From assembly GCA_047921175.1 (NCBI GenBank), contig JBLRWQ010000003.1:4534-68533 (forward strand): a stretch of 64,000 nt of DNA, given 5' to 3'. Of the stretch, positions 1 to 64,000 are shown piece after piece (the first letter of the stretch is position 1; the number at the start of each line of letters is the position of its first letter). This DNA comes from Nitriliruptoraceae bacterium (GTDB lineage: Bacteria; Actinomycetota; Nitriliruptoria; Nitriliruptorales; Nitriliruptoraceae). The notes beneath the pieces are model-generated. The model ran no database searches and was not told the DNA's origin. It saw only the letters and a program-made list of their open reading frames with translations. Both the position numbers and the translations under genes were made by a program.

Positions 1-191
1 ATCGCGTTCCGGGTGGTGCCGGGGACCGGGGTGACGATCGCGACCTTGGCCCCGACCAGCTGGTTGAGCAGGGTGGACTTGCCCGTGTTCGGTCGTCCGA
101 CCAGGGCGATCAGGCCGCTGCGGTGCCCCTCGGGGGTGGGCTCGTGGAGCCCGGCGAGCATGGCCTCGACATCGAGCTCACGCTCGGTCAT
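1..191 (-). CDS. era: GTPase Era, N-terminal 63 codons only (gene continues past the left edge of the window)
   Basis: Reverse complement of 1..191 translates to [63 protein letters not shown]. It has the P-loop GRPNTGKST and a TTR switch motif. Its position after ybeY and the CBS-hemolysin gene fits the conserved phoH-ybeY-corC-era cluster. The ATG at 189-191 overlaps the cdd stop region. Confidence 0.8.
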
Positions 192-627
192 CGGTCACGC
201 CTCCGCGCTCGGCCAGCCGTGCCGGGGTGAAGGCCGCCGGCAGCAGCTCGGCCACGCTGAGCGTCAGGACCGCATCGCCGGTGGACCCGGCGGCGTGGAC
301 CACCGCGTCCGGTCCGAACTCGGCGATGGTCTGCCGACAGGCGCCGCACGGGGTGCAGGGCTCCGGTCCGTCGCCGGCGACCACGACGAGGACGACCTCC
401 TCGCGGGCGCCGTCGGCGCACATCCGGGCCAGGGCCGTCTGCTCGGCGCAGGTGGTGAGCCGGTAGGAGACGTTCTCGACGTTGACCCCCTCGAACCGAC
501 GACCCGACGCGGTGACCACGACCGCTCCCACGTGGAACCCCGAGTACGGGGCGTAGGCGTGCTGCCGGAGCTCGCGGGCGCGCGCGATCAGCGCGGCGAC
601 GTCGATCGCGGGGTCGGTCTCCGGCAC
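178..627 (-). CDS. cdd: cytidine deaminase
   Basis: 149-aa ORF with the zinc-ligand motifs TCAEQTA (CAE) and PCGACRQ (PCxxC) typical of homotetrameric cytidine deaminases. Third codon positions are strongly G/C. Confidence 0.9.
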
Positions 628-725
628 CTGGTGCTCCTCGACGGGGCCACCAGCCTACGTCGTCGGCGCCGCCTCGGACGGCAGCGACGGCCCGCGCCAC
701 GTCCGCGTTGCAGGCCCCCGGACAG

Positions 726-798
726 GACCGACGGCCGGCCCCGCACCGGCCGGCCGTCGGTCTGCTCCCCCTCGCTCCCCGCCCGCAGCTGCGGGCGG
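726..798 (-). terminator. two stem-loops downstream of the DHOD-like/PFOR operon
   Basis: Perfect 15-bp inverted repeat GACCGACGGCCGGCC-N7-GGCCGGCCGTCGGTC at 726-762. 20-nt palindrome CCGCCCGCAG/CTGCGGGCGG at 779-798. Both lie just 3' of the stop at 804 on the minus strand. There is no clear U-tract. Confidence 0.45.
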
Positions 799-803
799 GC
801 CCA

Positions 804-1892
804 TCACTGCAGGAACGTGCTCGCGTAGCGCGTGAGCGTGTCCAGGTAGTTGGCCCGCTCGAAGGCGGACGGATCGCGGACGGTGCGCTGGGAGACCGCA
901 CCGACCATCTCCTGGACGGAGGAGTAGCCCGTGTCCATCATCCACGCCTCGAGCTCGCCGAGGATCGTGGCCGCATGGTCCGGGCCCCGGCGCAGCAGCG
1001 CCGAGGTCGACATCCCGACATCCGCGCCGGCGAGCAGGACCTTGGCCAGGTCCGCACCGGTGTGGATGCCGGTGGTCGCTGCCAGCGACGCGCCGACCCG
1101 GCCATGCAGGATCGCGCACCACCGGAGCGGCAACCGCAGCTCGTCGGAGGTGGACAGCACGAGGTGCGGTCCGACCGCCAGGGTCTCCAGGTTGATGTCC
1201 GGCTGGTAGAAGCGGTTGAACAGCACCAGCCCGGCAGCACCGGCATCGGACAGCTGCCGCGCGAGGTTGCCGAAGGCCGAGTAGTAGGGACCGAGCTTGA
1301 CCGAGACGGGCACGCTGGCGGCACCCGCCACCGCCTCCACGAGCGCGAGGGTCTCGAGCTCGACCTGGCGACCGGACACCTCGATGTCCGCGGCGACCCG
1401 GTAGACGTTGAGCTCGATCGCGTCGGCCCCCGCCTCGCTCAGCAACCGGGCGTAGCGCGTCCAGCCACCGGTGGTCACCCCGTTGAGGCTCGCGATGACC
1501 GGCACCGACGTGGCCTTCTTGGCCTCACGGATCAGCGAGAGGTAGCGCGAGACCCCGTTGTTGTAGTCGTCGAGGCTGGGCACGTAGCCGGTGGTGGCCT
1601 CGGGGTTGAGGTCGCTGCCGTACTCCGACAGCGCCTCCATCTGGGTGGACTCGTGCTCGAGCTGCTCCTCGAACAGGCTCGGCAGCACCACCGCACCGAT
1701 CCCCGCGGCGTCGAGCGCCCTGAGGGAGGGCAGGTCACCGGTGAACGGGCCGGCGGAGGCCACCAGCGGGCTGCGCAGCTGCATCCCGAGGTAGTCGGTG
1801 GTCAGGTCGACCTCGCCCTCGAACTCGGGTCCGCTCGGGACCACGTGGCCGGGGCCGGGAGGGGCATCGTCCTCGTGCCAGTCGGTGGTCAT
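804..1892 (-). CDS. dihydroorotate dehydrogenase-like TIM-barrel flavoprotein (PFOR-associated)
   Basis: 362-aa ORF resembling class-1 PyrD (SPLVASAGP..., LNVYRV..., VSVKLGPYY, LVLFNRF, TTGIHTGADLAKVLLAGA). GAGGAG lies 8 nt before the ATG. The start is 2 nt after the PFOR stop. Confidence 0.8.
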   Translation of the reverse strand: MTTDWHEDDAPPGPGHVVPSGPEFEGEVDLTTDYLGMQLRSPLVASAGPFTGDLPSLRALDAAGIGAVVLPSLFEEQLEHESTQMEALSEYGSDLNPEATTGYVPSLDDYNNGVSRYLSLIREAKKATSVPVIASLNGVTTGGWTRYARLLSEAGADAIELNVYRVAADIEVSGRQVELETLALVEAVAGAASVPVSVKLGPYYSAFGNLARQLSDAGAAGLVLFNRFYQPDINLETLAVGPHLVLSTSDELRLPLRWCAILHGRVGASLAATTGIHTGADLAKVLLAGADVGMSTSALLRRGPDHAATILGELEAWMMDTGYSSVQEMVGAVSQRTVRDPSAFERANYLDTLTRYASTFLQ

Positions 1893-1894
1893 CG

Positions 1895-4800
1895 TCAGCT
1901 CTCCTCGGTCTCGGCTGCGGCGTCGGACACGTCGGTCGCGACCTCGGGTTGGGTCCGCTCCAGCCCGGCCAGCTGCTCGTAGTAGCGCCAGCGCTCGTCC
2001 ACGTCGCTCTGGGCGAGCGCCATGAGCATCTTCGCGCGCTCGGGGTCGGTCCGGGTCAGGGAGGCGAAGCGGCCCTCGGTGGTCAGGAAGTCCTTGACCG
2101 GCTGGGCAGGGGCCTTCGAGTCGAGCTTGAACGGCTGCTCGTGCTCGTCCTCACCCGGGTGGTAGCGGAACAGCGGCCAGTACCCGGTCTTGACCGCGAG
2201 GTCCATCCGGTTCATGGAGTCCTTCATGTCCACGCCGTGCGCGATGCAGGTCGAGTAGGCCAGCAGTAGGGACGGTCCCGGCCAGGCTTCGGCCTCGCGC
2301 ATCGCCTTCAGCGTCTGCATCTCGTTGGCACCGAGCGCGATCTTGGCCACGTACACGTGCCCGTACTGCATCGCCAGCAGGCCGAGGTCCTTCTTCGGTG
2401 AGCCCTTGCCGGCGGTCGCGAACTTCGCCACCGCACCGCGGGTGGTCGCCTTGGAGGCCTGCCCGCCGGTGTTGGAGTACACCTCGGTGTCGAGCACCAG
2501 GACGTTGACGTCCTCCCCGGACGCGAGCACGTGGTCGAGCCCACCGAAGCCGATGTCGTACGCCCAGCCGTCACCACCGACGATCCAGACGTCACGGCGG
2601 ACCAACGAACCGGCGATGACGTCGAGGTGGCGGGCGGCAGCCGCCCGGTCACCGGTCACCCCGTCCAGCCGCCGGCGCAGCTCGACGACCCGCTCACGCT
2701 GGGCCTTGAGCCCGGCCTCGTCGTCCTGGTCGGCGGTCAGCAGCGCGGTCACCAGGTCGTCGCCGACCTCGCTGGCCAGCGTCTGCAGCAGGTGCAGCGC
2801 CAGCTCCCGCGTCTCGTTGATGGCGAGCCGCATGCCGAGCCCGAACTCCGCGTTGTCCTCGAACAACGAGTTGGACCAGGCCGGACCGCGCCCGTCGATG
2901 TTCGTGCCGTACGGGGTCGTCGGGAGGTTGCCGCCGTAGATCGAGGAGCAGCCGGTCGCGTTGGCGATGACGGAGCGGTCGCCGAACAGCTGGCTCATCA
3001 GCTTGATGTACGGGGTCTCCCCGCAGCCGGCGCAGGCCCCGGAGAACTCGAACAGGGGCTGCAGGGTCTGGGAGTGCTTGACCGTGTCGTTGCGCACCGT
3101 CTCGCGGTCCGGGTACGGCAGCTCGAGGAAGGTCTTGAAGCGCTCACGCTCCAGGTCGATCACCGTGCGCTCGTCCGCGCCGTCGGCGGGGTCGAGCACC
3201 GGCGTCATGTTGATCGACTTGTGGCCGACGTCGGTCCGGCTGACCGCGGGGCAGGTCTCCACACAGACGCTGCAGCCGGTGCAGTCGTCCGGGGCGACCT
3301 GGACGGTCAGGCGCATGTCCTTGAGGTCGCGGTCCTTGAACGGCCGCGACAGGAAGCTCTCCGGCACATCGTCGAGGTGCTGCTCGTCGAAGATCTTGAT
3401 CTGGATCGCGGCGTGGGGACAGACGATCGCGCACTTGCCGCAGTTGATGCAGATGTCCGGATCCCAGGTCGGGATCTCCAGCGCGATGGAACGCTTCTCG
3501 TACCGACCGGTGGAGGTCGGGAAGGCTCCGTCCACCGGCAGGGCGGAGACCGGCAGCTGCTCCCCCTCGCCGGCCAGCAGCCGCGCGGTGACGCGCTGCA
3601 CGAAGTCCGGGACGTCGCCCTCCTCGAGCTCGGTCAGCGCGAGCGCCCGCTCGATCGGGTCCGGACGGGTCAGGGTCGAGGTCGCCTCGTCGGGGATCTC
3701 GATCCGGTGGATCGCGTCCTTCGCGGCCTCGATGGCGTCGAGGTTGCGGGTCACGACCTTCTCACCGGCGCGGCCGTAGCTCTTGCGCACGGCATCCTGG
3801 ATCGCGGCGAGCGCCTCGTCCCGGGGCAGCACCCCGCTGATGAGGAAGAACGCCGCCTGCATGATGGTGTTGATGCGCCCACCCAGGCCGACCGACCGCG
3901 CGATGCTGTGGCCGTCGATGGTGTAGACGGCCAGGCCGCGCTCGATCATGATCTGCTGCACGTCCCGCGGCAGGCGGTCCCAGACCGCGTCGGCCTCGAA
4001 GGGGGCGTTGAGCAGGACCGTGCCGCCAGGCTTGATCTCCCGCAGCACCTCGAGCTTCTCGAGCAGCCCGAACTGGTGCACCCCGACGAAGTCGGCCACC
4101 TCGACGAGGTAGGTCGACGGGATCGGATGGGAGGAGACGCGCAGGTGCGCGGCGGTGACCGCGCCGGACTTCTTCGAGTCGTAGACGAAGTAGGCCTGGC
4201 TGTGCTTGCCGAGGCCCTCGGCGAGGATCTTGGTGGTGTTCTTGGCCGCGCCGACGGTGCCGTCGGAGCCGAGGCCGTGGAAGATCGCGGCGAGGTCGTC
4301 GTCCGCACGCGGCAGCTCGAAGGTCCGGTCGACCTCGAGGGAGAGGTGCGTGACATCGTCGTTGATGCCGACGGTGAAGCGGCGCTTGGGGTCGTCCTTG
4401 GACAGTTCGGTGAGGACCGCAGCGACCATCGCCGGGGTGAACTCCTTGCTGGACAGGCCGTAGCGCCCCCCGAGCACCCGCGGCAGCGACTCGAGCACGC
4501 CGGTCGAGTACGCATCCGCGAGGACGGTCAGCACCTCCTGCAGCAGCGGCTCACCGGTCGCGCCGGGCTCCTTGGTGCGGTCGAGCACGGCGATCGAGCG
4601 GACGGTCTCGGGCAGCGCGGCGAGGAAGGCCTCGACGGGGAAGGGCCGGAACAGCCGCACGACCAAAGCACCGACCTTCTCGCCCTGCTCGACGAGGTGG
4701 TCGATGACCTGCTGGGTCGGGCCGACCCCGGAGCCCATCAGCACGACGACGCGCTCGGCGTCCGGGGCACCGTGGTACTCGATCAGGCCGTAGCGCCGGC

Positions 4801-5620
4801 CGGTGCGCTCCGCCAGGACGTCCATGACCTGCTCGACGGCTGCCGGGACCGCCTCGGTGTAGAGGTTCCCGGCCTCACGGGCCTGGAAGAACACGTCCGG
4901 GTTCTGCGCGGAGCCACGCAGGGTCGGGTGGTCCGGGTCGAGCGAGCGCTGACGGAAGCGCAGCACGTCCTCCTCGACGATCATCGCGCGCAGGTCGTCA
5001 TCGGACAGCAACTCGACCCGGTTGAGCTCGTGCGAGGTGCGGAACCCGTCGAAGAAGTGCATCACCGGCAGGCGGGTGGCCAGCGTGGCGGCGTGCGCCA
5101 CCGCGGCCATGTCGTGGGCCTCCTGGGGGGAGTTGGAGGCCAGCATCGTCCAGCCGGTGGAGCGTGCGGCCATGACGTCGGAGTGGTCCCCGAAGATCGA
5201 CAGGGCGTGGGTCGCGACGGTCCGTGCGGCGACGTGGATCACCGCCGGCGTCAGCTCGCCGGCGATCTTGAACATGTTGGGCAGCATCAGCAGCAGGCCC
5301 TGGGAGGACGTGAAGGTCGTCCCGAGCGAGCCGGCCTGGATCGCGCCGTGCAGCGCGCCGGCGGCGCCACCCTCCGACTGCATCTCCACGACCGAGGGGA
5401 CCGCACCCCACAGGTTCGGCTTGCCCGCCGAGGACCAGGCGTCCGAGAACTCCCCCATCGGGGAGGACGGCGTGATCGGGTAGATCGCGATCGTCTCGGA
5501 ACAGCGGTAGGCCACGCTGGCCGCGGCTTCGTTGCCGTCGAGGGTCACGGCCCGTGGCCGCGGCTCCTCCTGCGGCGTTGCCGGATCGGAACTAGCGGTG
5601 GACACGGTCGTGGCTGCCAT
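1895..5620 (-). CDS. nifJ: pyruvate:ferredoxin (flavodoxin) oxidoreductase, single-polypeptide NifJ type
   Basis: About 1241 aa. Two ferredoxin-type clusters are present (CINCGKCAIVCPH and CTGCSVCVETCP), plus a TPP-binding region GGDGWAYDIGFGGLD and the typical N-terminus VTLDGNEAAASVAYR. I chose the start at the ATG 5618-5620 (MAATTV), which is preceded by GGAGAGG. The track ORF extends to 5773, but that extension is R/P-rich. Confidence 0.93.
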   Translation of the reverse strand: MAATTVSTASSDPATPQEEPRPRAVTLDGNEAAASVAYRCSETIAIYPITPSSPMGEFSDAWSSAGKPNLWGAVPSVVEMQSEGGAAGALHGAIQAGSLGTTFTSSQGLLLMLPNMFKIAGELTPAVIHVAARTVATHALSIFGDHSDVMAARSTGWTMLASNSPQEAHDMAAVAHAATLATRLPVMHFFDGFRTSHELNRVELLSDDDLRAMIVEEDVLRFRQRSLDPDHPTLRGSAQNPDVFFQAREAGNLYTEAVPAAVEQVMDVLAERTGRRYGLIEYHGAPDAERVVVLMGSGVGPTQQVIDHLVEQGEKVGALVVRLFRPFPVEAFLAALPETVRSIAVLDRTKEPGATGEPLLQEVLTVLADAYSTGVLESLPRVLGGRYGLSSKEFTPAMVAAVLTELSKDDPKRRFTVGINDDVTHLSLEVDRTFELPRADDDLAAIFHGLGSDGTVGAAKNTTKILAEGLGKHSQAYFVYDSKKSGAVTAAHLRVSSHPIPSTYLVEVADFVGVHQFGLLEKLEVLREIKPGGTVLLNAPFEADAVWDRLPRDVQQIMIERGLAVYTIDGHSIARSVGLGGRINTIMQAAFFLISGVLPRDEALAAIQDAVRKSYGRAGEKVVTRNLDAIEAAKDAIHRIEIPDEATSTLTRPDPIERALALTELEEGDVPDFVQRVTARLLAGEGEQLPVSALPVDGAFPTSTGRYEKRSIALEIPTWDPDICINCGKCAIVCPHAAIQIKIFDEQHLDDVPESFLSRPFKDRDLKDMRLTVQVAPDDCTGCSVCVETCPAVSRTDVGHKSINMTPVLDPADGADERTVIDLERERFKTFLELPYPDRETVRNDTVKHSQTLQPLFEFSGACAGCGETPYIKLMSQLFGDRSVIANATGCSSIYGGNLPTTPYGTNIDGRGPAWSNSLFEDNAEFGLGMRLAINETRELALHLLQTLASEVGDDLVTALLTADQDDEAGLKAQRERVVELRRRLDGVTGDRAAAARHLDVIAGSLVRRDVWIVGGDGWAYDIGFGGLDHVLASGEDVNVLVLDTEVYSNTGGQASKATTRGAVAKFATAGKGSPKKDLGLLAMQYGHVYVAKIALGANEMQTLKAMREAEAWPGPSLLLAYSTCIAHGVDMKDSMNRMDLAVKTGYWPLFRYHPGEDEHEQPFKLDSKAPAQPVKDFLTTEGRFASLTRTDPERAKMLMALAQSDVDERWRYYEQLAGLERTQPEVATDVSDAAAETEES

Positions 5621-5675
5621 CGGACACCTCTCCATGAGCGCGCGGCGCGGGCGCGCGCGGACGTCAGTGGTGACG

Positions 5676-7034
5676 CTATGAGGAGGAGCGCTCCGGCGGG
5701 TCGGCCGCAGGTCCCCTGTCCTCGGGACCTCGGGCCCCATCGGGCGGCGGATCGTGCTCCGGGTCGTCGCCACGGTCGGTGGGGGCGGTGACCAGCACGC
5801 TCGTGATCCGTCGGCCCTTCAATCCCTCGACCTCGATCACGGTGCCGTCGAGCTCGATGCGCTCCCCCGCACGGGGCAGACGTCCGAGGGTGGCGAAGAC
5901 CAGCCCGCCGACGGTGTCCCAGCCCTCCTCCGGGAGCTGGAGCCCGAGCAGCTCGTTGAGGTCGTCGACGCCGAGCCGGGCATCGATGCGGATCCGGCCA
6001 TCCTCAAGCGGCTCGACCAGCGCCTCCTCGTGGTCGTGTTCGTCCACGATCTCGCCGACGATCTCCTCCAGCACGTCCTCGATGGTCACGATGCCGACGA
6101 ACTCGCCGTACTCGTCGACGACCAGCGCGAGGTGGACCGCATCGGCCTGCAGCTCGCGCAGCAGGTCGTCGAGCCGTTTGGTCTCCGGGACGAAGGTCGC
6201 CGGGCGGACGAGGTCCTGCCAGCCGTCACCGTCGCCGCTGGCCAGTCGGCGCAGGAGATCCTTGGCGTAGACCACCCCGACGAGCTCGTCCACGTCGTCG
6301 GCGGCGTGGACCGGCAGCCGCGAGTAGCCACCGTCCACGGCGGTGCGGACCACCTCCTCGATCGGCGCGGTCAGCTCCACGGTGGCCACGTCCGGGCGGG
6401 GCACCATGACCTCGCGCACCAGGGTGTCACCGAGCTCGAAGATGGAGCGGATCATCGCCCGCTCCTCGGGCTCCAGCGCATCGTCCTCGTCGTCCTCGTC
6501 CCCGGAGAGCGCCCGCAGCTCGTCGTCGCCGGCGTGCGGTCCGGAGACCTCGTGGCGCTGCGGCACGAGCGCCCGACCGACGGCGATCACCGCGGCGGAC
6601 ACGGGTCCGGTGGCCCGGACCAGCCCCCGACCGGGCCTGGCCAGCAGCAACCCGGCGGTCTCCAGGTGCCGCAGCACCAACGTACGCGGCACCACCTCCG
6701 CCAGGACGAGGCTGGCAACGACGGTGAGCACCGCAGCAGTGACCACGGCCCAGGCCGACGCGAGCTCCAGCACGACCAGGGCGGTCACCACCGTCGCCAG
6801 CGCGACCCGCGCGCTGACGGTGGCGACCAGCAGCGCATCGAGGCTGCGCGAGCGGTGCTCGGTCAACCACAGCAGGGCGACGGCACGTGCCTCGTCGTCG
6901 TGCTCCTCGGCGATCCGCAGGGCCCGCACCACGCTCATGCGGGACACGACGGTCTCGACCGCGGCGAGGACCGCGGTCAGCACGAGCAGCGCCACGGCGG
7001 CGACCGTGCCGACGAGCAACGTCGCGTCGGTCAC
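5676..7034 (-). CDS. hemolysin-family membrane protein (DUF21 TM region + CBS pair + CorC/HlyC C-terminal domain)
   Basis: Hydrophobic N-terminal segments are followed by CBS-like VREVMVPRPDV...PVHAADDVDELVGVVYAKDLL. The C-terminal transporter-associated domain reads IRIDARLGVDDLNELLGLQLPEEGWDTVGGLVFATLGRLPRAGE. I chose the start GTG at 7032-7034, which forms a GTGA overlap with the ybeY stop. The longer track ORF start at 7223 would overlap ybeY. Confidence 0.85.
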   Translation of the reverse strand: MTDATLLVGTVAAVALLVLTAVLAAVETVVSRMSVVRALRIAEEHDDEARAVALLWLTEHRSRSLDALLVATVSARVALATVVTALVVLELASAWAVVTAAVLTVVASLVLAEVVPRTLVLRHLETAGLLLARPGRGLVRATGPVSAAVIAVGRALVPQRHEVSGPHAGDDELRALSGDEDDEDDALEPEERAMIRSIFELGDTLVREVMVPRPDVATVELTAPIEEVVRTAVDGGYSRLPVHAADDVDELVGVVYAKDLLRRLASGDGDGWQDLVRPATFVPETKRLDDLLRELQADAVHLALVVDEYGEFVGIVTIEDVLEEIVGEIVDEHDHEEALVEPLEDGRIRIDARLGVDDLNELLGLQLPEEGWDTVGGLVFATLGRLPRAGERIELDGTVIEVEGLKGRRITSVLVTAPTDRGDDPEHDPPPDGARGPEDRGPAADPPERSSS

Positions 7035-7483
7035 CGGGCGCGACCCTCGCGTCGGTGGCCGTCCAGCAGCCGGTCGGTGAGGGCGAACATCTCGCGCTCC
7101 TCGGCCGCCACGGCGTGGTCCATCCCCAGCAGGTGCAGCAGCCCGTGGACGGTCAGCAGGCGCAGCTCCTCGTGGGTGGTGCGCTGGAACCGCGGCGCCT
7201 GCGCGGCGGCGACCGCGGGACACAGCACCACGTCACCCAGCACGGCCGTGATGTCGGGCGGGGTCTCCCCCGGCTCGTCGATCGGGAAGGCCAGCACGTC
7301 GGTCGGCCCGGCCTTGCCGAGGTGGGTCTCGTTCAGCCCTGCGATCGTGGCCTCGTCGACCAGCAGGAGGGCGACCTCCATGTCCTCCGGCACCCGGCGG
7401 GCACGCAGGACGTAGCGGGCGAGGTCCAGCAGGTCCTCGGTGTCCACCACCTCGGTCTGCTCGTCGGCCAGGTAGACCGCCAC
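7031..7483 (-). CDS. ybeY: rRNA maturation endoribonuclease YbeY
   Basis: 150 aa with the hallmark HGLLHLLGMDH zinc motif. It sits between phoH and the CBS-hemolysin gene. Confidence 0.93.
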   Translation of the reverse strand: MAVYLADEQTEVVDTEDLLDLARYVLRARRVPEDMEVALLLVDEATIAGLNETHLGKAGPTDVLAFPIDEPGETPPDITAVLGDVVLCPAVAAAQAPRFQRTTHEELRLLTVHGLLHLLGMDHAVAAEEREMFALTDRLLDGHRREGRAR

Positions 7484-7484
7484 G

Positions 7485-8567
7485 TCACGCCCCCCCGCGC
7501 GCCGGCCCCACCTCGGGCGCGCGGTCCGGCTCCTGCTGGGCCTCGTCGTAGGCCTCGTAGGCCTCGACGATGCGCTGGACGATGTGATGGCGGACCACGT
7601 CGCCGGAGGTCAGCCGCGAGAACGCGACGCCCTCGATGCCGTCGAGGATCTCGCCGACGATGCGCAGTCCCGATCGGGCCCCGCTGGGGAGATCGACCTG
7701 GCTCACGTCGCCGGTGACCACGGCCTTGGAGTTGAACCCGATGCGGGTCAGGAACATCTTCATCTGCTCGGGCGTGGTGTTCTGCGCCTCGTCGAGCACG
7801 ATGAAGGCGTCGTTGAGGGTGCGGCCACGCATGTAGGCGAGCGGGGCGATCTCGATCGTGCCCCGGTCCACGTGGGAGACCAGCTCCTCGGCCTCCATCA
7901 TGTCGTGCAGGGCGTCCCACAGGGGCTTGAGGTACGGGTCGATCTTCTCGTGCAGCGTGCCGGGGAGGAACCCGAGCCGCTCCCCCGCCTCCACCGCGGG
8001 GCGGGTCAGGATCAGGCGGTTGACCTGCTTGGACCGCAGTGCCTGGACGGCCGCCCCCATGGCCAGGTAGGTCTTGCCGGTCCCGGCGGGCCCGATCCCG
8101 AAGGTGACGGTGTTGGCCTTGATGGCGTCGAGGTAGCGCTTCTGCCCGAGCGTCTTGGCACGGATCGTGCGCCCACGGTGGGTGATCAGCGCCTCGGACA
8201 GCACCTCCGAGGGCCGCTCGTCGCTGTCGTCGCGGATCATGCGGACGGTCTGGCGGACCACGCCCCGGTCGATCGCGTGGCCGCGGTCGAGCAGCAGCAC
8301 GAGCTCCTCGAACAGCCGCGCGACCCGGGCGGTCTCCTCGGGGTCCTCGGAGCGGATCGCGATCTCGTTGCCGCGGACGTGGATCACCGCGTGGAAGGCG
8401 TCCTCGATGGTGCGCAGGAGCTCATCGCGGGTGCCGAGCAGCGAGACCATCGCGTGCTCACCGGGGACCAGGACGCGGACCGCCGTGATGCGCTCATCGC
8501 CGTCGGTACGGGTCGTCGTCGCTGCGGGGACCGGGGTCCGGGTCGAGGTGGTCGGCGTGCGTCCCAC
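7485..8567 (-). CDS. phoH: PhoH-family ATPase
   Basis: Walker A GPAGTGKTYLA, IVLDEAQN and VVTGDVSQVDLP motifs. The exact start (GTG 8565-8567) is uncertain. Confidence 0.9.
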   Translation of the reverse strand: MGRTPTTSTRTPVPAATTTRTDGDERITAVRVLVPGEHAMVSLLGTRDELLRTIEDAFHAVIHVRGNEIAIRSEDPEETARVARLFEELVLLLDRGHAIDRGVVRQTVRMIRDDSDERPSEVLSEALITHRGRTIRAKTLGQKRYLDAIKANTVTFGIGPAGTGKTYLAMGAAVQALRSKQVNRLILTRPAVEAGERLGFLPGTLHEKIDPYLKPLWDALHDMMEAEELVSHVDRGTIEIAPLAYMRGRTLNDAFIVLDEAQNTTPEQMKMFLTRIGFNSKAVVTGDVSQVDLPSGARSGLRIVGEILDGIEGVAFSRLTSGDVVRHHIVQRIVEAYEAYDEAQQEPDRAPEVGPARGGA

Positions 8568-8583
8568 GGGTGGGCGGTGCTCC

Positions 8584-9063
8584 TCAGCGGACGACGCCGG
8601 CCTCGGAGAGCCGGGTCCGCAGATCGTCGGGGTTGGCGTCCAGGACCGCGGCCAGCAGCTCGAGGTCGCCGGAACGGACCGTCAGGACCCGCCCGTTGTA
8701 GTCGCCGCGCCGGGCCTGGATCGCCGCAGCGTACCGGCGGACGGCCGGCTCGACCTGTCGCTGGCCCTCCAGTGCGGCCAGGTCGATCACGAGCTCCGGC
8801 CCCGGGTCCATGGCCGTGGCACCCCCGACGCCGGGCTGCGGGAGGAGCTCCGCGACGGGGACGCGGTAGAAGTCCGCCAAGCGCTGCAAGCGCAGGATCG
8901 AGACCGCGCGTTCGCCACGCTCGTAGGCACCGACGACGGAGGCCTTCAGCTCCCCGGCACTGCGCTCCTCGACCTCGTGCAGCGACAGACCCTGCTGCTG
9001 GCGGACCCGGCGGAGGCGGTCACCGAGCAGCGCGGGGTACCGCTCCTCGTCCGTTGCCATCAT
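8584..9063 (-). CDS. XRE-type helix-turn-helix transcriptional regulator with a C-terminal domain of unknown function
   Basis: LGDRLRRVRQQQGLSLHEVEERSAGELKASVVGAYERGERAVSILRLQRLADFY is a classic HTH_3-like segment. I chose the start at the double ATG 9058-9063, preceded by GAGGGGG. The track start at 9150 is R-rich. Confidence 0.75.
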   Translation of the reverse strand: MMATDEERYPALLGDRLRRVRQQQGLSLHEVEERSAGELKASVVGAYERGERAVSILRLQRLADFYRVPVAELLPQPGVGGATAMDPGPELVIDLAALEGQRQVEPAVRRYAAAIQARRGDYNGRVLTVRSGDLELLAAVLDANPDDLRTRLSEAGVVR

Positions 9064-9183
9064 CGACCCCCTCACCGCCGGCACGACGTCGTACCGACGT
9101 GACCGTGCCTCTCGTTCACCGTACCGCGACCACGCTGCGTCAGACAGCACGCTGACCAGCTGCGACGACCCGACGACGCTGCG

Positions 9184-9909
9184 TCACCAGCGGCCGGTCC
9201 CAGCAGCCAGGACCGCCAGGCCGGCGGCCCCGGCGTGCTCGGTCCGGAGCACGCTGGGGCCGAGCCCGACGGCCAGCGCCCCCGCGGCGACCGCGTCGGC
9301 CACCTCGGTGTCGCTGAAGCCGCCCTCCGGACCCACCGCCAGCACGATCGTGCGGGCATCCAGCACCGCCTCCGCCACGCTCGGCAGGGCCGGGGCCCCG
9401 GGATGGGCGAGCAGCAGCAGCTCGTCGTCGCGCCCCAGGCGATCCAGGGGCAGGGGCCCGCGGACCGGCGGCCGGTCGGGCCGCCGGGCCTGCTCGCAGG
9501 CGGCCCGGACCACCGCGGTCCAGCGGGCCCCGGCGCGCTCGGCCCGGGACGGCTCCACGCGGGTCACGCAGCGCTCGGCGTGCAGGACCCGGATCTCGTC
9601 CACGCCCAGCTCCACCGCCTGGCGCAGCACCTCGTCGAGCTTCCGCCCCTTCGGCACGGCCTGGGCGAGGACCAGCCGGGGCCGGCGTGGCGGGCGCTCC
9701 CTCGCCGCAGCGGTCAGGCGGAGTCCGTCACGCGTGACCACCGCCGGGGCGTGACGACCGGCACCGTCGGCCACAACGACCGCAGCCCCGTCCCGCAGCC
9801 GCAGCACCCGTTGCAGGTGGTGGCGGGTCTCGGCCGGCAGCGGGAGCTCCACCTCGACAGCCGCACCGTCGAGGGCCACGTCGAGGTGGAGGTACGGGGT
9901 CAGGCTCAC
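9184..9909 (-). CDS. rsmE: 16S rRNA (uracil1498-N3)-methyltransferase RsmE
   Basis: 241 aa. The C-terminal SPOUT-like motif is VGPEGGFSDTEV...LGPSVLRTEHAG. It follows dnaJ, as in other actinobacterial hrcA-dnaJ-rsmE operons. The GTG start forms a GTGA overlap with the dnaJ stop. Confidence 0.85.
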   Translation of the reverse strand: MSLTPYLHLDVALDGAAVEVELPLPAETRHHLQRVLRLRDGAAVVVADGAGRHAPAVVTRDGLRLTAAARERPPRRPRLVLAQAVPKGRKLDEVLRQAVELGVDEIRVLHAERCVTRVEPSRAERAGARWTAVVRAACEQARRPDRPPVRGPLPLDRLGRDDELLLLAHPGAPALPSVAEAVLDARTIVLAVGPEGGFSDTEVADAVAAGALAVGLGPSVLRTEHAGAAGLAVLAAGTGRW

Positions 9910-11030
9910 CGCTGGAAGGCGCCCCGCAGGCGCGTGAAGCGACCGCGCGAGCGGTTCGCGAGCTCCTCACCCCGCGCCGCGGCGAGCTGCTCGAGCAGGT
10001 CACGCTGGAGCGCGTCGAGCCCGGTCGGGACCTCCACCCGCACGACGAGGTGGAGGTCGCCACGCCGGCCGCCACCGCGCACGGGCAGCCCGGCCCGGCG
10101 CACCGTCAGCACGTCGCCCGGCTGCGTCCCGGCGGGCACGGGCACCTCGACGTCCTCACCGTCCAGGGTCGGCACGGTCAGCGTCCCGCCGAGCGCGGCC
10201 TGGGTCACCGGCACGCTGACCTCGGCGGCGAGATCGCGACCGTCACGCTCGAACAGCTCGTGCGGCGCGACACGGACCTGGACGTACAGGTCACCGGCCG
10301 GGGCCCCGTTGCGTCCGGCCTCGCCCTCGCCCCGGACCGGGATGCGGTCGCCGTCCTCGAGCCCGGCCGGGACGTCCACGCGCAGCGTCCGCCGCGTGGC
10401 GCGGCGCCCCTCCCCGCGACAGTCCGGGCAGGGATCGCCGACCGTACGCCCGGTCCCCTGGCAGGCCCCACACGGTGCCGCGGTCGCCAGCTGGCCGAAG
10501 GCGGTCCGCACCACCCGTTGGACCTGCCCCGCCCCGCCGCAGGTGCTACAGGCGGTCGGGCCGGCCCCGTCACGCGAACCGCTCCCGTCGCAGGTCTCGC
10601 AGGCCCGGGGCACGTCCACCTCGACGTCTCTGGCGACGCCGGTGACGACCTCCTCCAGCGTGAGGTCGACCACGACGAGCACGTCGCGACCGGGCTGTTG
10701 CCGCCGGGTGCGCCCGGCGCCGCCGCGGAACCCGGCGGACTGACCGAAGAAGGCGTCGATCACGTCGTCGATCCCGCCGAACCCGGCGGCACCGAAGCCG
10801 AAGGGATCCTGGGTGCGGCCGTTGGTGGTGCCGTCGTCCCCGAAGCGGTCGTAGCGGGCCCGCTTGGTGGGGTCGGACAGCACCTGGTAGGCGTGGGTGA
10901 CGGCCTTGAAGGCCTCCTCGTCGCCGCCGGCATCGGGGTGGTGCTCCCGGGCCTTGCGGCGGTAGGCACGCTTCACCTGGTCCGCGTCGGCGTCGCGCGG
11001 CAGGTCGAGGAGTTCGTACAGATCAGACAC
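9906..11030 (-). CDS. dnaJ: molecular chaperone DnaJ
   Basis: J-domain with an HPD motif (REHHPDAGGD), a G/F-rich linker, and four CxxCxG zinc-finger repeats (CETCDGSG, CSTCGGAG, CGACQGTG, CPDCRGEG). Confidence 0.95.
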   Translation of the reverse strand: MSDLYELLDLPRDADADQVKRAYRRKAREHHPDAGGDEEAFKAVTHAYQVLSDPTKRARYDRFGDDGTTNGRTQDPFGFGAAGFGGIDDVIDAFFGQSAGFRGGAGRTRRQQPGRDVLVVVDLTLEEVVTGVARDVEVDVPRACETCDGSGSRDGAGPTACSTCGGAGQVQRVVRTAFGQLATAAPCGACQGTGRTVGDPCPDCRGEGRRATRRTLRVDVPAGLEDGDRIPVRGEGEAGRNGAPAGDLYVQVRVAPHELFERDGRDLAAEVSVPVTQAALGGTLTVPTLDGEDVEVPVPAGTQPGDVLTVRRAGLPVRGGGRRGDLHLVVRVEVPTGLDALQRDLLEQLAAARGEELANRSRGRFTRLRGAFQR

Positions 11031-11078
11031 GGTGCCTCACTGCGGTAGGTCGGTGGCTCTTCAGGTCTCTCGGCAGCC

Positions 11079-12227
11079 TCAGCCGGACAGGTCGCTGAGC
11101 GTCGCCTGGAGTTGATCGGCGACGGCACGGACGGTTGCCAGCACGGCCGCGTAGTCCATGCGGGTCGGGCCGAGCACCCCGAGGGAGCCGGCGGTCACGA
11201 GCTGGTAGCGCTGCGCCACCAGGGAGGCGGCGCGGAGGTCCTCGACCTCGTTCTCCTCGCCGATCCTGACGGTCGGTCGGTCGTCGGCGGTGGCATCGGC
11301 CAGCAACCTCGCCAGGGTGGCGCGCTCCTCGAGCAGCTGCAACAGACGCGACAGGTTCTGGCGCTCGAAGGCCGCCTCGCCTGCCAGCGAGGCCTGCCCC
11401 CCGACGAACACGTGGTGCAGCGTGTCCTCGGCCAGCTCGCGGGCCGTGGCGTCCGCGACGGCCCGCAGCACCTCGCGCAGGTCGCTGGGCGCCTCGTCCA
11501 CCAGCCGGGTGAGCGTGTCGTGGACCTCCCCCAGGCGCCGTCCGCGCACATGCTCCGCGAGGACGACACGGACGCGGTCGAGGTCCGCCTCGGTCACCTC
11601 CGGGGGCAGCTCCACGGGCCGCTTCTCGACCCGACCGGTGTCGGCGACGAGCAGCAGCAGGGCCGCGCCGGGAGTGAGGGCCACGAGTTCGCACAGCTTG
11701 AGCCGGGCGGCATCGACCGCCGGGGCGATCACGAGCGAGACCAGCCGCGTCAGCTGACTGAGGACGGTCGAGGTCCGCGCCAGCAGGTCCTCGACGTCGT
11801 TGGCGCCACCGAGGAGCTCCTGCACGAGCTCCCGGCGCGGCCCATCGAGATCGGGATCGGCGCGCAGGTCGTCGACGAAGCGCCGGTAGCCCTTGTCGGT
11901 CGGGACCCGTCCCGCCGAGGTGTGCGGCTGGTGGATGTAGCCCAGCGACTCCAAGGCGGCCATGTCGTTGCGGACGGTCGCAGCCGAGACGTCCAGGCGG
12001 GCCACGTCCACGACCCGCTTGGAGCCGACCGGCTCACCGTGGGAGACGTACTCGGTCACGATGGCACGCAGGATCGAGCGCTTGCGCTCGTCGAGCTCCT
12101 CCGGGTCCGGGCGCGGCGGTGCGTCCGCGCCGCCGACCACAGCGGCCAGCTCGACCTCGAGGTGGAGGGCGGCGCCGTCGGCGACGGCGGCACGGATCGC
12201 CGACGGCGGCGGTGGGGTCACGGCCAT
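11079..12227 (-). CDS. hrcA: heat-inducible transcription repressor HrcA
   Basis: LDERKRSILRAIVTEYVSHGEPVGSKRV winged-helix N-terminus, plus conserved central and C-terminal regions. The start ATG at 12225-12227 is preceded by GAGGAGG with a 6-nt spacer and lies 45 nt downstream of a CIRCE-like operator. A slightly shorter start cannot be excluded. Confidence 0.88.
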   Translation of the reverse strand: MAVTPPPPSAIRAAVADGAALHLEVELAAVVGGADAPPRPDPEELDERKRSILRAIVTEYVSHGEPVGSKRVVDVARLDVSAATVRNDMAALESLGYIHQPHTSAGRVPTDKGYRRFVDDLRADPDLDGPRRELVQELLGGANDVEDLLARTSTVLSQLTRLVSLVIAPAVDAARLKLCELVALTPGAALLLLVADTGRVEKRPVELPPEVTEADLDRVRVVLAEHVRGRRLGEVHDTLTRLVDEAPSDLREVLRAVADATARELAEDTLHHVFVGGQASLAGEAAFERQNLSRLLQLLEERATLARLLADATADDRPTVRIGEENEVEDLRAASLVAQRYQLVTAGSLGVLGPTRMDYAAVLATVRAVADQLQATLSDLSG

Positions 12228-12271
12228 GGCGCACCTCCTCGCGGTCGACGGGACCCCGGCAGGGTACCGCG

Positions 12272-12298
12272 CTGGCACTCTCGGACCACGGGTGCCAG
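12272..12298 (-). promoter_or_regulatory. CIRCE-like HrcA operator
   Basis: CTGGCACTC-N9-GGGTGCCAG. This is a 9-nt inverted repeat with one mismatch and a 9-nt spacer. Compare the consensus TTAGCACTC-N9-GAGTGCTAA. It lies immediately upstream of hrcA. Confidence 0.7.
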
Positions 12299-12419
12299 CC
12301 TGGTGGCCCGGCCACCCGGCCGGTGCGTGGCCTGTGCGCGCTGCCGGCAGCACCTAGGGTGGACGCAACGAGCGGCGGGCCCGACCCGCCGACCAGCGGC
12401 AGCGCGAGGAGCGTGCATC

Positions 12420-12842
12420 GTGTCCAGCACCACCCCGACCGGCCCGGATGGTGCCGCGACCCCCGACGACCGTGAGGTCTCCGAGGTCGTGGCGTCCCTG
12501 CTCGTCAACGGGCAGGGGCTGCTCAAGACCGAGCTCGAGCTGGCCAAGCTCGAGGTCAAGCGCATCATCAAGGAGAAGGCGATCGCCATCGCGCTGGCGG
12601 CCGCCGGCGCGCTGCTCGGCCTCTACATCCTGGCGTTCGTCGGCGTCACCGCGGCGAACGCCCTGATGCTCGTGGTCGCCCCGTGGCTGGCCTGGCTGCT
12701 GGTGACGGCCCTGTACCTGCTCGTGGCGGTGATCCTGCTGCTGGTGGCCGTGCGGCTGTTCAAGCGGCCGGTCGTGCCGGAGCGGACGAAGGCGGAGCTG
12801 GAGAAGACCAAGACGTGGGCGAGCGAGCAGGTGCAGCGATGA
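12420..12842 (+). CDS. small two-TM membrane protein, holin-X / phage-holin-3_6-like
   Basis: GTG at 12420 is preceded by GAGGAG. The translation LLKTELELAKLEVKRIIKEKAIAIALAAAGALLGLYILAFVGV...LLVTALYLLVAVILLLVAV has two hydrophobic helices. The upstream part of the 576-aa track ORF is antisense to hrcA and was rejected. Confidence 0.7.
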   Translation: MSSTTPTGPDGAATPDDREVSEVVASLLVNGQGLLKTELELAKLEVKRIIKEKAIAIALAAAGALLGLYILAFVGVTAANALMLVVAPWLAWLLVTALYLLVAVILLLVAVRLFKRPVVPERTKAELEKTKTWASEQVQR

Positions 12843-13408
12843 GCACGGACGACACCACCGCCGCGAGCGGGTTCAAGGCCGAGGTCGAGCAGCGCGTCGA
12901 CGCCGCGAAGGCGAGCGTCGAGCGGGCGAAGCGCACCGTGGAGGAGGTCAAGGAGGAGGTCAGCACGGCGGTGGATGACCGCCGTGGCGGTCCGGCGACC
13001 TCCGTCGAGGACGCGCAGGCCAAGGCCGAGCAGCTGCGGGCCGGCATCGCACGTGATCTGGCCGCGCTGCAGGCCCGCGTGCCGGATCGCGAGGCGGTGA
13101 CGGGCCAGGTCCGGCAGACCGCTGCCGTCGCCGGAGGCGTGGCGGCCGGTGTCGCCGGTCTGGCCTTCGTGCTCGGCCGGCGACGGTCGCGTCGGGCCGA
13201 GGAGAAGCAGCTGCGGCGGCAGGCGGAGGTGCTCGCCGACGTCCTGGCACGCGCCGAGGAGGTCGCCGAGGCCGACGACGACCGCAGCTGGACCTGGCTC
13301 GCCCTGCTGGTCGGCGCGGCCGCCGCCGGCACGGGCGCGGTGCTGTGGCAGCGCCACCGGCAGGACGACCTCGACGTCGAGGACCTCTGGGGTCCTGAGC
13401 CGGCCTGA
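12839..13408 (+). CDS. coiled-coil membrane-anchored protein (DUF3618-like by recollection)
   Basis: The ATG at 12839 forms an ATGA overlap with the preceding stop. The N-terminal half is charged and helical. Hydrophobic segments are [19 protein letters not shown] and WLALLVGAAAAGTGAVLW. Confidence 0.65.
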   Translation: MSTDDTTAASGFKAEVEQRVDAAKASVERAKRTVEEVKEEVSTAVDDRRGGPATSVEDAQAKAEQLRAGIARDLAALQARVPDREAVTGQVRQTAAVAGGVAAGVAGLAFVLGRRRSRRAEEKQLRRQAEVLADVLARAEEVAEADDDRSWTWLALLVGAAAAGTGAVLWQRHRQDDLDVEDLWGPEPA

Positions 13409-13435
13409 GCACCCCCTCGGCCGGGAGCCGATCCG

Positions 13436-14494
13436 GTGTCGATGACCCGTGAACTGGTGGTCGTCGGCGACGGTGCCCATCACCTCCACGACCCGCCCTA
13501 CGAGCTCAACGCCGGGCAGCGGGTCAGCCCCGTCCACGAACGCCCCGCACGCGTCGAGGTGATCGCGGGCGCGGTCCGTGCGGCCGGGATCGCCGAGCTG
13601 CCGGCGCTCCCCCACGACGACCGGGTGATCACCGCGGTCCACGACCCGGGCATGGTCGCCTTCCTGCGTGACGGGCACGCCGCCTGGGTCGACGCCGGGG
13701 GGCCACCGGTGCTGATACCGGACACCTTCCGCTCGCCCCGGTGGGCCCGTGGCGGCCGACCGACGGCCTCCCCGCTCGGCCGCGCCGGCTGGTACGTGAC
13801 CGACACCGCCACCCCGATCGTGGCGGGGTCGTGGGCGGCGGCCCGGGCCGGCGTCGATGTGACGTGCACCGCGGTCGACGCGGTGCTCGCCGGCCACCGA
13901 GCCGCCTACGCCCTGACCCGCCCACCCGGGCACCATGCCGGCCCCGACTACCTCGGTGGCTTCTGCCTGCTCAACAACGCCGCGATCGCGGCCACCCGGC
14001 TGCGGGCCGCGGGCCGGGTCGCCATCCTCGACGTCGACGTGCACCACGGCAACGGGACCCAGGACGTGTTCTGGACCGACCCCGAGGTCCTCTACGTCTC
14101 GGTCCACACCGATCCCGACCACCAGTACCCCTTCTTCTCCGGGACGGCCGCCGAGCTCGGGGCGGAGGCGGGGCACGGGACGACCCGGAACCTCCCGCTC
14201 GCACCGGGCACGACCGACGCGGGCGTGCTGCACGCGGTGGAGGTCGCCTGCGAGCTCACGGCCGCCTTCGATCCCGCCACGATCGTGGTCTCGCTGGGGC
14301 TGGATGCCGCCGCGGCCGACCCGCTCGGGGCGCTGGAGCTGTCACCGGCGGGCTTCGGAGCGCTCGGCCGGCTCCTCGCGGCGCTGGAGAGGCCCACGGT
14401 GCTGGTCCAGGAGGGGGGCTACGCGCTGGCGCACCTCGGGACCTTCGCGGTGGACGTCCTCACGGCCTTCCGCCGTCCGGCCGCGCCCCGCTGA
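13436..14494 (+). CDS. histone deacetylase-family amidohydrolase (acetoin utilization / acetylpolyamine deacetylase-like)
   Basis: Motifs RPPGHHA, FCLLNNAA, LDVDVHHGNGTQ and GLDAAAADPLG, plus EGGY near the C-terminus. Confidence 0.88.
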   Translation: MSMTRELVVVGDGAHHLHDPPYELNAGQRVSPVHERPARVEVIAGAVRAAGIAELPALPHDDRVITAVHDPGMVAFLRDGHAAWVDAGGPPVLIPDTFRSPRWARGGRPTASPLGRAGWYVTDTATPIVAGSWAAARAGVDVTCTAVDAVLAGHRAAYALTRPPGHHAGPDYLGGFCLLNNAAIAATRLRAAGRVAILDVDVHHGNGTQDVFWTDPEVLYVSVHTDPDHQYPFFSGTAAELGAEAGHGTTRNLPLAPGTTDAGVLHAVEVACELTAAFDPATIVVSLGLDAAAADPLGALELSPAGFGALGRLLAALERPTVLVQEGGYALAHLGTFAVDVLTAFRRPAAPR

Positions 14495-14509
14495 CGGGAC
14501 CGTTCCACC

Positions 14510-15391
14510 TCAGGCGCTGGCCAGCCGGGCGACCACGCCGGGGACGATCCCGGCGCCCAGGATGCGCTCGACCAGCGGCTCGAGGGCGGCGACCAGCGTC
14601 TCGGTCCGGTCGCGACCGAAGGCCGACCAGCCCGGCACGGTGAGCTCGTCGGTGCGCTGCTCGAGCCGCGCCCGCAGGCCGGCCCCGTCCCGGGTGAGCT
14701 CCCCGTCCGGTCGGAGCAACCCCCGGTCGACGAGCCGCGCCGCGGCGGCATCCCATCCGGCATCGGTGATGCCCCGGGTCGCGCCCAGGACCGCCCGCAG
14801 CTTCGGCGTGTCCCCGCGGGTCGTCAGGTGGGCCTCCACCCCGTCGAGCTGGGCGTCGACGAGCAGGGCGACGTGGCCGTCACCCCGGGACTCCCGGATC
14901 CTGGTGGCGGCCTGCCACAGCACCAGCGCGGGGTCGTCCGCCCACGGCACGCTCGACCAGGCCGCCGCGAGCGGCCGACCGAGGGTCGGCTGCAGCAGCG
15001 CGGCCTCACGCGCCAGCTCCGCCGCACGGTCGAGCCCGTCGGTCCCGGCCAGCAGCTCGCCCAGCACCGTGCGCAGCGCCGCACCGGTGGTCTCGAGGAC
15101 CTGCTCGGGGCTGGCGACTCGCCACGCACCCGGCAGGGCGTGGGCGACCATGCGTGGGGCGAAGCCATGGAACGCGGCGGTCACGAGCTCGGGTCCCACG
15201 GGGCCGAACGGCGCGCTGCGCGCGGCCACGTAGCCGACCCCACGGTCCGGCAGGCCCAGCTCGGCATGGGCCGCATGCACCTGCGGAGCGACGTAGGCCA
15301 GCACGTGTACCGCCTCGAGCCGACCCCAGACCCGCCGGGCGAGCGTACGGGAGACCGTCCCGGATCGTGGTGTGCCGTCGGACTGGAGCAT
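14510..15391 (-). CDS. conserved hypothetical protein (SCO6745-like by recollection)
   Basis: 293 codons from the ATG at 15389-15391 (MLQSDG...). Codon bias is good. The longer track start at 15601 adds an R/S-rich extension that overlaps the neighbouring divergent gene. Confidence 0.6.
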   Translation of the reverse strand: MLQSDGTPRSGTVSRTLARRVWGRLEAVHVLAYVAPQVHAAHAELGLPDRGVGYVAARSAPFGPVGPELVTAAFHGFAPRMVAHALPGAWRVASPEQVLETTGAALRTVLGELLAGTDGLDRAAELAREAALLQPTLGRPLAAAWSSVPWADDPALVLWQAATRIRESRGDGHVALLVDAQLDGVEAHLTTRGDTPKLRAVLGATRGITDAGWDAAAARLVDRGLLRPDGELTRDGAGLRARLEQRTDELTVPGWSAFGRDRTETLVAALEPLVERILGAGIVPGVVARLASA

Positions 15392-15524
15392 CGCGGATCC
15401 TCGTGACGGGGCCGGCGGCACGCTAGCGCGGCAGCCTGCACCCCGGACGACGGCCGGCCGGCCCTCACCTACCCTGCGGGCCGCCGATGGTGCCCCCGCA
15501 CCCGCCGTCGGCGTCGAGGGACGT

Positions 15525-16259
15525 GTGTCGGAGCGACTGACCCGCGAGCAGGCCGCCGTCCTGCTCGAGGTGACGTTGCCCTGCCAGCCGGGGCAGCTCA
15601 AACGCGCCTACCGCAGGCTGGCCCGGCAGCACCACCCCGACCGCGGCGGTGACGCCCGACGCTTCCACGAGCTGCAGGCGGCCTATCAGCGGCTCGCGGC
15701 CGAGGATCCCGCCGCACCGTCGCTGCGTCCCGGCCGCCCGTCGCGCACGGCGCGGACCGCACCGAGCACCCCGAGCCGGCTCGAGACCGACACGATCCAC
15801 ACGGACCTCGAGGTCCCGCAGCACCCCGTCCGACTGTCGACGGACCTGTTCGCCAGCGCGCTCGCGCGCACCCACCCCGGTGCGGTCCATCCCGTGCGGG
15901 CCTCCAGCCGTGCACCCGGCGCGGTGCTGAACCGGCTGGCCGGTGTGCTCGCGCCGGATCTCACCTCCCACCTGTCGGTGACCGCCGCCGACGACGACCG
16001 TGGTGTGGAGGTGGTCACCATCGAGGTGCTGGCCGGCACCCGTCGCGCACGCCGGGTGCTGGATACGGCGGACCTCGACGGCCTGTGGATCCGGCGCCGA
16101 CGTAGCACGTCGACGACCCTCAGCGCCCGGCTCGCACCGAGTGGCAGCCGCCACCGCACCGCGGCGACCACCGCCGCCCAGCTCAACCGCCTGCTGCGCG
16201 GCATCGCGTGGCCGCTCGAGGAGTGGACCCTCACCGTCGACGGCGGCGGCAGCACCTGA
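15525..16259 (+). CDS. J-domain-containing protein with an uncharacterised C-terminal region
   Basis: GTG at 15525 is preceded by GAGGGA. LKRAYRRLARQHHPDRGGDARRFHELQAAYQRL is a J-domain helix II-HPD-helix III segment. There is no G/F region and no zinc finger. Confidence 0.65.
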   Translation: MSERLTREQAAVLLEVTLPCQPGQLKRAYRRLARQHHPDRGGDARRFHELQAAYQRLAAEDPAAPSLRPGRPSRTARTAPSTPSRLETDTIHTDLEVPQHPVRLSTDLFASALARTHPGAVHPVRASSRAPGAVLNRLAGVLAPDLTSHLSVTAADDDRGVEVVTIEVLAGTRRARRVLDTADLDGLWIRRRRSTSTTLSARLAPSGSRHRTAATTAAQLNRLLRGIAWPLEEWTLTVDGGGST

Positions 16260-16277
16260 CCAGCCCTGCTGCCCCGC

Positions 16278-16991
16278 TCAGCACGGGTCCGGGGCGTCGA
16301 AGCCCTGGGTCTCCAGGCGCTCCAGCAAGGTCGCCACCGGCACGGCCAACCCGATGCCGGCATCCACCTCGACGGCGAACATCACCCCCACGACGCGGCC
16401 CTCACGGTCGACCAGCGGCCCGCCGGAGGACCCCTGGGTGATCTCCACCTCGACGCGGATCACCTCGGCCGGCTCCCCGAGGACGGTGCCGTCGACCGTA
16501 CCGATGACGCGACCCGGGGCGACGGTGGCCGGGCCACCACCCGGGTAGCCGACCGCGAGCACCTCCTCGCCACGGCTCACCGGCTCGGTGCGCAGCTCCG
16601 CGACCGGCAGGGAGCCGGCGGCGTCGAGCCGTAGGAGCGCCAGGTCGGTGTCCCGGGCCAGTCCGACCACCTCGGCCGGCAAGGACCGGCCGTCCCAGGT
16701 GCTGATCGTGACCTCCCGCGGTTGCTCGATCACATGCCGGTTGGTGACGACCACGCCATCGGGCAGCACGAACCCGGAGCCGAGCCCGAACTGCTCGCAC
16801 CCGAGCGAGCGCACCCGGACGGTCATCTCCAGCACCCGTCGCTCGACCGTCTCGGCCGCGGGATCGGGCACCGCCTCGACGGGGCCGGATACCGGCTCCG
16901 GCTCGACCAGGTCGTCCACCGGCGGCTCGACGCACGCCCCGACGACCGCGACCGCGAGGAGCAGGGCGAGGACGCGACGACCCTCCCTCAC
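16278..16991 (-). CDS. trypsin-like (S1C-like) serine protease, probable lipoprotein
   Basis: Lipobox-like LAVAVVGAC near the N-terminus. Catalytic-triad contexts are TNRHV (His), DLALL (Asp) and GSSGGP (Ser). Confidence 0.82.
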   Translation of the reverse strand: MREGRRVLALLLAVAVVGACVEPPVDDLVEPEPVSGPVEAVPDPAAETVERRVLEMTVRVRSLGCEQFGLGSGFVLPDGVVVTNRHVIEQPREVTISTWDGRSLPAEVVGLARDTDLALLRLDAAGSLPVAELRTEPVSRGEEVLAVGYPGGGPATVAPGRVIGTVDGTVLGEPAEVIRVEVEITQGSSGGPLVDREGRVVGVMFAVEVDAGIGLAVPVATLLERLETQGFDAPDPC

Positions 16992-17749
16992 GAGCGCCGC
17001 AACTGCTCGGCCGCAGCCTGGGCGCTCGCCGCCGCGCCGCGTGCCTCGTTGCAGAACCGGGTCACCTCGCCGGCCCGGGCGTTCAGCGCGTCGATGTCGA
17101 CGCTCTGCCCCAGGTTCGCCCGGTTGAAGGCCTCGACGGAGGCGGTCTGGAGCTCGAAGAGCTGGGTGACGCAGGTGTCGAGGGACGCGGTGGCATCCAC
17201 GATCAGGTCCGACAGCTCGATGAAGACGTCGCGTTCGACCTGCACGGTGGTGGCCGTGTCCTCGGCTCGGGCCTTCTCCTCGGCCAGCTCCAGGACCCGC
17301 GCCTCCAGCTCGGCGACGTCGCGTTCGGAGGTCTGCAGGGCAGCCAGCGCCTCGTCGAGCTGCCCGCTCAGGCTGGTCCGCTCCGCGTCGAGCACGTCAC
17401 GCTGCTCCTCGAGCCGCTCCGCGCGGTCGCGCCAATCGCTGGCGACATCACGCTGGTCGGAGGCCACGAAGCCCAGGGCGACCCCGCCCCCGGCGACCAG
17501 CAGCAGGACGAGCGCGAGCAGCCAGGTGGCGGTCCGACGAGCGCGGGGGGCGGCATCGGGGCCGGTCGCGGCTGCGTCACCGCTACCCGACGGCCGCACG
17601 GGTGTGGAGGCCGGAGGTGGACCGGCGGGTGGGTGCGAGGACGGGGGGCGGGGTGGGAGGTCGGACAACGCGGGCTCGGGGAGGGTCGACGGCGGTGGAC
17701 GACGATGGTGCCACCTCCCCGCAGCAGCCCCGACCGCATCGGTCACCAC
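16988..17749 (-). CDS. membrane-anchored coiled-coil protein, unknown function
   Basis: P-rich N-terminus, one TM helix (WLLALVLLLVAGGGVALGFV), then heptad-like charged helices. Its stop overlaps the protease start by 4 nt. The start is uncertain. Confidence 0.55.
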   Translation of the reverse strand: MVTDAVGAAAGRWHHRRPPPSTLPEPALSDLPPRPPSSHPPAGPPPASTPVRPSGSGDAAATGPDAAPRARRTATWLLALVLLLVAGGGVALGFVASDQRDVASDWRDRAERLEEQRDVLDAERTSLSGQLDEALAALQTSERDVAELEARVLELAEEKARAEDTATTVQVERDVFIELSDLIVDATASLDTCVTQLFELQTASVEAFNRANLGQSVDIDALNARAGEVTRFCNEARGAAASAQAAAEQLRRS

Positions 17750-17871
17750 CGTGCGGACGACCCCTCCCGCAGCGCCCCGGCACGGCCTCCACCGCCGCGT
17801 CGCACCGATGGGGCAGGCTACCCCTGCCAGCCGCCCCCACGGTCCCCGAGCAGCCCCCTGGAGGAGCCCTC

Positions 17872-18474
17872 GTGTCCACCGAACCGGCCCCCGCCACGGT
17901 CGAGGCGCTGCTGCGGCGCGCGGCAGCCGCTGACGTCGCCGATGCGCGACGGCTGTTGACCCGGATCGACGCGATCCGACTCCTGGAGCTCGTGGTGTCG
18001 CAGGCGGAGCTGGCCGTCGACGAGGACCGTGACCGGCCGGCCGGGATCGACGCGATCGGCGAGGTGACCCGGGCTGCCATCGAGGTGATGGACCTGCCGC
18101 AGGACGTGTCCACGGGCCTGGAGCCCGTGGAGCCGAGCGAGCCGCCGACGGTGACCGGCTGGGAGCTCGTCACGGTCGACGCGCGCGATCTGGAGGACGC
18201 GACCCTGACCGTCGCCGTGCCCTCGTGGGCGCTCGCGCTGGTGGCCTTCTCCGACATCCAGATCCCCGGCACCGGCCGGGTCCGTCGCGCGGTGGCTGCC
18301 ACGGCGGACGGCCGCCTGGTCGGCGTCGGCCTCCACCTGCGCAGCGACGGCGGCCCCGCCGAGGTGCGCTGGGCCACGCTGGCACACGAAGCCGCCGCGC
18401 TCGGCCCCGATGGTCGGCTCGCCGCCGCGTTGGCGGCCGCGCTGGACCAGGCCGGTCGGGGTCGCGCTGGTTGA
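17872..18474 (+). CDS. hypothetical protein
   Basis: GTG at 17872 follows GGAGGAG by 6 nt. The 200-aa acidic, Ala-rich product has a protein-like composition and G/C-rich third positions. I recognise no motif. Confidence 0.55.
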   Translation: MSTEPAPATVEALLRRAAAADVADARRLLTRIDAIRLLELVVSQAELAVDEDRDRPAGIDAIGEVTRAAIEVMDLPQDVSTGLEPVEPSEPPTVTGWELVTVDARDLEDATLTVAVPSWALALVAFSDIQIPGTGRVRRAVAATADGRLVGVGLHLRSDGGPAEVRWATLAHEAAALGPDGRLAAALAAALDQAGRGRAG

Positions 18475-18658
18475 CGCCATCCGGCAGGGGCCGCCCGCCG
18501 GCCGGCCCCGTCCGCCTCCCGCGCCCGACCCGGCTCACGCGCAGCAGGCGCGCAGGAGGCGGCGGGACCGCCGGAGGGTGGCTGGTCGGTTGGGCGTCTG
18601 GGCATCGGGGGTGACAGACTGCGCCCCCCTTGCCCCCTCGACGAGACGAGCTCCCTGC

Positions 18659-20770
18659 GTGACGACCCGTGCCCGCTTCCGCCCACATCCCCGCGGCTTC
18701 GGCTTCGCTGACCCGGTGGCCGAGGACCGTCTGACCGAGATCACGGCCACCGTGGCCGACGAGGACGGACGCCCCACGGACGTCGACCGCATCTTCGTGC
18801 CGCCGCCGCTCGCGAAGGGCCTGCTCGCCGACGACCTGCTCGACGTGGAGGTGGCCCTCGACGACAAGGGCGCATCCGCCACCTCGATCACCGTGGTGTC
18901 CCGGGCACGCAAGATGCTGGTCGGCACCGTGCAACGTGGACCGGGCCGCCTGGTGCTGGAGCCCAACCCGGCCCTCGGAACGGGATGGGCCGACCTGGAG
19001 CCTGCGGTGACCAGCAAGGTCGAGCAGGCCGTCGGTCGCCAGATCGTGGTCCTGGCCGGCGAGCGCGAGGACGGTGCGCCCGTCGGGCGTGCCCTGGTGG
19101 CCGGCCCGCACATCGTCGGCTCGCCGCAGGCGATCCGTGCCGCCAACGTCGTGGTGGCCCTGGGCCGGGCCGCACCCTCGCTGATCGCCGGTGGACCGGC
19201 GGCGGCGGGCCTCCCCGCCGCCGAGGCCGACACGATCCACACCCGGGTCATCGGGCTGCTCGCGGGTGGCGGGCGCGGCGGTGCCGCCGGCCTGGACCTC
19301 GTCGGCCCGCTGCCCGGGGTCGACGCCCCGTGGGCGGAGCGTCGTGACGACGCCTGCGTGACGATCGACAGCGCCGCCACCCGCGACATCGACGACGCGA
19401 TCGCCGCGCGCTGGGACGGCAGCCAAGACAGCGACGTCGAGGTCGCGGTCCACATCGCCGACGTGGCGCGGGCGGTCGGGATCGGCTCACCCGCCGACCG
19501 CTACGCCCGCGTGGTCGCCTCCACCGCCTACCTCGCGGTCGGGGACAACGCCCCGATGCTGGACCCGGCGCTATCCGAGGGGGCCCTGTCCCTACTGCCG
19601 GGCGAGGATCGCTGGGTCATCTCCGCCCGGTTCCGGGTCACCCCCGGGGGGGCGCTCGAGGGGGTCACGATCGAGGCGGCGGCGGTGACCTCCCGGGCCA
19701 AGCTGTCCTACGAGGCGCTGGAGTCCTGGCTCGCCGGTGACCGGGACGCGATCCACGCCGAGGCCGGCTCGCAGGCCGAGGTTGCCGACGAGGTCCTGAC
19801 CGCGGCGGTCGAGGCCTCCCGGCGGCTCGGGGTCGAACGCGACTCACGCGCGACCTTCGAGGCCCTGTTCGAGGACGCCGAGGTCGAGCCGGGCCTGGTG
19901 GACGGGCGCCTGACCGCGGTCGACGCCACCCCGCACGCGGACGCCTACCGGCAGGTCGAGCGGTTGATGGTCGCCGCGAACGAGGCGGTAGCCGGCTGGT
20001 TGGTGGAGCGCGAGGTCCCTGCCCTGTACCGCGCGCACACCGGGCTGGCCGCGGACCGCCTCGAGCGGCTGAAGGCCGCGGTCGCGCTGGCCGGCGCCGA
20101 GGTGCCGTCGCTCGACGACCCGGACGCGGAGACCGACACCGTGGTCGGCGAGCTGATCGCCGCCATCGACGCCGCCGATGCGGCCGGTCGCACCGCCGAG
20201 CGGGACCTGCTGGTCTCGGTCGCGGCCTCGTCCACCGCGCGGGCCTCCTACGAGCCCGACCCCTCCGCCCACACCGGGCTCGCCGCAGCCGCCTACACCC
20301 ACTTCACCTCGCCGATCCGCCGCTACGCGGATCTGGTGGTGCACCGCCAGATCCGCGCGGCGCTGGCCGACGAGGCGCCGCCGCACCGGGCGGAGGACCT
20401 GCGGGCGCTGGCCGGGTGGTTGGACGCCCGGAGCGGGGCCATCAGCTTCCTGCAGGCCCGGGAGCGGGGCGACCTGTGGGCGCGGCTGCTGGACCGCGGC
20501 TTCCTGGACGGGGCCGAGACGGCCACGGTCACCGGGCTGACCGAGAACGGGCTCCGGGTCCGGCTGCCCCGCCTCGGGTTGACCGGGTTCGTGACCGCGG
20601 AGCGGGCCCTGGACCTGCCGCCGAAGCAGCGCGGCTCGCTCACGATCGACGACCACGGGCTCACGACGACCACGGGCCCCTGGCAGGTCGGCTCGCGGAT
20701 CTCGGTCCGGTTCGCCGGGCTGGACCCGACCGGGCGGCCGAACTGGCGCATGGGGCCGACGCCAGTCTGA
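18659..20770 (+). CDS. RNB-domain 3'-5' exoribonuclease (RNase R / RNase II family)
   Basis: N-terminal cold-shock-like HPRGFGFA. RNB core motifs are DSAATRDIDDA and HFTSPIRRYADLVVHRQI. The C-terminal S1-like segment is ATVTGLTENGLRVRL. The start (GTG 18659) is approximate. Confidence 0.85.
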   Translation: MTTRARFRPHPRGFGFADPVAEDRLTEITATVADEDGRPTDVDRIFVPPPLAKGLLADDLLDVEVALDDKGASATSITVVSRARKMLVGTVQRGPGRLVLEPNPALGTGWADLEPAVTSKVEQAVGRQIVVLAGEREDGAPVGRALVAGPHIVGSPQAIRAANVVVALGRAAPSLIAGGPAAAGLPAAEADTIHTRVIGLLAGGGRGGAAGLDLVGPLPGVDAPWAERRDDACVTIDSAATRDIDDAIAARWDGSQDSDVEVAVHIADVARAVGIGSPADRYARVVASTAYLAVGDNAPMLDPALSEGALSLLPGEDRWVISARFRVTPGGALEGVTIEAAAVTSRAKLSYEALESWLAGDRDAIHAEAGSQAEVADEVLTAAVEASRRLGVERDSRATFEALFEDAEVEPGLVDGRLTAVDATPHADAYRQVERLMVAANEAVAGWLVEREVPALYRAHTGLAADRLERLKAAVALAGAEVPSLDDPDAETDTVVGELIAAIDAADAAGRTAERDLLVSVAASSTARASYEPDPSAHTGLAAAAYTHFTSPIRRYADLVVHRQIRAALADEAPPHRAEDLRALAGWLDARSGAISFLQARERGDLWARLLDRGFLDGAETATVTGLTENGLRVRLPRLGLTGFVTAERALDLPPKQRGSLTIDDHGLTTTTGPWQVGSRISVRFAGLDPTGRPNWRMGPTPV

Positions 20771-20806
20771 CGGGCGGTCGGGCGCCGGACCGTCGAGGAC
20801 CGGCGT

Positions 20807-23521
20807 TCAGCCAGCCGCCCCCGCGGGGGGCGACCCGTCCCGGAGGTGGACGACCACGGCGTTCGGGATGGCCGCGAACCGGCTCCCGACGCAGGTCAGC
20901 ACGATGACCTGCGGACCGCGGACACGGCCGAGCAGGGCGGCCAGCCGCTCGAGCCGGGCCGGGTCCGTGTACCCCAGCGTGTCGTCGAGGACGACCGGCA
21001 CCCCACCGTCGCCCGCCAGGTCCGCGGCCGCCAGGGCGGTGAGGATGGCCAGCTGTTCGCGCGCACCGGCGGACAGCTGCTCGAACGCCAGCGAGGTCCC
21101 GGCCAGCGTCCGGGACGTGATCGAGAGCGCCTCGTCCAGCTCCACGTCGAGGTCCGCGCCGAGCACGAGCCGCCCGGCAGCCACGATCCGCTCCCGCAAG
21201 GGCGCGCGGTAGGCGGCGTACGCCTCCTCCCGCGCCCCTTCGAACACCTCCCGGAGCGCCCGGGCCGCGGCCGCCCGCCGCTGCAGCGCGTCCCGGTCGC
21301 GCCGACGGCGGTGCAGCTCGGCGGTGGCGGCCTGGAGCGCCTCCCCGACCCCGTCACCACCGCGCACCTCGATGCGCCCGGCCAGCCCCGCCGCCTCCTC
21401 ACGCAGCCGGGCCTGCCGCTGCTCGACCGCCTGGAGCTCGGCGGCGGCGGTCTCGACCGCGAGCTCGACCGCGTCGGCGTCCCGCGCGGCCAACTGCTCC
21501 TCGACCCTCCCGAGGGCCGCCCGTGCCTGCGCGAGCGCCTCGTCCGCCATCCTGACGTCCGTGGCCAGCGCGGCGTCGCCCCCGATCGTCCGGGCCCGCT
21601 CCAGGGCCGTCGCGACACGGTCACGCTCGGCAGCAACGGCCGCGACCGATGCTTCGGCCGTCACCACCGCGTCGCGATGGGCGGTGACCACGGCCGCGCG
21701 GGTGGACCGCTCGGCGCGCGCGGCGACCATCGCGGTCTGCAGCTCGGCGAGCGCCGCCTCGCGCTGCTCGAGCTCGGCCGGCTCCGGTACCGGAGCCGCG
21801 AGGTCGGCCAGCCCCGGTCCGCGCCCTCCACGGTCGGGCTCCCCGATCCCCGCCTGGTCGCCGAGGCGCTCCCGCAGGGAGACGGCCGCGGCCTCGTGGT
21901 CGCGGAGCGCGTCCTCGAGCGCATCCAGGTCCTCCCCGTCCAGCTCACGAGCGACGATGGCGTCCCGCTCGGCGAGCGTGGCGCGATGGGCCGCGACCAC
22001 CTCGGCGAGTGTCTCGGCCTCGGCCGGATCGCTGACCCCGAGGTCGTCGCAGGCCTCGTGCACCTCGGCCGCCGCGGCGCGCGCGGCGTCCTGCCGCTCC
22101 GCCAGCGACCGGCCCGCGGTCACCTCGACGTCGGCGAGGTCGGCCAGCCGCAGCCGGATCCGGTCGGGGACCGCGTGCTCGAGTCGCTCCCCCGCCGCGA
22201 GCTGCGCCGGGTCGGCCGCTCGGGCCTGATCGACCGTGGCGACCGTCAGATCCCGGTGGGCCGTGATCCGCACGGTCGGTGCTTCCGCCCCGAGCCGTGC
22301 CTCAGCCAGGCGTAACGCGTCCACCGCGGCCCGCACACGCGCGTGGCGGGTGGGGGTCGACCGCGTCCCGGCCAGGGCGGCTGCCGCGTCCCTGGCGGCC
22401 TCGTGCGCCGCACCGATGCGACGGCGACGCGCCCGCGTGCGTTCCAGCTCACGCACGGTGTGGGCGAGGTCGGCACGTAGCCGCAGCGTCGTGAGCGAGG
22501 CGCGCCGCTCCTCCACCTCGGCCTCCAGCCGCGTCACGGCCGCGTCCTGGTCCGCGAGCGCCGCCTGCGCCGGCGCGAGCTGCGCGACAGCCACGTCGCG
22601 CCGCTGCTCGGCGTCGGCAACGGCGGCCTCGGTCCGCCCTCGCTCCTCCACGAGCTCGCGTCGCGCGGTCGCGGCGGCAGCGGCGCGTGCCTGGGTCGCT
22701 GCCGCAACCTCCACGGCCGCGGCAGCCGTACGACGTTGCGACCGCAGCTCACCGACGAGCCGGGCCGCCTCGCGGCGCTCCGCGAGCACCGGCACGAGCG
22801 CCTCGCGGTGATGCTGCAGGGCCCGCTGCTCCGCCGCCACCTCGGCCGCTCGCTGCGCCGCCGCGGCCAGCTCGGCCTCGAGCTGCTCGAGCCGGGCGAC
22901 CTCGGCCTCAGCCGCCGCCACGGCGTCGGCGGCGTCGGCGAGCAGCCGGGTCGGCGTCCGGGCCTTGTCGGTGTGGTAGCGCACGGCTTCCGCGACGACC
23001 CGGTCGAACAGCGCGTCCTCGTCGCCGACCCCCGCGCCACCCGCACCGGCATCGAGCAGGCCGGCGAGGGTCCGGGAGGTGTCGAGCGTCACCGGGTCGA
23101 GGCTACGGCCCTGCCGGAAGCGCAGCGCCTCGAGCAACGCCAGGTCCGTGTGCTCCTCGAGGAGCCGCTGGAGCTCGTCGTGGGCGGCGTCCCCGGTCAG
23201 CTGGCGGCGGGTCGGGGTGGTGATGGTCAGCTCGGTGGCCGGCTGCTTGTTGAAGCGCTTGCGGACCGTGAGCCGGTGCGGCCCGAGGGTGATGTCCGCC
23301 TCGATCGTGGAGGGGACGTCCCGGTCGACCGGCTTCAGCGCCCGGACATGCTTCTTGCCGGCCCGGTCGCGCTCGTGGAGCAGGACGTCGAGGGCGTCGA
23401 ACAGGGTCGTCTTGCCGGTCTCGTTGGGAGCCTCGACGACGGTGACCCGGTCGGTGGCGAGCGCGACCTCGGCGCGCCGGAGCCCTCGGACGTCCTCCAG
23501 CGCGATGCGGTGGATCCTCAT
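20807..23521 (-). CDS. SMC/Rad50-like AAA ATPase (SbcC/YhaN-like) with a long Ala/Arg-rich coiled coil
   Basis: N-terminal Walker A APNETGKTTLFDA, about 600 aa of coiled coil, then the C-terminal signature and Walker B LSAGAREQLAILTALAAADL...VPVVLDDTLGYTD. Confidence 0.85.
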   Translation of the reverse strand: MRIHRIALEDVRGLRRAEVALATDRVTVVEAPNETGKTTLFDALDVLLHERDRAGKKHVRALKPVDRDVPSTIEADITLGPHRLTVRKRFNKQPATELTITTPTRRQLTGDAAHDELQRLLEEHTDLALLEALRFRQGRSLDPVTLDTSRTLAGLLDAGAGGAGVGDEDALFDRVVAEAVRYHTDKARTPTRLLADAADAVAAAEAEVARLEQLEAELAAAAQRAAEVAAEQRALQHHREALVPVLAERREAARLVGELRSQRRTAAAAVEVAAATQARAAAAATARRELVEERGRTEAAVADAEQRRDVAVAQLAPAQAALADQDAAVTRLEAEVEERRASLTTLRLRADLAHTVRELERTRARRRRIGAAHEAARDAAAALAGTRSTPTRHARVRAAVDALRLAEARLGAEAPTVRITAHRDLTVATVDQARAADPAQLAAGERLEHAVPDRIRLRLADLADVEVTAGRSLAERQDAARAAAAEVHEACDDLGVSDPAEAETLAEVVAAHRATLAERDAIVARELDGEDLDALEDALRDHEAAAVSLRERLGDQAGIGEPDRGGRGPGLADLAAPVPEPAELEQREAALAELQTAMVAARAERSTRAAVVTAHRDAVVTAEASVAAVAAERDRVATALERARTIGGDAALATDVRMADEALAQARAALGRVEEQLAARDADAVELAVETAAAELQAVEQRQARLREEAAGLAGRIEVRGGDGVGEALQAATAELHRRRRDRDALQRRAAAARALREVFEGAREEAYAAYRAPLRERIVAAGRLVLGADLDVELDEALSITSRTLAGTSLAFEQLSAGAREQLAILTALAAADLAGDGGVPVVLDDTLGYTDPARLERLAALLGRVRGPQVIVLTCVGSRFAAIPNAVVVHLRDGSPPAGAAG

Positions 23522-24651
23522 CGGCCGTCCTCGGTCCTCGCCAACCGGAGCAGCAGCCCGAGCGCGTCGGTGGCCACCTCGCCGTCGGCGCCGCCGGCGG
23601 CGGCGGTGGCGAGCAGCCGGTCCCGTGCCGTGGCCGCGTAGCCGCTCAGGGGCAGGTCGGCGACGTCGTCGTCGCTGACGCGCACCGCCAGGTCCCGGTG
23701 CCGGTCGGGATGCTCCAGCGCGGCGAGCGCCAGGGCCCGCTCGTCCAGCACCTCGTCGAGCCGGGCGACCTGCCGCAGGTCCAGGGTCCCGGTGACGCTG
23801 ACCTTGACGATGGCGCGCTCCGGGTCCTCGATCGCCGCGAGGTCGGCGGCCAGGGCCTCGAGGTCGTCGTCTCCCGTGACCTCGTGGTGGAGCCGATGGA
23901 AGTGCCAGGTTCCGAGGTGGTGGCGGGTGACCGCGGGGCGGGGACCAGCGAGGTCCACCACCAGCGCGGTGCCCGCATCGACCTCGTCGTAGTCGGTCGG
24001 CTCCGGGGCACCGGCGTACCAGACGTGCCCGTCCGGATCGACGCGCGTGCAGGAGTGGCGGTCGCCGAGCGCCACGTAGCGGACCCGCCCCTCATCGACG
24101 GCCCGCTGCACCCGACCGAGGTCGATCGTGCCGGCGGCATCGAACCCCCCGGAGACCTCGGCGACGCTGCCGTGGCCGACGACGACGCGGCAGGCCCCGT
24201 CGTCCGGCGCCTGCTCGCAGGCCTCGGCGGTGAGGTCGGTCAGCGGCTGCTTGCTCGTCCACGGCGCGCCGAGGACCTCGAACCCCTCCACCGGTCGGCG
24301 AGGTCGGGTGCCGTCCAGGACCTCGACGTGACCGGGGCAGCGGTCCCGGAAGGCGCTGGACCGCCAGACGGACCCGGCCTCGAGGGGGTCGTGGTTGCCG
24401 GGCAGCAGGTACACCGGCACCGTCACGTCCCGCAGCGCGTCCAGGGTCCGCATGACCGTGCGCGGGTCCGGGTGACTGGTCTCGAACACGTCCCCGGCGA
24501 CGACCATGCAGGCGCAGTCCTCCGCGGCGGCGAGGTCGCCGAGGCGGCGGATCGCGTCCACGCGGGCCTGGGAGAACCGTCCCTGGTCCTCCGCCGCGAG
24601 GAAATGGCGGGTCATGCCCAACTGCCAGTCGCTCGTGTGGAGCACGCGCAC
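23518..24651 (-). CDS. metallophosphoesterase, SbcD/Mre11-like nuclease
   Basis: Motifs HTSDWQLG, VVAGDVFE, LLPGNHD, VVGHG and LGDRH. The GTG start follows GGAGG by 6 nt. Its stop forms an ATGA overlap with the downstream ATPase start. Confidence 0.85.
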   Translation of the reverse strand: MRVLHTSDWQLGMTRHFLAAEDQGRFSQARVDAIRRLGDLAAAEDCACMVVAGDVFETSHPDPRTVMRTLDALRDVTVPVYLLPGNHDPLEAGSVWRSSAFRDRCPGHVEVLDGTRPRRPVEGFEVLGAPWTSKQPLTDLTAEACEQAPDDGACRVVVGHGSVAEVSGGFDAAGTIDLGRVQRAVDEGRVRYVALGDRHSCTRVDPDGHVWYAGAPEPTDYDEVDAGTALVVDLAGPRPAVTRHHLGTWHFHRLHHEVTGDDDLEALAADLAAIEDPERAIVKVSVTGTLDLRQVARLDEVLDERALALAALEHPDRHRDLAVRVSDDDVADLPLSGYAATARDRLLATAAAGGADGEVATDALGLLLRLARTEDGR

Positions 24652-24793
24652 GCGGGACCTCCGACCGCAGACGGACCAGCACCCTACCCACGAGCTGCGA
24701 CCGAGCGGCCCGGGTGCCGCCGGAGCTGTGGAGGAACCGACGCCCGGCGGGTGGCGTGCCGCGACCCGTGCCAGCTGCGGACGGCCTCGCCGG

Positions 24794-26131
24794 TCAGCCG
24801 GCCAGGGTCTCCAGGGCCCGGGCCAGTTGGCCGAGCCCGTCGCGGATCCACGGCAGGGCCAGGGGCGCGTCGTCGACCAGCGCCGTCTGCCGCCGCAGAT
24901 CGTCGGGGCCGTACAGCAGCGAGGTGGCGACCCGCAGTCGCAGCGCAGCGTGGTCGTCCCCGAAGGCCGCCCCCGGCAGCGTCGCGATGTCGAGCCGGTC
25001 GAGCAGGGTGGCGGCCAGCGCCGGCCCGTCGGTCACGCCCCAGCGCTCGCGCAGCACATCCCGGTGCGCGCCCAGGTCGGGGTAGACGTAGAAGCCCCCG
25101 ACCGGTCGGGCGAGGGTGGCGCCCGCGTCGAGGAAGACCTCGGCCACCGCTGCGGCGACACACGCATGCAGGCGCCGGGACGCCTCCAGATGGGTCCGGA
25201 GCACCGTCGGCTCCTCGTACGCCCACGCGGCGACCTGCTGGACCGGGTTGGGCGCGGACGACCAGACCTCGCTCGCGATGTGCAGCACGCGCTCCCCGAG
25301 GCGGTCGCCGAGGTCGCTGTCCGGTAGGCGCAGGACGCCGAGCCGCCAGCCGCCGAGCGCGAGGCTCTTCGACAGCCCGGTGGTGACCACGGTCCGCTCC
25401 GGGGCGAGCTCCGCGGGGCTGATGAAGGCCTGCCGGGGGTCGTGCAGCAGGTCGCGGTAGATCTCGTCGGACACGATCACGAGGTCGTGCGCACGGGCGA
25501 CCGCGACGACCTGCGCCACCCGGTCGCTGCCGGCGAGCGTGCCGGTGGGGTTGTCGGGCAGGGTCAGGACGACGCTGCGCACCGGGTGCCCCCGCTCGCG
25601 GGCGCGTCTGGCCAGCCGATCGAGGGCCTGCGGGTCGGGGACGCCACCCTGCCCCGGCGTGGTCGGCACCAGGTGCGCACGCTGGGCGAGCAGGTCGGCC
25701 TGTGCGGCGTAGCTCACCCAGCTCGGCTGCGGGAGCGCGACGTCACCGCCGATGGCCTGCAGCAGCGCGTACAGCAGCGGCTTGCTGCCCGGGCCCACGA
25801 CGACCTGGTCCGCCCGGGTGGGCAGGGACCGGCGGCTCCAGTAGCCGGCGGCCGCCTCCCGCAGGGGCGCGATCCCGGCGACGGGGCCGTAGCCGTTGCC
25901 CCCGGCTGCCGCCGCCAACCGCTCCTTGAGCGCCGGGTGGACCGGCAGGCCGGCCTCACCGAAGCCGAGGGCGAGCACGGGTCGACCGTCGCGGCGGGCC
26001 CGTTCGACGGTCTCGTTGATGGCGAGGGTGGCGGAGACGGCCACGGTGATGCTCCCGGGTCGGCGGGTCGGCGGGTCGGCGGGTCGGGGTGCGGGGGTCG
26101 GCGCCCTCGCACGGTGCGGCACGACGAGCAT
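24794..26131 (-). CDS. class I/II pyridoxal-phosphate-dependent aminotransferase
   Basis: LAINE...LGFGEAGLP...NGYGPVAGIAPLREA...LTLPDNPTGT...SDEIY...TGLSKSLALGGWRLG, which includes the SKS PLP-lysine context. The start (ATG 26129-26131) is uncertain. Confidence 0.85.
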   Translation of the reverse strand: MLVVPHRARAPTPAPRPADPPTRRPGSITVAVSATLAINETVERARRDGRPVLALGFGEAGLPVHPALKERLAAAAGGNGYGPVAGIAPLREAAAGYWSRRSLPTRADQVVVGPGSKPLLYALLQAIGGDVALPQPSWVSYAAQADLLAQRAHLVPTTPGQGGVPDPQALDRLARRARERGHPVRSVVLTLPDNPTGTLAGSDRVAQVVAVARAHDLVIVSDEIYRDLLHDPRQAFISPAELAPERTVVTTGLSKSLALGGWRLGVLRLPDSDLGDRLGERVLHIASEVWSSAPNPVQQVAAWAYEEPTVLRTHLEASRRLHACVAAAVAEVFLDAGATLARPVGGFYVYPDLGAHRDVLRERWGVTDGPALAATLLDRLDIATLPGAAFGDDHAALRLRVATSLLYGPDDLRRQTALVDDAPLALPWIRDGLGQLARALETLAG

Positions 26132-26146
26132 CAGCGCAAGCGCGAT
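26130..26146. promoter_or_regulatory. LysR-type T-N11-A box candidate
   Basis: ATC-AGCGCAAGCGC-GAT (ATC-N11-GAT) sits in the 40-nt gap between the divergent LysR gene and the aminotransferase gene. It is followed by the A/T-richer GATAATCT. Confidence 0.4.
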
Positions 26147-26171
26147 AATCTGCAGCTGACCATCAGGAGAG

Positions 26172-27068
26172 ATGATGCTCGACCTGCACCGACTGCACCT
26201 CCTGCACCGCTTCGCCCAGCACGGCAGCATCGCGGCCACCGCTGCCGCCGTGGGCTACACCCCGTCCGCGGTCTCGCAGCAGCTGGCCACGCTGGAACGC
26301 GAGACGGGGGTGGCGCTGCTGGACCGGACCGCCCGCAGCGCCGAGCTGACCGCGCTCGGCCGGCGCCTGGCACGGCATGCGGCCGACATCCTCGCCGCGG
26401 TGGAGGCCGCCGAGGTCGACCTCGCCGAGCGCAGCAGCCGGCCGTCGGGGACGGTCCACATCGCCGCGGTCCCGAGCGCGGCGGTGGCGTTGGCCCCGGC
26501 GCTGGCGACCGTGCGAGCCGACCACCCGGACGTGGAGCTCGTCGTCCACCAGTCGCGTCCGGGGACCGCCCTGACCCGGCTGCGGGCCCGCGAGATCGAC
26601 CTGGCGATCGTCGACGACCACGCGCCGGACCCGCCGACCACCTACCCCCGGCTCGACGCCGAGGTGCTCCGGGTGGACCCGCTGGTGCTCGTCCTCCCCG
26701 CCGGGCACCCCGTTGCCACCGGCGAGGGATCCGCGGACCTCGCGGCACTCACCGAGGGCCCGTGGCTGTGTGCACCGACGGGGGAGCCGTCCCGGACCGC
26801 GACCGACCGGGTCCTGGCCGAGGCCGGGGTCACCCCCACCACGCTGTGGGAGTTCGAGGGGCTGGCCACGCTGGCGACGCTGGTCAGCCAGGGGGTCGGC
26901 ATCGCCGTGCTGCCACGGTTGGCCATCACCCGCCCACTCGAGGAGCTGGTCGCGGTGCGGGCCCTGCCGGTGCCGACCAGCCGGGCGATCGTGGCCGTGA
27001 CACGGACGAGCTCGCGCCACCGGCCGGCGATCGAGGCCACCCTGGCCGCGCTGCGGGCCGAGGCGTGA
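26172..27068 (+). CDS. LysR-family transcriptional regulator
   Basis: N-terminal HTH LHLLHRFAQHGSIAATAAAVGYTPSAVSQQLATLERETGVALLDR, followed by a substrate-binding-domain-length C-terminus. AGGAGAG lies upstream of the ATGATG start. Confidence 0.92.
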   Translation: MMLDLHRLHLLHRFAQHGSIAATAAAVGYTPSAVSQQLATLERETGVALLDRTARSAELTALGRRLARHAADILAAVEAAEVDLAERSSRPSGTVHIAAVPSAAVALAPALATVRADHPDVELVVHQSRPGTALTRLRAREIDLAIVDDHAPDPPTTYPRLDAEVLRVDPLVLVLPAGHPVATGEGSADLAALTEGPWLCAPTGEPSRTATDRVLAEAGVTPTTLWEFEGLATLATLVSQGVGIAVLPRLAITRPLEELVAVRALPVPTSRAIVAVTRTSSRHRPAIEATLAALRAEA

Positions 27069-27071
27069 GGG

Positions 27072-27911
27072 TCAGTCGCCCCGGAAGCGCTGCTCCCGCC
27101 AGGGGTCCCCGAGATCGTGGTAGCCCCGCTCCTCCCAGTACCCGCGCACCTCACGGTCGAGCAGGCGCAGCTCCGTCACCCACTTGACCGACTTCCAGCC
27201 GTACAGGTGCGGGACGACCAGCCGCAGCGGCCCGCCGTGTTCCCGCGCCAGGGGCCGGCCGTCGTGCGCCCAGGCGAGCAGGACGTCGTCGCGGCACAGG
27301 TCGGCCAGGGCCAGGTTGGTGCTGTAGGCCGGATACCCCGACACGACCGCGTGGGTCGCCTCGGGTCGGACGCCCGCCCGCGCCAGCACGTCCGCGACGC
27401 GCACCCCGGTCCAGGTGTTGTCCAGCCGGCTCCAGGTCGTCACGCAGTGCAGATCCCGGGTCAGCGAGACCACCTCGAGCGCCGCCAGGTCCGCGAACCG
27501 CAGCACGAGCCGCGCCGTGACCAGCCCGGTGACCACCACCCGGACGTCAGGGCGGTCCCAGTCCGGCGCCCGACCCACGTGCAGGACCGGGAAGCCGGCG
27601 GTCAGGTGCTGGCCGGGCGGGACACGGTCCGGGTCGTCGGTCGCCGTCGGGGGGACCGCGACCTCGGGGCTGGGTCCGAGCAGCGTGGCCACCTCGACCG
27701 CATCCAGGTCCGCGACCCGCCGCGCGATCGCACCGGCCAGCTCGAGGCGCAGATCGTCGTCGACGACCGCATCGAGGTGGTCGCGCGCCTCGGACAGCAG
27801 ACGGGCGAGCTGCTCACGGACCGGCGCCACCTCGGTGCGTGCGGGCGCGGCCTTGCGGATGTCGTCCGCACGGCGCAGCAGGCGCGCGATCGTCGCTGCC
27901 GCCTCGGCCAT
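27072..27911 (-). CDS. sulfite-oxidase-like molybdopterin-dependent oxidoreductase with an N-terminal helical extension of about 85 aa
   Basis: The C-terminal 190 aa match the short Moco oxidoreductase type: PPGQHLTAGFPVLHVG, LHCVTTWS, GGPLRLVVPHLYGWKSVKWV and GYWEERGYH. Confidence 0.8.
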   Translation of the reverse strand: MAEAAATIARLLRRADDIRKAAPARTEVAPVREQLARLLSEARDHLDAVVDDDLRLELAGAIARRVADLDAVEVATLLGPSPEVAVPPTATDDPDRVPPGQHLTAGFPVLHVGRAPDWDRPDVRVVVTGLVTARLVLRFADLAALEVVSLTRDLHCVTTWSRLDNTWTGVRVADVLARAGVRPEATHAVVSGYPAYSTNLALADLCRDDVLLAWAHDGRPLAREHGGPLRLVVPHLYGWKSVKWVTELRLLDREVRGYWEERGYHDLGDPWREQRFRGD

Positions 27912-28063
27912 GGGGTGCCTCCGTGTCTCGGCGCGGGTGGGAGGGGGGGAACCGGACCGTCCCTGCGGCAGCCTGGCACATCCCGCGTTCGGGGTCGATG
28001 CGACGCGGGTGCGGCGCCGGTGGCAGACTCGCGCGCACCCCTGCCCGCACCCGAGGAGCCCCC

Positions 28064-28597
28064 ATGGCCCGCATCCTGACCGTCGACGGCCACACCCCCC
28101 ACGTGGATCCCGCGGCCTTCGTGGCCGAGACCGCGGTGGTCGCCGGCCAGGTGCGCCTGGCTGCCGGGGCGTCGATCTGGTTCGGCTGCGTGCTGCGATC
28201 CGAGCGCAGCACGATCACCATCGGCCGCGACACCAACCTGCAGGACCTCACGGTCGTCCACACCGACGACGGCGTGCCCACCACCATCGGGGACCGTGTG
28301 ACCGTCGGGCACCGGGCGCTCCTGCACGGCTGCACGGTCGAGGACGATGCCCTGATCGGGATGGGGGCCATCCTGCTGAACGGCTCCCACGTGGGCGCAG
28401 GTGCGGTGGTCGCCGCCGGTGCCGTGGTCCGCGAGGGCCAGCACGTCCCACCCGGTGCGCTCGCGGTCGGCGTCCCGGCCCGGGTCCGCGAGGACGTCGA
28501 GCTGCCCGAGGTCCCCCGCCGCAACGTCGCCGGCTACCTCGCGCTCGCCGAGCTCTACCGCGAGGCGGGCCCCACCGACGCACGGCCAGCGCGATGA
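28064..28597 (+). CDS. gamma-carbonic-anhydrase-like left-handed beta-helix protein (YrdA/PaaY family)
   Basis: The ATG at 28064 follows GAGGAG. Hexapeptide repeats are present, plus IWFGCVLR...IGRDTNLQDLTVVH...VGHRALLHGC with conserved His residues. Confidence 0.85.
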   Translation: MARILTVDGHTPHVDPAAFVAETAVVAGQVRLAAGASIWFGCVLRSERSTITIGRDTNLQDLTVVHTDDGVPTTIGDRVTVGHRALLHGCTVEDDALIGMGAILLNGSHVGAGAVVAAGAVVREGQHVPPGALAVGVPARVREDVELPEVPRRNVAGYLALAELYREAGPTDARPAR

Positions 28598-29790
28598 GCG
28601 GACCGGGCGGGCCGGTGCCACCGGGCGGGTCGACCACCACGGCCACGCAGCGGATCCTGGGCGATCTGGTCGGGTTCGCGTCGGTGAGCCGGACCTCGAA
28701 CCTCGAGCTGCTCGGCTACGTCGAGGCCCTGCTCGATGCCCACGGGATCCCCCACCGCCGCGGCCTGGACCCGACCGGGACCCGCGGCAACCTCGTCGCC
28801 CGTCTCGGCCCCGCGGTCCCCGGTGGGGTGGTCCTCACCGGACACACCGACGTCGTCCCCGTGGCTGGCCAGGCCTGGACCACGGACCCGTTCCGGCTCC
28901 GCCGCGACGGCGACCGGCTGGTCGGGCGGGGCACCACCGACATGAAGGGCTTCCTGGCGAGCGTGCTCGCCCACGTGCCGGCCATGGCCGCGGCCGACCT
29001 GCAGCGACCGGTCCTGCTCGTGCTGACCTACGACGAGGAGATCGGCACCGTCGGGGCCCCGGGCGCCGTGGAGCTGCTGCTGGCGACCGAGCCACGCCCC
29101 GCGGCCGTGCTCGTGGGCGAGCCCACCGGCATGCTCCCCGTCGTCGCGCACAAGGGGGTCCGATCCTTCACGACCGTCGTGGAGGGCCGCGACGGTCACT
29201 CGTCGCAGCCGCAGCTGGCGGCCAACGCCCTTGCCGCGCTGGTCCGCATCGCGACCTTCATCGACGACCTGGCGGGCCGTGTCGCCGCAGGCCCGCAGGA
29301 CCCGAGCTTCGACCCGCCCTACACCACCTTCAACCTGGCCACGCTGACCGCCGGTCAGGCCATCAACATCGTGCCACGACGGGCCGAGCTGACCTGGGAG
29401 TACCGGCCGGTGCCCGCCGACGACGGCGAAGCGCTGGCCGACGAGGTGCTGCGCTTCGCGTCCGAGCAGGTGCTCCCGCGCCTCCAGGCCACCACCGGCG
29501 AGGGGACCATCACCACCCGGGCCGAGGCCGTGGCACGCGGGCTCCGACCCGAGGTCGACGGTGCCGCCGAAGCGCTCGTCCGCCGCCTCACGGGCTCGAC
29601 CGCACCGGGGGGGACGGTGCCCTACGGCACCGACGGCGGCCACTTCCAGGCCGCCGGGCTGTCGACGGTGGTCTGCGGACCGGGCTCGATCGAGCAGGCA
29701 CACCAACCGGACGAGTGGATCGCGACCTCGCAGCTGGCGGCCTGCGACGCGATGCTCGCCGCGCTCGTCGCCGAGCTGACCGGACCCTGA
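28594..29790 (+). CDS. M20-family deacylase, acetylornithine deacetylase (ArgE)-like
   Basis: The start forms an ATGA overlap with the preceding stop. Motifs are LTGHTDVVP, GRGTTDMKG and YDEEIG, plus the C-terminal GPGSIEQAHQPDEW. Confidence 0.82.
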   Translation: MSGPGGPVPPGGSTTTATQRILGDLVGFASVSRTSNLELLGYVEALLDAHGIPHRRGLDPTGTRGNLVARLGPAVPGGVVLTGHTDVVPVAGQAWTTDPFRLRRDGDRLVGRGTTDMKGFLASVLAHVPAMAAADLQRPVLLVLTYDEEIGTVGAPGAVELLLATEPRPAAVLVGEPTGMLPVVAHKGVRSFTTVVEGRDGHSSQPQLAANALAALVRIATFIDDLAGRVAAGPQDPSFDPPYTTFNLATLTAGQAINIVPRRAELTWEYRPVPADDGEALADEVLRFASEQVLPRLQATTGEGTITTRAEAVARGLRPEVDGAAEALVRRLTGSTAPGGTVPYGTDGGHFQAAGLSTVVCGPGSIEQAHQPDEWIATSQLAACDAMLAALVAELTGP

Positions 29791-29808
29791 CCCGGCCCCG
29801 CGGTCACC

Positions 29809-30348
29809 TCAGCCGTCGAGCGCGGCCAGCACCTCGGCGTGGACGCGGAGGTCGTCCGACGAGAACAGCACGAAGCGCACCAGCCGCAGCGGGGTGGGCT
29901 CGGCCAACATCTCGCGGACGGTGGACAGCGCCACCTCGGCGGCTTCCTGGACGGGGTAGCCGAACGCCCCCGTCGAGATGGCCGGGAACGCGACGCTCGC
30001 GAGCCCTTCGTCGGCCGCGAGCGCCAACGCCCGCCGGTAGCAGCTGGCCAGCAGCGCCGCGGCCGGCTCATCACGGCCGTGGACCGGCCCCAGCGCGTGC
30101 AGCACCCGGCGGTTGGGGAGCCGGAAGGCGTCGGTCGCCACCACCTCACCGGGAGCGATCGGCGCCAACGGGCGACAGGCCCGGTCCAGCTCGCGGCCCG
30201 CCGCCCGATGGATCGCCCCGGCGACACCGCCCCCGGGACGGAGCGCAGCGTTGGCGGCGTTGACGATCGCGTCGATGTCCGGCTGCTGGGTGATGTCCCC
30301 CTGCCGCAGCTCGATCCGGGCCGGGCCGATCACCAGCTCGCGACGCAC
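29809..30348 (-). CDS. macro-domain protein (O-acetyl-ADP-ribose deacetylase-like)
   Basis: The GTG at 30346-30348 follows GGAGGAGG. Motifs are LRQGDITQQPDIDAIVNAANAAL.PGGGVAGAIH and AFPAISTGAFGYP. The upstream part of the 372-aa track ORF is R/G-rich and was rejected. Confidence 0.85.
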   Translation of the reverse strand: MRRELVIGPARIELRQGDITQQPDIDAIVNAANAALRPGGGVAGAIHRAAGRELDRACRPLAPIAPGEVVATDAFRLPNRRVLHALGPVHGRDEPAAALLASCYRRALALAADEGLASVAFPAISTGAFGYPVQEAAEVALSTVREMLAEPTPLRLVRFVLFSSDDLRVHAEVLAALDG

Positions 30349-30651
30349 GCGGCCTCCTCCCGCCGGTCGCCACGACCGTAGGGGGACCGGACGCGCCGCG
30401 CGAGCACGCACCGTCCGTGTGGCCGGGTCCAGGCGACCGGGGGCCGCCCCGCCGCCCGCGCCGAGGACGGCAGCGAGGATCCCGACGAGCCCACCGGCGC
30501 GCCGGAGCCGGAGCTCGAGGACCCGACCGACCCCTGGGACGGTGACGAGGACACCGCCCCGGAGAGCGACGTCGAGCGGATCGCCGGGGAGCTGACGGAC
30601 GGCCGCAGCGAGCGCGAGGGGGCCTGGGGCGAGGACCTGCGTCTCGTCGAG

Positions 30652-31023
30652 GTGCGCGTCGGCGCCCACGACGGCTTCGACCGGGTCACCTTCGAGCTGG
30701 CCGGCGACGGCGAGGCGGGCGGGTGGATCGAGCCGCAGGAGGACCCGGTCGCCCAGGGCTCGGGGCGCCCCCTGGACGTGGCGGGCAGCACGACGCTGCT
30801 CATGGCGGTCCAGCCGCTGCCCTACCCCGAGGACGGCGAGCTGACGACCCCCGACCGGGTCGCGGCGCCCGCCGGCGCGACGATCCTGACCGAACTCGTC
30901 CAGGACAGCCTGTTCGAGGGCCAGCACCGCTTCGCGATCGGCCTGGAGAGGCCGGCTGCCTACGTCGTCGAACGGCTCGAGGACCCTGAGCGCGTGGTCA
31001 TCGACCTCGTCCCCCGCTCGTGA
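30652..31023 (+). CDS. hypothetical protein (possibly N-terminally truncated, see findings)
   Basis: 123-aa ORF from the GTG at 30652: RVGAHDGFDRVTFELAGDGEAGGWIEPQEDPV.... Composition is protein-like. The reading frame stays open for another 90 codons upstream without any ATG, GTG or TTG. Confidence 0.5.
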   Translation: MRVGAHDGFDRVTFELAGDGEAGGWIEPQEDPVAQGSGRPLDVAGSTTLLMAVQPLPYPEDGELTTPDRVAAPAGATILTELVQDSLFEGQHRFAIGLERPAAYVVERLEDPERVVIDLVPRS

Positions 31024-31047
31024 TCCCCGCGCGCACCTGGCACCCGG

Positions 31048-31728
31048 TCAGCAGCTCTCGCCCGGCCCGCAGGCCGCGTTGGCGTGCAGCTCGTTGAGCA
31101 CGCTCGGGAAGCCCTGGACCGCCTCGATGTGTGCCGCCGCACGGGCCTCATCGTCCTCCTCGATGCCGGCAAGCCCGTCGGCCAGGGCCGTGCAGACCCG
31201 GTCGAAGCTGGTGATGGCCCGTTCGTGCCAGGGTTCGGCGGCCGTCGGGGGCGCGAGACCGCGGACCTGACCCGTGACCTCGGCCCACGCATCCTGCAGC
31301 CCATGCAGCTGGTCCGCGTAGGCCACCTCGTCGCTGGCACCGGCCAGGTAGCCGTCGAGGTCGGCGGCCAGGTCCATGACCAGGATCTCGAGCTCGAAGT
31401 TGGCGTCGAGCATGGCCCGCTCGTACGCCGCCGGGTCGAGCTCGGTCGTCACCGGCTCGGCGGCGAGGTCACAGGTCGCCGCGGCCGGCTGGCCGGGGCC
31501 CGCCTGCGGGTCGGGCGCCGGCGCGTCGTCGGCGTCGGGGTCGGCCTGCCCGACCGCGCCATCCGGTCCGGGGTCCCCCTCGTCCAGCGCCGTCGCGACG
31601 TCCTCGGGCTCGGCCTGTGCGCCAGCCTCGGCGACGGGATCCTCCACCTCGAGACCCGCGCCGCCGCACGCGGTGAGCAGCACCGCCGCGACCACGCCGG
31701 CCGCCCATCCCGTCCGTGTGCTGCGCAT
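31048..31728 (-). CDS. secreted lipoprotein, unknown function
   Basis: The ATG at 31726-31728 follows GGAGGA. The signal peptide plus lipobox is MRSTRTGWAAGVVAAVLLTACGG. It is followed by an acidic Pro-rich linker and a helical C-terminal domain ending in CGPGESC. Confidence 0.7.
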   Translation of the reverse strand: MRSTRTGWAAGVVAAVLLTACGGAGLEVEDPVAEAGAQAEPEDVATALDEGDPGPDGAVGQADPDADDAPAPDPQAGPGQPAAATCDLAAEPVTTELDPAAYERAMLDANFELEILVMDLAADLDGYLAGASDEVAYADQLHGLQDAWAEVTGQVRGLAPPTAAEPWHERAITSFDRVCTALADGLAGIEEDDEARAAAHIEAVQGFPSVLNELHANAACGPGESC

Positions 31729-31742
31729 CCGGTCCTCCACGG

Positions 31743-34013
31743 TCAGGGCGTGTCGGGCGGGGACCACGCCGGCATCCCGGACATCACGTCCGCGAGTGGC
31801 CGGAGCCGCTCGTACCAGGTCTCCTCGGCGGGACGGCGTGCGGTCGGATGGAGCAGCTCGCGGAACCGCGACAGTGGCGTGAAGGTGACCTTGCCGCCGA
31901 TCAGGCCGCACATGGCGCTCTCGGGCGCGTCGGCCTCCAGCTCACCGAGCAGGTGATCGACGCAGCGCACCGCCAGCCGGGTCGCCTGGATGCGGTCGAA
32001 GGGGCTCGGGTCCCCACCCTGCTGCACGTGCCCGAGGATGGCCTGGCGCACGTCGAACAGCCCACCGCTCTCCTTCTCGAACAGCGCCCAGAGGAACGGG
32101 GTGGTGTAGACGTCATCCGCCCGCTCGCCACGGATGATGACCCCGAGCCGCTGCCCCTCGCGGAAGCGCTGGTTGAGGCACTCCACGTCGTGCTTGAGGC
32201 GGTCGAGGGTGATGCCCTCCTCGGGGGTGTAGACGAACTCCGCCCCCGTGGCGATCCCGCCCACCAACGCGAGGTAGCCGGACTCCTTGCCCATCACCTC
32301 GACCACGAACACCCGGGTGGAGGCCACGGCGGACTGCTTGATCTTGTCCACGTCCTCGACGATGGCGTTCAGCGCCGTGTCCGCACCGATCGCGAGGCCC
32401 GTGCCCGGCACGTCGTTGGAGATCGTGACCGGCAGGCACACGATGGGGATGTCGAGCTCCGGGTGGTCGCCGCGGGCCTGCCACAGCGCCTCCGCGGCCT
32501 GGTAGCCGTTGAAGCTGCCGAACATCAGCAGCCCCTCGATGCGGTGCTCGGCGATCTGTGCCGCGATGGCCGGCAGGTCCGCCTCCGGCGGCACGTAGCG
32601 CTTGGTGCCGAGCTCGGCGCCGCCCCGGGCGGTCCAGCCGTTGACCGACATCCAGTCGAGCTCCTCGATGCTGCCGTCACGCAGCCCGGGGAAGCCACCG
32701 CGGACCCCGACCACCTCGTGGCCGCGGTCCAGGATGGTGCGCACGGCGGCCCGCACGGCCGTGTTCATCCCCGGCGCCAGCCCGCCGCCGTGCACGATGG
32801 CGAGACGCTTGGGCTCCGGCCCGTCCTCGGGTCGCGGCCGCGGCCGTCCACGCACCAGGGTCCGCATCGTCTCGTAGGCCTCGACGAAGCCGCGCCCGCG
32901 CAGCTGCATGGCCTCCTCGAACCGCTTCTCCTTCAGCAGGTCGGCCATGGCCTGGGTCTTCTCGACCGCGTGCATCAGCGGCGAGGTCTCGATCCGGTTC
33001 TCCCGGATGCCGACCAGGAGCGCCTCCCCGGCGGCATTGCCGGCCGCGAGCTCCTGGACCGCGCGGTGGCCACAGCGGGTCCCGAGCACCCGGTCGAACG
33101 CGCTGGGTGAGCCGCCGCGCTGGACGTGCCCGAGCGTGGTGATGCGGGTGTCCTCGCCGAGCCCCTCGGCGAGGATGTCCCGCACCCGCTCGGCGGTGAT
33201 GCGGACGCCGTAGCGGTCCCGGGCGCCCTCAGCGAGGATGACGATGTTCTGCCGGCGGCCGATCCTGCGCCCGTCCTCGACGGTGCGACGCAGGGCATCC
33301 TCCCAGCTGACGGTCTGTGGCGGACGCTCGGGGATGAAGACCCACTGCGCCCCGCTGGCCAGGCCGGCCATGAGCGCCAGGTAGCCGCAGTTGCGCCCCA
33401 TCACCTCGACCACGAAGGAGCGCTGGTGGCTCGAGGCGGTGGACAGCAGCGCGTCGAGGGCCTCGGTGATGCGGTGCAGCGCGGTGTCGGTCCCGACGGT
33501 CATGTCGGTGCCGAACATGTCGTTGTCGATCGAGCCGACGATCCCGGCCAGCTGCAGCTGCGGGTGCGCGTCGGCCACGTCCTGCTCGAGCTCGCCGGCC
33601 TCGACCAGCTCGGCGAGCAGCTCGGGCCACTCGCTGGAGAGCAGGTTCGCCCCCGTCAGCGAGCCGTCGCCGCCGATCACCACCAGCGCGTCGATGTCGC
33701 GCTCGACGAGGTTGCGCGCCGCCTTGCGCCGGCCGTCCCGCGTCCGGAACTCCTGGCTGCGGGCGGTCCCGATGATGGTGCCGCCGCGGTGCAGGATGCC
33801 GCCGACGTGGTGGGACTGCGCCGCCACGATCGCCGGCCCACCGTCGACCATGCCGCGATAGCCCTCGTGGATGATGTAGGGCTGGATGCCCAGATGCAGC
33901 GCTGTGCGGACCACGCCGCGTACCGCGGCGTTCATCCCGGCGGAGTCTCCCCCACTGGTCAGGACCCCCAGGCTCTGGGGACGGTTCGCGGTCGCGTTGG
34001 TCGTGTCGGTCAC
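31743..34013 (-). CDS. tandem-fused (two-half) 6-phosphofructokinase, eukaryote-like architecture
   Basis: 756 aa from the GTG at 34011-34013 (GGAGA upstream). The N-half has GVLTSGGDSAGMNAAVRG, VIGGDGSLTGA, GIVGSIDND, EVMGRNCGYLAL and LGHVQRGGSPSAFDR. The C-half has HGGGLAPGMNTAVRA, FGSFNGYQA, LPVTISNDVPGT, EVMGKESGYLAL and LGHVQQGGDPSPFDR. Confidence 0.9.
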   Translation of the reverse strand: MTDTTNATANRPQSLGVLTSGGDSAGMNAAVRGVVRTALHLGIQPYIIHEGYRGMVDGGPAIVAAQSHHVGGILHRGGTIIGTARSQEFRTRDGRRKAARNLVERDIDALVVIGGDGSLTGANLLSSEWPELLAELVEAGELEQDVADAHPQLQLAGIVGSIDNDMFGTDMTVGTDTALHRITEALDALLSTASSHQRSFVVEVMGRNCGYLALMAGLASGAQWVFIPERPPQTVSWEDALRRTVEDGRRIGRRQNIVILAEGARDRYGVRITAERVRDILAEGLGEDTRITTLGHVQRGGSPSAFDRVLGTRCGHRAVQELAAGNAAGEALLVGIRENRIETSPLMHAVEKTQAMADLLKEKRFEEAMQLRGRGFVEAYETMRTLVRGRPRPRPEDGPEPKRLAIVHGGGLAPGMNTAVRAAVRTILDRGHEVVGVRGGFPGLRDGSIEELDWMSVNGWTARGGAELGTKRYVPPEADLPAIAAQIAEHRIEGLLMFGSFNGYQAAEALWQARGDHPELDIPIVCLPVTISNDVPGTGLAIGADTALNAIVEDVDKIKQSAVASTRVFVVEVMGKESGYLALVGGIATGAEFVYTPEEGITLDRLKHDVECLNQRFREGQRLGVIIRGERADDVYTTPFLWALFEKESGGLFDVRQAILGHVQQGGDPSPFDRIQATRLAVRCVDHLLGELEADAPESAMCGLIGGKVTFTPLSRFRELLHPTARRPAEETWYERLRPLADVMSGMPAWSPPDTP

Positions 34014-34241
34014 CGGGTCGTCTCCAGCTCGTCGGTGCGTCGGGTGCCGTGGCTCGAGGTGGCGGGCTCGCCGCGCCGCGGCCCCACAGGCCGGGTCACG
34101 GCAGGGACCGCAGCCGCTGGCGGTGCGCCGTGTGATCTGGCACACGTCGAACGTAGGCGGGATCGGTCAGCAACGGGGAGGTGACGAGCAGGTCCGCGGT
34201 GGCGTCGTGGGCCGCGAGCGCGATCGTGCGCACGGGGGCCG

Positions 34242-34586
34242 TCATGCCCAGCCCAGCTCGTGGAGGCGGTCGTCGTCGATACCGAGGTGGTGGGCGAACT
34301 CGTGCACCACGGTCACGTAGACCTCCTCGACGAGCTCGTCGTCATCCGAGGCCAGCGCGCACAGCGGGGATCGGAAGATGCGGATCACGTCCGGGGTGGC
34401 ACCGCTGTACTCCTCCCGCTCGGTCAGCGGGATCCCCTCGTAGATGCCGAGGAGGTCGGGCTCGTCCTCGTGCTCGTCCTGCACGAGCACGACCACGTTG
34501 TCGAACGCCTCCACGAGGGGCTCGGGCAGGGCGTCCATCGCCTGCCCGACCAGCTCCTCGAAGCGCGACATCGCGACCAGCTCCAT
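34242..34586 (-). CDS. small zincin-like metallopeptidase-family protein (DUF1025/Zincin_1-like)
   Basis: 114 aa, very acidic, with VVHEFAHHLGIDD (HExxH) near the C-terminus. An alternative start is MSRFEEL, 6 codons downstream. Confidence 0.7.
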   Translation of the reverse strand: MELVAMSRFEELVGQAMDALPEPLVEAFDNVVVLVQDEHEDEPDLLGIYEGIPLTEREEYSGATPDVIRIFRSPLCALASDDDELVEEVYVTVVHEFAHHLGIDDDRLHELGWA

Positions 34587-34596
34587 GCCTGCGAGG

Positions 34597-35751
34597 CTAC
34601 TGCGTGGCCAGGACCCAGCGTTCGAAGCCCGGGACGCTGAAAGCCAGCCGCCCGCGCGCCGGCGCCCAGCAGATCCCGAGGTCGAGCAGCGCCCGACGAG
34701 CCGGCGATGCGGCCTGGTGGGTCATGTCGACCACCTCGAGGAGGTCCCCCATCGCCGCGTCCCCACCCTGCTCCGCCAGGGCCTGGACGAGCAGCCGGGC
34801 ACGACCCGACGGCACACGCCGCCAGCGGGTGGCGTAGAAATCGTCCACCCGGACCCGGACCCGTGCACCGGCGGCCCGGGCCACGGGCAGGCTGACCCGG
34901 GCAGGGTCGGTGGCGAGGTCCCAGAGCGCCTCGCCCCACAGCTGCACGAACCAGGGGTACCCGCCCGAGGCGTCGTGGACCGCATCGACGACCGCCTCGT
35001 CCACCGCCGTCCCGTGCACCCGCTCGAACGGCCGACGGATCGCCTCGGCCGTCCCCGCATGGTCGAGGACGCCGAGGTCGACGCGACCGAGCCGCTCCGT
35101 GTAGGTCTGCCCCTCGTCGAACAGGTTCTCGGCCGCGGTGGGCAGGCCGGACAGGAGCACCCCCAGCGGTCGGTCGTCCTGCGCGGCACGGTGCGCGGCC
35201 CGCAGCAGCGGACCGAGCAGGACGTCGCCCGCCTCGTGGACCTCGTCCACGGTGAGCAGCACCCCCCGCTCGCGGCGTGCCGCCAGCTCGGCCAGGTCGC
35301 CGACGAGCGACTCGAAGGTCTGGGCATCGGCGCGGCCGGTCAACCGGGGCCCATCCGGTCCGTCGCGGACGACGGCGAGCCCGGTTGGCACACGACCGCC
35401 GCCGTCGGCGAGGAGCTCCGCCACCCCGCGCAGCACGACCGAGGTCGCCCGCGCCAGCTCCGTGTCGTCGCGGTCGGCCTCCAGGTGCACGGTCGCGAGC
35501 CCGAGCTCCCGGGCCCGCTGCCGGACGTAGGCGAGCAGTGCGGTCTTGCCCACTCCACGGACACCGCGGTAGAGGACGAACTCGGGCGCGACCCGGGCGC
35601 GAAGCTGCTCGACGACGATCCGGGCACGCAGCAGCGCGTCCTCCCGGCCACCGAAGTCCGGGGGGATCCGCCCCATCCCGGGACGGAACGGGTTGGACGC
35701 CGGGGGTAGCGCACCACCCCCGGCGATCGGCTCCTCGAAGGGGTTGGGCAC
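34597..35751 (-). CDS. AAA/ORC-Cdc6-like ATP-binding protein with a probable C-terminal winged-helix domain
   Basis: NPFRPG...PPDFGGRE lead-in, Walker A GVRGVGKTALL and Walker B VLLTVDEVHE. The C-terminal segment is RARLLVQALAEQGGDAAMGDLL. It starts at a GTG. Confidence 0.75.
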   Translation of the reverse strand: MPNPFEEPIAGGGALPPASNPFRPGMGRIPPDFGGREDALLRARIVVEQLRARVAPEFVLYRGVRGVGKTALLAYVRQRARELGLATVHLEADRDDTELARATSVVLRGVAELLADGGGRVPTGLAVVRDGPDGPRLTGRADAQTFESLVGDLAELAARRERGVLLTVDEVHEAGDVLLGPLLRAAHRAAQDDRPLGVLLSGLPTAAENLFDEGQTYTERLGRVDLGVLDHAGTAEAIRRPFERVHGTAVDEAVVDAVHDASGGYPWFVQLWGEALWDLATDPARVSLPVARAAGARVRVRVDDFYATRWRRVPSGRARLLVQALAEQGGDAAMGDLLEVVDMTHQAASPARRALLDLGICWAPARGRLAFSVPGFERWVLATQ

Positions 35752-35969
35752 CGGGCCCCCGGGTCGCGTGGCGCTGGTCGTCGGCCCCGGCGATGCTAGT
35801 GCCGCGCCGGGGCCTGGCCGTGCGGGTCAGGACGCCGTGCAGCTGTCCACAGCCGGTCCACAGCGCGCTGGTGCGCGACGTGTGTGCGCCCCGCAGGGCA
35901 GGAACTGGGGACAGCCTGGGGATGGACGGTGGACATCCTGTGACCTCGCGGTGAACTTCCCCGGTCCCC

Positions 35970-35999
35970 TGGACAACGAGCAGGTGAGCGGCGTAGCGT
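35970..35999 (+). promoter_or_regulatory. candidate housekeeping-sigma promoter (TGGACA-N18-TAGCGT)
   Basis: -35-like TGGACA at 35970-35975 and -10-like TAGCGT at 35994-35999 (TANNNT) with an 18-nt spacer. It sits inside an ORF-free region and points toward the structured segment. Pattern match only. Confidence 0.25.
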
Positions 36000-36005
36000 G
36001 CACCT

Positions 36006-45500: not shown

Positions 45501-48500
45501 GGTGACGGTGTGCCCACCGATGATGTCGTCGTCACCGTCACCACCGAAGAGGATGTCGTCGCCCTGGCCACCGACGAGGATGTCGTCCCCGCCGAAGCCG
45601 AGGATGATGTCGGGGCCGCCTTGGTGCTCGGTCTGCGTGTAGATCGACGTGAAGGTGAACGGGTGCTCGGTGATCGGCCTCGACAGCGGGATGGCGGCGA
45701 GGTCGATCCAGCCAACGCCCTCCGCCTTCAGCTCACCGTGGTCGCCGAAGACGAGGTCGTTGCCGTCGCTGCCGAAGATCAGGTCGCCGGCGGTCCCACC
45801 GATGATCACGTTGTTGCCGTCGCCGTTGATCTCGATGAGGTCCGCCCCACCGTCGGTCGGTGCGGTTGTGGTCACCAGCGTGAGCCTGGCGACGCCCCCG
45901 AGGATGGTCCACTCGAGCCGGCCGTTGTCCCCGAGCACCAGGTTGCTACCGGCCGCGATCGTGATGATGTCGGCGTCGGCGCCGCCCACCACCACGTCAT
46001 CGCCACCATCGGTCCCGGTGCCGGTCAGGACGATGATGTCGGCCCCACCGATGCCGGTGTCGATCGACACCAGACCGACCAGCAACCCGTTCTCGAAGGC
46101 CAACGTGGCCGAGTCACCCACCACCACGTTGCTCCCACCCGCCACCGTGATCGTGTCACCCTCGGCACCACCCACCACGATGTCGTCACCGATGCCGGCC
46201 GTGATGGTGTCCGCCGCCCCGTGGCTGGGGGCCAGGCTCTCGATGGCCACCAGGGTGCGGATGCCATCTGTGGAGACGATCCAGGTAACCCTGCCGTTGT
46301 CGCCGAGGACGATGTTGTCGCCGTCCTGGGCGGAGATGACGTCCGAACCGGCGCCGCCGACGATGGTGTCGCTGCCGGACCCACCAGCTTCGGGACCAGC
46401 CACACCCGGCGTGCCGTCGCCGAGGATCGTGTCGGCGCCACCCTCGTTGGTCCGCAGGCTCTCGACCCGTTCGACGTAGCCGATGGTGGTCAGCCGGACG
46501 GTTCCGGCCGCCTGCACGATCTCGCCGTAGTCGCCGAGGATGATGTCGTCCCCGAGGCCGCCGACGAGTAGGTCGTCGCCCGGTCCGTGGAGCAGGTCGA
46601 CGGTCGGGGGCAGGTTCGGGCCGTACCAACCGGCGGGGACGTCGTCTCCGGTCACGAGGGTGACGGGGTCGTTCACCACCGTGAGGAGTGGCCGGTCTCC
46701 GGCGAGGCTCAGACGCGTGGTCAGGTCGAGGTTGAAGCCGCTGTCGCCGTAGATGTGGTTGGCGCCATCGATGCCGTAGATCGTGTCGTTCCCAGAACCG
46801 CCGGCGAGGTGGTCGTCGTGCGCGCTGCCGTAGATGGTGTCGTTCCCGCGGCCGCCGTAGATCGTGACGCCGCCGGTGGCGTCACGTGCGTCGATCGTGT
46901 CGTCGCCATGGTTGGCGAAGACGCGTCCGGTGCCGTTGCGCAGGGACGTCGTGGTGGTGTAGGCACTGCCGTCCTGGCTGGTGTCGCCGAACAGGACCAG
47001 CGGTGCATCGGACCCACCACCACCGGCAACGGTCAGGGTGTCGTCGCCGCCACCACCGTGGACCACGGTGATGCTGCCCTCGACCGTGCCCGAGACGGTG
47101 AAGGTGTCGTCGCCCTGGCCGAGCAGGATCTGGACGATCTCGATGTTGTGGTAGGTGATGCCGCCGGCGACGGTGCGCAGGTCCGTCACGTCGCGGCCGT
47201 AGTCGAACTGCACCGCGCCGCCCATGTCGAGCCCGTGGATCCATCCGAAGCTGTCGAGGCCATAGGTGTCGCGCAGTCGCTCCCAGGCCTCGTTGACGTC
47301 GTGTGCGTCGAGGCCGTAGACCGCGGCGAGGGCCTGGGCGTGGCACTGCTCGAGATCGCCGGTGCAGCCGGCGAGGAGCTCGAGGTAGCCGGTCTTGTCG
47401 GCGACCGAGCCGGCGTCGTAGACGAAGAGCCGGTCGGTCTGGAGCGTCGGATCGAGTGCCTCCTCGGGAAGGTAGAGCTCGGGCAGCTCACGGTCCGTCT
47501 CGGTCGGCAGGCGCATCCCGTTGGTGAGCGGCCACTCGCGGACCGTCTCGCCCTCGACGATCAGCGGACCGAACACGTAGCGGGTGTCCTGCGGCTGTGA
47601 TGGGTAGACGACCTGCGGTTGGCCGCCGTCGTGGCGGACGTTCTCCGGCACCACCGTGACCACGATCTGGGCCGGCATGTCCCAGGCGTCCAGGTCGAAC
47701 ACGATGTAGAGGTGACCGTCCTCGTCGTAGCCGAAGCGAGGATCGTCCGGGTCCGCAGGGCTCGCGGACGTCTGGCCGTCGGTGAGGATGGTCACGGTGA
47801 CCGGTGCGGTCGGCGTTGTGGTCAGCTCCACCGTGTAGGTGTCCGGTGTCCCCTCCGAGACCAGGGTGCCGCCGTCGCTGTGGACGACCAGGACCTCGCC
47901 CGTGTCACGGTCGCGGATGTCGACCTCGAGGATGCCGTCGACGCGCACGCCGTCGTAGGTGCCCAGGGTGCTCTCGACCTCGTGGTGGATCAGCGCGAAG
48001 AGCCGTCCCTGGACCCCACGGCCCGGGTCCGCGGCACCGACCGTGATGGTGACCGTGTCCGCCCAGTTGGTGTGGTCGAACTCGACCCCCCAGCGGTCGC
48101 CGGAGGTGTCGGTGACGAAACGGGTACCGATGGCCTCGGCGCTGAGCACCACCCTCGGGTCGGTGGCGTCGAGCCAGACCGTGATGCTCTCGCCATGCGC
48201 TGGCGGGGCCGTCAGCTCGATCGTGTAGGTGTCGGTCCGGCCCTCCTCGACGACGACGGTCTCCGCACCACTCTGGCGGACGGTGACGTTCGGCAGGTCA
48301 TCGTCGATGACGGTGACCTCGACGTTGGGGATGTCCAGCTGGTCGAAGGCGCCCTCGGTGCTGTAGGTGGAGTGGCTCACGACGACGATGCGCTCGCCCT
48401 CGGCGACCGTGTCGTGCAGGGCGCGCACCAGGATCTCCTGCTGGCGGTACCAGTGGTTCGGGTGCCCCTCGGGGGCGGCGGCGTCGAAGACCAGCACGAG

Positions 48501-51500
48501 GGCGCGGTGCCAGCTGAGGCCACCGTCCACGGAGATCTCGATCGACTCCGCGGTCAACCCGTCGGCGAGCGACGACGGGGCGGCCGAGACCGTCACGTAC
48601 ACGATCGTGTCCGGTGTGGTCGGGGGAACCGCCAGCTCGAGCAGATAGGCGGACCCGGTCGGGCGACCGGTGGTGCCCGGCTCGTAGACGACGGTCCCGC
48701 CGGCACCCTCGGTGACCATGAAGGTCCCGACGGCTCCCGTGACGATGTTCAGCTGGATCCCCTCGACCCAGATGCCGTCGTACGCGGGGTCATCGCTCTG
48801 CACGAGGTGGTCGATCATGCCGCTCACGCCCTCCACCTGGAGCGCGACGATCCGGCTCATCACGTCGCCGCCGACGTGGATCGAGTCGTTGCCCAGCCCG
48901 CCGACGATCACGGTGATCACGTCGGCGGCGGTGGACAGGACGTAGAAGACGTCGTCACCCTCCTGGCCGTCGACCTCGAGGCGCTGGATCCGGGTGTAGG
49001 TGACGTTGAGGCCGCCGCCCTGGACACCTTCTCGGGTGATGACGAACGCGTCGGGCCCTTCGGTTCCGATCACGACGACCGTGTTGACGCCGGGCCCGCC
49101 GTCGATGCTGACCGGTGCGTTGATGTTGTACTCGAAGTGGTCGTCACCGTCGCCACCGTCGAGGAGGGTGTCGGCGACCGACGATCCGCCGGCCGACCTC
49201 GGCACGAGCCGCCCCTGCTCGTCGAGCTCACCGAGCAGGAACGCCCGGACCACGAACGTGTCGTTGCCGGCCTCGCCGAAGAGCTTGAGCAGCGCCTGGT
49301 TGCTGTAGACGTAGAAGGTGTCGTGGCCGCTCCCGCCGTAGACCGTGGTGGGGAAGCTGATCCCGGGGCTCAGGTAGCCGCGGGTGGTGAGCACGGTCGA
49401 GATGTCGTCCCCGACGGCGACGAACGGGGCCATGGGATCGGTGTCGTCGTCCACCACGGCCAACGGGTCGTCCACGTTCGGGTCGGAGGAGCGAGGAGCT
49501 CCGAAGAGCTGACCGATCTGGAACAGGTTGTCGCCACCACGACCGTCGAGGTAGGTGAGCGCGCTGTTGTCGTCGACGTAGAACCGGTCGTCCTCGAGAC
49601 CACCGTGGACGTGCAGGACGTCGATCGAGCGGTCGTAGTTGACACGTTCGTACGTGTCGAGGAGGCCGTCCCCGGCGGGCTGCAGGCGGGTCACGAACCG
49701 CGACCGCAGCAGGAAGACGTTGCTCGAATCCTCGGTCCCGGTGACGTACAGCCGGTCGAGCCCGCCGTCGGGAGCACCGCTGTCAGTGATGTTGACGAGG
49801 TGATCGCTCGTGCCGGTCAGGATGACGTGGTAGGTGTCGGAGCCAGTCCCTGCGTCCACGTCGATGACGTCGCGCTCGGGAGCCTCCTCGAGGCCGGTGA
49901 CCAACGAGGCGGGTCCACCCATCGTGCCGGTGCACTCCCCGTTCACGAGGTACTTGCAGCCGGGGTCCAGATCGGGCAGCCGGTCGAGGATGATGACGTC
50001 ATCGCCGCCGGCGGCCGTCAGGAGCTCGCCGAGGCTCGCGTCGTAGTCGCCGTAGATGGTGGTGTGACCCTGGAGCGTCTCGGGCGAGAGGTAGATGACG
50101 TCGTCGTTACGCTCGCCCGTGATCAGGATCGTGGGCGCCGCCAGGCTGCCGACGACGTCGATCCTGGCACCGACCTGTTCCACCTCAGCGTTGCCGTGAT
50201 CCGCGTGGAGCGCGATCGAGGTCCCGGCCTCGACCATCGTGCCGGCGGCCAGCAGCAGGTCGTCACCGGCGAGCAGGCGCAGCGTGGTCGCTGCTCTCAC
50301 CGTTGCGCCGTCGGTGACGATCAGGTCCTCGTCGTCGTCGCTGCCGTCGCTGGCACTCGGCCCGTCCCGCCATAGCGAGGTGTCTCGGCTGGGGTCGGGG
50401 ATCGGGACGTTCGGGGCCGTGACGGCGGGTGAGTCGATCGCGTGGAGGATCACGGCGGCGGCGGTCGAGATCACGTCCTCGACGATGGTGAGGTAACCGG
50501 TGGTGGTGACGTGGATCTCGCTGCCCGCCAGCAGGCCCTCGGTGCCGTTCACACCGAACGCCTCGGGGAGCTCGGCACTCGCGATGCCACCGATCGTCAG
50601 CCCGCCGCGGTCGTCGATGCGGATGCCACCCGCGCCGGCCGCCGCCTCGAGGCGGCCGATCCAGGTCTCCAGCGCGTTGGCCGTCGTGCCGATGCCGCCG
50701 CCGGCGACCATCACCGCGTTGGTGGCGATGATGTCACGGGCCCCGCCGTCGGCGTTGTCGAGGATCGAGCCGGCGGCGTGGAGGAGCACGTCGAGGCTGA
50801 CGACCGGTTCGGCGATGGTGATCGTCCCGTCCTGGCCGCCGGAGGCCACGGTGTGGATCCGCGCGACGGTAGCCGTGCGCACGCCCCGGAAGGTGGTCAC
50901 GGAGAGGAGTCCGTCGGTCGCCGCCAGCTGACCGATCCGGAGATGGCCGAGGTCGTCGAGCCAGATGCCCCCGGTGGTGGAGGACGCGACCAGGTTGGCC
51001 AGCGCGGTGCGGATCGGCGCCAGGTAGGTGCCGATGTCGTCGTCGGCGATCAACAGACCGTCGATCGCGATGATCTCGAGCTCCGGCCCGCCGTTGTTGC
51101 GCTGGATCTCGCCGCGTACGTCGGCGAGGACACCGCCGGCGACGGCCGAGATCAGGCCGATGAAGAGATCGCCGTCCACGTCGAGCCCGACGTCACCCGT
51201 CGTGGACGTCACCGTCCGTGCCCACAGGGTGATGCGGTTCGACAGATGGATGTCCTCGTGAGCCGTCGCGTCGAGCCAACCGCTCGTGTCGTCGGTCGTG
51301 TCGGCAGGGACGTCACCGATCTCGGTGTCGAGGGGGCTGCCCTCCTCGCCGATGCTCCCGCCGGCGGTCAGCGTGGCGGTGGGGGTCACGAGGTTCCCGG
51401 CGGTGTTCTGGCTGTCGACCACGCCGTTGAGGATCGAACCGGACGCCCACAACGTCGCCGTGGTCCCTGCCTGCACGGTGCCGAGGAAGAGGTCTCCACC

Positions 51501-54500
51501 GAGGACGTGGAGGTGCACGTTCGCTGGCGTCGCGACACGTGCGGCGTGGAGGTCCCCGGCGGTGAAGGTGGCGCCCGGGACCGTCACGGCGCCGCTGACC
51601 TGCACGATGCGGATGTCGCCCGAAGCGGTGGCCGTCAGCTCGGCGTCGGGGTGCAGGGCGACCCGGAAGCGCTGGCCGTCGGTGCCGAAGCCGTAGATCG
51701 CGTCGCCGGCGAGCAGCTGCACATCGCCGACGGCGGTCACGGCGGCGGGACCCGATCCGAGGTCGACCAGGTTCCCCGTGGCCTCGAGTCGGACCGATCC
51801 ACCGGCGGTGACCCGCGTGACCTCGAGGTCCGCGTCCACCCGCACCGCGACGTCGCCGGGTGCGTCGGTGGTGATCGTCACCGTCTCGGCGGCCGGGACC
51901 GTCTCGATGGCCTCGATCAGCTCGAAGGTGAGACGGCGGAGGTCGGTGGTGTCGACCACCAGGTCGCCATGGTCGAGCAGGTACGTCCCGAGGCGGTCGT
52001 TGAGGTCGATCTTCTGCCATCGGGTCGGGTCGGCGAGGTCCTCGTTGGCGATCGTGACGATCCGGGAGGGGCCGAGGTAGCGGTACAGGCCGTAGACGTC
52101 CGGCAGCTCGACCAGCACGATCGCGCCGGTGGTGACGCTGCTCGAGGGCGCGGACGGCCCCAGCACCGTCGGGATGATCGGCGCCCAGTCCGTCCCGGAG
52201 AAGTCGGCGGCGGCGAGATCGACCGACCCGGAGGTGCCGAGGTAGCGGTAGACGGCGTGCATGCGCCCGATGACGTCCTCGAGCTTCAGCTGCGACAGCA
52301 GCTGCTGCTCCACGTCGCTGAGCCCGTCGAACCCACCCGTGAGCTCCAGCGACTGCAGGCCGGTGGCGCGACCGACGCTGTTGCCGGCCCCGCCGGCGAT
52401 CAGGGTCACGCTCTTCGCCCAGATGTTCGGGACATCGCCCACCGACACCTCGTCCGCGGTCCAGGTGGGCAGCTCGAGGTCCGGGTAGAGGAAACCGACC
52501 ACGCTGACCGACAACGGGTAGCGGAACGTGCTGCCGTCGTAGGTCCCTCCGCCGGTGGGGAACAGCTCGAGGATCAGGTCGAGCTTGTCGGCGGGCTGCT
52601 GCAGGGGCGAGCGTCCGGTGTCGTCGAGGATCGAACCGTCCCGGGTGGCCAGCCGGACCCCACCCGTCAGGGAGACGATGGAGGCGAACTCGCTGCGCTC
52701 CCACGCCCACGGACGCCCGAGCTCGAGGTCACCCGAGACCTCGACGATGTGGACGTCACCGTTCGCGTACACGGTGAGGTTGCCGGCACCGAGGACATCG
52801 GAGTCGATCGGCAGCGGTGCGGCGGCGGTGCCGAGCGCGCCACGGGAGCTGATCAGCGCCACCCGTTCCCCGGCGATCAGGGACTCGCTGGTGCAGGCGG
52901 TGCCACTGCAGGCGACGTGGATGCCGGCCGGGGCGATGAGCCGGACGTCTCCCCCGGTGGTCGTGACCTGGTCCACGAGGAGCCGGTCGGTGTGGACGCT
53001 GGTGGCGACGGCGACGACGTGGATGTCGCCTCCGGCGACCACGGTGAGCGGGCCCTTCGTGGTGCCGACCGTCACGCCCTCGACGTTGAGTCGGACGTCG
53101 CCCGCCGCGTGCACGACCGGGCTGGCGCCGTACACGGCGACGTGCTCGGCGCCGAGGACCGAACCCCCGGTGGAGGTGATCGTGACCGTGCCCTGCGTCG
53201 GTGACTGGATGTTGCCCAGCAGGCTGATCGTCGTCGCGCTGGTGATCTCGATCCTCGGGGCGGTCGGGCCGGGGAGGAACTGCAGGGAGATCGGGTTGTC
53301 CGCCTTGAGGGTGTGGGTGTAGTAGTCGTAGAAGCCCGCGACGTCGGTGATCAGCAGGTGGATGGTCTTCTTGCGCAGCCAGCCGCCGCCGGTGGTCCAC
53401 GTCTCGCTCGTCAGCGTCCGGCTCGTGACCTCGTAGTCGTACCGGATCGAGTAGGTCTCACCGATGCCCTGCACCGGCGTGGCGGAGGTCTCTCCGTAGA
53501 TCGTGCACGTGGTCTTGGAGGGGTCGCAGGTGACGACCTCGGACATCAGCAGTGGACGCTGGTCGGTGAAGAAGATCTCCTGCCACTGGTAGGTCATGTC
53601 CTTGACGAGCAGGTCGTTGAGCCCGCCCCAGCCGGGGATCAGGTTGAAGCTCTTCTTCTCGTACTTCGTCCGCGTGGTCTGGACACCCGCCTGCCCCTCG
53701 ACCCAGACGTAGTACAGGCCCTCCTGGACCGCGTAGGACAGTGAGGTCCCGGCGGGGTACGTGGTGTCCGTCCTGACCGTGTAGTCGATGCCGGGGATGG
53801 TGGTCCCGGAGGTGGGATCATCGGACTGCCCGAGGACGCCGTCGGACACGATCCTTCGGATCCCGCTGGTGCTGGTGACCGTGTACTCATGCTTGGTCAG
53901 CAGCGCGGTGTCGATGATGGTGATACGACCGATCCGGTCCGTCGTGGTGTCGATCCGGTTGACGATCAACTCGTAGCGGCTGTTGTTGATGATCACGACG
54001 TCGGTGAAGCCGTAGGCGACCGCGATGCGGCCGTTGCCGGTCGACAGGATCTGCCCGGCAAGGACGATCTCGCCGCCCGAGGTCACGATGTCCTCCACGA
54101 CGATGGCCTGGCGTTCGGCGTCGAAGTACGCCCGGACCGGCACGCCGCTCCCGAAGGTCACGTACTGCAGCGGCTTCCCGTCCGCCCCCGTCAGCGAGGT
54201 TGTGAAGGTGCGCTGGAAGTCGCTGCCGACCTCGAGCCGTAGCTCCTGCACGCCGCTCTGGATCAGGCCGTTGACGTTGAGGTAGCGGGCGGTGATCGTG
54301 ATGCGGCCGAGTGCGAGGATCCTCGAGTGGTCGGCGGCGAGACCGACGTTCAACCCGGAGAAGAAGGGGTTGACGTAGGGCGCGTTGTAGAGCAGGTCGT
54401 AGAACGCTTGAACCGTCGGAATGTCACTGGTGAGGGGGCCCGTGATGACGGTGTTGTCACCGAGGCTGCGGGCCAGGAGCCGGATCCGGCTGTAGTCGGC

Positions 54501-57500
54501 GAGCTGGCGCGGGTCGGCGTTGGTGTGGAACCAGTCGTCGACGTTGAGGGAGAAGTCACGGGCCGAGAAGATGTCGACGGACGCCCCGCGGATCTCGCCG
54601 TAGACGTTGATGCTGCCGTTCTCGTTTCGGATGACGATCGCGCCCGCCTCGTTGATCACGTCGCCGACGATGAAGAGGTCCTGGTCGATCGACGGGACGA
54701 GGACGTCGGAGCTCCCCGACACGTAGTGCTGGGTGATCGAGATCGTGGAGGTCGGCGGGTCGTCGACGGTCGGGGTGACGGCGCGGTAGTTGAGGTAGAC
54801 GCTGCCGGGCTTGAGGACGGCCGCTTCGCCATCGACGATCACGATTCGCTCGCTGTCGCGGATGATGGCGTCCGCGACGGTCATCGGGAAGGGCGACAGG
54901 TTGCTGATCAGCAGGGTGGCCCCGGCCCGGGTGACGAGCCGGCCGGCGTCGATCGCGCTCTGGAGCGCGGCTCGCTGCGCAGCGGTGTCGTCCGCGACCA
55001 CGTAGACCGAGCCCGGAGCGGCCGTGATCGGCGGTAGCTCGAGGAAGAGCGCATCGAGCTGCTGGTTGACCAACCGGACACCGGGGGTCTTCGACTCGGT
55101 CGTGTGGGTGGCGGTCCCGCCGGTGCCCTCGAGCCTCCAGCGCGTCGTCACGCTGAAGTCCTCCTCGGCGAGGACGATGCCCTCGGCCGCGGCCCCGAGG
55201 AAGAGGTAGCGGTTCGCCGTCGTCGGCGTGGTCCCCGTCGGCCGGAGGTCGTGGACGGTGTCACCCGGGTTCACGGTGATCCGGTAGGTGACCAGGCCGA
55301 GCTCGTCGAGGGTGCGGTCGATGATGTCGAGCTGGACCTGGTAGCGGGCGACCGCGTCCGCGTTGGTGGCGTGGTCGGTCATCCACGCGACCAGCTGCTC
55401 GCGCTGCTCGATCAGGAGCAGGGCCAGGTTGCGGTAGGTGAGCGTCGGCGCAGCCAACTCGACCGGCTTGACGACGTAGAACGCCCCCACGAGCTGCTGC
55501 TGGAGCTGCTGCGTCACGTCGCTGCCGTAGTAGGACCCTGCGGCCTCGACCTGGCTGATGCTCGGCACGGTCCTGCCGTCGACGGTCTGGGTCCCTGCCG
55601 TCAGTCGCACCCAGCGGCTGGTGACCGAGTAGTCCTCCTCGTGCAGGTAGAGGGAGTGTCCGTCCGTGACCGGGCGGTAGGAGTAGTAGCCGCCGACCAC
55701 GCCGCCGCCGTTCGCCCCCGCGACCACCTTGACGACCATCCCCGTCGACACGACGAGCGGGATGTCGTCCGGCTCCAGCCCGACCAACTCGTACGGCACG
55801 TCCGCGGGGACCTGCACCCCCTCCGCAGCGAGTGCGGTTCGGTCGTCCGCGGTCAGCGGCCGGCCGGTGCCGTCCCACAGGTCGTCGTCGGGTCGGATCA
55901 GGACGATGGACGAGCTGTTCAGCCCGGCGATGACCTTCGTGCCCGAACCGATGGTCACCGTGTTCGTGCTGGTGACGCTGCTTCCGTCGGGCACCACCAC
56001 GCCGTAGGGGATCATCGAGAGCGAGAGCACCCCGCCGTCGGTGCCGGCGCGTTCGGTGCCGCCGAGCCCCTCCACCGCGAGGAGGTCGATGTCCTGCAGG
56101 GCACGGAGCTGGGTGCTGCCCGCGAGCGTGATCGTGTTGTGCTCGGTGATGTCCGCGAGCACGACCGGGATGGCGATGCTCGGGTACATCGACACGGCGA
56201 GGATCTGGACGTCCGCGAAGGTGTAGAACAGGTTCGGGACGCCGCTGCTCCCGCGCCCGGCGTAGAGCTTGAGGTCCTGGCCGGTGATGGCGCTGTCGGT
56301 GACCGTGATCTGCTGCGTGACGTCGGTGTCGGTGCTGGCCAGGCCGCTCGCGCCGCCGGCGAGCACGCTGATGATCAGCAGGTTCGCGGAGGCGACGACC
56401 AACGAGTCCGCCCGGGTCGCCAGGACGACGTCGCCGGTGCGGTTCTCGAGGACAGCGCCGGTGACGGCGATATCGGCGAGCGTCTCGGTGTCGATGATGG
56501 AGTTGACCGCGGTGACCTGGAAGCCGGCGACGCTCTCCACGGCGGCCTTGTCGAAGGCGGTGACGTCGGTGGCAGCGTCGATCCGCAGGCTGCCCCGGTC
56601 GAGGTTCGTGCCGTCCGTGACGATGCTGGCGCCGGTGCCGATGGTGACCGTGGCCTGGAACGGGTGCGTGTCCGTCCCGACCTCGGTCAGGCTCACCATC
56701 ACGGTGAGCGATCCCGCACTCGCGGAGCCGGAGTGCAGGGTCGGTGCGTCGCCGTAGCCGTCCTTCACCAGTCGGTTCACGGCTCCGATCGTGATCACGG
56801 TCGCGACGACGTCCACGGCCCCGATCAGGACATCGGCACGGCTGGTGAGGGTGTGGGTGATCAGGGCACCGGTACCGGCGGCGAGGGCGAGCGTGTAGCT
56901 GTCAGCCTTGCCGTCGATGTTCTGATCGAGCGCGGCGCCGATCGTCAGCGTGCGGGCCAGGATCTCGACGCCGTCACCGAGGCGGACGAGCGCCGTGTTC
57001 GTGGTGGTGGTCGTGCTGACCGCGCCGGTCACCGAGAGACCACCGATCGAGCCGGCGATCGTCTCCGCGCGAAGAAGGTCCGTGCTCGTCGCCTGGACGA
57101 CGACGGTGTCGGCGATCACGGTCGCGCCGCCCGTCAGCTGTGCCAGGACCTCCTCGACGGCCCGGCCCCGCCCGAGGTTCACCGTGGCGCTGAAGCCGCC
57201 GAACGCCGCCAGCCCCGCCGCGCCGCCGTTCGCACTGACCCGGCCCTCGTTCACGGCGGTGGCGATCACCCGGACGGCGCCGGTCGCGGCGAACACGGTC
57301 GCCGCGTGGATCGTCGCGGAGGCGGTGGTCAGGAGGTTCGCGATGCCCACGTTGAGCGTGCCCGCGATCAGACCGCCGGAGAGCCCGACGACCTCGAGGC
57401 CGGTGATCCGGGCCACGGACGTGGCGAGGACGTCGACCGCGTTCGCGACCACGGCCGCCTGGGTGATCCTCGCGCTGATCTCGCTCGAGATCGTCGAGAC

Positions 57501-60500
57501 GACCTCCGTGGCGGAGCCGGCGATCCCGATCGGTGCGACGGCGAGGGCGGCGGCGAGCGCAGCGGTGTCGACCTCGCTCGTGCCGGTGGCCCGGACCGCC
57601 AACTGGCCGCCGGCCAGGACCGCGATCGGTCCCTCGACCACCGCGCTGACGAGGTCGTCCACGAGGGTGGTGATCGCGATACCCGCACCGGCGAGGGAGA
57701 AGCCGACGCCGGCGGCGAGCGATGCCGCGACACCGGCCGCGCCGTCGAGGATCGAGGTGGACGTCGCCGCGACGGTGAGGTTCCCGCCCGCGACCGCCAC
57801 CTGCGGTGTGGTGGCCGTGAGGCGCGCTTGCACATCGTTGGCGATCAGGGTGTCGACCACCGAGATCCCGACCGACACGGCCCCGAGGGAGCCGCTGATC
57901 GCCAGTCCGACCGCCTTCGCTGCGCCCACCTCGGTGCCGCCGACCGCGAGCACCGCGAGGTGGTGGCCGGCCAGGACGCTGCTGTCCTCGATCGCCGCGA
58001 GGACCCGGGTGCTGGCGACGCTGGTCGCCTCCGCGCCGGCGCTCGCGACCGCAGCGCCGATGCCGATGGCGATCGCGACCGAGCCGGCGTAGGAATCGGT
58101 GGTGATCCGGTCGGTGGCGCTGGCCGTCACCCGCAGGTCACGGGTGGCCCAGACCTGCGAGCCCTCGATCACGGCGAGCACGCGGTTGGTGCGGGGTCCC
58201 TCGGCCAGCGTGTCGGGGCCGAGCAGGTTGCGGGCGATCGAGACACCGACCGAGCCCGCCACCGCGACGAACCCGCCGGCGATGCTGCCCGCGGCCGCGC
58301 CGGCGACCGCCGACAGGGTGCTGGCGCTCGTGGCCTCGACGATGACGTCGTGGAGCGTGGTCAGCCCGGTCCCCTGCCAGTTCGCGTTGTTCGGGTAGTC
58401 CTGAGCCAGGTCGCTGAGGTCGATGGGGTCCTCCCCCGCGGCGATGTCGCGGTCGTCGTCCTCGCCGACGTAGCGCCAGACGGTGCCGTCGGGGCGCTCC
58501 ACGAGGTCGTTGGTGTGGAGGCTCGCGACCAGCTGGACGGCGGGCCCGTACATGATCGGAACGTCGCCAGCGGTGACCTCGCTGTCGACGATCGTCGCCA
58601 GGACCTGGTTGGCGATCAGGTTGGTGGCGTCCGCCCCGGCACCGCTCAGCGCGATACCGACGAAGGAGCCGGCGGCCGACAGTGACGAGGCGACGGCGCC
58701 TGCTGCGATGCCGGCGGTCTCGTCGGCGAGCACCTGGACGCTGCCGGCGCTCGCGGTGACGTCGGCATCGCGGATCTCGGCCGTGACGACGTTCGTGATC
58801 TGGTTGTAGGCGAGTGCGACCCCGATCGACACGCTGACCGCGGCGAGACCCGAGAACGCGGCGGCGACGGACGCAGCGCCGGCGATCGCGTTGATCGTGG
58901 AGCTGTCCTCCGCGCTGACCGTGATGCCCCGCAGCGCGCCGATCGCGGTGCTCGCCGAGCCGACGATGCTGGCGGTGACCTCGGCGGCGATCCGGTTGGT
59001 GGTCTCCACACCGGCGCCGGAGCCGCCGACCGCGACCGTCCCGGATCCGGCGAGCGCGACCGAGCCGGCCAGGACCACGGAGGAGATCCGTCGGTTGGCG
59101 TCGGCGACGACGTCGATGCGTCCGTGCCCGGTGACGACGGTCCGCGTGAGGGCCGCGCGCGTGATCGCCGCGTTCGGTTCCAGGGCGACCTGCTCCCACG
59201 ACGTCGGGTCGCTGTAGCTCAGGGCGGCCAGGTCGAGCCTCGCGCCGTCCTCGCCGGTCAACGCGGTGGTGCCGAGGTACCGGTAGACCTCGCCGCCCCG
59301 TGCGCCGCCGACCACGAGCACCGTGTCGCCGGACTCGATCTGGTACGGCATCTCGTTCTCGCCGAGATCGGTGCGGTAGGTCGGTGTCGCCTCGCCCGGC
59401 TCCCACCCGATGTAGTTGCGGGCGACCGCGGCGCCGACGGACGCGCCCACACCGACCACGCCACCGACGGCGACGGAGCCGGAAGCGGCCGCGACGATCG
59501 CGTCGATGCTCGCGGTGTCGCTCGCGCGGACCAGCAGGTCGCCGGTGACGGTGACGATCGCGTCGACGACCTCGGCGACGGTCGACGTGGTGATCACGTT
59601 GATGGCACGGGCGCCGGCGCCACTCAGCCCGACCGCGACGGTCCCCGCGAACGAGATCGCCGCGGACGCGGCCGCGGACACGGCCCGGATCGCCGCGTCA
59701 CCGGACGCCTCGACGGACAGGGGGCCACCCAGGGAGTCGACGGTGGCACCGTCGATCGCCGCACGCACGACGGTGCGGATGGTGTTCTCGGCCAGGGAGA
59801 CGCCGATCGAGAGCGCGACCCCGGCCGTGCCGCCGAACGCTCCGGCGATCGATGCCGCCGCGGCGACCGCGTTGATCCTCGAGGTGTCCTCGGCCGTCAG
59901 GTGCACGCCGGCGGCGGTGATCGGACCGTTGCTCGTGGCGTCGGTGGCCTCGATGACGGCCTCGACCAGGGTCCCGATGCGGTTGCGGACGTCCACGCCG
60001 GAGCCGGCGAGGCCGATGCCTGCGGTGCCACCACCGCCGATCGCGACCGAGCCCGCGACCACGACGGCGCTGATGGTCTGCGACGAGGTGGCGATCAGCC
60101 GGACCTCCCCGACCGCGGTGACGGTGGACCCGGCGATCCTGGCCGAGACCCAGGCGGTCGGGACGCCGTCGGTGAACCCCAGGTCGTTGCGGGCGATCGC
60201 GACGCCGATGGACGCGCCGACCCCGGCGGTCCCACCGACGCCGATCGACAGCGACGCGGCCACGATGGTCGCGGTGAGCCGCGACTCGTTGGCGGCGGTC
60301 AGCTCCACGTCGGCGGCGCTGTCCACGGTGCTGTCGGTGACGTGCGCGTCGACCCGGGTGTCGTCACGGTTCAGCGCGACCGCGCCGGCGCCGGCGACCG
60401 ACACGCCGGCGGTGCCACCGATCCCGGCAGCGAGCGACGCCGCGGCTGCAACCACCTGGATCGTGGGAGCGGCGACCGACAGCTGTCCGCCGTCGAGGAG

Positions 60501-63500
60501 GGTCAGCAGATAGGTCCGACCGTCGACGTCGGTGAGCTGCCAGGCCTGCCCCGGCACCAGCGTGAGCAGCGTGACCCGGAAGTCCTCGCCGTCCGTGGTG
60601 TTGAGGATCAGACCCTCGTCCTCGAGCAGCCCGACCAGCTCCTGCTGAACCGCCCGTGCCGCCGCCGGCGAGAGGGCGGTCAGCTCCCACTGGCTGGTGC
60701 TGGCGTAGTCCATCGTGGCGAGGTTCGGGGTCGCGACGTCCACCCCGAGGTAGCGGTAGGTGTTGCCGGCGTACATGCCCGAGACCACGAGGACGGTGTG
60801 TCCTGCCTGCAGCACCGTGACACCGATGGCGTCGGAGCGGTAGGTGGCGGTGGCCGCGGGTTCGTGGGTGTCGCCGTCGTCCGCGCCCGGGGATGCGGCG
60901 ACGTCGCTCTGGGCGAGATCGAGCTCCATCGGGGTGAGGTCCCCGAGGTCGACCGTGAACAGCGACGTCCCGGCGGCCAGCGCGGTGACGGTCACGTCGC
61001 CGGTCTCCGTGGTGACGGCGCTGTCACTGATGGAGGCCTCGACGTCCCGGTCGAGTCGGTTGACGGCGATCGAGATGCCGACGGCGACGGAGACGCCCGC
61101 CGTGCCACCCATCGATGCGGCCACGGAGGCGGCGGCCACGACCGCCCGGATGCTCGAAGCGTCGGTCGCGGTGACGGTGACCGCGGCTGCCGTGACGTCG
61201 GATCCCTCGACCGCGGCGCGGATGTCCCCACCGATCCGGTTCTCCGCGTGCGCGCCAGCCCCGCTGACGGCGACGCCGGCCTTCGTTCCGCCGGACAGCG
61301 CCGCGGCGACGGCGAGGACGGTGGCGTCGATCGACCGGGCCGCCGACGTGGTCACGGTGAGGTCACCGGAGGAGACGATCGTGGCGCCGTCCACCACCGC
61401 TACGGTCCCACCGACGACCGGCGTGAGGTTGGTGAGCTGCCACTTCGTCGGGTCGGCGAACTCCTCGCTGGTGAGGTCCCAGGTGGCCGTCAGGGGGGCC
61501 CCGACGTACCGGTAGACGGTGCCGCCGACGTTGACGGTCTCCCCGGTCCCGAGGACCTGCGGGAAGCTGTCGAGCTGGTGGGTGGCATCCTCTGGTTCCA
61601 CGTCGTCGGCGAGCTCCCAGGCGTCATCCTCCGCGTGGTCGAAGGCGCCGAGGTCGACCGTCGCGTGGGCGTCCAACGGTCCGACCCAGACGTAGGTGTC
61701 ACCCGAACGCGGCCCGTGGACGACCCGGACGGTCTCATCGGGTTGGAGGACGGCCACGGTCCCGTCGTCGCTGTGGTGATCGGCGACGTCCGGGCCGTAG
61801 GGGTCCCAGCCGATGATGTTCTGCGCGACCGACACACCGAGGGCGACGCCCACGCCGACGTCCCCGCCGGAGAAGGCGAACGAAGCGGCGAAGGCCAGGA
61901 TCGTCGCGGTGATGCTGGCGGTGCTGTCCGCCGTGACGGTGACGGCGCCGACCGGCTCGTCCTCGGTCCCCACGGCGGTGTTCGCCAGGGAGGCGTGGGT
62001 CGTGCTGAGGATCACGTTCCGTGCCATCGCCCCGCCGCCGGAGACGGAGACCGCCGGGCTTCCGCCCGCCATGGACACCGACACCGCGACCGCGATCGCC
62101 TGGACCGTGATGGAGGAGTCATCGGTGGCGGTGACGGTGACGGGCGCGCCGTCCGTCATGACCGAGGTGGGACCGTCGACCCTCGCCGTCACCTGGTTGG
62201 CGATCCGGTTGAGCCCCAGCGAGAAGCCGACCGAGACCGAGACCGCCCGGTCGCCGCCCAGGCTGGCGGTCACGGCGGCGCCGTTGGTCTGGGCATCGAT
62301 GCTCGAGCCGTCCGAGGCAGCGACCAGGATGTCCCCACCGACGGTGGTGATCGCACCTGCGCCGTCGATCGAGGCCGTGACGTGGACGGCGATCGAGTTG
62401 TCGGCCCAGATCCCGCCGACGCCGACGGTCGTGGCGTTCCCGCTGGTCGCGGCGACCGCCACCGAGACAGCCTCCACGATGGCGTCGATGCTGGCCGTCG
62501 AGCCAGCGGTGACGCTGATGTCGCCTGCGGCGGTGAGGCTGGAGCCGCTGGAGGTAGCGGTGACGTCGATCGGGTCCTGGCCGGTGTACTCGTCCCAGCC
62601 GATCAGGTTGCGGGCGATGGAGGCGCCGATCGCGACCGCCGTGGTCGTCTCGTTCCCGACCGCGATCGCGACGCTGATGGCCCGGATGAGCGCGTCGATC
62701 GCCGCCGTGTGCTCGGCCTCGACGCTGATGGCGCCCTGCCCGGCGTCGGTGCCGTCGGCGGTCACGGTGCTGCCCGTGACGAGCGCCTCGGTGCTGCCGG
62801 CGATGACGTTGACCGCGGTCGCGCCGCCACCGGAGAACGCCATGCTGTCCTTGCTCGCGCCCACCGAGAACCCGATGGCGGACGCGGTCGCCGTGGCGTC
62901 GATCGCGGCGGCCTGCGTCGCGGACACGGTGACGGAGCCGGCCTCCGCGTGAGCGGAGGAGGCGGTGACCTCAGCGAGGACGTCAGCGTGGATCTCGTTC
63001 CGGGAGATGGAGAGGCCGACGGCGATGGACCTCGACCCCTCGGCGCTGATAGTGACGGCCAGCACCGGCGAGTCGACGAAGGAGGTGATGGAGGTCGCGT
63101 CGCTGGCGACGACCTCGATGTCGCCGGCTCGCACGGCGGAGGAGTCGCGGATCGCGGCGGTCACGTCGGTCGCGATCTTGTTCATCGCGAGCACGGCGCC
63201 GACCGAGATCGCCTGCCTGTCGCTCGTTCCGGACGACACCAGCGTGGTGACCGCGTTCGCGACGGACGCGTCGATCGTCGCGGTCGACAGCGCGCGGACG
63301 GTGACCGCTCCTGCGACGTCCACGGTCGAGCGTTCGATGACGGCGGAGGTCCGCATCGCGTCGGGGTCGCCGATCAGCGAGCCGAGCAGCGCGTCGACGA
63401 GGTTGAACAGCAGGTTCTGGGACTCCCAGCCGATCGTGTTGAACGCCACGACCCCACCGACGGAGACGCCCTGCGACGAGGTCGTCGCGTTCGCGCTGGC

Positions 63501-64000: not shown

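Follow-up and report, generated by a model that had tools for sequence, protein, structure and literature searches.

A peptide motif that recurs in the 64,000-nucleotide window (the whole stretch of DNA analyzed here) forms the core of a protein module of about 60 residues. This module is probably a real, autonomous, and uncurated domain family that is displayed on a filament. Among bacterial genes, those for giant secreted filament proteins (5,000 to over 30,000 residues) belong to the most poorly annotated. A 60-residue domain that is well defined, has a confident model, and counts more than 1,100 member clusters would help to annotate these proteins and to divide them into segments, would mark the points at which their rigid backbone is interrupted, and would supply small, expressible units for probing what the filaments bind. 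Such experiments are feasible because one carrier is the cultured organism Methylobacterium aquaticum. The result is a solid family definition and brings no new biological principle.

Module copies in a giant reading frame

The host protein is encoded on the minus strand by a reading frame that runs upstream past the window edge, to a total of about 11,250 codons (L013:2-9181, minus strand; the full open frame has 11,282 codons). The giant reading frame is itself rich in Gly, Ala, Val, and Asp and has 70% G+C. Pfam identifies Calx-beta and RTX regions in the C-terminal half of the protein, and NCBIfam identifies LktA_tand_53 (NF012206) in the N-terminal half, its sole NCBIfam name being that of the backbone repeat. 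The window part of the protein scores 280.6 bits against NF012206 (cut-off of 50) over 20 stretches. No dedicated secretion system was found among the genes upstream of the giant reading frame. These neighbours code for an MFS transporter, a PEBP, an AsnC regulator, a FAD oxidase, LepA, and a glutamate dehydrogenase, and they give no hint of module function.

At least ten module copies had been reported in the initial annotation. All ten peptide strings were recovered exactly, and at the reported places, in the translation of window positions 39441-63998 on the minus strand (P0001), at residues 2-39, 766-796, 826-855, 1078-1106, 1569-1604, 1838-1875, 2769-2799, 2928-2956, 3914-3941, and 3970-3997. 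An HMM was built from the copies with the upstream 'GDTVxV' strand included and was iterated on the 11,282-codon open frame, and backbone repeat blocks were mapped using a self-derived repeat HMM that was iterated manually. The resulting features are as follows.

39441..63998, minus strand: giant reading frame, window part (8,185 codons, 5' open)
57540..63821, minus strand: LktA-type 53-residue backbone repeats, in blocks 60942-63821, 58554-60401, 58074-58385, and 57540-57881, with modules at or inside the breaks
63870..64000, minus strand: module copy, full-frame residues 3076-3140, its N-terminal 21 residues beyond the window edge
61596..61784, minus strand: module copy, P0001 739-801, opening a tandem pair and following immediately on an 'AQNIIGW' turn of the backbone
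61419..61586, minus strand: module copy, P0001 805-860, closing the tandem pair opened by 61596..61784
60666..60848, minus strand: module copy, P0001 1051-1111, folded alone (pLDDT 96, pTM 0.80)
59175..59372, minus strand: module copy, P0001 1543-1608, preceded by an 'ARNYIGW' turn and folded in context as P0001 1423-1733 (pLDDT 89.9)
58356..58538, minus strand: module copy, P0001 1821-1881, in which the YRYVG motif is followed by a long variable loop
55590..55778, minus strand: module copy, P0001 2741-2803, located in the middle region, which is not LktA-type
55119..55289, minus strand: module copy, P0001 2904-2960, likewise located in the non-LktA middle region
52164..52286, minus strand: module copy, P0001 3905-3945, a short form with no clear N-terminal strand that opens a tandem pair
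51996..52163, minus strand: module copy, P0001 3946-4001, closing the tandem pair opened by 52164..52286, starting 4 bases outside the interval first annotated

The iterated HMM found no copies beyond these ten within the window. The whole protein has 19-20 copies, nine or ten of them upstream of the window, and a giant paralogue on another contig of the same genome (C2) has nine. The position of the copy at 55590..55778 is also kept in this paralogue and in proteins of other organisms.

The unit defined by the profile of the copies is 55-65 aa long, about twice the 30-45 aa first assigned to it. Strand 1 ('Y-D-Y/F-T-S') leads into strand 2 ('G-D-x-V-x-V'). A Gly-rich turn that varies in length connects strand 2 to strand 3 ('G-x-V-Y-R-Y-L-G'), after which comes a loop that varies in length as well. 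The C-terminal half comprises a conserved acidic-aromatic loop ('V-D-L-x3-D/N-Y-x-D/N') and strand 4 ('W-x-x-V'). A 'G(D/H)TVxVV' strand had been noted as usually preceding each copy; it is present, but it is not external and belongs to the unit together with a further N-terminal strand. The Trp is conserved in 100% of the profile, the Leu of 'DL' in 96%, the two Tyr of YxY in 89% and 78%, the Gly and Val of the 'GDxV' strand in 89% and 94%, and the three D/N positions in 82-90%. This framework is constant across copies, and the two loops differ strongly in length. A short form of 33-36 aa also occurs in arrays, examples being L013:1103-1465 on the minus strand and P0114. Covariation among 623 module sequences, analyzed by mean-field DCA, recovered the hairpin of strands 2 and 3 (pairs 19-32, 20-29/30, and 21-30). 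The signal outside this hairpin is dominated by gap and terminus artefacts, and DCA lends no support to an N/C-terminal adjacency or an acidic cluster.

Predicted fold and placement on the backbone

AlphaFold2 predicts a compact all-beta domain for the copy at 60666..60848, modelled with an alignment of 88 sequences. Another copy was modelled together with its backbone flanks, as a 311-aa segment, and has the same strand order as the copy folded alone (pTM 0.78), with lower confidence in the two linkers (80 and 73). The suggestion of a small, previously undescribed beta or SH3-like unit is supported, and the only consistent weak similarities are to SH3-like and KOW barrels. The backbone had been called a solenoid; in the 311-aa model it is instead predicted to form very long beta strands of 15-24 residues, not the short rungs of a classical solenoid. 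A predicted sheet of such long strands is in line with the 'laminated beta-sheet' described for LktA-like repeats in the accessible part of a preprint (bioRxiv 10.64898/2026.03.19.712371), which makes no mention of the module. LktA-type tandem-53 filamentous proteins (NF012206; the Fusobacterium necrophorum leukotoxin family and Cag_665 of Chlorobium chlorochromatii) are the host scaffold of the module, and NF012206 models only their 53-residue backbone repeat.

Almost every break between LktA-type blocks in residues 777-5250 of the reading frame holds a module, which typically follows directly on the 'A-R-N-x-I-G-W' motif of the backbone repeat, at a turn. Full-length homologous segments of other proteins have a module at the same backbone position in 47 of 47 cases. 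The modules are spaced by a super-repeat of ~690 aa in the giant protein (offset of 687, z about 4.4), and segment matches in relatives are 680-790 aa apart. The copies had been placed between backbone repeats, but the module is not limited to such positions: six of the ten in the window lie at or inside LktA-type blocks, four lie in the non-LktA region, and tandem arrays occur as well. Among the top 150 matches, 40% of successive modules are directly tandem, and arrays without intervening backbone reach 15 modules (in database protein P0014). LktA-type repeats are present in 135 of the 150 best module-bearing proteins and missing from 15. The NF012206 repeat does not cover the module, repeat blocks breaking at most module positions. 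Because of these breaks, the arrays, and the 15 proteins that lack the repeat, we conclude that the module is not part of the LktA repeat.

A displayed knob is the most likely form of the module. The motif is probably the core of an all-beta domain that is autonomous and has ~60 residues. This domain is inserted at turns of the LktA-type backbone, is also used in head-to-tail arrays and on other scaffolds, and would project from the giant secreted filament. With lower confidence, each knob might be a low-affinity binding unit for a glycan or surface ligand, possibly stabilized by Ca2+, and its repetition would make the filament multivalent. We propose this binding role only tentatively, by analogy, because a framework with two variable loops is combined with a weak fold likeness to phage tail-fibre and CBM5/12-type modules; the conserved aromatics may do no more than form the core of so small a domain, and not a binding face. 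A bolder and more doubtful proposal is that the module founds an unrecognized lectin-like family. Glycan- or surface-binding knobs of 60 residues would then stand at regular intervals, the short form of 33-36 residues, arrayed head to tail, would give a repeat architecture of its own, perhaps tectonin- or propeller-like, and partner cells or matrices would be recognized in a multivalent, position-specific manner in at least four phyla.

Alternatively, the module could be purely architectural, a cap, joint, or hinge between LktA-type sheet blocks that is possibly Ca2+-stabilized and has no ligand of its own. It would then set filament flexibility or prevent edge-to-edge aggregation. The occupied block breaks, the fixed insertion point in all 47 homologous segments, and the ~690-aa spacing with its counterpart in relatives all point this way, and the three conserved D/N positions, in a protein with calcium-binding RTX and Calx-beta regions, would suit a Ca2+ site. 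We nevertheless find this reading doubtful. Neither the long arrays nor the copies outside the LktA region have blocks to join, the pTM of the 311-aa segment suggests a defined orientation of the flanks and not a free hinge, and two length-variable loops on a constant framework are more typical of a recognition scaffold.

Likeness to described families

No Pfam, NCBIfam, or PHROG model covers the module, consistent with the first impression that it lay outside named families. Pfam gave no match for 4,200 N-terminal residues of the window, nothing relevant for six window copies at E ≤ 10 (only a chance-level Sp38 match, E 0.086), and no dedicated family for ten module-rich database proteins. 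Matches to Kri1_C, DNAX_lid, L9_N, and ProQ_C in module-rich proteins were rejected as noise, with no passing stretches. Scattered Pfam matches were obtained for 88 individual modules, to KOW (3 of 88, best E 0.0043), KOW4_SPT5 (3 of 88, best E 0.011), and SH3_9 and SH3_2 (one each). PHROG models likewise produced only scattered matches (E 0.0015-0.0098), to families of unknown function, and a relationship to them was rejected since no stretch passed individually. A Foldseek search with the module model against PDB and BFVD returned no matches at E ≤ 1e-3.

It is quite unlikely, on these and the following comparisons, that the module is a divergent member of a described family, whether a KOW/SH3-like barrel, CBM5/12, or a tectonin blade. 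KOW and SH3-like barrels (PF00467 KOW, PF23291 KOW4_SPT5, CAP-Gly, and NdhS) resemble its 'GDxVxV, Gly-rich turn, GxVYxYxG' hairpin and are the source of its only recurring weak sequence matches. The module profile matched only SH3-like barrels among PDB sequences (CAP-Gly, NdhS, and L24; E 0.2-3), and for two proteins with several copies the summed KOW4_SPT5 scores (31.6 and 32 bits) lie above the cut-off of 27 bits, with no stretch passing individually. Structures of ribosomal and Spt5 KOW domains superpose with an rmsd of ~1 A, but the match is non-significant (E 1.7-4) and its 21-24 aligned residues (~22) are one hairpin out of 60 residues. The C-terminal half of the module, with its 'VDLxxxDYxDxxxW' loop and last strand, has no KOW/SH3 counterpart. 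Six window copies gave no KOW match at E ≤ 10, and no single module copy scored above the Pfam threshold. The settings also differ, that of KOW being ribosome or nucleic-acid binding and that of the module extracellular and structural.

CBM5/12 domains (ChtBD3; PF02839) and phage tail-fibre knobs are likewise small (45-60 aa), aromatic-rich, all-beta units that are reused on elongated extracellular or virion proteins, and they have the best overall fold scores. Non-significant neighbours in PDB were a GH18 chitinase (TM 0.49) and a contractile-injection-system baseplate protein; a cyanophage tail fibre was a further weak match (8KEC, cyanophage A-1(L) tail). Those in BFVD, also non-significant, were phage tail and tail-fibre proteins and entries named 'CBM family 5/12' or 'ChiA1-BD', an indirect annotation (query-normalized TM 0.5-0.62, probability up to 0.95). 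E-values for these neighbours in the two databases are 0.08-0.9, every Foldseek E-value is above 0.07, and the motif order differs from that of the module. Membership in CBM5/12 was rejected because PF02839 had no matches in the host genome, in a run that found Streptomyces-like controls, and because hhalign of the 88-sequence module profile with ten actinobacterial CBM5/12 domains gave a probability of 1.3% over 7 aligned columns. The Pfam searches with the window residues, the six copies, the ten module-rich proteins, and the 88 modules likewise returned no CBM_5_12 match.

Tectonin lectin repeats (Laccaria bicolor Tectonin 2, PDB 5FSB) have in common with the module an 'a-G-x-I-Y-R-Y-t-G-d' hairpin motif followed by a Trp. 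Both occur in tandem, with units of ~37 aa in tectonin and 33-36 aa in the short form of the module. The E-value of 3.3e-4 for Tectonin 2 is a sum over four or five 'aGxIYRYtGdd' matches of 10-17 residues, which are insignificant individually (i-E 6.7 to 1e3, with 6.7-53 for those weighed here). The units are not colinear, since Tyr and Trp are 11 residues apart in the blade and 23 in the module, and the long form is predicted to fold into one compact domain and not into a propeller blade. The Pfam tectonin/TECPR model matched none of the ten module-rich proteins or 88 modules.

Statistical support and spread across bacteria

Accepted copies in the giant protein have E-values of 1e-9 to 1e-22 (22-65 bits), compared with at most 6.6 bits when the sequence was reversed or, in 20 control versions, shuffled locally. 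The module profile was searched against 1.84 billion representatives and matched 1,119 protein clusters at E ≤ 1e-3, of which 488 reach E ≤ 1e-10; a single database protein holds as many as 21 copies. No described Pfam repeat explained the motif. Although the sequence around the modules has a strong bias and is repetitive, and the first annotation was made by eye, a compositional or repeat-register artefact, in which the module would be no separate unit but a variant backbone rung, is extremely improbable because local-composition shuffles stay far below the real copies, more than 1,000 database proteins carry the module (some lacking the backbone repeat), and the module alone folds with high confidence in AlphaFold2; its invariant Trp and conserved Tyr are also atypical of the backbone repeat.

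Two other searches returned no relatives. A word-seeded homologue search with P0001 residues 1530-1620 gave 78 word candidates and none at E ≤ 1e-3, a method unsuited to a 60-aa module inside giant proteins, and a single 311-aa backbone-module-backbone segment found no relative in genome contigs. Source names, taken for 30 profile matches, include Pseudomonadota, Planctomycetota, Chloroflexota, and Actinomycetota, hence at least four phyla, and the cultured M. aquaticum carrier is WP_048467334.1. As to the age of the copies, each is more similar to a copy in the protein of another organism (44-64% identity) than to any of its sister copies (35-47%). Most of the source-named module-bearing proteins go under the label 'hypothetical', 'beta strand repeat-containing', or 'LEPR-XLL domain-containing'.

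Module copies in a giant protein and its paralogue

The module recurs in a giant minus-strand open reading frame (ORF) that has 11,282 codons without a stop in the assembly, where the window corresponds to C3:4534-68533. From its most upstream start, the ORF would encode about 11,250 residues. The remainder of the ORF lies in L013, the genomic stretch just upstream of the window (L013:2-9181, minus strand). Residue numbers refer to the full frame, except those of P0001, the translation of the window part.

39441-63998, minus strand: window part of the giant ORF, open at the window edge

All ten peptide strings listed in the initial annotation occur exactly in the translation (10/10). A module HMM, for which each copy was lengthened upstream to take in the "GDTVxV" strand, was iterated over the full protein. 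This yielded 19–20 copies between residues 1156 and 7098 (accepted copies, E 1e-9 to 1e-22), 10 of them within the window, so the module reaches well beyond the window. The reversed sequence and 20 shuffles keeping local composition scored at most 6.6 bits, indicating that the pattern is real and far above chance.

A paralogue was identified on another contig of the genome (C2, plus strand, frame 1) as a 10,017-codon open frame with nine module copies (matches at C2:30476-37312). For four of the nine, residue numbers almost coincide with those of copies in the window protein (5834, 5998, 6997, and 7053), and the two genes make up about 2% of the 3.26-Mb genome. Each copy in the window protein has 44%–64% identity to some copy in another organism's protein versus 35%–47% to sister copies. 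Since copies are closer to those of other organisms than to their sisters, they are old and have been maintained individually rather than generated by recent slippage.

Module anatomy, predicted fold, and search for a known family

Consensus and conservation were drawn from 357 full-length instances in database proteins. The consensus is y-D-Y/F-T-S-x-S-G-x-q-t-L-x-f-G-D-R-V-R-V-a-d-g-G-G-x-A-G-x-V-Y-R-Y-l-G-(variable loop)-V-D-L-g-t-Q-D-Y-s-D-t-d-l-W-k-e-V, about twice the 30–45 residues first proposed for the unit. The most conserved positions are the W (100%), the L (96%), the G of YxYxG (95%), and the V of GDxV (94%), followed by two Tyr (89% and 78%), a third Tyr (79%), and three D/N positions (82%–90%). 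Length varies mostly at two sites, the turn from GDxVxV to GxVYxY and the loop past YxYxG. A short form of 33–36 residues, without the first two strands, is arrayed head-to-tail in the giant protein (residues 2609–2729) and in the database proteins P0114 and P0105; some database proteins (P0014 and P0114) consist entirely of similar arrays, with 5–15 units.

L013:1103-1465, minus strand (residues 2609-2729), immediately upstream of the window: head-to-tail array of three units, of which the second and third are of the short form ("aGxVYxYxG...DL...DYxD...WxxV")

One window copy was modeled with AlphaFold2 from an 88-sequence alignment (mean pLDDT 96.0, pTM 0.80), with predicted strands at residues 2–4, 18–20, 30–33, and 54–58 of the modeled copy. 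A second copy was modeled within a 311-residue backbone-module-backbone segment (P0001 1423–1733) from a 32-sequence alignment (pLDDT 89.9, pTM 0.78). Its strands are at equivalent positions, and the two modeled copies therefore share one fold, contrary to the inconsistency between copies that would have refuted the initial annotation; confidence drops in two linkers.

The proposal of a small beta or SH3-like module agrees with these all-beta models and with the module profile, which weakly matched only SH3-like barrels among PDB sequences (CAP-Gly, NdhS, and L24; E 0.2–3). The initial annotation had attached no named domain family, and none covering the module was found in Pfam, NCBIfam, or PHROGs. 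Pfam searches of six window copies (E ≤ 10) gave nothing relevant (the sole match was a chance-level Sp38), those of ten module-rich proteins gave no dedicated family, and those of 88 single modules (E ≤ 1) gave scattered matches only (KOW, 3; KOW4_SPT5, 3; SH3_9, 1; SH3_2, 1). A deeper profile matched Tectonin 2 (5FSB) among PDB sequences at E 3.3e-4, the sum of four or five "aGxIYRYtGdd" matches that are each insignificant alone; the short-form arrays weakly echo the tectonin blade motif. Neither PDB nor BFVD gave a Foldseek match at E ≤ 1e-3. Sub-significant neighbors include a contractile-injection-system baseplate chain, a GH18 chitinase (TM 0.49), many 22-residue KOW hairpins, a cyanophage tail fibre, and phage tail, tail-fibre, "CBM family 5/12," and "ChiA1-BD" proteins (TM 0.5–0.62). 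Membership in CBM5/12 was rejected: PF02839 (CBM_5_12) has no match in the genome, and an hhalign comparison with ten established CBM5/12 domains gave 1.3% probability.

In a set of 1.84 billion representative proteins, a profile built from 17 copies in the giant protein matched 1,119 at E ≤ 1e-3, 488 at E ≤ 1e-10, and 106 at E ≤ 1e-30. Matched proteins have up to 21 module stretches, and many are 2,000–7,800 residues long. Source names were available for about a third of 30 matches looked up, mostly "hypothetical" or generic; named carriers include Magnetococcales, Litorivicinus, Brooklawnia, Pirellulaceae, Gamma- and Betaproteobacteria, Methylobacterium aquaticum (WP_048467334.1), and Chloroflexota. 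These results show a real, ancient, widespread, and uncurated domain of ~60 residues with a confidently predicted all-beta fold. They define a family, a result of moderate interest, and do not reveal a new mechanism.

Placement on the LktA-type backbone

The "solenoid" repeats of the initial annotation correspond to the 53-residue NCBIfam family NF012206 LktA_tand_53 ("tandem repeat-containing filamentous protein"; 280.6 bits, 20 stretches), which continues upstream of the window. An AlphaFold2 model of window 58800-59732 (minus strand) predicts beta strands of 15–24 residues that form long hairpins, unlike the short rungs of a solenoid, in agreement with the "laminated beta-sheet" that a 2026 preprint reports for LktA-like repeats of Chlorobium chlorochromatii Cag_665 (bioRxiv 10.64898/2026.03.19.712371). 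No PDB structure matched the 311-residue model.

Mapping with a self-derived HMM placed LktA-type repeats in blocks over residues 777–5250, with at least one module in most of the gaps that separate the blocks. Other proteins contain 64 near-full-length counterparts of the 311-residue segment, and in all 47 that match it end to end at similar length the module is at the same place, right after the "A-R-N-x-I-G-W" motif of the repeat. The module is not confined to the solenoid region described in the initial annotation: four window copies (55.1–55.8 and 52.0–52.3 kb) sit in a separate non-LktA region, at positions that the paralogue and other organisms' proteins also keep. Among the best 150 of the 1,119 matches, LktA-type repeats are present in 135 and absent from 15, and about 40% of successive modules are directly tandem. 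These comparisons show that the module is inserted in LktA-type repeats at one fixed turn, and that it is also arranged in tandem and used on other scaffolds.

Self-similarity of the LktA-type region (residues 760–5260; window 57510-64000 and L013) at an offset of 687 residues (10.9% identity versus a mean of 8.7%, z about 4.4) and the recurrence of module-bearing segments at 680- to 790-residue intervals in many relatives suggest a super-repeat of about 690 residues, comprising 13 backbone repeats plus modules. This super-repeat and the presence of modules at nearly every LktA-type block boundary support the main alternative, a purely architectural cap or joint. We infer instead that the module protrudes from the filament as a knob, since in the models it folds alone, is inserted at a turn, and has soft linkers. 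More tentatively, the knob is a putative binding unit, given its weak resemblance to tail-fibre and CBM-type modules, its constant framework with two variable loops, and its repeated use on an extracellular filament. Ca2+ may bind at the three conserved D/N positions, in a protein otherwise rich in Ca2+-binding repeats.

The giant gene and its surroundings

In the window part of the giant ORF, Pfam matches are confined to the C-terminal 3,985 residues and comprise RTX nonapeptides and five Calx-beta domains; the 4,200 residues that hold the window's module copies gave none. Upstream neighbors encode an MFS transporter, a PEBP, an AsnC regulator, a FAD oxidase, LepA, and a glutamate dehydrogenase, with no secretion system among them. 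The G+C content of the gene (window 39441-64000) is 68%–72%, ~5% lower than the 75%–77% of housekeeping neighbors (window 8001-32000). Apart from this genome, none of 300 sampled from the phylum, 12 of them members of the same family, had a match to the module profile. With the lower G+C content, this makes the gene look sporadically distributed and suggests horizontal acquisition.

A metzincin-like segment, DLLTVLRHELGHVLGYEH, is near the N-terminus of the giant protein (residues 205–243 of L013:2-9181, minus strand) and weakly matches Peptidase_M10 (E 0.0014). A similar metzincin-like segment, DLWTVLLHEIGHALGYGH, is near the C-terminus (window ~39.7–40.1 kb). Plus-strand ORFs of 1,782, 1,625, 1,193, 920, and 918 aa lie antisense to the gene (window 39759-63998) and, because all family matches fall in the minus-strand frame, are best explained as shadows that arise where stop codons are scarce, in 70% G+C DNA.
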